From assembly GCA_904063045.1 (NCBI GenBank), contig CAJFCJ010000027.1, positions 248,001 to 312,000 on the forward strand: 64,000 bases of DNA, in the 5' to 3' direction. Below the pieces are notes generated by a model that was given only the letters and a program-made list of their open reading frames with translations, ran no database searches and was not told the DNA's origin. Of the stretch, positions 1-64,000 are shown piece by piece; position 1 is the stretch's first letter; every line of letters starts with the position of its first letter. The DNA is from Dimorphilus gyrociliatus (taxonomy: Eukaryota > Animalia > Annelida). Position numbers and translations under genes: made by a program.

Positions 1-364
1 AGCAGGTGAACAAAAGCAACGACGTACAAGTATTTATATTGTTAGAGTTAGTTAGTCAGGGTTCTTTCAAGAGGAAGATTAGGTTATTTGTCGATTTATA
101 TCAAGTTGTTTATCGTAGACAAGTCTTTTTTTTTTATACAGCAAGCTTCTTTTATTCCCTCCCTTTTTTTTATTCTTTACCTATTTATAAGCCTGTCACG
201 ATATATTGTTTAAAAATAATTGAGATTTTTTCCTTAGTATTCTACTTCGCGTAGTTAAACGTCTATTGAATATTCAGTGGAAGACTATAGAGAGACGCGT
301 AAAAGTAAGAAGAACAATAAGGATTATATATCATATGTTTTGTCAGTAAGTGTCATTTATCTTG

Positions 365-1966
365 CTATTCTGTATTAGCGACTACTTTCGGAATATGAGC
401 GAAAATTCTTTTGAGAGAAGATAAAAATGAGGATTTTTTCCCTTCTCTTCCCTTCCCCCCTCCCCCTTAAAAACATACTTACGAGGTATACATTTTCCTT
501 TTTCATCGGTCGTATAATACTTTGGTTGGCACATACATTCAGCAGCGCAGCCACTGTACAGTAGCCAGCAAACTTCACCTCGAAATGCACTGCAGTCTCT
601 ATCAGTCGCACAAGTTGGAACGTAACATGCGACGGCTGTTAAAAATTCATATATTTTAGTAGAAATATTAAAGAAGTAGTATGTTTTCTTTGGGTTTAAA
701 AAGTTAAAAATAAAAGATGTAAGATAAAAAATGACAAAAAAAGAAAAAAGTTGGTATAAAAAGGTATTACAGATTAGAGAAAGATTAATCTGATTATTAA
801 AAAGCGTTCGAAGAGATTTTTTTTAAAGCATATCTAAGTAGTTTGTCGTAGGATGACAAACAACTCAAAAGCGAAAGTATTATCTAAATCAGATCAGACG
901 ATATAAGATGCTTGGGTGGTTTCGGTCGAGTACTTTAGCAATCTGCTTCAATTACATTAGATTATACGGACTCGTCGCTAGACACCAGCAAAACCAAAAA
1001 AGATTGTATTTCCCTTATTTTTTTGTTTGTATCCTCCCGGCCCAGGAGATTGTCACTAATGGACTAAAGTGTAACAATTGGAAGTCGACCAACTTTTGAA
1101 TTATTGTCTAAATGATTATAGTGAATTGGGTAGAGTTGATTCTAGGAATTATAAAATAGCTTCGGCTAGTCTGACAAACAAAATAAGAAACAGACGAAGA
1201 AAGAGAAGAAGGAACGATAAGAAATAAAAGCATTGTTAAAAAACCGTCCGGCTAATGCGACGCGCCTCGCTAACCGTCCTTTGGGGGCTAGCAATTTCTC
1301 TTAATTATTATGAATGTGTATAGTTTGTCAGTTGATGAGCCCGAAAGAATGAGACAGAATGAAATAGGTATAATAGTTTTAGTCTATCCTTTATGTACAT
1401 TCAAAATATTCCATAGTATATTGATTTAAGTAAATAACTAGATTATATAAGACGAACGGAAACTACGCTGGTCTGTTAGGGGTGGGATTGAAAAATTTAT
1501 GGACAAACTCGTTCAATATTTACACATAATTGCTAGACTTAGATAGTTTTCCATTACTACTGTATGACTGTATGACGTAACTAAATTTAGATAATATTTT
1601 TCCGTATTACGCTGGAAAGCAGAGTGATTAATCCTTTTTTAGCTTCTCTCTCTCTCTCTCACTCTTCCTCTCTGCCGTTCTTTTTTTTAATCGATTAAAT
1701 CTAATAAAATCGAAATAAAATAGTATACAAACAAATGATCGAACGAGAAATTCGTTACATGAAAACCGGAAGTAGAAAATATGCAAAGAATACTATACCA
1801 CAATGGTACAGTGACAGGAACTACATTAGTATTATATTCTAAGAAAGCTTATCCACGCGTTGTCCGAGTTTGTCATTGTTTGTATGGCGTAAAATAAAGC
1901 TAGTATAAAAAGCTTACCTTTTAGCAAAACGATGGAGTATAATACGGCATTAATGCTACGTTCTAC
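365..1966 (-). CDS. Small secreted cysteine-rich peptide (8 Cys, EB-module/EGF-like spacing), multi-exon; start exon uncertain (possible ATG-only exon at 3062-3060)
   Basis: Exon 1966-1918 (ttcaacAG|...|GTAAGC) encodes VERSINAVLYSIVLLK. Exon 635-483 (ttaacAG|...|GTAAGT) encodes AVACYVPTCATDRDCSAFRGEVCWLLYSGCAAECMCQPKYYTTDEKGKCIP. Splice phases match (1-1). Three alternative last-exon acceptors all reach the same TAG at 367-365. This frame is absent from the ORF track. Confidence 0.55.
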
Positions 1967-4900
1967 CTGTTGAATCAGAAAAAATTCGCGTTTTAGTGTT
2001 AAGAAAATGTTGTATAGTTAAAAATTCCCTCCTTAAAAGTAAAAAGAGAATCATAACAAGTTTCTTTTTTGAAATGAAGCCAAAATCATTTTGCCTAGAC
2101 GCTATCCAACCGACTAGCTAGTAATAACAGTACGTAGTCGACAATTTATTAGATTATTGCTTCGCTTTCTACAAAGCTACAGTCAGATCTTATCTATATT
2201 TATTATTACTATCATTATTTATATTATTTTTAATCATTCCTAGAATTCTAGATGTACAGATTTTAGTATAGTTTTATCAATGGTCCGTTTACTTCTTCTC
2301 TCCTTTTCGCTTTTCCCATAGAAACTCTATTTCATAAATTTTCACTTAGATCTAAGCCAACGAAAACGTTTACAGATTTATAGACAGACATCTCTTTCCC
2401 CTTTTCTGCCTTATCCTCCTTCATCGGCTTCTTTTATAAATGAAAAAGTTTAAAACGCAAACTACCAAATTAAGTTATTATGGTCTTTCTTCTTTGCGAA
2501 ATACTCCCTTTAAGTCTAAATGCCTAACGAGCTTAAACGTCCTTAGAACTTCGACGTGATTTTAAAGTGTAACCTACGGTAATTAGTTTAATCAAGGCTA
2601 TTTCATAAATCGACAAGGTACAAGATCTGTTGTCGAAAATTAACACAACGCCAGAAGGCAAAGCGGTAGTTATTAGCTTACGACGTATTCTACTCGCCTC
2701 CTCGTAAGTAGGCAGTTAACGAAAGGTTCATAAAAGAAAAAGAGATATGGGAAAAGGCGGAAAAAGGATAGAGAAGAATTTAATGAGGGAAGATTAAGAA
2801 ATCGGCGAATTAATTACTATAAGTTCCACCTGATTGCTTCATATGATAAAAGAATTTTGTGCGATTGCTACTAGCTTGGTAGTTTTTTTTTATACATACA
2901 GATATATAGAGATAGAATATACAGTATATCTAATATCATATAAGGCTATACAACTTTACGATGTAATACGCAATAACGGAGAAAGAGGTTGAAAGAAGGA
3001 GAGGAAAGAAATAGATTATTCTCTAATTTCCTTTATTCTTTCACTAATTAACAGATAACCATTTCCGAAATGCTATTTTCTCGAACCCGTTTTGGTGCCT
3101 CTCCAGTTTTACTCGTTTTTTTCCTATTCACCTTGTCCTTCTTTTTTTCCATGACACTCACCCGTTCCCTACTCTTCCTCTCACTTATTTTCTTTTCTCT
3201 CTCTCTCTCTTGCTGTCTCTTTTCCCTGTTTTTTCTTTCTGTCTTTTTTTTTAATTTCAATTTCATTAATCATTTATCCTAATTGGAAGGAAGGATAAAA
3301 TGTCCATTTGAACAAATAATCCGTTTAAGAATCTAGAATAGCACCATTCTCGATTTTCATCCAGGTTATAGCGTTAATGGATTAATTAGTAATAAAAAAT
3401 TGAAAAAAGGGAGAAAAGTAGAAAAAAAATGGAAAAGACGGTCAGTTGGGGAGGAAAGAGAGAGAGAGAGAGAGAGAGAGGGGGGGAAGGGGCAGAGAAG
3501 GGGCAGAGAAAGTAAAACTACAAGTGAAGAATACGAAATTAGTAGCGAGAGGAAGAAGGAGAGAAAGTGAAAAAAAAACGGGACAAAAAGATAATCCGAA
3601 ATGTTGAAAAGCTTGGCAAGTTGTGATAAAGAAGAAGAAAAAAAGAAAATAATCCATAGCAAGTTGTCAACTTGCTATAGGCATTGGTTAAGTAAGGAGC
3701 TTATAAAATATAACATCATTACACATTGACTACCTGAGAAAGAATATTCCCGGTTAAAACGTCTACAATGGATTTATACACATACTGTATATATGTGCAC
3801 ATATATTGCATATCGTCTACAATATAGTCTAGATGTACGCAGGTACAAATTTAGCGTGCATAAATATGTGAGTACTTCCCGAGGATATTTTACAGAGGGT
3901 AAACTGGGAGTACTGCTCTTATTCTAATTAATTTACATTCGGTTAAATAATGGGTCGTATAGTGGAAAGCATTATATTTTCATTCAATTCCATGATAATT
4001 TTAGCTTTTTTACGGAAATCCTTGTTTAGTTAATCATTGAGCTTCTCTCTCTGTCTATCTGACTGTCTGTCTCTGCTGCTCGCTCTCTATCTCTCTCGTT
4101 CCTTCCCTTGGTCTAGCTTTCCTCTCTCTCTAAATATATATATATCTCTATTTTCTCCCTCTTTCTCTTTGAATGTTCCTCTCTCTTCAGGTGTCATCGA
4201 GTTTGTCGTTACATCAATCTGCACTTAAAAAATTCGGCTTCACCCTTACAGCGTGATTTAAACAACTTTTATTATATTTATTTTCGAGAATGATTGTAAA
4301 AACGACAAAAAAATGTATATTTTGCTTTGACTAGACTTTTTTTTTGTTTTAAATCGATCAACAAAATATCTCGAATGAAAGTTCTTTAAGCAATGTTTTT
4401 TTTTTTATTATTATTATTTTGACTTTGGTCTTAAAGTAATAGATGAAAAAAAAGGGGAGTAATTGCGTGATATTTGTAGCAAGTGAAAATTGCGTAGAAT
4501 TCTTGATTCAATTAAGAATAGTAAAAATTTTAACAAAAGAATAAACAACGTAGTATTTAAATTTTAATATTTTGAATAGATTCTTTATAGACATTCAAGC
4601 TATTTCTTTCGTTTATTTGTTCTTTAATAAATAGTTGTAAGCTTTTTCGCTTCTCTCTTTTAGTCTATTTAAATAGTAATTTCTTTTTTTCTTTTATCAA
4701 CAAATGCGTAAGATAACTTGAAAATTACACTAATGACGTTCTAAGAGGTAATTAAAGTCGATTGGTGTCTTTCTTTAGACACAATAATTTAATATATATT
4801 GTATAGAGATACATGAAAAACCTGTACTTGTTTATATAATTGTTATAATTGTGTTTTTTTTTCATAAAACATCGTAGGTGGTTAACAGAGTCATATTTAC

Positions 4901-5737
4901 GTGTCAATAAAGATGCGGGAGAGGGACAAGCAACGAGAATAGGAAATGGGAAATATATAGACAATATAGTAATCTAATACAGATAGAACCGTAGATGAAT
5001 GTAGGCAATGATAATACTTGTACCGTATAGAATAGATGAGCAAAGCAGTACATATATTACATTGTACTGTATACATATATTTATGCTATAAATAAATATA
5101 TAAACCGTATATATAAATAGTTTATTTTTTTGCCTGTAAGATTTAATTAAGAGATCGTAATGATTAATAATACTAATGGTGCTAACGAGATATACCAGTT
5201 GAAAGGAGTTATAACATGCATAAATGTATATATATATATATATAGTATAGTTTTCGATTTAAACAACGCTATTAATAAAGCCGAATTCAAAATAAAAGTC
5301 GATGGTTATTTTTGTTAATTTAGTCAGGGTTTTACAGCGCATGTACAATTAACGCATCATTTCCCATTCTAAAATATTTATAGCTACTTTGTTTGTCAAA
5401 AGAGTACGGTTAGGTTCTTCTAACATACTTACTGTCATAGTCCATTCACAGCACCGACCAACTGCTAAACTGCAGTCTTTAAGCTAGAAGAGTTTCGATA
5501 TACTATAATTTTCCCATGTAATAATAAAATCCACTCTCATATTTCTTATCTTTCCCTGTTCAATATTTTTTCTAAGCCGAAGAGAAACAAGCTTTAATAT
5601 TTCACAACTGTATATACTCTTCCTCTTTTAATTTTCCTTCTTCTTTCTCTCTCTCTTTCGCGCTATCATCCGCAAACTGTTAACGTTCTATAAGAGCTTT
5701 CACTCTATCATACCTATTTGAATGCTATTCTAACATA

Positions 5738-5780
5738 CAGGTGGCGCTTTTTATTTCGCTGTAAAAGCGCCATCTATCTG
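5738..5780. promoter_or_regulatory. Inverted pair of CTCF-like motifs
   Basis: CAGGTGGCGC (5738-5747, +) and GCGCCATCTATCTG (5767-5780; reverse complement CAGATAGATGGCGC). Both resemble the CTCF core AG(A/G)TGGCGC. Confidence 0.55.
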
Positions 5781-5913
5781 TTGTTTATATATCGGATGAC
5801 TAAGACAAAATTTGCGCTTTTTATATCAAAAATCAGAAAAGTTTTTTTTTATTTTGAAACTCACAACAATCTCATTACATATAAAAAAAACCTCTGAATT
5901 ATTCTTGAGGTGG

Positions 5914-6604
5914 TTATACTCTAGTCGTCTCATAGCCGTCATAATTTGATGTCTTTCGCCACCATAAAACTAACGACGCTACAAACAATAATGAGGTAAC
6001 ACTGACTAAAATATACAGAACGATTTTGTGTGACATAAAATTGTTCTTGTTGTCCCTTTTCCTTTTTTTTTTATCAACATCATTCTGTGGTTCAAAGATA
6101 CCGCAGTTATAACCACTACTCTGATCTTCATAATCCTCGTAGTTTGTCCAATAGTTGTCATTACCTATTGGGAGATGGAAAACATATACACGAAATACTA
6201 TTGAATGTAGTTTATCTTTACCTAATGATTCTTCAATCACTAACTTATAGCACCCACTGTCCAATTTGTATTGTAGACTGACACATATGCTACAATCCTT
6301 GTCATTGATTGCAGCTATTTTTACGTGTTCTATAAACGCATAAAGTAGATATATAATTGAAAAGAAAAACAAATTAACAAATTTTACCTAATATACACGT
6401 TTGATTGTGAGAGAGATCCTGACCACAATCTATCTGAAAACAAGCGTGTAGATAACTTGAACATTCACTGCAAACGTCCAAGGCGTCTTTAATGTCCTCT
6501 AGATCGCACTTCTTCAAAACATCACCTATGTCTGTTGATTCACTGAGGGCGAGGCTTGCTAAAAGTAAGAACACAAAAACTTTGGTTATAACTGCCGGTA
6601 GCAT
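5914..6604 (-). CDS. Orphan single-pass type I membrane protein, ~210 aa, 2 exons (6604-6388, 6329-5914)
   Basis: Signal peptide MLPAVITKVFVFLLLASLALS. The 58-nt GT-AG intron (6387-6330) joins ORFs 6374..6610 and 5914..6372 in frame. 10 Cys in the ectodomain, TM IVLYILVSVTSLLFVASLVLWW, short tail ending YDGYETTRV. Confidence 0.85.
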
Positions 6605-6881
6605 TCTCAAAAATTGATAACTTGCCCCTGCCTCTTCTCGTCTTCTATGAAAAGTTTATGTTCTTACGCAATATCTATGGTTTTTGGTATGGTTATTTAA
6701 TTTTTAAAAATTCCATTATTATTGTTATTAAGTTCATTCATTACAAACGTAAGATTTTTCACTGGGATAACCACAAAATTATAGTTTTAACCACTACGAA
6801 ATTTTTACAAAAACTAGGAAAAACTCGGTTTATTTGTCATATGACTAAGAAAGTCTTTATTTACTTTTATAGTTGAAAGGA

Positions 6882-6893
6882 GGAAGTGACGTC
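6882..6893. promoter_or_regulatory. ETS-CRE-like composite promoter motif
   Basis: GGAAGTGACGTC lies ~280 bp upstream of the ATG at 6604 (minus-strand gene). Confidence 0.4.
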
Positions 6894-6936
6894 TAAAATT
6901 ATGGTTGTTATGCTATTATAGTAAAGAGTATATATA

Positions 6937-8448
6937 CTATTGCGTTGTTTCGATAAAATGCCAATAATACTTGAGAATATAATAGGCGAAACAGTGTTTA
7001 ACCTTTTGAATTGTTTCTAAACAGATTTCAATGTCTTTTTCCTGATATATTTTTAACAAATCAACATTGTCCATAAAGAAGGAAACTAGATTCTTTTCCT
7101 TCAAATATCTAGCGTATTTATCTAGAATTATTATCGAATTCTCTTCAATCGATCCTGAATGGTCGAGATTAAATGCTAAATTAAAAACAACAGTACGTAG
7201 TTGTTGACGTAAATTCTTGGCTAATTTATCTTGTCTATCCTCTTTATACTTTTGATGAATTGTTAATAAAACTATAGTATAGGCTTTAATCAGGTTTGGA
7301 TGACTAATTGAGAAATAGTTTAAAAGTTTTATGGAAATTTCATCAAAGCAGATTTTCCAGGTTAATGCTTGAACTTCTGAATTGGAGAGTAAAATACCGC
7401 AGTTGAGTATATCTGCATAAAGATTTTGAGGGAGTAATTTCGAGGCAGTCTGTAGCCACTTTCTGCACAATTTAGGCCATTTAGCTAATCTAATGGCGAC
7501 GTTCTTCTTCATATCAAACTTTTGAGTAGATGTTGAAGTTCGTATTAAAACTTCAGAGATTGATGTGTCGATTTGAATTTCGTCGAATAGCTTCTTTGGC
7601 GAGAATATATAAGTTTCTGTAGAGTTCTTTTTCCTCTTCGATCCATCGATGATTCTAAGCGAAGAGAAAGAGTCTCTCTTCTCAAGGAAGTAAGGTTGAA
7701 ATGATCTAAAAATAGGCCTAAAAAATTTTTCTAAACGCTTCTTTTCAACGGTAACATAGAATTCGTCCTCTGAAAAATATTCCAAGTTAATCGACTCTTC
7801 GTCAATTCCGTAAGGTAAGACACTCAAGTTGACTTCGGGTACTTGTAAATTCATCTTTTCGCTTAATTTTAATAAGAGACATTCCATTTTCGGATGGGAT
7901 AGAAAGATGATTTCATTTATTCTATTCTGCGAATAACTACGTATATCGTCCAAAATTTTAGTACTATATTCTTCCATAAGAGAATGATCTTGTTGGAAAT
8001 TGGTGATCTTTTCCAGAGAATATTTCATATTAAAAAATTGATAAAACTGCTTAAATTTCATTGTTGTATAGATGATAATGATAATTACTAAAGACATTTT
8101 AGCACCGGGAAAAGAGGCAAACAAGAACCATAGAGTTCCACCCAAAAACGTTAAAATACTCTTAATATTATAGGAAGTTTTAATTAGTAGATCGAAGAAA
8201 GTTATGAATATGTAGACGCTCCTCTTTTCCATAACGTATCCACTAGTAGAGGAAGTTAAAAACTGCTTGAGATTTTCGTAAAAATTATACAATTTCAGAT
8301 GATAGGAAGATCTGTTCTCTTCGTTATTAGATTCATTTTCATTTGTTTTCTCTTTATGAAAGCTATTCTCTAGAAAATAATTATTAATATCCGCTAATTG
8401 TGAATTAGATATATATCTTGCTTTCTTCGAATTATTAGAATTCATCAT
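6937..8448 (-). CDS. Intronless 503-aa Mab-21/cGAS-like (cGLR-type) nucleotidyltransferase-fold protein with N-terminal hydrophobic anchor
   Basis: Long single ORF. Mab-21-like motifs appear in the expected order: LPYGI..EDEF, YIFSPKKL, VAIRLAKWP...KW, TWKICFDEISIKLL, LRTVVFNL, YLKEKNLVSFFMDNVDLL. Hydrophobic segment at ~aa 97-129. The CDS call is strong; the family call is by eye. Confidence 0.75.
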   Translation of the reverse strand: MMNSNNSKKARYISNSQLADINNYFLENSFHKEKTNENESNNEENRSSYHLKLYNFYENLKQFLTSSTSGYVMEKRSVYIFITFFDLLIKTSYNIKSILTFLGGTLWFLFASFPGAKMSLVIIIIIYTTMKFKQFYQFFNMKYSLEKITNFQQDHSLMEEYSTKILDDIRSYSQNRINEIIFLSHPKMECLLLKLSEKMNLQVPEVNLSVLPYGIDEESINLEYFSEDEFYVTVEKKRLEKFFRPIFRSFQPYFLEKRDSFSSLRIIDGSKRKKNSTETYIFSPKKLFDEIQIDTSISEVLIRTSTSTQKFDMKKNVAIRLAKWPKLCRKWLQTASKLLPQNLYADILNCGILLSNSEVQALTWKICFDEISIKLLNYFSISHPNLIKAYTIVLLTIHQKYKEDRQDKLAKNLRQQLRTVVFNLAFNLDHSGSIEENSIIILDKYARYLKEKNLVSFFMDNVDLLKIYQEKDIEICLETIQKVKHCFAYYILKYYWHFIETTQ

Positions 8449-11400
8449 AAGACGTGCGAATAATCTCTATCTACAACAGCTTCAACGCTGTTCTCTTCAT
8501 CGATTTCCCTGTGTTTTTCACTCGATACTATGACGATGATCGATCTACGACAAACAATAAAATGGACATAGTTTTGATAAATACGAATAATTGTCATCAC
8601 TCTTCCCTCGGTTACTCTTTTCCTAAATTCTCTCTTCTTCCCGCTTTTCAATATTAATCCGTAAAGGGAGAATTAAATGAAATTATGATTTTATTAAATC
8701 AATAGTATTTCATATTTTTCATAATCAGTAACCAATTAAGTAAATACACGAGTGAAAAAATCATTTTACTATTGTTATTATTCATTTCTTGTTTTTGTTC
8801 TTTTACTTTTCTCAGCGTTATAGATTGGTTATGGGAAAAGAGAAGACAGTGATAGATTAGGCCTAGTATATACAGAATATATATCAGTATATATATAGAT
8901 ATATACTACTTTATATAGAATACAACGACCTAATAATGGTTGTTATATTCAATGTCTGAAATGTGGATATAATTTATGAATAAATTTTCTAAAATCAATT
9001 TCTTTCTTGATGATTAAAAATAATAGGAAAGGAAGGAATATAGAAGAACAAAGTAGAAAGAGAAAAGAGAGATATAGAGCTGGAAGGGGGCGGAAAAGAA
9101 TCTTTAAAAGAAGAAAGAAAAAGGAGCGGAGGGGGGGGGATAAACATACAGTACATATAAATATAAACTGTATATTACAGTATATACAGCATAATAACTA
9201 TAAAAAGAGACTACTCGCTCTTTCCTTAGAAATTAAAAGCCTATAATCTTAAGATAATTTATCAAAAAGGTAACTTTATTTTATAGATTTTTAGAGGTCG
9301 TATTCATTCAATAGGGTTCTTTGCCCAAGAAAATTATATTAATTAGAAAAATATCTTCTCCTTCCATTCCTTCTATTCATTCAACTTCAAAGACTTATTG
9401 AAGTTTGCCACTAATGAATAATTATTCCTTTTTATCTTTATAGCATTTTGGGTTAATACAATAGACTTTTTGAATGAATTTCGTCTTGAATAAATAGAAC
9501 AAAAAGTTTATATTTGATATAATCAATAAGCTATTTAATTAATAGTATTATCTACAAATTTACTTATAATTATGCATGTACATTGATAATCTTTGAATAT
9601 ATTGCTAATTTAATCGATAATTCGTGAATTATACAAGGAAGAGGGAATATAAAGAGGTTAATTAATCTTGTATTATTCAAGTGAAGTAAATGAAAGGGTT
9701 AGTGGAAATTCTTCAAAAGAATAGAATTTTATTGGAATCCATGTCAAGGATATTTAAAACGTCTAAAGCTAGAAAATTACTTGCTTGGTTTCTTTCGCAT
9801 TCTTTTTACAAGTCACCGTTTAAAAGAGAAGGATGAAAAGATGAAAAGATGAAAAGGAAAGCTGGCTGAAAATTTTAGTGGGTGAGGGATAAAGGGAGAA
9901 AATCTAATCCTTCTTCATAAACCTTATATAATGTAACTAAAAAGAATAAACTTTTTTAAATAGGGAAAATATTATTAATTTTCTCTTATCCGTTAGATGA
10001 CACTGCTGTTTTTTCTCAGCAGAAAAAGAAGAAGGATTAAACGCCAAACCCATTAATGTGTATTCTTAATATCTAGGAAGGTTTTGAAGAGTCAATCGAG
10101 CTTTTTCAAGGGAAATTAGAAGGAAATGAAAGAGACTTGACGATATTGTTACTTAATAAAGACGAAAAAGAAAAACATAATGTCTAAAAATTACCCAGAA
10201 GAAAACGGGATTTGATCTGTAAAAGGAGATTAAAGAAAAAATGACATCGTTATTACAAACGCTCGGTGTTTGCCATGCAAACAAATGATATATTATTGAT
10301 TAATTTTCTAGGCAGTTATTCCCTACTGTACTATCATCAGAATAGTTGTCGATTCTATTGAATGAGATGCGTCGATAGAATACAATAAATAGACTTCCGT
10401 AAAAGGGGACTATTAACTGTTTTTTCTAGATTATTGCTCAACGATTTGTTCTTTTTTTTCTCTCTTTCATTCATTCTTTCTCTTTTTCCCTTTATTATTC
10501 GCTTATTATTACTTTATAAGTAGTTTAAGAGTATAAATCAAAATTTAAACAAAACATTAACACAGTGGAAAATATCAAATGAACAATAAAAAGAACTGTT
10601 TTAATATTTATATATTATTATTACTATTAATACTTGTTCTATGCTCTGTTTTCCTTATTCATCTATCCGTCCATCCATCTATTTGTCTATCTATCTATCA
10701 ATGTATTTGTTCATTCGTCTATCTATGATTCTTACGCATTGTACCCCATTCACCTACCGTCCCAACCTAGCCGGTAGTTCTGCTTTTTCTCTATCTCCTC
10801 TTCTCTTTTCCTGTTGAGAAAATAGAACTTATTAAAGAGTACGAACTAAAGGGAAAAGAAGAAAAAGTTTTTAATTTATTTATCGAGTACGGATTATTAA
10901 TAGTAATTATAAATAGCTGGAAAGACTGTTAATGAATACTAATTAATAGTGAAAGTCATTGGTCATGACTACTCCTACCTAATTTCCTGCTACTTTTCAT
11001 AGTCTTCTTTGGTCAAAGCACCTCTCTTTAAGCTCTATTGAATAATTTATTATATAATATTCAGTTTAAGCTCTTAAAATACTGTTAGGCAGGGTGTGGG
11101 GAAATTTTTTGTTGTCTCTTTCTTTCTTATCTCTACCATATATAATGATATAAAAATAAAAGAATATAGAAATTTAACGGCAATGATAGAGAGAGAGAGA
11201 GAGAGAGAGACAGAGAGTAGAAAAGATAAGAAATATAATTTAATTTGTTCAATTCCAATATATGATACGAATAATAAATATAAGAGTTTCGTCTGGTAGG
11301 AACGTTAAGTGTACACTTATCTCAGACCGTTTTGGACAAGATGCAATGCTCACTCAAGTCGTGTTTTAGACGACCGTAGAACCAAAATTTATCGTCATCT

Positions 11401-13487
11401 ATTTCCTGCTTTATAAAATCATGGGATTTTCTTTCGACCTCATCAATTCTTTTTTCCTTTCATCCTTCCTTTACCCTATTGTCATATAGCACCTCCTTCT
11501 ACTCTACCACCGCCAAATTCTATCTTGTATTACTTTTATTACTATCTTCCACTTTTTATCTTGTTCGTAATTTTTTCGTGTTCCTTCTTCTCCGTCTCCT
11601 CCACCAATAACGTGATTGCATCTATACGAATATATTATGTATTTTACAGCTGAAAATTCTTATATAAATACAATATATAATGACTAACTATATAAATATG
11701 TAAATAAAGTTTCTTCTATAGAATATTCACAGAAAATATGGATGTATTAGAAAACACAATAATATAGATTTATGCAGACGATACACAGTATATATACAGT
11801 ATATATATGTATATAAAAGGTATATATTCTGCAAATACGGTTGTTATTTATTGTTGTTGTTGGCTTTTGAATCTATTAATATCGTGTTGAAGATAATTAT
11901 TGTTTTTCGGCTTTGGAATGCAAGTTTCATTTCACTGATTTACTATTTTAGTTCCATTTAAAGTAAATATTTTATAATAAACATATATATATATATATAA
12001 ATATACTGTATATATACTATATATATATAGATATATGTGTATATATATTGATATTATTATTTAAATAAATACATGATATTTATTCTTTTTATAATAGTTT
12101 CATATATAATTTCTAACATTTATTAATAATTAACAAATGTTTATTGGTTGGACAGTTTCTTCTTTCTTTTATTTCTTCTTGTTAAATTTTTATATTTATA
12201 GAAAATAAGATATTTCACAAAAATTGTTAATATCTTTCACTTTTCATCCTCTATTACCCGCTTTTCCATTCTCTCTCTCTCTCTCTCTCTCTTTGCCTCT
12301 CTTTCTTCTACCCTCTCTCCCTCTCCTCTCTCTCTATCTCATTTTTTTACTTTCAATAAATTTTAGTTGGTTGCTATATTAAGTTTATTTTGACAACTTT
12401 TATCCCTTTACCACCGAATTTTTTCTCCTACTTATAGTATCTGAAATACTGTATATTAATATATATTAGTATATAAAAATATAGATGTATATTACAATTG
12501 ATATATCCTATATATTGTTATGTGTACTAATATTTTTCACCCATGTTAATTCCCTGTCTTCCGTTTAATAAACTGTACCTACAGAATCTACTTTTAAAAG
12601 GTAAATGAACTCTTAAAAATGTGATCCAATGAGAAAATTATTACCAAGACTTTTCATCAACAATAAAGTAAATAGAAAATTAATTAATTGATAACTTTAT
12701 AAAGATTAATGAATGAAAATTGCAGAGGAAGCATGATAAAGAATGAATTAATCAAGTTGAAGTTGAAGTTATTCTACAGATATTTTGTTTTCTAATTTTA
12801 GAATGAAGTATATTTTTTATTAACACTTTCCTTCTTTTTCTTCTCTCCTTTCTTTCTTAGTCGGCTGCTTTTCTCTTTAACTTGTCATGCGCCATGAAAC
12901 ACTAGCCTTATGACATTGAAAGTGTAAATAAATCTCTTTTTCTACCCAAAATTAATAAAGTATTATGACGATTTAATCCGTTTTAATCTAAACTCCTACC
13001 GGCTAACGCTATAATAATTAGGAAAAAACAATAAATAATTAAGTAGAGTAGGTCAATCAAGAGACGCCACTCGCTTCAGACGCTTCAGAGGCGTCACATG
13101 TTGTACAAACATGCGACGATCGGCACAGCATGAGCGTCTAAAGGATTTCATTATAATTTTTTTTTTACTCGACGTTTTATCTGCAATTAATTATGAAATG
13201 TACAAGGTAAAGTAAACGTTTAATTTTCAGATAACTATACTAATATAGGAAAGAAAAGAAGAAGGGGTAGATGAGTAGGAAAACGACTAGTAGTAGTAGT
13301 CATAGTAGTAGTAGTAGTAGTACGAGTATCAGAAATATTAGGAGGTTATCTAACATATTAGTATATATATATATATATTTCCTGGAAGTTGTGTCCCAAA
13401 TAGATTCATGCTAAAAAGAGAAACTGTAATATGATTTAGATTATTTACTAAACAGTTCATTATTCTATGTGTATTTGATACAAGAAT

Positions 13488-13490
<3 letters not shown>

Positions 13491-13524
<34 letters not shown>
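13491..13524. repeat. (TA)n microsatellite (representative of many)
   Basis: Uninterrupted TA run read directly. Similar (TA)n, (AG)n/(CT)n and (CTAT)n tracts occur throughout the window. Confidence 0.95.
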
Positions 13525-13531
<7 letters not shown>

Positions 13532-16500
13532 TGTTATATTTATTTATTTATTATAGATATGTATTGCTTAATTATCAAATTAAGAAAACAAAAATTAGAT
13601 TAATGTACTGGTAGTACGTGTTTATCTCTTTGTATTTTGTTACTTGGAATATATGCAGAATATATACAGTAGATATATATATATATATCACCGAAAAATA
13701 TCAATTTATATGTATAAATATTTGTAAACAAGCCAAAGTACAAATATCCATATTTATATCTTTATATAAACAACAGAGTTGTGTCATAGTGTAAATACAC
13801 TAGAGTGGAGATTTACTAATCTGCGTTAAAACTAAGTGAAAGAAAGTTAGAAAGGAAGAAAGAGAGAGAAAAAAAACAGACAGGCTGAGGGAGGGAGAGA
13901 GGGAGAGAGAGGGGGGAGGGGGAGGGGAAACCGGTAATAAGATTATTGCCTTAGTAATAAGTATAAATTTGTAAGAATATCTAAGTGAGTATTCGAGTGT
14001 AATTTTATCAATGAAATGATAAGGTGTATTCAAGAAAAAATTAATAGTTTCTTGCTTAGAAAAGCTTCTAAATACAAAAGAAATGATGTAATAAAGCTAC
14101 CGTATTTAAGAGATGTATATATATATATATATATTTAAATATTTTGCTTTAGATATTTACTGTATATTGATAATAGAAGAGTTATAAATTTAATGTGAGT
14201 ATCCGGTTAGATATTATTGGATCTTGTTGCTATTAGTTTAGTTAAAAGCTTTTGCATTTGTTTTACTCTCTTCGAATTATGCAATTGTATTAGGACGTCT
14301 TTGGGGGCGAGAGTGCTCGAGTTGGCTAATTTTAGGGCTTGTCAATCCAGCTTGAATCTCATATGACTTTATCAAATAAAGCTAGAGACGATTTTTGCAT
14401 GAAAATGATTTGGATATTGGTATTTGGTGAATCATGCAGAAAATTTTGTAATAAAACCGTCAAATAAGTAAAATTCCTTCTTGAAAAATACCTTTAATTT
14501 GTCGTTGATAATAGTTTATGACTTTTCCTTATGGAGTTTTGTATCGTTTGAAAATTAGATTTAGAACGGGAAATCAATATCAAAATCGAAATTTCCAAAT
14601 TCTTTACTTTCTATAAGATCATTTTATGGGATAAGAGAACGTGACGCCGATGTAAAGAATTGTTTGCCAGAATACTGGCTCTGTAATGGGAGTTTAGGCG
14701 TTTATGGGAATTTTTATTGGCCAAGGGGATTTTTGACCGGGTAGAGTAAAAAGTAACGCTCTTTTTTCTTTTTAGTTTTACAAATGCTCGTTAAATTTTC
14801 ATTGATGTTTAATAAAAACATTATAAATGAAATGAATATACAGTATAAAGAAACACTTTCGCTCCCCCTCTCCCCCGTCCCTCCATCCCTCCCTCTCTCT
14901 CATATTTTTTAACAAATATTAGCATACGAAATGATTATTTAACATTCAATTTTCACTTATTTTTTAGTAAACAAGTAAAATATTAAAATTTATGTAAATA
15001 ATATTACAATAAAAGCTCATCAAATTTCATTTGTCTAGCAAATACAGTAGGAAAAAAGCCATTAATTAATAAATATTTTTAAATTAAGACATAAAAGATC
15101 TATAGATAGAAAAGATATACTGTAATGCATTCACTATACGTAAATATATAAAAGAGGAATATTTGTGTAAATGGATTAAAGGGGGAAAGAGAGAAAGAAA
15201 GAAAAAGATGGAGGAGAAAGGAGAGATGGATGTATAGATGGACAGATGAAATGAATAAATGAATAAATACTCTACGAGAGGTTGAAAACGTAGCCAAACA
15301 AACAAATATATAAACATTAATTATAACAAAGACATATCTTGCTTTTAATAAAGAGAATAAAAATAGAAAAGCATCGCCAGTCCAGTGTTAAGCAAAGCTG
15401 ATTGACAGAGCAAAATAGTATTACCTTAAGAGGATAAAATATATACAAAATCATTATTAACTCGTTTATTTGTTTATATATTTAGATATAGATATGTAAA
15501 TAAGTTTATACACTGCGTACAGTCTCTCTGCGGTTTAGGCTGTGTATTCTATATTATGCTAGGTGAAATAAAACTGTTGCATAAATAGATTATTCATTGT
15601 TCTTTATTTAAATTAAAGGTAGATAAGCAAATTTATTAGGGCCATTTACTTAAAACATTCAATAGTTTTGAATTTCAATAGCAGTTTAATAATTAATAAA
15701 TTGAAAAAAAAACTCTCTTCTTTCTTTCATTTTCTATGTGAAAATTCTCTCTCTTTTTTGAATAATATATTTGAAATTGATTATAGAGATAGACACTGGT
15801 CTACGTATATGCGCTTATATGTGTTAAGTATATAAATAGGGTAATATTTAGTATAGACAATCAAAGCTGCATAATTCATTAACCTTTGTTAATTAGAATG
15901 AGATGAGAATTGAAGTGTCATAAATCTTTACCTTTAGATCTACTAATCAATTGTTGAGTATGGAAGGCGTTCGCAATCGATAAAGTCCAGTCTTTGACAG
16001 AAGAAAGAAAAAGTACTTTACTACTCTGTATTCATTTTCGTTAGAACATAAAGACGTATTTGAAAATATGTCGTATATAGCGTATTTATGCAATTATCTA
16101 TAGAATTGTCTATCCAACAGCGGGATAAAACCATCTATAGTACGCTCAACTTGCGAAAACTTTTTATTAGAATAATACTAGAATACGTTCAGTAGACCAA
16201 AGCATGAATAAACAACCGAAAAAAGCTAAACTGTGTTTATAATGGTCTTTTATGGAAACGTCCACAGAAATCGAAAGGTTTATGATTCTAGCTTAATCTC
16301 ATATTTCAACAGATTCGTCTCTATTATTCTCAAGTAACGTTGTTTAATTGCCTATTAAAGTAACGTTTATACTCGACCAAATTCCATAATAAACCGGAGA
16401 CGAGATCAATATTGTTTTTGTTCCATAATTTAGTATGGAAAAGAGTGGAAAAATGCAAAATAATATCACTGTTCCGCTAAGCTATATGGCAAATCATTTC

Positions 16501-17307
16501 TATTTAATTATTACTTGTTTTTTTTTAAATATGTAGCGTACAGAGTAGTATATGATGTTTATATAACTACGCAGTTACAATATAATCTACTTATTACTAT
16601 ATTCATATCTTTATATTAAAATTACCATTATTTTTTTTTTACCTCTTTTCTCTTTTTGCAAAACTGTGAACAAATGTATGCAATAAAGTAATAAACCTTT
16701 TTAATTATTCAATTAATTAATTAGCCAATCAGTTTATTAATTAATTAGTTAATTAGTTAACTGAAATAAAAAGTGAGTTGGTTAGAACAGAGAGAATTTT
16801 GAATGCATCATAGGTTTTGTTTGAGAGGTGTGCATGTGCGCATATATATATATATATATATAAATTTATATATATACTGTATATACATATATGTGAGTGT
16901 GTGTGAAAGAGAGGACGCGAAAGTGAGAGAGAGACAGAGAGACGGGGGGCGAGGGGAGAGAGTAGAGTAGAGTAGAGAAGATTTTGCATAAAATTTCTAT
17001 TCAACGAACTGCACGGAAATGAGATGGCGTTTTTTAAAAAGTATACGTTAAATATTTAGAGTAAATGTAGAAAAAAAGCATCCGAAAACAAATTGGTCGG
17101 GGTGAAAAATTCTCCATTCGTCTATTCCCAATTCCTTAAGGGTTTTATACCTTTTCATAATGTAAGCATAAGATTTTCTTTTCACTATTTTACTATTCTA
17201 CTATTCACACACCAATAAACAAACACACATAAACACAAACATTCGCATTCATACACATGACTACTTATAAGCATGTATATAGAATATGTGTCTGGCTGCA
17301 TCCATAT

Positions 17308-17338
<31 letters not shown>

Positions 17339-17636
17339 CATTCACATATTCACACATATTCTTACGCATACACGCTTACAAAAAAAAGCCTTTTTTTTAC
17401 GTACTGCACTGTAATTTATAGACTATATACGTATACTAAATATTCTATAAGGTATTGTCTATTCCATTGTTAGACTAATATATCGATTAGTTCATTATGG
17501 AGCTATGAATCCTTTAAATTCCTGCTATTTAGAGGAAAAGGTGGCTAATTTAGCACTCTGTTTTTATTTCATTTATTCTTTATTGTTTTAAGTGGTCGAA
17601 TAAAACTTTCAAGCAAGTCTTTCTAGTCATGTTTTC

Positions 17637-19753
17637 ATGTTTTTGTTATATCTTTTTGTGTTGATATTAATAAAAAAGATAAAAGGGAAAAATAGATTAA
17701 TTAGACTTGATTCAATTAAGTTTTTTAACAAGTTAAAGTTTATATTAAAAGGTAAGACATAAGAGATAAATAGGTTGTGGTATATATAATAGTATATATA
17801 GAAACCTTCGTCAATAATGAAAATTCCATATACAAATATTGAATAAAATCATTAATATTTCATCTTTTTACTGAACTTTACAAGTGCAGCATCGTATAAC
17901 TTTTTCATAAACTCAATTAATTTCTAATCGAATAGTTTTTACAAAGAGTCACATTATTTTCCAATAAGACTATCAGTCAATTAGGAAAAAGTTGATTTAT
18001 AGTATATATAATCAAATATTATAGATTCTACGTATACTACAGATATATATATATATATATTTACAAAAAAACACTGTGGAAACAACTGTCATTTCTTTAG
18101 AAACAATAATAAAAGTAGTGATGAATCATTTTATAGTAAACTCAACCAAAGTATTAGTATATTATACATACTGTAATACTAATAGATATATAGTATATAC
18201 AATATTCACTGTTTATCATCTATATACAGTATGGTAGTAGTCTCTTTTAATACTTCTATTGGGCGTTTTACATCATAACTTTTTCATGCTTATCGATTTT
18301 AATAATACTATATTAAACATTTTCTTTTTATTTCCTCCCTCCATCTATCTATCTATCTATCTATCTACGTATCTAGAAAACCGACCAGCCAGTCAGTCAG
18401 TCAGATATTTATCAATCTATTTATCTCGTTTTGCAGCACAATCGAATGCTTAGATCTTGGCAAATTCCGGCAATTAAAAGCTATAAGAGAAGGTTTCACA
18501 ATTGTTCCCATGGAAAGAAAGCTTCTATAACTGTTGTTTATTACTCGAATGAAGATGTCAACGTTAGATGGTTGGTGTTAGATCATCATAGAAGATTATT
18601 ATCTGACGAAGATACAGCAATGCTGCCAATTTCAAAATGTTTGTAATTTTGAAAAGCCTATTTAAACATTAATAGAATTTTAGTTTTGCAGTATAAAATA
18701 TACGATATACTGCAATATTCAAATATATTTATATATCAAATTATATATTACATAAATTGCATTATTAAATATTGAACAGTTGCAAGTTTTTACTTGAGCT
18801 ATTTTCCTTCAGATCATGCAAACTATAAAGTTGTAAATCTAAAAGCTGGTAATGTGGTTGCTACAACTTTACATATACAAAGGCTAAGAATGGTTCATAA
18901 AATAGCTAGGTTTGATGTTATCATCACCGGAAGAAGCACTCAATATCAAATTGTTAATAGGATTACAAAAAATTCAGCTTTCAAAATTGAAAATATAAAT
19001 TGCGGAGAATGGATAACAACTCCTCCAGCCCTAAGAAGTTTACGACCAAAAACTGCCGTACTCTTTCATTTCAAAGCTTTTTTCCCCCATGAAAGGGGAG
19101 AAGATAGAAACGAAATGATTCTACTCCGAGCAAAATCGAGAAGAATCCTCCTACCTTTCGTCAAATTTGATTCTATATTAAGAATACAAAGGCATAACAC
19201 TAAAATTGCTGAACAGCACGGCAATGTGATTGCCTCGGGAGAACGAGTGGTGGGCTCTGGTGGGCAAGTTACCTATGATCTAAAATTAACAATTCCTAAC
19301 GTTACCCTAGAACACTCCGGAACGTATTTGTGCTGTATTAAGAGAGAATTTGATAAACTCTTTATCCTATCCGACGTTGCCATATATCCGCAGAAATCGC
19401 CTCTTCCCGAGAAGCCATATGTAAAGTTAATACCTTGCCATTCATCACATTATAATGAAGATAAAAAATTATTAACTCTATACGAAAATAGAACAACTTG
19501 TATAATATGCAGAGCGATAGGTTATCCATTACCTCTCGTTCATCTTATTGAGACTTTCAGCGGTAAAGCATTTAGCGATTATCACTCTGAAGAGTTTGTT
19601 AATATTGCCGCTGCTGGTGTCAAAGAATCAGTTTATGCCATACATAAACCATTCAAAAAGAAAATGCACAAGAAGAATTTCGCATGCAGGGCTGTTCATC
19701 CTTCTAGAAAAAGCTTGGCTCATTCTCATAAATTTAGCGTGGTTTGGGTTTGA
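17637..19753 (+). CDS. Secreted immunoglobulin-domain protein, ~429 aa, 3 exons (17637-17751, 18405-18638, 18813-19753)
   Basis: Exon 1 gives a signal peptide MFLLYLFVLILIKKIKG and ends at a GTAAGA donor. Phases match across both introns (total 1290 nt). Ig hallmarks: LTIPNVTLEHSGTYLC, CIICRAIGYPLP, FACRA. No TM segment before the stop. Confidence 0.8.
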
Positions 19754-21061
19754 ATGAACACTTCTCTATCTGTCTTTATCTTTCTAAATAATCTTCTCTT
19801 CTATTGCAACAAAACAGAAAAAAAAGAACAAGTGGAATACAGCAAATTTATCAGGTTTTGTTTTAATTTCTTTCCGCCTCGGTGTTTTTAAAGAAGAAAT
19901 GAGAAACTTATTTTGTGTTTAATAGTTTTTCTTCCTCTCTTTCGAAAAACTTTTACAAGAGAACTTTAAGAATTTGATCGCTTCCGGTTCATTTCATGAT
20001 TTTGTACAATACGTTAGTAGACTTTACTTATCATCTGAAAAGAGCTGCATGAATAATAGAAGTAATCTAATTTAGACGCTTCGGTTTGATTTACTTCCTT
20101 CTGAAAGCTTTTCTATCTAAGACCATCGACTATCTGCATATTGTAACTGTTACTAGAATAAAATTTTCACAACAAACACACGCTAAATAACGTTTTCTTA
20201 ATAGGATAAACTGAGATCTATAGTATTCATACTATAATACATTAAATTACAATGAATATGTTATGTGTAATGTTGTTGTTTTTCTTACATAAAAAGTACT
20301 ATACGTTTCACCATGCACGACGTAATAGGATCTTTCGTACTGTATTATGAAAGGAGGGTAAGAAAATATGAAAAAAAAACGCTATGGTAAAAAGAAAACT
20401 ATTAGAAAGAAAGAGATGGCGTTTTGGAGAGAGAATAATATAGGAATAAAGGTGGAATATGAGAGCAAAAGAAGAAAGAAAGGTTTTTATCAATTGTGAC
20501 TATCTCTCTCTTCTTAATACGAAGTTAAATGATTTTCTATTTATTAAATCGTTCTGTGCTAACAAAGGCAGCAGATTAATTTGTTAGCCTTGAGCATTGC
20601 CTTTCTACTTTGGGCGAAATCCTAACATATATTCTTCGTCTGGTTGCCGTGTTCTTAGTTCTTTACTCCATCGGAAAACGAAATCCCCTTTCTTTTTTTC
20701 TCTACAGTTGACCTAATAACTAAAGTCTCACTTCATTTCGAATTACTACCAATTTTGTATTCTTTCTTTTCTTTACATAAAAAATACTTTAATCAGGAGA
20801 ATTAATTGTTTAATTCAATTCTTTAATTAGTCACCAAATTACATTAATTCTTTCTTTATCGACTTGTCTTCTTTTCGTCAAGTGGTCACTGCTTTCTCTT
20901 TTATCTTTAAACGTTTAAGTAGGTAAATCTTGGTATTGGATACAGAACTGTAGACACTTATTCTAGATTATTATATTAATCATACGTTCATATTATGAAG
21001 CCATGATAAATTAGTATAAACTTTTTCCTATTATAACTTATTCTTATTTGAAATACGGGAG

Positions 21062-21100
21062 CCGCCAGATGGAGTTAAAACGCTGATCGCCATCTATCAG
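21062..21100. promoter_or_regulatory. Inverted pair of CTCF-like motifs
   Basis: CCGCCAGATGGAG (21062-21074, +) and TCGCCATCTATCAG (21087-21100, reverse). Confidence 0.5.
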
Positions 21101-22783
21101 ATAAAATAAAAGAAAAGATATAGAGGTACCTATACTGTACATATTATGTAAAGAAATTTGAATTAGAATCAGAGATATTATTAATAAAATCTTAAAACAC
21201 AGGAACAAATAGATTAAGACAAAAAAGATTTAGAGCAACAACTGGTAATAGTATGGTGTAGTAAGATGAGAAGAAAGGTGCTGAGGTGCAGGAGGATGAA
21301 GATGGAAATTAACAAGTGTAAAGGTGAATTTGAGAAGTGAGTCTATTAGATTGTCGAATATTTGGTACATTTTATATAATGTATTTTATTAAATGTTGGA
21401 CATACCGCATATATTAAAATTTATACAAGACACCCAATTGTTGGACAAGATAGTGTGACTAAAAGTTAAAAAAATCAATCATAATTACTCCAAATAGTTA
21501 TATACCTTTCGGTTCTACTCTTAAAGGCGTATAATTATGAATAATTTAAAAAAATTGATATCGCCGAGAAGTTTAGAAGAAGGAAAATATAGATGAAGTA
21601 TATAGCTTTATAGCGATATAGCTGTACTATATAGATGTAGGCCTTGAAAGTTTGTAGTAAATTTGATAAGAGTGATTTTCATGATAAAATATTATCATTT
21701 AGCGAAGTAAAATTTAAAAAAATGTCTTTACTACAGACTAGTCATCTTCTTATATTGAAAGAGGAGACTATTAAGTATTTCAACAGCACAGTTTTAATCG
21801 GGAAGACATGGCCTCCTCTCTGTAAAAGAAAAGAAAATCCTTTAATATATTTGAAAAGTAGAAAAGGATGAAAGAGCATCAAAGAATTCATAAATTTAAA
21901 GTATATTAAAGACATTTAGTACTAGCACACACTTTAAGCATGCATATATATATATATACATTGTATATGTATATACTATATCTAAATGCTCTATCCTAAT
22001 ATCTCATACAGAAAGGGAATAGAGAAATTTTACTATATTTACTCTATTCTTAGCGAAGGATTCTGTTTAATTAATTGAATTATATGGTTCATATGGAGGT
22101 TGCGTGATTAAATCATTTATAAGAGAAAAATAAATTAAAAAAAAGTCACGTGTGACACTTGTTTATAATGAAAGAGAGAAATAGAAATAGAATGATATAC
22201 TCTTCTTTTTTTGTTGTTTTACATGGAGTCGTTATATGTTTCAATTTTTCAATTATAATTTTAAAATGCTTTCTACATTAATGGAACTAAAAAGCATTTT
22301 TTAATCTCTTCTTTAGCTCTTTCTTTTGCTAGAATTCTTGCTAAGGATTTAGTTTTTCAATAGAAAACTCATTAATATTTATAAAAATACTATAATTCTA
22401 CCATTGAAATAAAGATGAATTGAACAAATAGAAATCTTTTTATATCAACAATTATTCAATAGTTTATAAGCCGGATTGAACGGTTTATCAATGCAACAAA
22501 TATCTAGTTAGAACTAATGGTAAATAATACAAGAAAGAAGAAAGCACACAATCAAATACAAGATGACAAACATGTTGAAAAATATCTTTTTTTATCGTTC
22601 ATATAGGTGTTCTACAAACACTTGAGATAATAAATATACTAAGATATATTCAAGAAGAGACAGTAAAATTCCCATAAGAGATTAACATAAAGGAAGTAAT
22701 GTAGCAAAAAGCTAGAATTAACTGATTCAATCTGGGAAATGAGAGTGTCATCGAATGAAGAGATTGTAGAGGAAGAATTAGAG

Positions 22784-22866
22784 TGACGTCATATGTTTTA
22801 CCTGCCTACACAGTTAAATGTAAATGGGGTCGAACACGTGCGCTTGTTTAACACCAATTGGTAAGT
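22784..22866 (+). promoter_or_regulatory. CRE + E-box next to a strong splice donor (probable 5' exon of an unresolved gene)
   Basis: TGACGTCA 22784-22791, CACGTG 22835-22840, donor G|GTAAGT at 22860/22861. Confidence 0.35.
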
Positions 22867-24549
22867 TTTTTATATAAAGTTTCTAGTTAATTTTCTGTCA
22901 ATTTAACGATTATAGTATATTTCTGTTCTTTAGTATTTATAGCGTAAAGTTTGTAATAGTTTATCATAGATCAGCGAAAAGTGACTTTTTTTTCTCTCTC
23001 TCTCTTTGACAAAGATTGAGTGAAAAATTGTGTTGAAAGAGTCAAAATTACTAGGTATGTTTCAAATTTAGAGGCATAGTTTGTCACTAATTTTTTTATG
23101 GCATTTGGATGATTTAGAGACGCTTTTTTTTTTCTTTATACTTTCCCCTCTGGCCCTCCCATCTCTCCCCCTCTCTCTCACACTCTCTCTCTCTTTCCGT
23201 CTTTTTATATACTCATCTTCTGATAGTGCTCGTATATCGTTATAGCACAGGAAAATATTGCAAGAGTGTTGGCTTAAATCAAGATTTAGGTTACTAACCT
23301 TTAGTCTTTGTCACATTGTATAAAGCTAAGTATTTATATGCTGTATAATGTATACTGTTTGAGTCAACTTATAGGTAGATGTATAAACTAATGAAGATAT
23401 AAATAAATATTAATATATATACTGTATATATATACGCTTACAAATAAACTTAAACAATCAAAAAGATAGAAAATTTCCAACTGCAAAATTATACTTTGAA
23501 TAAACATCTTCCGCATTGCTAACAGATCCTCGAGTACAATTCGCTTCTTTGATCTTAATTATTTCCTTGCAATAGAATTTAGTCATTAAAGAAAAAAGAT
23601 CTTAATTAAAAATGATATTTAACTTTGGCATTTAGTCACTAAATTTTTAATTGGGATCTATTGTTTTAAATTACTTTTGAAGATTTCAAACGTTATTCAG
23701 TAAAATAATCACAAATATTCAATAGATTTACAAGCTACTTGTGCACATACATATACATATATTCATGATATCAATCTTTAATCCATATTCAAGGTTAATC
23801 CATAATCTTTTCTATTATATTGTAAGATAGCTGCAATATTCGCTACAGTATAAGAATGTCAAATAGTTGTCTTAAGAGAGATTTTATGGAAGATGTAAAA
23901 TAGCAATGATCTCTCTTAGGGTTCTCAATCTGCAAAAATATTTCATTCGAAAAGCATCCAATCCGAAATGATGGATCGGCATTGGTGAATGGGGGAAAAT
24001 AAAATAGGTAAATTATTAATAAAACCCTCTACCATTATGACAACGATTTCCCATTCATGTACTCTTTATTAGATAGATTAAATATCTATTTTATATTGAT
24101 AAACCAACTAATTTCTATGCAATAGACAATTAATTTAAGATCAAGAGAAGGAGATTTTCAGTAAGTGACTAAGCGATAAATTAAAGGTGAACGAATGATA
24201 GCCAATCAAATAATCATTGTACAACGCCAAATGAACAAACACCCTAGAGCTCTATCATTTTTCTAGTTTATTTCTCTTCCTTGTTTGTCAGTCTGCTGGT
24301 TGTTTCTATCTATTTCTTTAATTCTGTATAGGCTTGTAAAAATTTTTAAATTTTCAAAAGATATAATTACAAAATTCTTGCTGAAAAGGGATTTTTTATT
24401 GTTGAAAATATTGTAAACGTTAGTCTATTTTTGGGCTTAAAACAAAGAGACTAAAGGAATAACAATCAATTATAAAAAGCTTTATTTCTTTACGAAGATA
24501 GGGTAAAAGTTTTTATGAGGGGGGGAGGAGTATCGTATAAAATATTTAT

Positions 24550-24738
24550 ATGAATATACTATCCCTGTATACGGTAATCGTGATGTTTGTCATAGTCTGT
24601 CAGTTCTATTCGTCAATATATATGTACCAAATACGCGTTAATGTACACAATATTCGTTTGTCATCGCTCACGGACATCGAAAAAGATATATTGGCTAAGG
24701 TCGATAGCCGTTTGTCAATGTTGACAAACAATAAGTGA
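24550..24738 (+). CDS. Possible 62-aa secreted peptide or first coding exon
   Basis: ATG-initiated ORF with a hydrophobic N-terminus (MNILSLYTVIVMFVIVCQFYSS) in non-repetitive sequence. No homology recognised, and the antisense frame is also open. Confidence 0.25.
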   Translation: MNILSLYTVIVMFVIVCQFYSSIYMYQIRVNVHNIRLSSLTDIEKDILAKVDSRLSMLTNNK

Positions 24739-27700
24739 AATCTATGAAGCGTAAATATTTCTGTCGTTCGAAAATGCAAACTGTGTAAGAGAGAACTCGG
24801 AAAACATTCCCCCAATTTTGTTTTTTAGAACTTTGACCCCTTTTTTCTTTCTATTTTTAATCAAACTAAGGTTTCCTATCCTTTTTTGTTACGTTTAGCC
24901 AAGTTTTTTCGACTTACCTCTATTGAAGATTTTCTAGTACACAATAGATAGCTCAATGCTAAGTAGTCTTTGTAAACTGTTCATATAGCAAAGCTATACG
25001 TACGACTTACAAGAATTACAAACTCTGCCATTCGTCAAAAGAATAGTTTGATTTATTTCATCCTTTTGTCGTGAGCGTTAAATTTTTGTCTTTCATAAAC
25101 CATTTGAATCTTAAGACCACTGTCGAGTATTAAAGTACAAATTTGGTTTAATAAAGTTTCAGTAACACCCATTTTGTCACAGTTTCTTACCTGTTTGTTC
25201 TAAAAAAGATATCTGTAATTTTTTTGCATTTATATACAAAGAAAAACCACAGAAAACCGTAATTTGTTGTAAGAGAAAAAGTTATTTTCTTTCTCTTTTT
25301 TGTTTCCTTCTCTTTATTTTAAAAAGGAAAAAAAAAGTAAAAGTAAATTTTTCTTTCCTTTTGAAGTTGAGTTTGTATAAATATTGTACATAAATGATAT
25401 AATAAACTTGCTATATAAACACTAGATTATATAGGAAGATTCGGATCACTGTTCAAGTATTTTTTATGTTCAATACTGGACATATTTTTCCAGTTTTTGC
25501 GTAAATACTGATAATAATAAAAAAATATTAAAAACATAAAACAAAGTACGCAAATACTTTTCAATAAAAAGTTGGATTTCTTTTTTCCATAGCGGATATT
25601 AATTGTCTTATTGAATATCCTTTTAGTCTAAAATATCCAATGAAATAAAATAAAATGTAGGATTAAGTAATGGTTTGTCTACGTATTGTTTAAGCCACTT
25701 CAATATTATGGGCTCTTTTATTGTGGATATACATTATACAGTAGATTGCGAAAAAAACTGAGTTACACAAGAGTACACTATTAGTTGTGTTTATAACAGA
25801 GCTCAGAAGCACGCGCAGTCATCAATTAATTCACCGAGTTCTTGGATGCAAGAACCTTTGATGCTCGGGATACTTTCCGGTTTGTAATTGAAGATTTTTC
25901 TCTGAGAGAAATGTTAAAATTTCAAAATGTAAACAAAAATATAGTTAAATTTATTAAGATTTCTCTATTAAGGAGAAATTATTTTTCTTTATTAATGAAA
26001 GAAAAGTCAAGAAGAGAGAGAGAGAGAGAGAGAGAGAGAAGGAGAAAGATTGACAAACTAACTTTTTAAGAGGAAAACAAGGGAAATGAATAAATGATTT
26101 AATTGTATTACTTTCAAACTATTCTATATCCTTGACATTTTCCTTTTATATCTCTTTAATATTAATTAAAATTATATCTCACACATTCTCTCAGTCATTC
26201 TCTTTACTTCCTCTATCTCTGTGTGTCTCTCTCTCTCTCTCTCTCCCACTCTACGTCCCATATCTGTACGATTTTCTCTCTTTCTTTCTCAAATTATTCT
26301 TACTAGTCTACCCCTAAATATCGATCTGGCAGAATTAAAAAGTTCTTAATCCGTATCGAACTTGAGTACAGTTAATTTGCATATGAATAAAATAATTTTC
26401 CCTTTTTATTCGAAAGTTTTTCTAGGGAGAGAAAATTTTTATTCCATTTAATAGAAAAACAACAAAATCAATCAGAAATTCTGTTTTGAATATGTTTTAC
26501 TGCTAAGCGAAGACGATATTTCCTTAGAAAAAACATCTTTTTCTTTCGAAAAACCATCCTACTGACGAAGCATATAATTTAAGGTCGTTAGCGAAAAGGA
26601 ATGTCCCTGAAAAGTACAACAAATAGCATGTTGAAATCTATTTTCGATCTAGTAGTATTTGAGCAGAAGTAACTACACGTAGAATGTAATCCAAGTATAT
26701 ACGAGTACAGATATTCGTACATATATTAGTATATTGGTAAATGTATTTATAGTTTTTTCATTTACCTTTCAAGGGAGGAATCTATTCCGTTCTTCCCTTA
26801 TTCTCTTCTCCTCATCCTCTCCTTTAATAATTTTTAAACATTTATTAATCCGTTTAGGATAGGTTTTCATCGAACTTTGAAGAGTTAATTTCTTTCAGTA
26901 ATACTTTAATTACAAACTAAGATACTTTACATAAATTATGTATAAAGCGTGTAAAATAGTCTAAACCTAGAAGCAAAAATTACAATACTAGTAGAAATTC
27001 ATAGTAAGAATCTCAAATACTTATATAATTTTTTTCTGCTTAGTCCATGTAATATACTCTACGAAGCAGGTTAAACAAGTTAACAAAAACTGTAAATATA
27101 ACATTAAGCGACTCTCGATGTTTGGCTAGTCGTCAGTTTGCCAGCTGCATTCGTTCGAACACAACTCCAATCTCAATCCAAGTTTATTCGTAAATCTTAA
27201 ATTTCATCTTTAATCTATAGATGTTTCTCTAAAAGAAAAAAGATTTATTTTTTTCTCTATTAAAAGGTTTGTAATCAATTTATTAAAAGCATATTTCAAG
27301 AAAATTTCCCCTCATTACACTTTTAACATTTCTTTATTTTTAATATTTCATCTTATTCCTCTTCTTGTATTATTTTTAACATATTATTCTCTCTCTTTCT
27401 TTCTTTTTTTTCTCCTTTTCTCTCTTTTTTTCTGTCTGACTATCCCACTCCTTTAAAAATTTCTTCTACTCCTAACATCATCAAATTGTTTCGCTTTGTC
27501 AATTATCTTTATTAATAAGGAAAATTACCTTTAAAGATATTTCTTTATTATTTTTTTAAGTGGAGATATCGAAAAAAAAGGCGTATTTCTTATTTAGCGA
27601 GCAAAATAGAAGATAATGAAAATTGAAATACCTTTTGTTATATAAAAATGCAATAATAAGGAAAGACAATAAGAGATTTTTGCACGGAATTAAACAGAAA

Positions 27701-28786
27701 AGAGACATAATCATCCTATTTTAAGGAATAAACACTTGTACTGTTAATATAAAATTAAAGCGTGAAGAGTAGGAAAGTTGGAAGTTTTTCTTGTATTGCC
27801 TTTAGAATAGCCTTTAACAAATTTTTAAATGAGTAAAGGGGGGGGGAGGAAATATCATTAAATTAAATAGACCTTGATTTGAAGGTATTGCCCTCAAAGA
27901 TTAATCTGATACCTGTTATTTATCACGAATTTCCTTTCATTCTTTCTAAAAAATGAATGTAATGGGGAAAAAGTTGCTAGAAGTGATCTTTACGTTGTCT
28001 CCTTTTTATCACTACTCTCTTATTTATGAAATAATATCTCTTATACTGTTTCTCTTTTCTCATTTTCCTTTTAACTAGAGAAAGTTACTGTTGTTGCAAC
28101 ATAAATTAACTAATGTATATAATGGTTGGTTAGGTAAAAAATATTGCAATACGGTCTAACGTACTGTAGAGGCTTAGGTGTTAACTTAACTTGGAATAGT
28201 CATTACAAAAAGGGGAAGAAGAGCAACAAGGGATGGACGAGAAATAGACAGCCTGGAAAATTTACAAGAAATGACTACGACGCCATCTGACTGTCGGGAT
28301 ATTCGTCTGTTAGGTTAAAGTGAATCAGATTTGCACTTCTTTGATAATGATCGTTTTTTATTAATTTATAGATTAACATTTAATATCTTGCTCATTATTT
28401 TTCACTAATTACGAAAAGACTCAGTATAAAAAATAGTATATGAGAGTACTATTTATTTATTAATGGATTGTAAAACTGTATGTAAAAGATGTAGGCTAAA
28501 TTTTACTGTATATATGTATAAATGGTATTTGCTGCATGCTATGATAATCCAACTACACTATAACTTCTTATTGAGAGACTTAGATAAGAGAAAATACTTT
28601 ATTTGTTGGCATTCTGTTAGAAATACTGTAACGGGCTTGTTACTTATGAACCAAGAATTAGCAATTGTTCTAAGTAAGCGTTTCGATATATCACAATGTG
28701 TCATTCCACCCCCAAAATCGAACTGAAATCAGTACAAAGTTCGTTCTAAATTCCCTGGAAAAGCGGCTGTGACGAGGCGTCTAAAC

Positions 28787-28817
28787 GGGGCGTGGCGCTA
28801 GCTAATGCCTATAAATA
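28787..28817 (+). promoter_or_regulatory. Core promoter: GC box + TATA box
   Basis: GGGGCGTGGC 28787-28796 and TATAAATA 28810-28817, 45 bp upstream of an ATG (28862) whose exon can splice in frame into the lectin gene. Confidence 0.6.
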
Positions 28818-28861
28818 GTTGCGTCCGAGGCGTCGAAAAAAAGCGTCGCTATTCACGAGTC

Positions 28862-31800
28862 ATGCTCAAAGAAAGGCAGCCGTTGGTTTGTAATAGCACG
28901 GATAGTTCAGCATCAGCAACACCTGAAAAATTTTATGACAAAACTAATTCTCAACTCCGAAAGGCAGTTTTGGTGGCAAGGTCTGACCTTGACCTGAGAA
29001 AAGGTTTGATAACAATTTATTTAAATAAACTAGAAATTTAGCTAAAACTTGAAAAAAGCTCAATGTTGAGATTGAAATAATATAATGGCTAGTAGTAGAA
29101 GTATCTATAGAAGATTTTGGTACAAGAGATTCCCATATAGACTGTATATATATATATTAGTAGATGCAGTATTAACTGTACAGCTTGTATGCTAATATTA
29201 GAGTCGTTCATGAGGTTGGATTCAGTTTGCTTGATAGTTTAAAAAGATATATCTAAACGTCTTAATGTATATATATTAGTATAAATATACTGTATATACT
29301 GTATATACATATTTACAAACTAAGCATATATACGATTATATATAGTACATTGTATATAACATATATTACATGCAGTTAAAAATAGTCTTTCTAATAAGTT
29401 TAATTATGAAAAGACAATGACCTATAAAATATTTCTGCACTCATTTTCACTGTGACGAACAAGATAGTTTAAAAAAAACCATCAGATATCTATAAATAGA
29501 ATTCGATTGAATTCGCTTTAGAGTTGTTTGAAACCCTGGGAGTTGAGAATAGTGAGAAAATATGAAATATTCACCTATATTTTACTCTTCCCTATTAGTA
29601 TCTCTTTCATTTAATACCCTTCACCTCCTCCCTCGAACTTCGCATTTGTTATGTACTGTATGATTGTAGTGATCATGGCTTAGAGACGTTGTTAGACGAC
29701 ATTTCGTCTAATCTAAAGCTTCTTTCTTTTTATATACTATCGTGTTCGAGGGTTGTAGGTATTGCTTTGAATTGCGTGGATCGGTACAAGCTTTCAAAGC
29801 GACCTTTGCTCTAGTCATCCAGTAAAAAAAAACTTTGCCTAACTAGTCCAATCGTTCTCTAATCTAAATCGATCTTGCGAACAATTGACGCGAGTCTGAC
29901 TAAACGGGAAAAAGTGGATGATTTTATTCATTTTTCTATAAAAAGGCGTCTAGAAAACGAAGTAGGAGAGGCGTCGAAAATATGAGTAAATATAGTCAAC
30001 TCGATTTTGGGAAAGAAACGAATGCGTTCTATATAATGAGAATTGGGGCGCCCAGCTAGCACAGGCCACTTTGTCAAATCGTTGATAAAATTCCTTGTCG
30101 ACGGCGTCAATCGACGGTTTCTTATATTAGTTCTCTTACAGCTATGATTTATATTTGTACGCATTAATTTATTTATAATTTTCTGCATGACAAGGCAAAA
30201 TGCAAAATGTACTTGAAGAGCAAAAATACAGATAACTATTTATAAAAGATAAAACAATTATAGAGAGGAAAGATAAGGAATAGAATTAATCCTTTGCCCG
30301 ATGTTATAGCAGCTTAATTATAGTCAAAAATTCGACAAAGTTTAAATAATCTGCTTAGCTAAACCATTCAAAACTGGTCAATTAGTTCCGAGTCATAGTT
30401 AAAATTGGACACGATTTAACCCTGTCCATTGCCTATTCCCCTCCCCTTTCTTCCGCCTTCATTCCTTTTCTTGTTCTTTTCTCTTCCTCTCTCTCTCTCC
30501 CTCTCTCTCTCTCTCTCTCAATAGTAAAAAAAGAAAAAGGTTCTTTTCTCAGCTTGACAAAGTTTTCTACTTTTTTTTCGTTCTATTTCTGAATGGAATC
30601 GTTAAGAAAATTATTATTATTATTAAAATTCAGTAAATATTTTACTATTCGATAAGGATTATAAGATTAGACGTAAAAAAATGGTTAAAAGTATAGTATA
30701 CTTCACTACTTTGTTTGTGATCTAAATCAGTATTAAAAAAAATACTAGTCACGTGACTAGATATACAGAAGGAAAACATATATTGCATTCAGTTTAGTAT
30801 TTGCTGTATATTATTGAAGGAATATATTTGGTCATTTTACAGAGAAGATTATCGAGCGGTTTGAGTGTGGATTTGATTGCTTTGATCAACTAAAGGCCTG
30901 TCTAATACAGTCACAAACGATCAAATTTAATATTCATGACGAAATATTTCAAGAAATTGTTTCATCAGTCTTCCTAGAAAATTTATCGTAAATCTTATTA
31001 AAATCAGTTAATAGAATCTCCAAATATTAATTATACCAGAGGGTAAAGAGACGAGAAAGTGAAAGAAAGGAGAGATTAAGACGATGATAAGTACAAAGAC
31101 TGAAAAAATCGTAATAATTTACAGATAACTTTAGGGATATAAGTTTAATCAAGTATTAAGTACTTGTACATTGTTTTGCGAACTATAGAAAACAAGGTTG
31201 AAAGGGATTGGGTAGGATTGGTGTTTGAATAGCAAAGTTAGACGAAAATATAGTTGCTCTATCCTTATCTAATCACGAAAACTTTCTTCTCGAGTACTTT
31301 GGTCGAGTAGAAACAATTTTTAATAATTTTACGTTTTCTTCCTCTAATTACTATATTAGAGATAGAGCTAAAAATAACTTGGCAGAGATATGCGAATCAC
31401 GTTCTTGTCCATTAATGATACGTTTTTCCCAAATAAGTGACCTTTTACTTTTTGTACCTTTTTATTAGGAAAAGAAAAAGGAATTCATTGTCTTAAGTGT
31501 TTTCTTCCTTTGACGAACGATAAAAGAGTTAGTCCTCAGTTTGACTAGAAAAAAAATCTACTAAAACGGATTATCAGTAGTACTAAACCCTATATAACCA
31601 ATGAATAAACTCTATCGTTATAGACGTTTGTTAATACAACTATGATGCAGATTATGTGTTTTATGAATATTAAATAGGCGCGCTAATCTTTTGAATATTA
31701 ATAAGCTATTTCGAACACTAGCAAGATCACTTATCACGGATTACAAGGCAGATCGATAGACTGTAAGATATTCGATCTATTATAACGAACGTACAAAAAA

Positions 31801-34800
31801 AAGCCTGATAAAAATAACATTCCGCTTCGCTTCGTACGATAGGAATGGAAAAACGCACGTCGAAATCTTGCGACTGTCGAGGGGATGGTCTACTGGATAG
31901 ATGTTCAACGGCGCCTAGTCATTATTATGTAACGACACCAGCGTCTATGAGAAAGAGCCGAGGAGAACACGTCTACGAGATTTGCTATTGCGATCGTAAA
32001 AAGTCTTCAGAAAGTTACTGTAAAGAAAATAGGAATAATGAAAGGTATTTATTGAATTATTTTTTACTCTATTTAGCTATTTATTTATAAACTGGTCTCT
32101 CAACAGACACAAATATTTGTACACTTACAAATTGTTTCTTTTTCTTATTACAAAAATCATTCCGTTGTAGGTACGAGGGATAGATATAGAAATAGATAGA
32201 GAGAAAGGGAGAGAGAGAGAGAGAGAGAGAGAAATTTTAAGATAAAATAGATAGATGGAAAAGATTGAGAAAAAAAAGTAACAAGAGTAATAATCATCTA
32301 CTCTAAAAAGTAGTCTTTCTTTTCCTCGTCCTCTCTCTCTCTCTCCCTTTCTGTCTATCTATCTATCTAGCTAGCCAGCTAGCTATTCCCCTCCTCTCTT
32401 ACACCACCCCTTAGTCTTTTCTAAAATATAGCTTTTAGACAAGCTCCTACACGAAAAGGGACTAGCTAAAAAGCCACATAATTATACTGTTGAAAAGTTT
32501 TTTACGTATTTCTTTTTTGTTTTCACACCAACCAAAAAAGATATATGAGCCAAAGATCTCTTGGAAATTTAACGATTACTGGAACACAACCAAAAATCAC
32601 ACCTAGAAGGGAAGAAAATGATTTAGAAGGAGAGAATGAAGAGAACTATTTAGCGTTTTTAAGAATGAGGAAATCGTTCAGAGGGAGACGCTCGAGGGTT
32701 AAACGATGGTGCAAATGGGCGTTTATGGCCTCACTTTGTTGCGGGATTTTTGTTAGTTTAACTGGAATTGTTGTTGGATTTGTTGTTCTCGCTCCATTTT
32801 ACGCTAAAGGTCAGAATTTTTATTACTTTCATTTCGAGTAGTAGGGAGAAAAAAAAACTAGCAATAACTATCTCAACAACCATCAAATTAATGAAGTTAG
32901 ATAATCTCTATTTATAAAGTATATACATGTATACTGTATATACTGTATATATACTTTATCTATATTTTTTATTTAAAGCTATGTAAAAAGATATTAGAAC
33001 GAACTCTTTATAGTCTGCTATTTTTTTGTTACGTTAATAGGCCTATATTAGCTTCAGAGCCGCAACTACTTATTGAGGATAAATGTTTTTATTAGCGGTA
33101 TAACTATTATCATTTTTATTATTTTATTATTCAAATGTTCAAACACAAAAAAAAGGAAAAAAATTGTTGGAATTCTTTCTAGTTTGTTCTTTTCTTTACT
33201 ATCTCACTTTGGGCCTATTAAGGATAGCTGAATAAACAAAGGAATAAGAGTGAAACTTTCTCATAACTGTACCATTTAATTTCCATTATTAAAGATTACA
33301 GATTTAACGAGTAATTCGTTTTAAAGGTTTTGTCGACCTCGAGTTGTTTAGTAATTCCTTCGAAGGAGGCGGAAAATCCGGGATTAGTCGGCATTTATTC
33401 GCCTCATTAGTCATTTTTTGAGATTGAATTGAAAGAATCTTAATTAATTAATTAGGTAAATTAAATAAAAACTATTGGAAAGGAATTTTTCTGTATTGGT
33501 CTCTATTTAAATGGTAAATTAGGTAGGAAGTAGTGCGATAATTGCAATTATAAAAGTGTTGAACACTTTCAATCGTTAAGCATTTTAAAGTTACCTGTTC
33601 ATGATATAAAGGAACGGTAGGGAACCCTTTCCATAATATATATTGAACAGAAATTTTTTATCTGGCCAAAGACTATCGATTTCACTTTGTTATATAACGT
33701 TTATAAAGATTATTCGACCGTAAGTGATTTTCTTTATAAATAAAATCTAATTACTCAATCAATTTATCGCCAGTATTAAAACTACTTAATCATTTCTTGC
33801 TTATTTATATTTAATACTATTTTAAAATTACTACCAATCAACTAATCTGTTGGAGAGTTGCGTCTGCCTGACCACTCGCCTTCCTCTCACTAATACACCT
33901 CTATATCTAAATACAAAGAGAGAGAGAGTAATATATTAGTATAATGCTTACGCGAATGAGAAAGAGTACAGAAGAGTAATTACTGAAAATACAATAGAAA
34001 TGCTTACGAAATATCCTAAAAAGGCAGGGAAGTAAGAATTAGAGAAGCTACTTGAATATTAATTACCTTTGATTGTAGAGTATGTACTGTATACATAACC
34101 GTATGGAAATTATTTTTACATACAATAGATATTTTTATGGCGTACTGGCTTTATTGTAGGAGCCTATCATATTTTTTAATCCCTATTAGCACCAACATCC
34201 GGCTGAGACGGAGTGCAACGAAAAAGTCGGCTCTTTGTTTGTTAAAGTTAATTTATACATACATCAACTCCTCTATATAGTGTGAAATTTTATCGTTACC
34301 CCCTAAAACAAGTTAAATCGAGTAGAGGGTTTGTTCCGGTGACTTTGTAACTACAAAGAGTTGTCCTGACTGTAATACCGAAAAAATTCTGAATCATATA
34401 GATAAAAGGAATGGAAAGAGAGAAAAAAGGCCAATGTGCTATACATCGTCTTGAAAATTTTTTTTGTCTCGGGTGATTTAGACGTCATCAGATTTTTTAG
34501 GATTCTATTGAAAGTAGACGCTTGATGAAATCCTTTTTTTTGGTTAATATGACCTCAGTGAGACGGGAGGGAGAGGCGAAGAGGAGAAAAATTGACGATA
34601 GAGACTTGTTAATACAAGCTCATCGCCAAAGGTGGAGGTCGATATGGGATCGCGTTGCTCTGAAAGGGGGGATTTCTTAGCACCTCTTCGGGACTCTTGG
34701 CGGGTGTCGATTCACCAAAAACGATTCTAATATAGATATGACATTTCGAGATAGGCGATATGACGAAGGGAGCTATGGTAAATCGACAAATCTGCCAGTT

Positions 34801-37298
34801 TTGTTATTTTTTGTCTAACAAGTTTGCAATCCCAATAGATACATTACGACCTTGTTTATAGTCTTCTATCGTTGGAATGAGTTGCTCTCCCTTCATCCTT
34901 AGGGTCTTTTGAGGTTGTTTAGTTAATTTGATAGTTCTCTATTTGTAATCCTGTAAAATAGGCCTAATAGCTTTAAATTTTTTACGCGAACTCTGCGTAA
35001 CACCTTTAATTCGAGAGTGTTTTATAAGATTTTACAAGCGCAACATTCCGATAGAGAGCTATAATTTTATTATATCAGTCATTTTTTCTTCAAATACCAG
35101 TTTTCGTAGAAAACTATTTTATGGTCAAATAAGACGCCTACTCTTTCCCTTTTAGACTTTTATAGATTTTATCATTTGTATTCTGTAATCATTATTATTA
35201 TTATTATGACTATTTTTATCATCTTTATTATTACTCGATTTACAAGACTGTATTGTTGAATAGTAGCTGTAAATTTACTAAAGAAATAAGTTTAACTAGT
35301 CTTTGAAGAAGGAAGAAAGTGTTTAGTGGAATTTTTCTTTGCCCAGTCGTTCTCTAACAAAGGCCATCATAGAGAAGTTTTCCCTGACCTTGTTAACGAA
35401 TAGCCTTCAGCATTGGCCCACCATGAAAATTATCAAATCATTCGATTTTTCATCAAGGCAATAATACTACAGATTTCTTTTCCAAATTTCTTTTCCTAAT
35501 GTTGAAGGGAAAGATGGGAGGGAGAGGGGTGTGAATAAGGGCGGGAGAGACTGATAGAAGGTAGGCGGAAGGTAGAAGGACAGGAAGGAAAAAAGTAAAG
35601 TAATTAATTATCCATTTTAACGTAACAGTAAAGAATTCAAGGCGAATTGAAAACTAAAAACAAATGAAATTTACTTCAATATCGTCACTATACAAATAAA
35701 AGAAAACTAGACTATGAAGGTTAAATATTAATTGACAATTTAATTTAATTAACCGTCAAAAAGAAGAAGAGTTATATTATATTCCAGCTCTCTTATAAAT
35801 TACACTAGACGTGTTAATAAAATATCACCTTTTTCTTTTTTCTACTACTCTCATTACATTTCAAGAAAGTTATTTTAACTTTATATAAAGATATTATTAG
35901 GAATAATATTTATTTAATAGCCAATTCGTAAGAATAGGCAAATTAACTGGAGAAATATTTACTTACAAAAAACAGGTATGAACGTAACAGAAAAATGCGG
36001 AAGAGGACAATTTTTATGCGCAAAGAATACTTGTGTTCATCCCAGAATGATTTGTAATGGAATTAAAGATTGCGAAGATGGTAGTGATGAAATGCACTGT
36101 GGAAAAAATGGTAAGATTCTTTTCCTTGTCTCAAATAAAAATTGAAGAAGATACGATATATTCCTTCTTTGATAGATAGATAGATAGATAGATGAATAAA
36201 TTAATATTTTAATTAATTAACAAGTTAATTAGTTAATTAAATGAAAAAACATAAGCAATATATTCTTACCAAATATAAAAAATAAAACGAAAAGGAAAGG
36301 AAAAAAAAAAAGTAATAACTAAAAAGTATCCATAACTCAACAGTGTCCATCAATCTTTCAAAAATAATACCTTCTCCAGACCAAATTATGAATGGAACGC
36401 ATATAGGTAAGAATACGTTGGATTTGTTTCCTTTTTTTTCATGTTTCGCTATAATTAAACACAGTAGATTTATAAGAAGAGTACATTTGTGAAATTATTT
36501 TCAGAGCCATCTAATTGGGCATACTTCCGGAATGGAAGTCGAGGAGGAAGTAAATATTTAGTAATTGATTCCATTATGTCCTTCTACGATGCTCAACAAA
36601 GATGTAAAGTTCTCGGTGGAGGTGTAGCTGGTCATCTGGCTCATATAAATACAATACAGGAACAATTATTCATCGAAAGCTATATTTCGAAATTGATGGC
36701 CCGACACAGTAATAATCTTATTATTACTATTATTAATACTATTATTATTTTATAAAAAGTCTTCCTATTAAACCTTTCCATTTCCATACTAATTGAATTA
36801 ATTAACGCAGAAATATCTAAATCCGGTTCTGGATTTTGGATAGGAGCAGTCAGGGATAGAAAAGATCCAGGTGGAATGTGCATGCACAACCAATGGCAGT
36901 GGAAAGATGCTGAGAAGAGGACTTTGGGTTATATTTCCGGTTTTACTGCTTTCGCTCCTGAAAAACCAGACGAGTAAGTAAAAGAAAAACTATTTAACTA
37001 AGGGTATTTATTGACAAATTTTGTTAATAGTGTATACAGTCCCGAGGAGTGCTTGTATATATCTCACATTCTTGGAGACGATCCGGCCAGGTATATATAT
37101 ATTTAGTATACAATTTTTAAATACACCTTTTATCATTCTTTTCATAATTGATCTATATCTGACAAAAGCATTTTCTTCTATAACAATAGATTCTTAAAAT
37201 GGGACGACGCGGCTTGTGATTTACAAGGTACAAGCGGTATTAAGGTGTTATGCGAAATTGATATGAATAGAATTGATTATGGAAGTAGCGGCCGCTAA
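28862..37298 (+). CDS. Type II membrane receptor: cytoplasmic N-terminus - TM - LDL-receptor class A - C-type lectin domain (~433 aa, or ~385 aa if started at 31845)
   Basis: Exons 28862-29003 (tentative), 31843-32044, 32541-32809 (TM), 35976-36110 (LDLa CGRGQFLCAKNTCVHPRMICNGIKDCEDGSDEMHC), 36380-36406, 36505-36708, 36811-36973 (FWIGA, QWQW), 37040-37090, 37190-37298 (KWDDAAC...LCE, stop). All GT-AG and phase-consistent. Confidence 0.85.
30745..30760. promoter_or_regulatory. Perfect 16-bp palindrome centred on GTCACGTGAC (MITF/TFE/USF-type E-box)
   Basis: CTAGTCACGTGACTAG is its own reverse complement. Confidence 0.45.
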
Positions 37299-37685
37299 TT
37301 AACTTTTGTTATCGTTCATAATAAACCTAGTACTGTAATATATTTGTTTATGTAAATAGACGTTTAATAAACGATTTTATGCTATAAATAAGAAGGAAAC
37401 AAAGGTTTTGAATATAATAGGAAATAGAAAATTTATATATATATATATATATAAAATCACCGACAGCAACAATAATCCCAACAACCGCTGATTACTATGA
37501 ATACTATACTGCTTAGGTGACAATTTTTTCCTTTTTCAATAGTTTTGATTAAAGAAATAACATTAAAAAAGATATTACTTTATTCTATTCCTATTTACTT
37601 TTTGATGATTCGCTATTTTTCGCGCTCTATTGAAAAATGAATTTACCGTTGATTCACAATGGATTTTTGTAAATCTTCTTGTACG

Positions 37686-37731
37686 GCGCCATCTATCTGG
37701 TTTAATCTTTTATAGACCCATAGATGGCAAC
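37686..37731. promoter_or_regulatory. Divergent pair of CTCF-like motifs
   Basis: GCGCCATCTATCTG 37686-37699 (identical to the 14-mer at 5767-5780) and CCATAGATGGCAAC ~37718-37731. Confidence 0.55.
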
Positions 37732-40700
37732 ATGGCTAAGAGAGGTAGTGGAGAGTAGGGTAGAACTTGATCTGAGGTCACACTGCAAGAGAAAGTGAGA
37801 TGGCGATAAATATAAGTGTTGTGGGAAAGAGGGGATCGGAAGGAGCAGGAGTTACATATATTATTTAAATACTTTTACACGAGTAGACAATATAGGTACT
37901 TTTCCAAATAGCAATAGTGATATATCGTATGAGTGTAGGAGAGTTGTAAATGAAGTAGGCGAGATCAATGTCCAAGGAATAAAGAAATATTTACGTTATA
38001 TGTCTTTGTCTTATGCAGTGAGAAAGACAAAGAGAAAATGGAAGGAGAAATATGAGAAAAGATTAAGACAAACGGAAAGTTTTGTTTATGGTTGGGAAGT
38101 AAGGTTAAGAAGAGTTATTAATTATAGGAGAGAAAATTGAGTTCTTCAAGTGCAAAGATTATTAGTAAAATATATAAATAGGAGAAAGAGCAGTGGGGGA
38201 AAAAAAATGAAAATAAGCAAAAGATAAGATAGATATTTACTATATATGAGAGACAAGAAAATCAAACAATCGAATAGGCAGTATATTGATATGTTGTCAA
38301 AAGAAATATAATTACTATTGTTAATTTAAATTACAAAAAGAAGATGTATTGAACACATGGAGATTGTATTCAGGCCTCGAGTAACAATAATAGGAATCAT
38401 GGGAGACAAATCTACTTGTATTTATACATGTAAATTATCGATTGACAAAGTTTTTTTTATCTCTAACACGTGGGCAAAAAAAGAAAAAAAACAAAACAAA
38501 AGGTAAATATATACATAAATATATATAGCGTATTAATATTAGATAATATTTTACAATGTACTAGCCATAATAATAAGTTAAATTAAAAAGGGAAAAAAGA
38601 ATATTAAATGCATTTAGCAGTACTGTAAAAAGTCTTTCTCTCTCTCTCTCTCTCTCGTTCCTTTTCATAACTCTTTTACGATTAATAACAATATAAAAGG
38701 GAGAAGGGAGAGATAACAAATTATACTAAATATATAATATAAAAAGTATCGTTTGACCACTTAACTATTTTTTTTATTCTTTTTTAATTAATTCTCCACT
38801 TGTTGGCCTTTGTTCATTACTAAAAAATAATCTGCCAAAGTATGTCAGGTACTTGAGTGCTAGATTGGGATTAATCATTAATGGGACTTATTCAGCTAAA
38901 TTATCCTCTTCATCTTGTATTTCACATTTTATCAGTATTATTAAAGGGTTTTTATGCAATATATTGTCATACAATATTTAAAGTCTGTATTAAAAAAGGG
39001 AGCTATTTTTTCTAAAAGAAATAACAACAATAATAGAAAAATTTGTCAATCTTCAGCATACTATATTAATACTAAATCTATAACAGTTGTATATACTATA
39101 TGACATATTTTTATGTATTTATTTATAAAATATTTATTCCATTTTATACGTTTATTACCATCATTTGAGGATGGAGAATAGAGTACCAAAAAAAATAGAA
39201 ACGCTTTACATCTATCCATAAATAGACGGGGCCTTAAGATGATTCTTTTTTCATTTTTAATATATTCTACGAGGATAAAAACAATGTCTATTGAGGCTGT
39301 TCGCTATAGCTTGATCTTTTTTATTTTTCTTTTAATGGCCTGTTTAACATGAATTGTCACCTCGAGCGGTAGATGTCGGCTGAGGAAAGAGAATTTGTTT
39401 AGTTTAGTTCTTATTTTTCGATAGTATAAAAAAAAACGTTTAAGATTTTTGATATTTCTCCTCTCATCCGGTTGAAGAAGATGAAGATGAAAGAAAAGAG
39501 AGAGAGACAGAGAGAGAGAGAGAGATTTTCTCTATGTGAGATATCTAGAATATAATAGAGGTGAGCTAGAAATAACAGATCATACACAGTCTGTTATTAA
39601 ACGCAAATTAACTACAATAAACATATAAGAAATCAATCGAAATGTCTAAGAGACGCTAAAGAGTAAAATCGTTGGCGTACATATAAGCAAATCCGTTTTA
39701 ATTATTCTTCCTTTAACAGATTGTCATAAATCGATATTCATTTGGAATCTAATGAAACCAATTGGGATTTGAATTCCTTTGGATGAGGAAGAATGATTTA
39801 ACGTTATCTCCTATACTATATACTGTACTTTGCTGTTAGGAGAGAGAGGCGGACTACGGGAAGTGGAAAGACGAGAAATAAACGATTATGTATAGTATCT
39901 CTTCTATTTCATTTCCATTAAATATAAAAAATGTTGTACTTAAATACATATTCAACAATTTAGATAATATAAAAGGAGAAAGACGAAGAAGAAGAAGACG
40001 GAGGGGGAGGAGGAGGGGGAGGGGGAAGGATCAAAAGGAAGAGAATAAGAGTAAAATACCGATTGAAAATAAGTTGGGTTTGTAATATTAAACCTTTGTA
40101 TACATAGCAATGATGTATGTTTGGTAAAAAAAGCAGTTTATATGTTAATTAAAAGTGAAAAGGTATTTTTTTTATACGAGTTCTGGTTGTAAATCTGTTA
40201 ATTGATCAAATTGAAACTGTGTAATCAATTATAGTCTTCACCTGTTCGTGTATGTTTACTTTGGCAAGAATTAGTTTGCTTAGTAATCTCAGCGAATTAG
40301 TCTAAACATTCTTGAGAGATAAGACAAGTTCCTGGTACAAATAAAATTTTATCAGAAATCAGTAAGAACTAGACTATAAACTTCCTAATGATTACTGCAG
40401 CCCTCTTAAGATAAGTTACAAACAGATAATATATATGACCAGCATATGGTTTTTCTACTATTTCTATAGCTTTTATCGCCGTTACCAACAATAACAAAGT
40501 TGAACTGTTAACAGATATATAGTAATTTTTGTGCTTTAATAGGAAATTCGGTAAGTAAAAGACGTCAACTGTGAACAGGCCATTAATTTGGGGACAAGAA
40601 GCTCTTTCCTGTTCTAATAATACTAATCAAAAACGAGTTATCTATCCTCCAACATGAAAGGATAGCTGTAAATATCTTTATATTGAATTTTTTTTCTTCC

Positions 40701-42828
40701 ATTTAAATGGACAATAAAGTCTCTGAGAGTATGGAAATGAGAGAGATAGAAAGAGAGGGGGAAAGAGAAAAAAGAAATTGAAGGACAAAAACAATGAACA
40801 GATATTAAGGAGGAAAGAGAGAAAGAAAGAAGAAAGAGGAAGGCGGGAAAGGAATGATGGAGGGAGATAGCCGAAAAGTAATAAAAAAGTTTTTGTTTCC
40901 ATGATTTATTACTCAGAGTAACTGTAAGGTCAATAAACGAAAAAAACAGAATTGGCCTTGCTAAAGGAATCGAATTAAAATTCCACCAAGGTTCGTTGAA
41001 CAACCATACTCTTACTTCTACGTATGCTTAAACTCGAAAAGCCTGTTGAAATAAGCTTTATGAACGTTTTTTCATTTTCTCTAAAAGGCTTCTTCGAAGT
41101 GAAATGGGGTTGAAGATACTTGTCACATTCCATCTTCTAAAACCTAATGTAGCATAAAATAAGTGGAGTAATTTCTAAGCATTTTGACCTTGCAATTTTC
41201 TATATTTGTCACTTAAGTCTCTTTGGACTACATTGGCTTTTCAAATATTAATTTCCTCCAGTTTGATATTTCATCCTACACCAAAATAGGAATATCACAA
41301 ATTATATTAACATTCAATTAGTTGAAAAAATTATGAGTGAATCAAACTTTAGAAGAAAAATGGTAGAATGTTGAGAAATCTTGAAGTTTTGTCTTTTTAA
41401 AAAAAAAGAGAAAGTATGAAAGAACTTTACATTTTCTTCTTTTTTTATTGAATTTTTTAATGAAAGTAAGCAGTATATATATATATATATATATATATAC
41501 TTCTAAATGTTTTCATCATTTATAATTTTATTCATATAAAGTTCAATTAAGAAAAGAATATGCTAGTAAACACGTAGTTGCATTGATTATGCATTACGAT
41601 GAAACGACTAGTGCAATTAATTAAGTACTGCGTGACTCGAATGTCATTGAGGATGAATGTAATTTGGTGGAAAATACCGTTGAAATTATTAACTCTTCAG
41701 TACTTTTTAGTGAAAAATTACACACCTTTTTTTTCCACAAGTCTGGCCATTAATTAGGTTATTTCTCTATGTTTTCATTTATCCCTTAAATTATAACAGA
41801 AATTAATTACTTGAAGGACAATATATAGTTCTATAGCAAGAAAGACATCCAACTATATCAGATGAGCAATGAATGAACGAATGAATGTATGATTGAATAA
41901 GTAATTTATAGAAATTGAATAAAAACGTAAAAAAGAGAAACAAAATAGAAAACGAAAGTAAAAACAATGTTAACATGAGCCTTAGAATGAAGGAAATACA
42001 TTAAATAGAACATTTAATTTCAAGCACGCAATGAATGGAAAATAAAAGGGGGAAAGGAAATGAAAGGAGTAAATGAAAAATAACCTATATACTGTATATA
42101 GTATGTCGTATACTTTTTATATTTATATTTATGCATATCTTTCTATACAGTATATACATATTAATATATTATATATACAGTAAATGCAATAATATATAGT
42201 CTGTATATATTACTGCGGATCGTCAGGATTTCTGAAAGACTAGTCTTCAACTTTCAGTAAATTATGCAACATTTGAAAAATGACAAGAATGAAACTGACA
42301 ATGTGTTTTAGTAAGGTATCATTTGTAAGTATTCGCGTAGAAAATACAATATACATATATATAGCTAGAGTATATATATTAGTATATACTTTCTTGTTAT
42401 ACATATATTTATACATAAATACACAGATAACTTCAAATATAAGCTATTTCTTTTTCAACAATTATTAAAATATCATACGATCTCAATTTTTTTAAAAAAA
42501 AAAAATATAGACATTTAATACAGTTTCTGCTTTTCTCCTTGAACTGGTAAAGAGTTTCTATAAAGTTTTTCTTCCTCTAAATAAAATTTTAATATGAAAT
42601 GGAAAACTGATGAATTCTTTTGAATTCTATATTTTACTCTTTTGATTTTCTTGCTGATGTTATCCTAACGTTGTTAGAGATTCTCTTTTTGTTTTTCCTT
42701 TCGATTTTAATTTAGTAGAAAAAGAATAATATGTCAAAAAGAAATTGTAAAGTTTTTCCCCGATTCTTCTTATCTGTTTTCCCTTTTGCTTTTCCTTTAA
42801 AATTAAATAGTAACAATAAAAATTTCTT

Positions 42829-44294
42829 CTATTCAGATCCAGATTCTGAGGGATTGGAAGACACTTGATGCCTTAAACTATTAACCATATTAATAAGAGT
42901 TTTAGGCTTCCGTTGTTTATCTTTACATTTACAGCATAAAAGTCTCTGAAACGCAAATCTAAAGTCTTTGGAAAAGAGGGCATAAATACAAGGATTAATA
43001 ACGCTATTACAATAGCCAAGCCAAAAAAACACATCGAATGCAAGAACGGGTACATTAACATTGAATGCTCCCAAAAAGTATATTGTAAAGAATGGAAGCC
43101 AACAAAATATAAAACATCCAACGATAATCCCAACGGTTTTTGCAGCTTTAGTTTCCTTATTAACTTTTTTAAGGTGAGATCGGACATTTTTACACCTTGG
43201 TTTATTTCCGTCACGGACTTTTTTCTTATTTTGGTGAGCTTGAGCTACTCCATTAACAACTTTATAAACATTATCAACGGCTGCAGGCTGATGAACTGCT
43301 CCTCCTCTATGTACTCGAAGTGTTACTTTTTCGTGAGGCGAAGAAGGTAAGAGCATTTTTCCAGCTTTTGTTATAAGAACACCTCTCTTTATTCCTTTGG
43401 CAGTTCTTCTAGCCGCAACATAGATCCTCCAGTAAAAGAAAGTCATAATGCACATTGGAATGTAAAATGAGCCTAATGCCGAATATATAATATAACCTGG
43501 CTCCGATGTTAAATTGCATTCTGCTGTTTATTGATAAAAACGAGAAAAAGTGAACATAGAGAAAAGGCCAACAACAACTTAATAAAAAGAATTAAGAATG
43601 AAGAATAGATCTTAATAGAGTTTACAGTAAATACTTGTATATTATAAAAGTATATATATATATATATATATATATACTTATTTATTCATACATTTATTCT
43701 TTCATTCTTTTCCTTCTTTCTCTCTTTTTCTCTCTCTTTCTTTCCTTCTTTACTACTTAATCTCTTTTTAATTTATCTATTGGGCTTACCTTTTGTATTG
43801 TTTCCACCATTTCCTTGAGAGTTATCTCTTTTCCAGCCTAATAACGGAGGGAAGCAAATAATAAAAGAAGATATCCATACTGTAAATACGAGAATCTTTC
43901 CTCTCCTCCAGTTGATAATAGCGGGATAGCGAAAAGGTCGCGTTATAGCAATGTATCTATCTAAAGAAATGGCACATAAATTTAATATGGAGGCTGTACA
44001 CATCCAAACGTCAACAGCCAGCCAAATAGAACACCAAACAGTCCCGAAAAGCCATCCTTTAACAACTTGTTTTGAGATAGAAAAAGGTAAAACAACCAGA
44101 CCCAAAAGAAGATCAGCACAGGCCAAAGAGACAATAAACATATTAGTTACAGTTCTAAGTTTGTAGCTTGTAATTACTGCTGCTATAACAAGACTATTCC
44201 CAGCAATTATTAAACTATCGATAAGTCCGAGTAGTGTAGCAGGAATTACATAGAAAAAGTTTGTAATATCCGTTGGAAAAGTTGAGTTTAACAT
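42829..44294 (-). CDS. Oamb: Alpha-adrenergic-like octopamine receptor (OAMB/Oct-alpha1R type), ~399 aa, 2 coding exons (44294-43790, 43523-42829)
   Basis: Class A amine GPCR motifs: LAVDVWMCTASILNLCAISLDRY, TLRVHRG, KETKAAKTVGIIVG, CWLPFF, FWLGYCNSVINPCIYALFSKDFRFAF. These are OAMB-like signatures. A phase-1 intron falls in extracellular loop 2. Confidence 0.9.
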
Positions 44295-47200
44295 CTGGAA
44301 AAGATTGGAAAATTTAGGAGACTCAGGAGAAAGTGTTTTATGTATAAACTGTACGGCAAAACACTCTGCAAATAAATGCGGGGAATTGATAAATGTACAG
44401 CAATACCGTGCACGATTGCAGATGGGTAAGATACATTAGGTTTTTATCAGTAACACGTGCTATCGGTAATGTATATAAATGACTGACAAGCCCGTTCTGT
44501 ATCCACAAAAGACTTATGCATTTTTTGTTTTTTTGTTTGTTACCTGGTTCAGTGCAACCAATATTATTGACTAGTATAATAGCCTATCGTAAAATAATTT
44601 ACAAGCTTCAATAACAAGATAACATATAATGATGCTCAATTGTTTTAATTATATTTCTTGTAATCTATATATCTATTATCTATTTATCAATCTATCTATT
44701 TATCTATTCTATCTTTTCTTCTTTTTTGGTGTTTATTTCTTTTTCAATATATTTCTTGGTCCTTTTCGCTCTTTCTTTTCGTTCTTTCCATCCGGTTGTC
44801 TGCATCTCTTTCTCTCTTTTCCATTCTCCATCAACTCTACCGTCTATAACTCTTTCATCGAATTCAATCAATCAACCGAAATTCTAATGAAACCACACTG
44901 TTACCTAACATCTTCAATAGAATGTTCATGTATTTTAGAAATGCTACAATCAACTGACTATATAGAGTAGTTTTGTTAAAGGCTTTTATAATATATATTG
45001 TATGTATAGTGCACTGTACAGAGAGATAGATATACTGTATTTACGACATATACTTTGCATATAAATATTAAATATAGAATAAGCTGTATATGTACATATT
45101 ACTATACCAACTATAGGTAGGTATATATATCTATCTAAATACAGTTTTTACTCTTATATAGTAAATATTGCTGAAGAGCTACGTATAAAATTCTTGTTAA
45201 ATGATAGAAATAGTTCAAGTCCATTACAACTGTTAATTAATTCTTTCTATTCCTTTTCCTTATTAAATTAGGATTCTTACAGAGTTATAAATAGTACAAA
45301 TACGTAAAATTATACTATTTTCTCTCTTTTAAGAACATTATCTTATTTAATCTGTTAATAATTAATGCTCAATTATACGTCTATTATACGTATTGGAAAC
45401 GATCGGATATATGAAATTTATCCTCACTCCAAAATTAGATTATCCTTTCATTTAATCCGTTCAATTTGTCTATTCAAGGAGATATGAAGCGTACTCGAAA
45501 CATCCTCTTCATACAATAATAATATACGTATAAACTGGTATTCTGCAAAGCGCATGTCGGACGAAGACTAACGCGAGACTGCTTACTGTTTCCATATTTT
45601 TTTTCGTTCTGCTGGCAATTTCGTTCGAAAAACTTCAAATTTCTTCTCATTAGAACTTTAGACGAAAGCAAACTCTCTACAAGTTATCTAACCTATTATA
45701 GTATGATTTTATGGCCAACTAAAAAACAGGACTTCCACAGATTTCTAGACATATAAATGTCTGCAATTTAAAGATAATCATACGCCTTCAAAGAGATAGG
45801 CCAAAGATTCGTGATTACTGCCTCCTCTCTCTCTCTCTCTCTCTCTCTCTGTTTCTCTCCGTCTCGAACTCTCTCTCTTTCACTTTCTTCTCCATGCCTC
45901 TCTCTCTCTCCGTCTCTAATTCTGTCCCGTCAAACTCTTCTTCATTTTCTATTGGTTTCTTTCTCTTTTACGGTCTATCTCTGTCTTTTCTTTCTAAATC
46001 CCACTGCTATTTGCCTCATTTCGTCGTAAACGCTAGCAAATTTTGTCAGCTCTTCGCTTTCCCTCTCTATTCACGTCCCATGTCCCACCAGAAGTCTCTC
46101 TCTACCACCTCTCATTGGTAAGGGCCCTCCCCTTCTAATCACCTTTGTCCTTTTCTTCGCTTACTTCTCGTCTATCTATCTCCTTATTCTCCGCCTTGGT
46201 CGCTCAATATCTTGATTCAATATCTAACTATTATGTCTTTGATCCTGTCTCTTCCAATTTCGGCCCCTTCCTTTATCTTTTTGCATCTATCTCACACTGT
46301 CTATCTGCTTTCCAATGAAAGCGATCATGTGATTCAAGTATAATCGGTGTACAACGAACAAATGTTTGCTTTTTGTCTGTTTTGGCTTTATCGATTGAAT
46401 AAGTGGATAAATAATAGTTGATTAAAGATTTAACACGAAAGAATTTCGTGAGTCCTTTACCTAAGGCGGCAGAAGATCTTAAGAATTTTAGACGAAGCGA
46501 AGCTAAATTGACTGTCGATACAAGATTCTTTGGGCCCAGTATAGAGGTGACTTACTGAGAACTACTTTAACCTAAAGTTTTTTAGGAAAACATGACCTTT
46601 ATCTAGCTCTTTATATATTCCATACTTTTTTTGCAAATACATTCTTCTATCAGAGTTAAAAGGCTACTAATAAGAGACCGTGTCAGAGAAAGATTGTTGT
46701 TGTTTTTATTTTAGTCTTTTATTTAACATTTTTAAAATAAATATTCATCACTTGATGCTTTTTAGAAGAATCAAAGAAGAATGCTCCTGTCTTTAAATAG
46801 ACGCTTAACTATTCTAATATTGAAATTCAATTATAAAACCAGGTTAAAGAGAAAAACTATAAAAAAATATAGATTATAATATTGTAGTAAAAAGCAACTT
46901 CTCGTTTAAATCAAAGTTGTGTAATAATATTCTTAAAGGTTTCAGTTATTATTAAATTCTCATATGTTCCAAACAAATATAGCGGAAGGGGGAAAATGTT
47001 TGGTAAAGAATCTTCAACAACCAAATAACGAAAGTTTTTATCCTACTTTGGGCGATAATAAAAAGAAAATAAATAAGAAACGAAAAGAAAACAAGACAGA
47101 AGATTGAAACTAGAAAATTAGTAAATTAATTACAAATATCGGCGTTAAATTAGTTTATATTATCATTTTAATTAGGGAGCTTAAATCGTTTAAATCGGGT

Positions 47201-50200
47201 AACAGAAGTCGATACAAAGAATAAGCAAGAGGCATAGTGTTCTGTTTACCGTGTGTTTGATTGTATTATTTCTAGGAGAGGTGGATTGGGGAGGAAAAAA
47301 ATAAAAAAAAAATAAAAAAAAAAGGATTCAGCCAACGGTAAAAAACAGAAAAAAGAGAAAATGATTAGATAACTTGACTAGATTCATTATTATTTAAACA
47401 ACTAGAATCTAATTGAGTATTTATCTGTAATTTCTTAAATTAATTAATGAATATAGCCCAAGATAAATTTATAGAAAGATAGAGACATAGGGAGAAACCG
47501 ACGTAGCGCAAAATGATAAGGAAAAGATGGAAATAAGAGAATAAATTTAAAGTAAAAACTAAGAAAATATACAATAGAAAACTTTATCTAAGCTACGCAC
47601 AGCTTAAAACCTTTCCAGTCGTATTATATTACTTTATTCCGTAAATAAAACCTTTTCCCCCTTTTTCTTTAACTTTATGGCATAAGACGAGTATTTCTAA
47701 TAATTCAATTAACTGAATTTAACGAGGTTTTCGTTAATTTGAATCATGGGGGCTCTAGTATTTTCATCTAGCTGCAGGAAAGTAACTATTTCCTTGTAGA
47801 AGATGAGGAAATTTTCGAAAATCAATATAGCAAAAAAAATCGCATTCTAAAAATAGGTGTTATTAGTATTATACAGAATATTGAATATATTGTTAGATTA
47901 TAATAGTAAAGTTCTGCTTTCTATTACGTAATAAACCTAGAGTCATAAAAAGAAAAGCTATTTAGAAATGAGCGAGAGAGCTAATTAACTGACAAACGTA
48001 TTCTGTTAAGTATGATGAAAATCTAAAGGCCTAATTAAAAGTTCTAATAGTTGTTGGTGTTAATAAGCAAAATAATAAACAACTTTTTACAAATGAAATG
48101 CAATTGCAAAGGGACAAATAAACTAGAAAACAAGTAATTTGATGATATAAAAACAAACAACTGAATGGTTCAATATAGTATATATATTGTATATTTGTAT
48201 ATCGAAAGGAAACGCCACCTTCAACACCTCCCTTTATTCTCTTCTAATTTCTTTTCCATCCGTCTTGTCGTCACTGTTTCTTCCGTTTCTTCGTCATAGA
48301 CACAGGCACATACACCCACAAGCTCTCTCTCTCTCTCTCTCACACACACATACAAACACGCATACTGTCTGTCTCTCACTCTTTTTCTTTTCTCTTATCC
48401 TCTAAAAACCCGAATTATAAATAGCTTCAAATAGCTTGAACAACGGAGCGTTTTTTAGTACATAATATTTGAAATTAAATGAGGAACGTGCCTACATATC
48501 TCATAATGTAGAATTTCTTAGAGCAACTGACATTTATTGGTGACAAACTCATTATATTGAAGTGATTTTTTTCTTCGGTCTATATGCATTGTAATCAACG
48601 TCGTCAACTGCCCAATTGATCGTGAATATCTGACAAACTACTTATTGATTTTCTAGACATAACTTACGTGTAATTGATCAAAATCAAGTTATTTAAGAAT
48701 ATTAATTTGCAATTTATCATTTAAACATTACTTAAATAGGATTAAATTATTGTTGATAGATGAAATTTACGTCTACCTGGCTTAAAATTAATTTAAATAG
48801 AAAAAAAAACTTTTTTTAATTAAACATTCGTCAAAATCGGAATACGTCGATAGAAACTTTTTCTTTCGTTTAATGTTTGTTTATTTGTTTGTTTGTTTGG
48901 GAAGAAAGAAAGAAAGAAAGAAAGAATGGAAAAAAAAACAATTAAGACAAAATATTAAAGATCAAATATAATAAAAGGGAATAGAACTTTTTAAATATTA
49001 AGATGAATAGATAAAAGAATATTTTGACCTTTTATTAATCTTTTGATATTATTTAAGAAAAAGATTACTTTTACATAGATTTTTCAATAAAGAAAACCAA
49101 TAGAATCTAACTAAACTTTTCTTTTCTCTTCATTCTCTTTTGGTTGGTTCTACTATCTAATTGCTTCTTCATTTCTCAACGTAACGAACCGGAAATTAGT
49201 CAAGAATTTTTTGATCACAATTATTAATTGATTAAACAACAGAAATGAAAGGAAACTAATAAAAAATATAATAATATATAATAAGCATATCATGGCTTTA
49301 TACGACTTACGTCATAGCTTTCTATCATACTTGTAAAAGAAAATCCGATACTACGTTACGCTTATCCAAAGGTATATATTGCCCTATGCAAAAAAAGAGA
49401 GAAATACCATGGGAATTTCAATCAAGTTCAAACTTTCCCTCTTAGTATCTAACGTAACATTGAGTTGGCGAATTTGGTTGGTGGTAAGAAACAAAACAAA
49501 GGGGAAAAACTATATTTTATATAGCCAACTGCTGAACTTTTCCTCCTCGTTTTCCCTTTCCCTACCCCTTATTGCTTACTGTAACTCGCTAATCTCTTTC
49601 TCTCTTCTCGCTATATCTTGCTTTCTTTTATCTAGAGAAAAAATAGATAATAAATGGGAAAATTCTGAGAAATAAGCTGCCTTTACTATATTTCTGACCA
49701 AAGAGAAAATCAACATCGGCTGATAAACGATAATCAACAACTGACTAAATGATCGAATCGAGGGCGTTCTCCTGCCTGCTTCGAGTAATTTTTCCCCTTT
49801 TCCTCCTTTTCCCAAAAAACCGTTTAAAGAGGGGGATACCAAATGTAACGCTTTATTACATATGTAAAAAAAAGACGTCTCTTAGGTTTGGGCAAAGAGA
49901 CGGGAGGAGTGATGAGAAGTTAAAAGAAAGTTTTATCCTTGAAAATGTTCACAGCATATACGCGTTTTTAACTGAAATGATTCGTAATTATCACGCCTTG
50001 GGGCCGAGGAGCTGTATGATTAAAGTGAATGATTATTGGATTGCGTAAAATGCGAAAAAATAGGCCAAAACTAGTGTTAAAAATTCAGAACAGGATTATC
50101 TCGAAAGTAAAATAAAATACCAAATATTTTTTTTGATTAAACAAGCGCCCCAACAGGCAAACTTTACGCTCAATGACAAACAAAAAAAACTAGGCAACGA

Positions 50201-53200
50201 TAGTCCAATTTGTTCTATGTGCTGTAGAACTTACCTTTCTTTTAGTTCACCGCCAATTTTGCAGTTCATAAAAAATATGTTCTGATGAAGCCAGTTTACA
50301 CTGTTTGTCCAATTATCCCAGCTTTAAATGACACTTAAGCTTATCCTTTTGTGCGTTACTACTCTAGTAATATTCCTTCCAAACTACTCAGCTCGTAGCC
50401 AATTTTTTTCTCGACAAATACAATACCCAGAAATAATTTTCTCAGGCCTCCTTTTACTGAGTATTCCGTGATAAATTGGCCAATGACAAACTATATAGCT
50501 TGTCAAACGCTCTTGTACGAAATCGGCGTCGACTGAGCAAACAATGGAGGCGTCTAGTCTGGTTAGAAAAAAATCAGAGCGTCACTGGCGCCGGAAACGG
50601 TGATATTATTGACAAAATCTTTATTCTATTTGCATAAGTCTCCTTCAAAAGTGGAGTTTTCTGGTATGTTTGCGAAAGTATTGCTCTGCATGGCTGCTTG
50701 TTTTCTGTGTGGTCAATATACTTTTAGCGGAAAAAGGTGCGAAAGCAGCGATAACAAGATTAGACTTGAGTGATAAGTGCTGCTTTTAGAATTTCTATAG
50801 TTTCAAGTTGGTATCATTTTCTCTCAAATTTACGCGCAGTCTTAATTCATTCTGTATATACTTAACCAGATATTTAAATTAATGAATTCATCTAAACGAA
50901 ATACAATTATTAATATTAGACGCCAGCTGATGACGCTAAGTGCTTTAAATTAAAGATAGTGGGTTAAAAACTCTACCGATTATAAGTGATTTATTTTATC
51001 AGACTCCTAAATCTGGATATACTGTACAGTATAACAGTTGATTTATAGATAGCATCACATTCTGTATAAACTTTTTTATACGTTAGAAAAGTACTTATAT
51101 CAGATACTTTTCCCCCTCCTTATATTCCTTTGTCAACGGCCAATGATGCTTATAAAATAAGTCAATGGAAAGAAAAATAGGAAAAAACTAGTTGAATCCC
51201 TGGATTTTTTTCCTTTTAACCCTATCAATTTTTATATTCAACACGAATCGTTTTAGGGGAGAAATCAAAGCGATTTATCGGAAATATTTTCCTTCACTTA
51301 TTACCCATTCTATCCATTTAAAGTAAATAAAGAAAGCCAGAACGGGCCTGTTAAAAGCGTTAAAAAAGCGTTACGAGGGAAAACAGTCGGATATTAGAGG
51401 CCAGAAAGGTAATAGCGTCATTGTTACAGTTAAATAACAGTAGATATACATACACACACACACGGATATATATTCTCTATTTGTAGAGCAAAATAAATTA
51501 AGTAGTCTTTCGATTATGTAATAAACCTTTCTGTCGATCTAAATATCTTCAATACTTTTCTATATTTTATCAAAAAGTCTTCAATTAAATAGTCAAACTA
51601 TTTGTATTGTACTATTTAATATTTATCGTGTTTGCATAAGACAAGTAATCCGAACTTTTACAATTATAGATCAATAAAACATTAGAAAGATGATAAAAGA
51701 GTCAAAAAAAAACGATAGTCTCTTTGCTCTTATAAATGAAATGTTGGGAAAAAGACGAAAGAATACCTAAAGATACTCTTTTAATTGGCTAGCTTGATAA
51801 TATTCACCAAAATTTTCCCTCGTAGGGATTACCTCAACCTCTTTGATCAATAAATGTCCGTTGCTTTAATGAAGAATGCACGGGAAATTCGAGAAAGTAC
51901 AATCTCTCATAGTTTATCTGCATTTTTGTAGCCTGCATTGTTCAATATATTGATGCACCAATGTCCAATGGAAAAGAATATTATATTTTTAGCTAATAGT
52001 TCTTTTGAAGGAACCTATCATCTCTATTCAAGTAGAAAGTTCTCAAAAAAAAATATCTCATTAAACAAGAATCGAAAGAGAAGGAGAGAGAGAGAGAGAA
52101 GGAGGGAAAGAGAAAAACGAGAGCAGAACTTGAGTATTTTCTACCAATCGCTACATTGTTCCAATAACGAGCTGCGCTAGTATTAAAAAACCCATATTGT
52201 AGACCACCTAACGTTCATTAGTAAGTATTACCTCCCGGTGTTTGTAGATTTCAAAACCCTAGATAAAAAGACTGTGGGCGGAAGTTGGCAAAATATTATT
52301 ATTCTCACCAAATAAAACACTTAAATCGTTGAGAAGAATGTAGTACTACTTGAGCCTTATGTTATATATACTTTTTCTTTTTTCTTCACTCTCTCTCGCT
52401 CTTTCCTTCTCTCTCTCACCTTCCCGCTTATTTTTTCATTTAACTCAACATTTTATCAATATTTACGATAATAAATTTAACCGTATATATGCCTAAATAG
52501 TATTTTTTCGTTACGCTCTTTAAAATATAGATTGGTTGAGAGTTTCGTGAGATTTCAATGTCTAAAATTTCTTCTATTTAAAAAAAGCTAAATTCCTATT
52601 TACTTCTACTGAAATTCAATATATTTCAATGAAAGCTTCTTTAATGAGACGTTAAAAACTAGTATATGAAATAACAAAGTAGTTTGTCTTCATGGTATAA
52701 ATAATCATGTATATTCGGTATATTTAAATAAAATACGGACACTAAGCACATAGCTTTATTTGTAAGAAAAGAAAAAAATTACATATTTACATATCTTTTA
52801 TAAAAATAAGAAGAAGAAGAAGAAGAAGACCAAGGAGAAGAAGAAGAAAAAGAAGAAAAAGACTTTGTTTGGAATTATTTAAAAAGAAAAAAATATAACA
52901 TAAAAGACCTAAAAAATATAGATAATTTCTTTTTCGTTATCTTTTTAAAGCCAGTGTCAAAAGAGTTTCATTTAAAAATAAAAAGTAAATAACTGTCTAT
53001 TCAATTTATCTATAGAATAGCTACAATAAATAAATAATGAATAATTGGATAACTTTTGGTAAATCGTTTCTTTTTTTTATTCTTAATATATAAAATAAAA
53101 AGAGAAAAAAAACACATCTTTTCATTTCGGATGGTTAATAAATTTCTACTCTTTTTTTTTTCTTCTTTCGTCTATCCTCAACTCAACTATTCTTCTCTTC

Positions 53201-53626
53201 TATTAATTATATACGAACTGCATACGGGTTTATAGTTATGCAAATTTATGTACAGTAGATATACCGTAGATATGTGTAATGTATATATTAGTATATAGCT
53301 TTATATACCTTTTAATATATACCCATTGTTCTATCCCGCAGAAAAGAGATAGGAAGCAAATGGAGGTGAAAGAGAAAGAGAAAGAGAAAACGAGAGAGAC
53401 GAGAAAAAAACATTTGGTTTATTTTGAACTCAACTTATGGTTAATTGATGCTAGTACGTCACTAGATGCTTTGTTTTCAATATTGAATAAAAGCGACTAA
53501 ACACGGTCTTTGAAAGCGTCTATGTCGGTTTACAAACACAGCATTTTACGTGTTTGAAAAGTGTTATAGTTTTTTGTTAAAGATTCCAATAATGGAATTT
53601 GTTTGCTTAATTTTCATTTTCAATAA

Positions 53627-53640
53627 CCAATAGGTGGCGT
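53627..53640 (+). promoter_or_regulatory. CTCF-like motif
   Basis: CCAATAGGTGGCGT. Confidence 0.45.
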
Positions 53641-54636
53641 TTGAAAAGCGATTATAAATCAGAAAAATTATTGATGTATTTCATACGAAATAATAACAAT
53701 TCAATCAAAGTTTCATAAAGCACAGATATGTAATTATTAGAAAGATCAATTAAAATTACTTTTTATAGATTCAGTAATGACCACTACGTAGCTTTTTTTT
53801 CTCTTTTTTGTATATATTTTTGTCTTTTTCAAGGTTTCTCAACCTTTCTACGTACTCTAAAGGTTAAATTGCGTACAAACTGGTTCGCAACTCCTTTAAA
53901 GATAAAGTATCAGGTTTAATTGAAACGAAAAAATATTCTTAGTTTTACTTGTTCCCTTCAACCATCTATGTTCCTTTTGTAAAATAATAATAGAAAGGTT
54001 GTCTTTAAGCGATAACCACTATTTGAGAATAGTTATTTTTAGAATTAACTTATGAATGAGAGAATGAAAAATTGGAAATATGAATATATATATTTTTTTG
54101 CAGTATACTGCAATAGAGAATTCTGTTCAACAGTTATTTTAAACATTCCTCTCATTTTTTCTCCCTATAAACAATATCTTCTTAGAGCTTATCTATAAAT
54201 ATTTGTATCTTTATATGTTTAATCAATTAATAATAATAACATTTCTCCAACAAAAAAACCTCTTTAACATCATTTGCGCCTATTTTTTATATCTTGTATA
54301 TATTTTTCTCTTTCCATCGCCTTATCTCTCTATTTTTGCGTTCATATACCGCAAATATTCTAATCTATTCTTTAAGCCTATATCACTAGAATAAATAGAC
54401 CTAACTTGCATCTCTAGAATTGTTTCTTTTCCCTTATTTTTTTAGCAGATTCAGCTAAATAAAAATTATTAAATAGAGATAAAAATTTCGTAATTGATAC
54501 GGTTACAATCATTATATGTGCAGATAGTGTACATGTACCCATATACAGTAGAGTTACCTGTAACAATATCATGTATTACACATCACTAATATACTAATTT
54601 GGAATAAAGGAAATGTTAATTAGACAATAAAAAATA

Positions 54637-54647
54637 ACAGATGGCGC
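54637..54647 (+). promoter_or_regulatory. CTCF-like motif upstream of SDR gene
   Basis: ACAGATGGCGC, ~375 bp before the ATG at 55022. Confidence 0.4.
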
Positions 54648-55021
54648 ATTGAATCGTTATAATAGTTTTAAAATAGTCAAAGAGTTGTTGTATTTTCTCC
54701 TTTTACATAGAAAATAATGTATTACATCACATATTTTTACCGATAGAACATTAATTGAGTTAACAAAGAAAGATATCACCACTAGCTCATTGTAATGATT
54801 TCACCTTTATGCAGGAAGCTAAATCATTATCTGATAGAGCGAGGAGAGTTTTGAACATATGAATTGCTATTAGCATCTGTTGCGTTGTTCATAAAGAGTT
54901 TTACCGACAAATTAAACATATCATTCGTCAACTGTTCCGCGTTACAACAACAAGTTCAGTTTCTGAATTTTGTTTCTTCATTCCTAAAAGAGAGAAATAT
55001 AATTTTTTTGCATTAACAAAA

Positions 55022-56561
55022 ATGGAAAGGTGGGCCGGAAAAGTTGCCGTTATTACTGGAGCTTCGTGTGGAATGGGAAAACTCCTTTGCGAAGAGCTCG
55101 TTAAAGCAGGAATGATTGTTATCGGGCTAGGGAGAGATACGAAAACCATTCAAGTAATGCACAGAAAGAAAGAAAAAGAAATTTTGACTAGATAATTTAT
55201 TTTCTCTATTCTTTCTATTTATAGAAACATGCAGATGAGTTGAAAAAGGAAAAGGGTAAACTCATTCCAAAGGCAGTTGACTTTTGTCCCTTGAAAAATG
55301 ATGGAAGTAAGGAATCTACTTTTCTTTTTGTTCTTTATTTATTAAAGAGTGTAAATTCTAGTAAAAAAACAAACAACAACTGATATTTATGCTTTGTTTG
55401 TTGCATCTTCTTTTAAGGTCTTTATCCCGACGCAAAAAAATATAACCATCAAGATATTAAGGAGGTATTCGAGTTTATTGATAAAACATACGGAGCTGTT
55501 CATATTCTATGCAATATGGCTAGCCAAGGAACTTCGCCTTGTCTATTGGAAGATGAAATTGGAATGTGGAAATATACAGTTGAGGTAGATGTCGTCTTTT
55601 ATTTTAATGATATTAAATAATAACGTTCTAATAGAATTGTACACCTTTATAGATAAATATCATTGGTCCTGCCGTTTTGTGTAAATACGCCATAGCTAAT
55701 ATGAGAAAGCATAATGTCAAAGGACACATTATCAACGTCGGAGGGTAAAATGATATTTTTTCATTAAAAAGTAACTAATATCTTTAATTACGTTTAATCA
55801 AAAAGAACGGCCAGCTATTATACATCCATCTTTATGGACTGTCACTTTTATTCCGTTACGAAATTTATTTTAAGAGCTATGGGAGATGGACTTCGTATGG
55901 AATTCAGAGCTAACAACATACCAATTAGAGTATCTGTAAGTTTTTGAGACTTATATTTATTCCCTATGTATAATTGCTAATATTCTATTTTTAATATATA
56001 GCATATTGGACCTGGTCATGTTTTGACTGGAGCTCAGGATAGAGGAGAATCGAAGACTTCTGAAGTCTACGAAGGATTTTTGGTACAGTTTCTATTTAGT
56101 TATTGACATTCATTTACAATAATCTGTATCGTTATATTATGTAGACTGTTTATTTATTCTTTATATATTTATCTCTAAACATTTTCCAATAGGAATTTGC
56201 CAAAATCTATGGAATGAAAAGATCTACCTTCCCCAGAAGATTACCAATTGATGCTACAGGTGATAAAGTCTACACTAGCGGCCTCTTACCCGTAAGTGTT
56301 TTTCTTATTATATTGACATTCAACCTAATTAAAAATGTTATTATAATGTATTTTTTGATTATTCAAAACTTTCTCTCTAGGCTTTGCAAGCTCAAAATGT
56401 TATCGATCAAATTTTGGGTATGATTGCTGCCGACGATGGCGCTGAGGTACGTCAAATTATCTTTAATATATCTTTCTAAGAATGCTTACTCAATTAATGA
56501 TCGTATATAAAAATGTCTATTTTAGGTAATGGACGTAATAATGAAGCCAACTGACAGGTAA
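55022..56561 (+). CDS. DHRS11: Short-chain dehydrogenase/reductase, DHRS11-like, 294 aa, 9 exons
   Basis: Exons 55022-55153, 55225-55306, 55418-55584, 55653-55744, 55806-55935, 56002-56082, 56193-56291, 56381-56446, 56526-56561 (885 nt). N-terminus MERWAGKVAVITGASCGMG, catalytic YSVTK, then IGPGHV and a C-terminal DVIMKPT. Confidence 0.9.
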
Positions 56562-57427
56562 ATCTTTTTAAATATCAGATTGTAGGGTATAAAGAAAAAG
56601 AGAGAGAGAGAGAGCAGAGAGAGTAGATATTTTTACTCAATATTCTTAAATTAATGAAATGTTAATTGTATTTGAAAACAGAAAACACACTGTTCTTGAA
56701 ACTGACTTGTACTGGAGACCGTGAAAAAACTAAGAGAAAGACTATAAATCGAGAATTGAGTGGTTGTGGTCTTTAACACTCCTCTAAATGCTTTTCTCTT
56801 ATATTATTTCAACTTTCTAATATCCAGTTGAATAAATAAATGAGAAATTATGCAATTGACTTACATTACTTGCTATTGTTAAATTAATTCGATTAAATTA
56901 ATAGGATGAAAGCAAATTCGGTACAAAAGACGAGTTGATTAATATCTGGGAATTGACCTCCAAAGTGTACTAAGCCTTACACTTGATCGATAGTTAAAGA
57001 ATAGAATTAAATAAACCAATAAAATCGAAGTCGCCTACTTTGATACTATTACGCAATTGTAGAAACGATTCAAGGAGAATTTAATTTATTATCGCTCGTA
57101 TTCATTTTTCCTTATTATTATTTTATCTGTTTAGAATTTAGCATTTCTTCTTTTACTATAATAAATCTATTTATCTTTATCTTAATTCCATTGGAAAATT
57201 CTCTCTAACATTCCTTTGTTGTCTCCGCTTCAATCTTCTTTCTCTCTTTCTCTCCCTATATCACTCTGCCCTTCTTTTCCCTCTTAAAGTATAGTACGTA
57301 GTGTATATAGCATAATGGTAATAATAATAATAATTATAATAAACACATCTTTCCATAAAGTTAAGCGTTTCTGTATGTATAAATAATGGAATGTACACAG
57401 TTTACAGTATTTAAATTTCTATTCATT

Positions 57428-59831
57428 TTACAGAATCACTTCAAAATTCAAATAACTCGTCTTTGAGTTTAAGAACGATGTTCTGAAATGTTCTACAGCT
57501 TCAATATGCGTTTTTTCCCTTAGATTAACCCCATCAACCGAAACGATTTCCATATTTTCCTATTTTCAGAAATAGAAACGTAATAAATATCATTTTTCTT
57601 CTATTCTAATAGGAATTTTAATAATTTACTCTTACTTTCAATTCTCCTGATGCCTCCGCTGAACCACCTTCGTATATACGCTGTATTCTTACTTCCGGCT
57701 GTATTTTACTATCTTTTCCTCCAGAAATACTTATGCCTAGAAGGAAAAAAGCCAAATCTATACATTTATATTTATATATAAAAGTTTATAAATATACAGT
57801 ATACTGTATATATATAGTATATATATATATATATATATAGTATATACTGTATATGGTATATTTAGTATACGTAATTCAACTATTAACAAAGTTACTAAAT
57901 CTTGTTAGGAACGCACCTAAAGTTGGCTTAATTTTCCAGATTTGTATTATCCTGGAATTGGTGGAAAATTTTTTAGGGCAGTGTACTTCGACTATTTCAT
58001 TTTCTAGTGTTATTTCGGAATTTGCAGACATATTTGATAATCTTTGCTTTGTTATAGTATTCTTTTCATCCATTGATATTTTTTCAAAATGCTCTTCTAA
58101 ATCCCTCTCTATAGAATTATTTTCAGTTTTAAATGTATCATTCAAGAATTTAGGTCTCCTTTTCCCCCTTATCGCCCTAAGGGATGTTACTGGTTCATTT
58201 TCATCTAGACCTTCGAAAATTTCATTTGGAAAATTATTTTCGTCGCATTTCTTGCCATTTTCAATTGGAATATGATTTTCTATAGTTGCAACAGTAGTTA
58301 TTCTATTGGAATCTTGAATATCTTCATAGATGGCGTTAACCGATTGGTCTTCTATAAATATATCTTCTGTATCATCATCAGACTGTGAAACTAATGCATC
58401 TAATAATTCGTTGTATGTAGGGTGAAAGTCATCCGCTGTCAGAGTTTCTGTAAGGTCGACGCTGGGCGTTGGGGATCTCTCGTCGAGAATAGCAGTCTGG
58501 CTAGTGTCTTGTACGTTGTGAGCTCTGTAATACTTTGAATGACTTTTCATTCTATCAATTTCTACGGCGTGTTTTGCTGAGGAAGTGTCAGGATGAGATA
58601 TGATTTCAGAGTCGTTTAAAACGCTTAATCGCCTTTCCCTTAATTTAGGTATTTCAAGTGGAGAGGTTGCTGAGCCTTTTCCGTGTGACGATGCAACATC
58701 TAAAAGATCATTTATAGGAGATGTTCCCCTATCTAGAAACGAAAAGAAAGAAACAAAATAGATAATAGCTTTATCAAGAGATTCTGGAAGAGAGAGAGAG
58801 AATGAATGTCAATTAAACAATTTATTATTTACCTTCATAAGTTAAGTTGTTATTAACGAACTTTGATGAATTTCTATCCTGTTCTATAAAGAATAAATAG
58901 CAAAAAAATATTATTTTATTATTGAATTTCAACGGGGGAAAACGGACTTTTTTTTAATTTAAGAGAATTGAGTAATTTCTTTTTTAAAGATTTCTTTCTA
59001 ACAGGTAACCTGTTTGTTGAAGCTGAATAAAGAAAGAAAACAATATATTTATCTTGTACATAAAGAAATAGATTTCAAGCAAAGCCTATAAACGTTTAGC
59101 CAAAATAATCTATATTCTATATTTATTTAATAATAACGGACCGTCTAACGCTGCTTGATGACTTGGAAGGATATTAGATGACCTTGTATCCAGCCCATCA
59201 GAACATACAGACGAAACTGAATCTACATAATCGCTATCATAATCTCTTTTAGATAGATAGAGTCCGGAATCGGTCGACTGTTTAAATGCTTGCTCATCTT
59301 CGCCTATTTATTCAGTATCAATTATCAATTAATATAGACGTGGATTAAAGGATATACTATATTTAGTATTAGATATGTAAGAATTATACTTTTAGGTGTA
59401 AATAAGCTAAAGTCTTCGTCGCTTGTCCCGGATTCGTCCCTGGGTTTGATTAACGGCGTAAAAGACTTTAATGATGCCAGTTTTTGTGATGATGATGCTG
59501 AACGAATTTTATCACTTCTCTCATTGTTCGGCGTTTGTACAGGGATAGATTTAATGAATGAACCTTTAAAGAGAACATAACGTATAAGAATTTTTACATA
59601 GATTTATCTTTTGTTGTATATAAAACTTTAATTTACAAAATATCCGAAAGGGGAAAAGCATTTTTTTTACTTTATACTTTATATTATAAACGCAGCTGTT
59701 GATGGTTTATTAAAAGTATTATCAACTTTATGCCTAGTCAATAGAAAGAAGAGAACATTTTTTTTTAATTTTAATCAATTAAAGAATGAGAACGAGAATA
59801 AAAATGATGATGACGATGATGATATGATGAT

Positions 59832-59883
<52 letters not shown>

Positions 59884-62707
59884 GGGAGATAGAGGCGAAT
59901 GACAAAGAGGGAGAAATGAGACAATAGAGAAAGATGCGAATAAATATAAAATGTAGAGTAAAATCATTATTTCTTGAACTATTAAATGAGATAAAATTAA
60001 AAGAAAAGATTATTGTAAATATCTTACGGGATGCTGCCAAAAGCCCATTTTCGTCCAACCATTTATATTCGGTATTTACTTCCTTATAAATAGGAAATCG
60101 ACAGGCTGACTAAACAGTGTGAAAAAAGAGAGAAAAAGAAATCTATAAATATGTCAATTTACTCTTTTTTTATCTTTTGCTATATAAACTTACTCTAACT
60201 CTAATAACCAATTGACTTTGATCTCTCAACAGTAAAACGGCATCCCTGTGAGATAAATTATCCGTATTAATACCATTCACCTCCAATATTTGATCGCCTA
60301 ATCTTAGTCCTTGTAATTCGGCTATTCCTCCCGGATCGATTCTAACAGCAATCAGAAAGAGATAGATTAGGAAACTATAAGTTTTTACAAAGGAAATATT
60401 AAGCTTACTTGGAAACAAATATGCCAATTCCATATTCGCTTCCACCCCTAATATTAAAGCCTAGATTGTCTTCACTCGTTGGATGGTGTTTTGGATTATG
60501 CAAATGAACCCGTTTTTCAACTTTACTTAAGACTTTTGAAAGATTTTCTCTATCTTCTCCCGCATCGGCGATTATTTTATTAGATATGGTATCAAACCTT
60601 AAAAAAATTCAATCACGTTTTTCAAACACTTCCAAGAATTAGTTAAATAAGAGTTGAAATATAAAAAAGAAACCATACCAAACAATTTTTACTTTACGCT
60701 TTCTAAACGCCGGAACTCTACCAGTTCTACTAACTACCATACGCAACAAATTGTGATTTGTTAGAACGTTAATTGCCGAACTTATGGTAATCGATTTAAA
60801 GTTAATACCATTAACCTCTAATATATGATCGCCAACTTTTAGTCTCGCTCGTTCTGTACGGATTTTTGTTTTCATTATTTTTTACAATTAAAATTATTTT
60901 TTTATAAAGTAAACTAAGTATTATATATAAATTTATATATAAAAATTATATATATATATACAGTATATACAGTATATATTAATATATGTATGTATAAAAG
61001 ATTTTTTTAACCAGCTGCTGAATCCTTTTCCACTTCACTTACGTAAATTCCCAGATGTTTTTCAACACCACCGCGTATACTTATGCCTAATATATCATTA
61101 TCAGGTGTTAATTGTATATTAAACGACCTGATATCGTTATCACTAACAAGATCAGCGGGACCTGGAAAAGAATAAATTATTTAATAAATAGTAATATTAA
61201 TAATAATATTGTAAATTTATCCCAGAGGGAAAAGACTTAATCAATATCATAAAGATATATATATATACTATATATATATATATATATATGAGTATGTATT
61301 TTCACATTTTTCAATCATAATTGTGTAATTTAATATATACACTACTATTAGATTTTACGAAAAATATGTGACTTTAAAGGCAAAAGGTTGAAAATTAATC
61401 TTAAGTGGGAGTGAAGCAATAACCTCTAAATGATTTAAGTTTACATAAAAGGCTATAATCTTCTACAGAGAATGCAAAAAAATTGAAAAGACACGTAGTA
61501 CTAATACACTGAAAATGCCCGTTAAAATGAACAAAGGGTATTGGTTATTTTTTTTAGGATTGGAATAGAAAAGAGAACAGAAAAGAGGTGTAAACTTGCT
61601 GTTAAGAAAGGTAAAATAGAGGAAAAGAAAGAGAGATATTTAGATAAATATAGATATAAAGAGGAAGAGAGAAAGAGAGAAAGAGGAGAAAACAGACCGA
61701 TTAGTAATATTTCGATCATAAACCAAGTCGAAAGATATCTATCCTTTTTTTTTATTTAAAGGTTATTTACCCAAGTATATATAAATAAATATAAATACTT
61801 TATATATATTAAATAATAAAATGTACAGATTCTGATTTATGACCTCTTTATTCTAATCCATAGATATACAATAAAAAAATATATTTATGCTGTATACAAT
61901 ACAGTATACTGTATACTTTTACTTTTTGCAGTTTTCTCAGTACAGTATTTTATTATGCTGGATACAGTTTTATTTTGTGAAAATTGTTTATATTAGTCAT
62001 TGGAATGGTGTTATGGGGCTATTTTTAATTATAAAACTGTTCTGATTGATATATACAGTATATATATATATATATATATATATATTAGTATATACCAATA
62101 TACACAGTATAGACATACTGATAAATACCAAAATATATAAAATATAATAAGTGAAATTCTGATGTTCACATGTGGCTTTATAATTAACTGTCACTTATGT
62201 TATATTATACTGATTCTATAAATTATTATTATTATTACTTTATATTAAGTGTTACTGACCATTAGTTACAATTTGTCGTAAACTATTAAGCCTATTCTCA
62301 TTCCTTATTGGCAAGGTGTCGTAAAGTTTATCAGCTTTATTATTCCTTCTTCTCTTACTGAATGATCCTGGTAAACTTCTAGGTACAATTGTTTCATTTG
62401 TAATGGGGCTTCCTTCGATCGAATTCATCATTCTTTCATAAGGAACTAAGGCATCGAATTCTTCTATTTTCCTCAAGGGAATAAAATTTCTTATATCCTT
62501 GAATAAGTCCATTTTAGCCGGTGTATCCAGTAAATCGCATAATTCTTTAACGTATCTATTTATATTATTCATTGAATGATGCCTTTTACTTATCCGTAAC
62601 AGTTTCGAACGTTCGTGATCATTAAGTAAGAATTTTGCTCGATTCTGGAAAATTGCCAATTGTTGTTGTTTGATTAAATGTTTATCCCTTGTATTAAGAG
62701 TATCCAT
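57428..62707 (-). CDS. WHRN: Whirlin (harmonin-N-like domain + 3 PDZ), ~900 aa, 13 exons
   Basis: Exons 62707-62260 (HHD: [19 protein letters not shown]), 61161-61012 and 60853-60679 (PDZ1 LGISIRGG), 60597-60409 and 60341-60194 (PDZ2 [18 protein letters not shown]), 60109-60028, 59563-59390, 59303-59142, 59022-58948, 58883-58833, 58732-57917, 57736-57636, 57559-57428 (PDZ3 LGISISGGK, ends EVIL). Total 2703 nt in frame. The two central linker exon boundaries are less certain. Confidence 0.88.
57792..57811. repeat. Perfect 20-bp palindrome of TACAGTA/TACTGTA units within a (TA)n tract
   Basis: ATATACAGTATACTGTATAT equals its reverse complement. It lies in a whirlin intron. Confidence 0.9.
59804..59883. 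repeat. (GAT)n trinucleotide microsatellite in whirlin intron
   Basis: Direct read of the tract. It explains the poly-I and poly-S artefact ORFs 59771..60058 and 59779..59967. Confidence 0.95.
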
Positions 62708-64000
62708 TATACAGAATAAGAGGGGAATTATTATCCGAACAATATAAAATAGTTAGAAATCCTTTCCGTATTTAAGTCAACTACTATATGCTGTAATTCG
62801 CTGAATTTGGCAATCCTTTAGCTCCATACTCAACGATAAACGACAACATTTCTAACTTGGCGCGTGCACAGCAACAACTGCTCATGTTCAATAAATCGAT
62901 TTCAATTCGCATTTTGAATAAGGTATGCAATTATTGATTGTTAAATTCGTCTAATCTGGCAGAAAGATGTAATTGTTCAAACTGAAAAGAAAACATTTTG
63001 ATTAAGTTATTTTAAAAACCTTTCTACTGTAATTGAATTATTACTACTTTTATTGCTATTATTCTATATACTTGTTGAACTTGAATGATAGACCTATCAT
63101 GCAAATCCCATAATCTTCGAATGAGTTCTGATCTATAGGCTAAAAAAAAGAAATATTTTGTTAAAATACTAGTAAACAATGTAGAAAGAGATAATTATAA
63201 TAATCTAAAAAATGGAAATATGATATAAAGAGATTATATTTATTCGTAAAATGAACTGTACTTGTTAAGAAAGATATAAATAGTAAGAAAAAGAAACAAA
63301 CAAACAGAGAGATATGATCTTTAACTGTTAGACTTGTAGTACGTAGAGCAACAATATCTATTAGCCAAACTCTAAAGTGTTTCTGAACGTTGTATAATGT
63401 TCATACGCCTATTGGAAATCTAGAAATATGACAGCGAAGGAATGAACGGACGGACAAATGTGTAAAAATTAATAAAAGACAAAAACAACTGATAGAAATT
63501 TATACCAGATTGATTTCTATTGGTCTTTAGGACTAAACGGTGTCATTCAAAACATAACGTAGCCTATGGAGTTTATAGGTGCCAATATCAATTACTAACT
63601 AATATTGAATTGTATTAGATTCAAATTGTTGTTTATTATAAAGAGTACAATTGACATAAATTTTGTCTATTTAAGCACTTTAGTTATGAATAAATCATTG
63701 TTATTATTCAAAAACGAAAGTATACGTATTGAAAAAAAAAACGAGCCATTTACAACGAATTGCAGTTTTATTTTCGTACATTGGCGAATTATTCAGAAGT
63801 GGTATAGAGACAAAGAGAGCTAGGTAAAGGAAGTAAAAAAGTATTATCGTTCACCTTTCATATCAACTGAATAGTCGTGACCAAGAAGAACCATATAGAC
63901 TCTGTCTAACTTTCGTAAGTATTTACAATTAAATATAGTATATGTTTATATTAGAATATTTTTGCCATCATTTCATGATAATTTTACATATCCGTTCTTA

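Follow-up and report, generated by a model that had tools for sequence, protein, structure and literature searches.

Positions 6937-8448 (minus strand) of the 64,000-nucleotide stretch of Dimorphilus gyrociliatus DNA analyzed here (the window) are a genuine, transcribed, single-exon gene. The 503-amino-acid protein that it encodes is probably a lineage-restricted, membrane-tethered pseudo-enzyme derived from the Mab-21 family. The protein has three parts: a hydrophilic N-terminal tail of 76 residues, a predicted membrane anchor at aa 77-130, and a globular region of ~370 residues. Judging from profile comparisons, the ~190 C-terminal residues at aa 299-481 are most likely of Mab-21/cGAS-type descent and would correspond to the end of the nucleotidyltransferase (NTase) domain and the Mab-21_C lobe.

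A transcribed, intronless gene with a single detectable ortholog

At 503 aa, the open reading frame (ORF) is by far the longest in the window, where the runner-up encodes 319 aa. It begins with two consecutive ATG codons (ATGATG) and ends with a stop codon at 6937-6939 on the minus strand. A spliced transcript contig spans 5909-8747 and runs from 6388 to 8747 without any joint; its two introns (57 and 58 nt) both lie within the downstream gene. Because there is no joint across the ORF, we conclude that the gene is expressed and truly intronless. The original prediction of an intronless 503-aa ORF is therefore confirmed by the unspliced transcript as well as by the ORF list.

We identified one full-length ortholog, P0002, which is 59-61% identical to the Dimorphilus protein and colinear with it from start to stop. 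The second ATG of the ORF may be the true start, because P0002 begins MNS. The ortholog carries 18 extra residues in a variable loop at ~aa 269. Between the two sequences, dN is ~0.27 with synonymous sites saturated, and it is uniform along the protein; judged from this pairwise comparison, purifying selection acts across the whole protein length. An exhaustive HMMER search of 1.84 billion representatives returned nothing but the protein itself and P0002, as did word searches (E ≤ 10), in agreement with the lineage restriction that had been proposed.

The 5′ leader of the transcript is 299 nt long (8449-8747, minus strand), as given by the extent of the transcript contig. It contains several upstream ATGs, one of which opens a uORF of 50 codons (8597-8445) that ends in a stop overlapping the main ATG. 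None of the uORFs is conserved in the leader of P0002. A pattern scan of the sequence beyond the ORF found AATAAA, a polyadenylation-type signal, twice (at 6861-6856 and at 6834-6829, minus strand), 76 and 103 nt downstream of the stop codon; both copies are predicted to be poly(A) sites in use.

The public annotation carries a different model at this locus, DgyrCDS13706, in which translation starts at Met188 and splicing to downstream exons yields a 510-aa type I-like fusion protein. Under that model, the long ORF would in part be 5′ UTR. One transcript contig does cover both genes. However, the intron that the model requires (~320 nt, with a junction from 6972 to 6650) is retained in this contig, and its proposed length compares with a median intron of 66 bp in the D. 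gyrociliatus genome (PMC7854359). Moreover, the colinearity with P0002 includes residues 1-187, which the model leaves untranslated, and the C-terminal YYW.FIE ahead of the ortholog's own stop. Constraint on residues 1-187 equals that on the remainder of the protein, the stop codon of the 503-aa ORF is followed by the AATAAA signals, and the downstream part has a Met and a signal peptide of its own. It is very unlikely that the annotated model is right; DgyrCDS13706 is a chimera of the 503-aa gene and the next gene. An operon reading of the two-gene contig is also unlikely, because operons and trans-splicing have been excluded for this genome (PMC7854359) and because AATAAA signals follow the first gene.

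A conserved tail precedes a predicted membrane anchor

The N-terminal tail (aa 1-76; 8221-8448, minus strand), delimited by alignment and by constraint by region, is 65% identical to that of P0002, with ISNSQLADINNY and FLTSSTSGYVMEKR invariant, and matches no family. It is followed by a hydrophobic block (aa 77-130; 8059-8220, minus strand) that we delineated from Kyte-Doolittle profiles of both orthologs. The block divides into segments at aa 77-89, at 97-116, and at 118-130; residues 114-117 are a P-G-A-K turn, and Lys residues lie on either side of the block. Both orthologs share these peaks of hydrophobicity, which bears out the predicted membrane-anchoring block. A hydrophobic block had been proposed at aa ~97-129; its presence and conservation stand, but its extent is wider and tripartite. 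The block could form one transmembrane helix or a helical hairpin. The predicted anchor is N-terminal to the Mab-21-like region, as in membrane-anchored Mab-21 proteins.

Sub-threshold but colinear matches to two Mab-21 domains

The Mab-21 signal in Pfam lies in two consecutive regions of the C-terminal part of the protein. The first (aa 299-378; 7315-7554, minus strand) corresponds to the C-terminal half of the NTase domain PF03281 and includes W324-P325, W331, GILLSN, and TWKICFDEISIKLL. PF03281 was the sole Pfam match for five cuts around aa 290-380 (E 0.037-0.11, 13-14.5 bits). The match covers approximately positions 110-195 of the 197-position profile, always ending at profile position 195 on aa 376, and positions 1-110 were unmatched in every cut tested. 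PF03281 was not detected in P0002.

The second region (aa 379-481; 7006-7314, minus strand) is a candidate Mab-21_C-like helical domain (PF20266). Here, aa 435-481, including LRTVVFNL and YLKEKNLVSFFMDNVDLL, match positions 55-101 of the 102-position profile. Among 24,736 Pfam families, PF20266 was the top or only family for every cut containing aa 435-481; E was 0.13 when the full protein was searched and improved to 7.1e-4 (20.1 bits) for aa 380-485. In P0002, it was likewise the only or top match, in the same profile columns, with E from 3.5e-3 (17.9 bits) to 1.4.

Neither PF03281 nor PF20266 reached the Pfam gathering score of 24.1 bits. A significant Mab-21/NTase HMM match had been set in advance as a check of the original prediction, and the best score obtained, 20.1 bits, falls short of the cut-off. 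Clearly spurious matches did as well or better by E-value: 0.015 for histone H2B (in the PDB), 0.012 for DUF5767, and 9e-5 for JetA (in P0002 only). The JetA (Wadjet) match concerns a 52-residue helical stretch, is below the cut-off, and is missing from the Dimorphilus protein, and we rejected it. The arrangement of the Mab-21 matches is that of the family. PF03281 ends at ~aa 378, and position 1 of PF20266 extrapolates to ~aa 381; therefore, the two domains abut in order, as they do in Pfam-verified mab-21 proteins, where the junction is at residues 245/247. Of the proposed Mab-21 membership, what holds is a recurrent, colinear pair of PF20266 and PF03281 matches; what does not is significance by the 24.1-bit cut-off.

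We then compared the protein with a 117-sequence mab-21 orthogroup using hhalign, which is independent of Pfam calibration. In a word search from a verified mab-21 protein, the best 120 matches listed were all mab-21 orthologs. Three vertebrate rows (P0003, P0115, and P0121) were left out of the mab-21 alignments, and a contig from the bait search carrying a vertebrate-type MAB21L1-like sequence (L070) was left out of the comparisons. Two further loci from the bait search, L092 and L079, encode bacterial response-regulator-like proteins and were rejected as chance matches to the bait.

The hhalign comparison aligned aa 294-376 with mab-21 155-243 on diagonal 136, in the same register as the PF03281 match, and aa 441-466 with mab-21 304-329 on diagonal 137 (p 0.05). 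Identity to mab-21 was about 25% over 79-85 aligned columns. Taken alone, the best single segment was equaled or bettered by 141 of 400 shuffled decoys, so that the by-eye MAB21 alignment of the middle region, as a single segment, is no better than shuffled sequence. In global mode, hhalign returned a meaningless 14-column alignment. For the two segments together, 160 column-shuffled decoys gave pA 0.34 and pB 0.05, and the p-value for diagonals lying within 6 of each other was 0.019. All three criteria together were satisfied by none of the 160 decoys, and the product is ~3e-4, for a test split at aa 377/378 that was chosen after the Pfam boundary had been seen.

The N-terminal core is unrecognizable and the active site is degenerate

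Between the anchor and the first Pfam match (aa 131-298; 7555-8058, minus strand) lie conserved helices at ~135-199 and then a beta-rich stretch at ~221-290, as outlined by low-confidence AlphaFold models. The overall order in these models, helices, a beta region at 221-312, and further helices, is compatible with an NTase core plus helical bundle. If the protein is Mab-21-like, the spine helix and the N-terminal NTase core would fall in aa 131-298. This region has no Pfam match, and the expected core register emerged from hhalign solely in a comparison confined to aa 200-260 (P 0.2). The N-terminal NTase core is unrecognizable, with neither a Pfam match nor statistical support from hhalign.

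All of the motifs quoted in that prediction were found at the positions given, and the degenerate active site that it described is also present. G214 is followed by I in Dimorphilus and by M in P0002, in place of GS. E229, Y231, and K314 are conserved with P0002, E227 is D in the ortholog, and D312 is Ser. The third acidic position had been assigned to K314; hhalign instead places Q309 there, as in mab-21, and neither residue is acidic. Active cGAS-like receptors (cGLRs) are recognized by the active-site motif h[QT]GS-X8-20-[DE]h[DE]h-X50-90-h[DE]h (Li et al. 2023, PMC9980059). Regular expressions of this motif, strict and relaxed, found it in neither ortholog, which speaks against the suggestion of a possible cGLR. 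Searches against PADLOC (including its CD-NTases) and NCBIfam gave no match.

Structure-based and PDB searches

AlphaFold2 run on the two-sequence alignment gave a pLDDT of 37 for the full protein and 39 for aa 135-503, both unusable; the cGAS-like predicted fold that had been set as a further check of the original prediction was not obtained. A Foldseek search of the PDB with the aa 135-503 model (pLDDT 39) returned TM-scores of ~0.1, which is noise. Searches of a language-model atlas with the full protein and with aa 185-503 likewise returned noise and no usable match. Sequence searches of the PDB, run with one sequence alone, with two profiles, and with a segment, recovered no cGAS, MAB21L1, or MiD49/51 chain. 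What they did return was histone H2B, at E 0.015-0.08, along with a phage neck protein at E 0.015-0.025, both of which we took for chance matches.

DISCUSSION

We favor the reading in which the protein is a Mab-21-derived pseudo-enzyme held at a membrane. Its catalytic signature has been lost, with GS replaced by G-I or G-M, the second acid by Tyr231, and the third by Gln309 (or Lys314), and the protein would make no nucleotide second messenger. It probably acts instead as a scaffold or adaptor, keeping its Mab-21-like domain on the cytosolic side of an organelle membrane, like MiD49/MiD51, ITPRIP, and TMEM102. We infer Mab-21 ancestry from sub-threshold statistics, and fold, topology, place in the cell, and scaffold role are proposed on the same reading; a tethered scaffold is more likely than an immune signaling enzyme.

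A rather unlikely alternative is that the protein has no relation in fold to Mab-21 and is an orphan membrane protein specific to its lineage, in which case the Pfam and hhalign signals would be chance matches aided by a K/I/L/N/S-rich composition in a genome of 30% GC. In favor of this alternative, every Mab-21 match is sub-threshold and has comparable rivals in H2B, DUF5767, and JetA, the score of the single hhalign segment lies inside the null distribution, the HMMER and word searches found no relatives, neither the atlas nor the PDB sequence searches gave a usable match, and AlphaFold was unable to fold the protein. However, chance would have to pick, from 24,736 Pfam models, two that belong to one family and place them without overlap, in order, and abutting within a few residues. 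It would also have to reproduce the PF20266 match in P0002 and to generate a two-segment colinear hhalign pattern with an empirical p of ~3e-4.

The Mab-21-like C-terminal lobe is probably present, as it would also be in an active membrane-tethered enzyme of the cGLR type with a non-canonical site (for example, E227/E229 and another acid) that produces a nucleotide messenger at the membrane. Position 227 is acidic in both orthologs (E or D) and E229 is shared by them, and the two lie 13 and 15 residues from G214, a cGAS-like spacing. Yet the residue between them is D or N rather than hydrophobic, and the sole hhalign register puts Y231 in the place of the second acid and Q309 in that of the third. 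D312, the sole nearby acid, is Ser in P0002, no PADLOC CD-NTase model matches, and the cGLR motif is missing from both orthologs under the published criteria (PMC9980059). We regard such an enzyme as highly improbable. It is also quite unlikely, if less so, that the protein is a new cGAS/Mab-21 branch that has kept ligand or nucleotide binding and serves as a dinophilid-specific sensor at an organelle membrane, a role in which a remodeled pocket (E227, E229, Y231, and Q309) and the conserved, putatively cytosolic N-terminal tail may take part. A different reading, likewise unlikely, is that the Mab-21_C lobe is the sole ancestral part and that the alpha/beta domain joined to it on the N-terminal side is new.

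As a tethered pseudo-enzyme, the protein would resemble several known systems. MiD49 and MiD51 (MIEF2 and MIEF1) are Drp1 adaptors of the mitochondrial outer membrane in which an N-terminal anchor is followed by an inactive scaffold of the Mab-21/NTase fold, and MiD51 binds ADP. The parts of the Dimorphilus protein are arranged alike: its predicted anchor is followed by a probable Mab-21-like region whose active site is degenerate. In contrast to the MiD proteins, its anchor is preceded by a conserved tail of 76 aa, and its hydrophobic block is tripartite and 54 aa long rather than a single transmembrane helix; in addition, PDB searches that include MiD chains detected no sequence similarity. 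The listing of the Mab-21 family that covers MiD49/MiD51 also contains ITPRIP/DANGER, ITPRIPL1/2, and TMEM102, membrane-associated members that are regulators or adaptors without known NTase activity (PMC7718949). These proteins reach the Pfam Mab-21 thresholds, whereas the Dimorphilus protein does not, and no orthology or sequence relationship to MiD49/51, ITPRIP, or TMEM102 appeared in the exhaustive HMMER, word, or PDB searches.

The protein is colinear with mab-21 and MAB21L1-L2 in both local hhalign matches, and its Q309 aligns with a Gln that occupies the third catalytic position of mab-21; each of the mab-21 genes that we fetched is likewise an uninterrupted ORF. Mab-21 itself, however, is soluble, ~360 aa long, and 75-100% conserved among the invertebrate sequences fetched, whereas the Dimorphilus protein is predicted to be membrane-anchored and is known from two sequences. 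If the Mab-21 assignment holds, cGAS and the cGLRs belong to the same superfamily, but the protein lacks their defining active-site motif, homology in the N-terminal NTase core is undetectable, and the signal is C-terminal only.

The genome of D. gyrociliatus is among the smallest of animals, and the genes that it retains are presumably useful. For its annotation, our analysis corrects the chimeric public model DgyrCDS13706. It also provides a worked example in which weak family signals in taxon-restricted genes are tested by colinearity and shuffled decoys rather than by nominal E-values. Because an active enzyme is very unlikely, the gene raises no new question in innate immunity. If our reading is true, the protein would be a further case, in an annelid, of the cGAS/Mab-21 fold serving at a membrane as a tethered module without enzymatic activity, and it would show how far the family can drift, below all curated thresholds and beyond the reach of AlphaFold, while under strong purifying selection.

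Results

The ORF at 6937-8448 (minus strand) encodes 503 aa and is by a wide margin the longest in the 64-kb window, whose overall GC content is about 30%. In a word search, its last 316 residues matched at full identity the NCBI protein DgyrCDS13706 (P0001) of the annelid Dimorphilus gyrociliatus, the source of the window; P0001 is a 510-aa public model that begins at internal Met188 of the ORF and is spliced near the ORF end into exons further downstream. This model (5914-7887, minus strand) joins ORF residues 188-493 to a downstream gene. We conclude that it is a chimera of two genes, based on four lines of evidence. An orthologue of 523 aa (P0002), recovered from two Logan assemblies (runs SRR23372228/9) and 59-61% identical to the ORF, is colinear with it from residue 2 to a YYW.FIE tail just before the orthologue's own stop. 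One public run yielded a 2,724-nt contig of a spliced transcript that spans 5909-8747; it is joined only across two GT..AG introns (57 and 58 nt), both within the downstream gene, and is uninterrupted from 6388 to 8747. The downstream part has a separate Met ahead of a stretch that resembles a signal peptide, and a TM helix at its C terminus. Lastly, a pattern scan placed two AATAAA signals 76 and 103 nt past the ORF stop codon. The junction in DgyrCDS13706 (roughly 6972 to 6650) would require an intron of about 320 nt, which the transcript contig does not support; the median intron in the Dimorphilus gyrociliatus genome is 66 bp (PMC7854359).

The downstream gene (5914-6603, minus strand) is a separate unit of three exons, with introns at 6161-6217 and 6330-6387. 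Its product of 191 aa has a signal peptide, a Cys-rich ectodomain, a lysine-rich stretch, and a C-terminal TM helix. The single transcript contig covers both genes, including the 330-nt spacer, and would be compatible with a bicistronic RNA. However, operons and trans-splicing were excluded for this genome by its genome paper (PMC7854359), and the contig therefore likely reflects abutting or overlapping UTRs, or read-through, rather than a bicistronic unit.

The 299-nt leader of the ORF transcript contains a 50-codon uORF (8445-8597, minus strand), whose TGA overlaps the main ATGATG start, and four shorter uORFs. The P0002 leader also contains uORFs, with sequences dissimilar to those of the Dimorphilus leader. 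A pyrimidine-rich low-complexity tract (9020-9140, minus strand), in which a C run precedes CT-rich repeats, is located some 300-400 nt upstream of the transcript 5' end and may be promoter-proximal. The public annotation of the locus (L093) calls no genes for several kb on either side (about 8750-13100 and 1-5900), which is unusual compared with about 209 genes per Mb in the genome.

Comparison of the two orthologues gave a dN of about 0.27, with saturation at synonymous sites (pS about 0.75). Amino acid identity is 56-65% in each region, and the N-terminal tail and hydrophobic block are no exception; the entire 503 aa are therefore functional. When 1.84 billion cluster representatives were searched exhaustively with an HMMER profile, the only matches were P0002 and the Dimorphilus protein, and word searches, one of them at E <= 10, gave the same two. 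At the sequence level, the family is these two proteins.

Residues 1-76 are hydrophilic and include invariant stretches; no signal peptide was found at the N terminus of the 503-aa protein. Residues 77-130 form a hydrophobic block of three segments (77-89, 97-116, and 118-130) that includes a PGAK turn and is flanked by lysines at both ends. The second and third segments total 33 residues, a length that suits a single long TM helix as well as a helical hairpin. In low-confidence models, helices are predicted at about 155-199 and from about 313 onward to the C terminus, with a beta-rich region at about 221-312 between them. The two AlphaFold models were poor for want of alignment depth, and a fold search with the better one returned noise.

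The original prediction described this protein as a membrane-anchored, divergent Mab-21/cGAS-like nucleotidyltransferase. Against the 24,736 Pfam models, the full protein matched only the Mab-21_C helical domain (PF20266; E 0.13), aligning aa 439-481 to profile positions 59-101 of 102. This match improved with cleaner cuts, to E 0.008 for aa 340-503 and E 7.1e-4 (20.1 bits) for aa 380-485, and was the only or top match each time. P0002 matched the same columns (E 3.5e-3 for residues 440-505; weaker in longer cuts). In five different cuts around aa 290-380, the sole match was the Mab-21 NTase domain (PF03281; E 0.037-0.11), covering profile positions of about 110-195 of 197 and ending at aa 376 with the predicted TWKICFDEISIKL motif. 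The first 110 positions of PF03281 had no match in the protein, and PF03281 was not detected in P0002. Back-extrapolation places PF20266 position 1 at about aa 381, so the two half-matches abut. None of the matches attains the Pfam cut-off of 24.1 bits.

For comparison with genuine members, and to gather sequences for a profile, we baited a metagenome collection with a short, degenerate DNA version of the C-terminal MAB21 motif and recovered many invertebrate mab-21 genes. Pfam confirmed these as PF03281 (E 1e-41, residues 64-245) followed directly by PF20266 (E 1e-29, residues 247-344), and the Dimorphilus protein has its junction within a few residues of the corresponding position. Host-associated and environmental metagenomes (L008, L009, L042, L051, L089, and others) held many complete, uninterrupted invertebrate mab-21 genes with mutual identity of 75-100%. 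A vertebrate-type MAB21L1-like contig, possibly human (L070), was left out of all comparisons and searches. Two further loci (L079:2130-3260 and L092:350-1603) were rejected as bacterial response-regulator-like ORFs carrying the exact peptide YFLPNLDLF by chance.

Nominal E-values are untrustworthy for this protein because spurious matches arise at similar levels. These include DUF5767 (E 0.012) and, against the PDB, histone H2B (E 0.015) at aa 265-343 (7420-7656, minus strand), where DGSKRKKNSTETYIFSPKKLFDEIQIDTSISE resembles the H2B tail and first helices. The H2B-like stretch has no Pfam Histone match and is weaker in P0002; we judged it a chance likeness that offers a useful gauge of noise. 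P0002 alone gave a sub-threshold match to the bacterial Wadjet protein JetA (PF18982; E 9e-5) along 52 helical residues (374-425), judged spurious as it is not found in the Dimorphilus protein.

We therefore calibrated the Mab-21 similarity offline with hhalign, aligning a two-sequence query to a 117-sequence mab-21 orthogroup profile, with column-shuffled decoys of the query as the null. The best local alignment paired aa 294-376 with mab-21 155-243 (score 16.0; WP/WP, GILLSN/GFDLLSK, and TWKICF/AWVxSF). The motif match originally proposed by eye lacks significance when taken as one segment, as 141 of 400 decoys equalled or exceeded its score. The C-terminal part alone aligned aa 441-466 to mab-21 304-329 (score 18.1; decoy p 0.05). 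The two segments lie on diagonals 136 and 137; in 1.9% of decoys, the two best segments came as close as 6 residues or less to a shared diagonal. All three properties were combined in none of the 160 decoys, and multiplying the three frequencies gives about 3e-4, for a split point picked after the Pfam boundary had been seen. In the N-terminal core, the expected register (LEYFSEDEFYVT to LEVISPTEFEVV) appeared only when the alignment was confined to aa 200-260 (P 0.2); in wider regions, a non-colinear 8-mer outscored it. PDB sequence searches, a language-model atlas, PADLOC, and NCBIfam gave no Mab-21 support. We consider it likely that the C-terminal half is Mab-21-derived.

Three criteria define cGLRs: the motif h[QT]GS-X8-20-[DE]h[DE]h-X50-90-h[DE]h, homology that extends over both lobes, and support from AlphaFold (Li et al. 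2023; PMC9980059). The motif is absent in its strict and relaxed forms from both orthologues, which argues against the proposal of a possible cGLR. A very loose form matches the Dimorphilus protein only, because D312 is Ser in P0002. In the hhalign registers, G214-I215 (G-M in P0002) occupies the GS position, E229 the first acid position, and Y231 the second; the third is Q309, where mab-21 itself also has Gln. The degenerate active site of the original prediction is borne out, and an enzymatic role is very unlikely.

Discussion

Taken as a whole, the protein is probably a membrane-tethered, catalytically inactive scaffold derived from Mab-21, for which we infer location, topology, and partners. 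The hydrophobic block would anchor the protein in a membrane, with the Mab-21-like region facing the cytosol and recruiting partners. With a hairpin anchor, the conserved N-terminal tail would likewise be cytosolic and could take part in recruitment. Membrane-anchored inactive Mab-21 proteins are a known kind, and the proposed scaffold would resemble examples such as MiD49/51, ITPRIP, and TMEM102. A published listing of the Mab-21 family (PMC7718949) includes these proteins and gives them organelle roles.

The Dimorphilus protein has no bearing on cGLR signaling. If the assignment is true, it would be an extremely diverged new member among the membrane-anchored inactive Mab-21 proteins, confined to Dimorphilus plus one relative. 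Its value would then be moderate, lying in an example of fold drift and a correction to the annotation.
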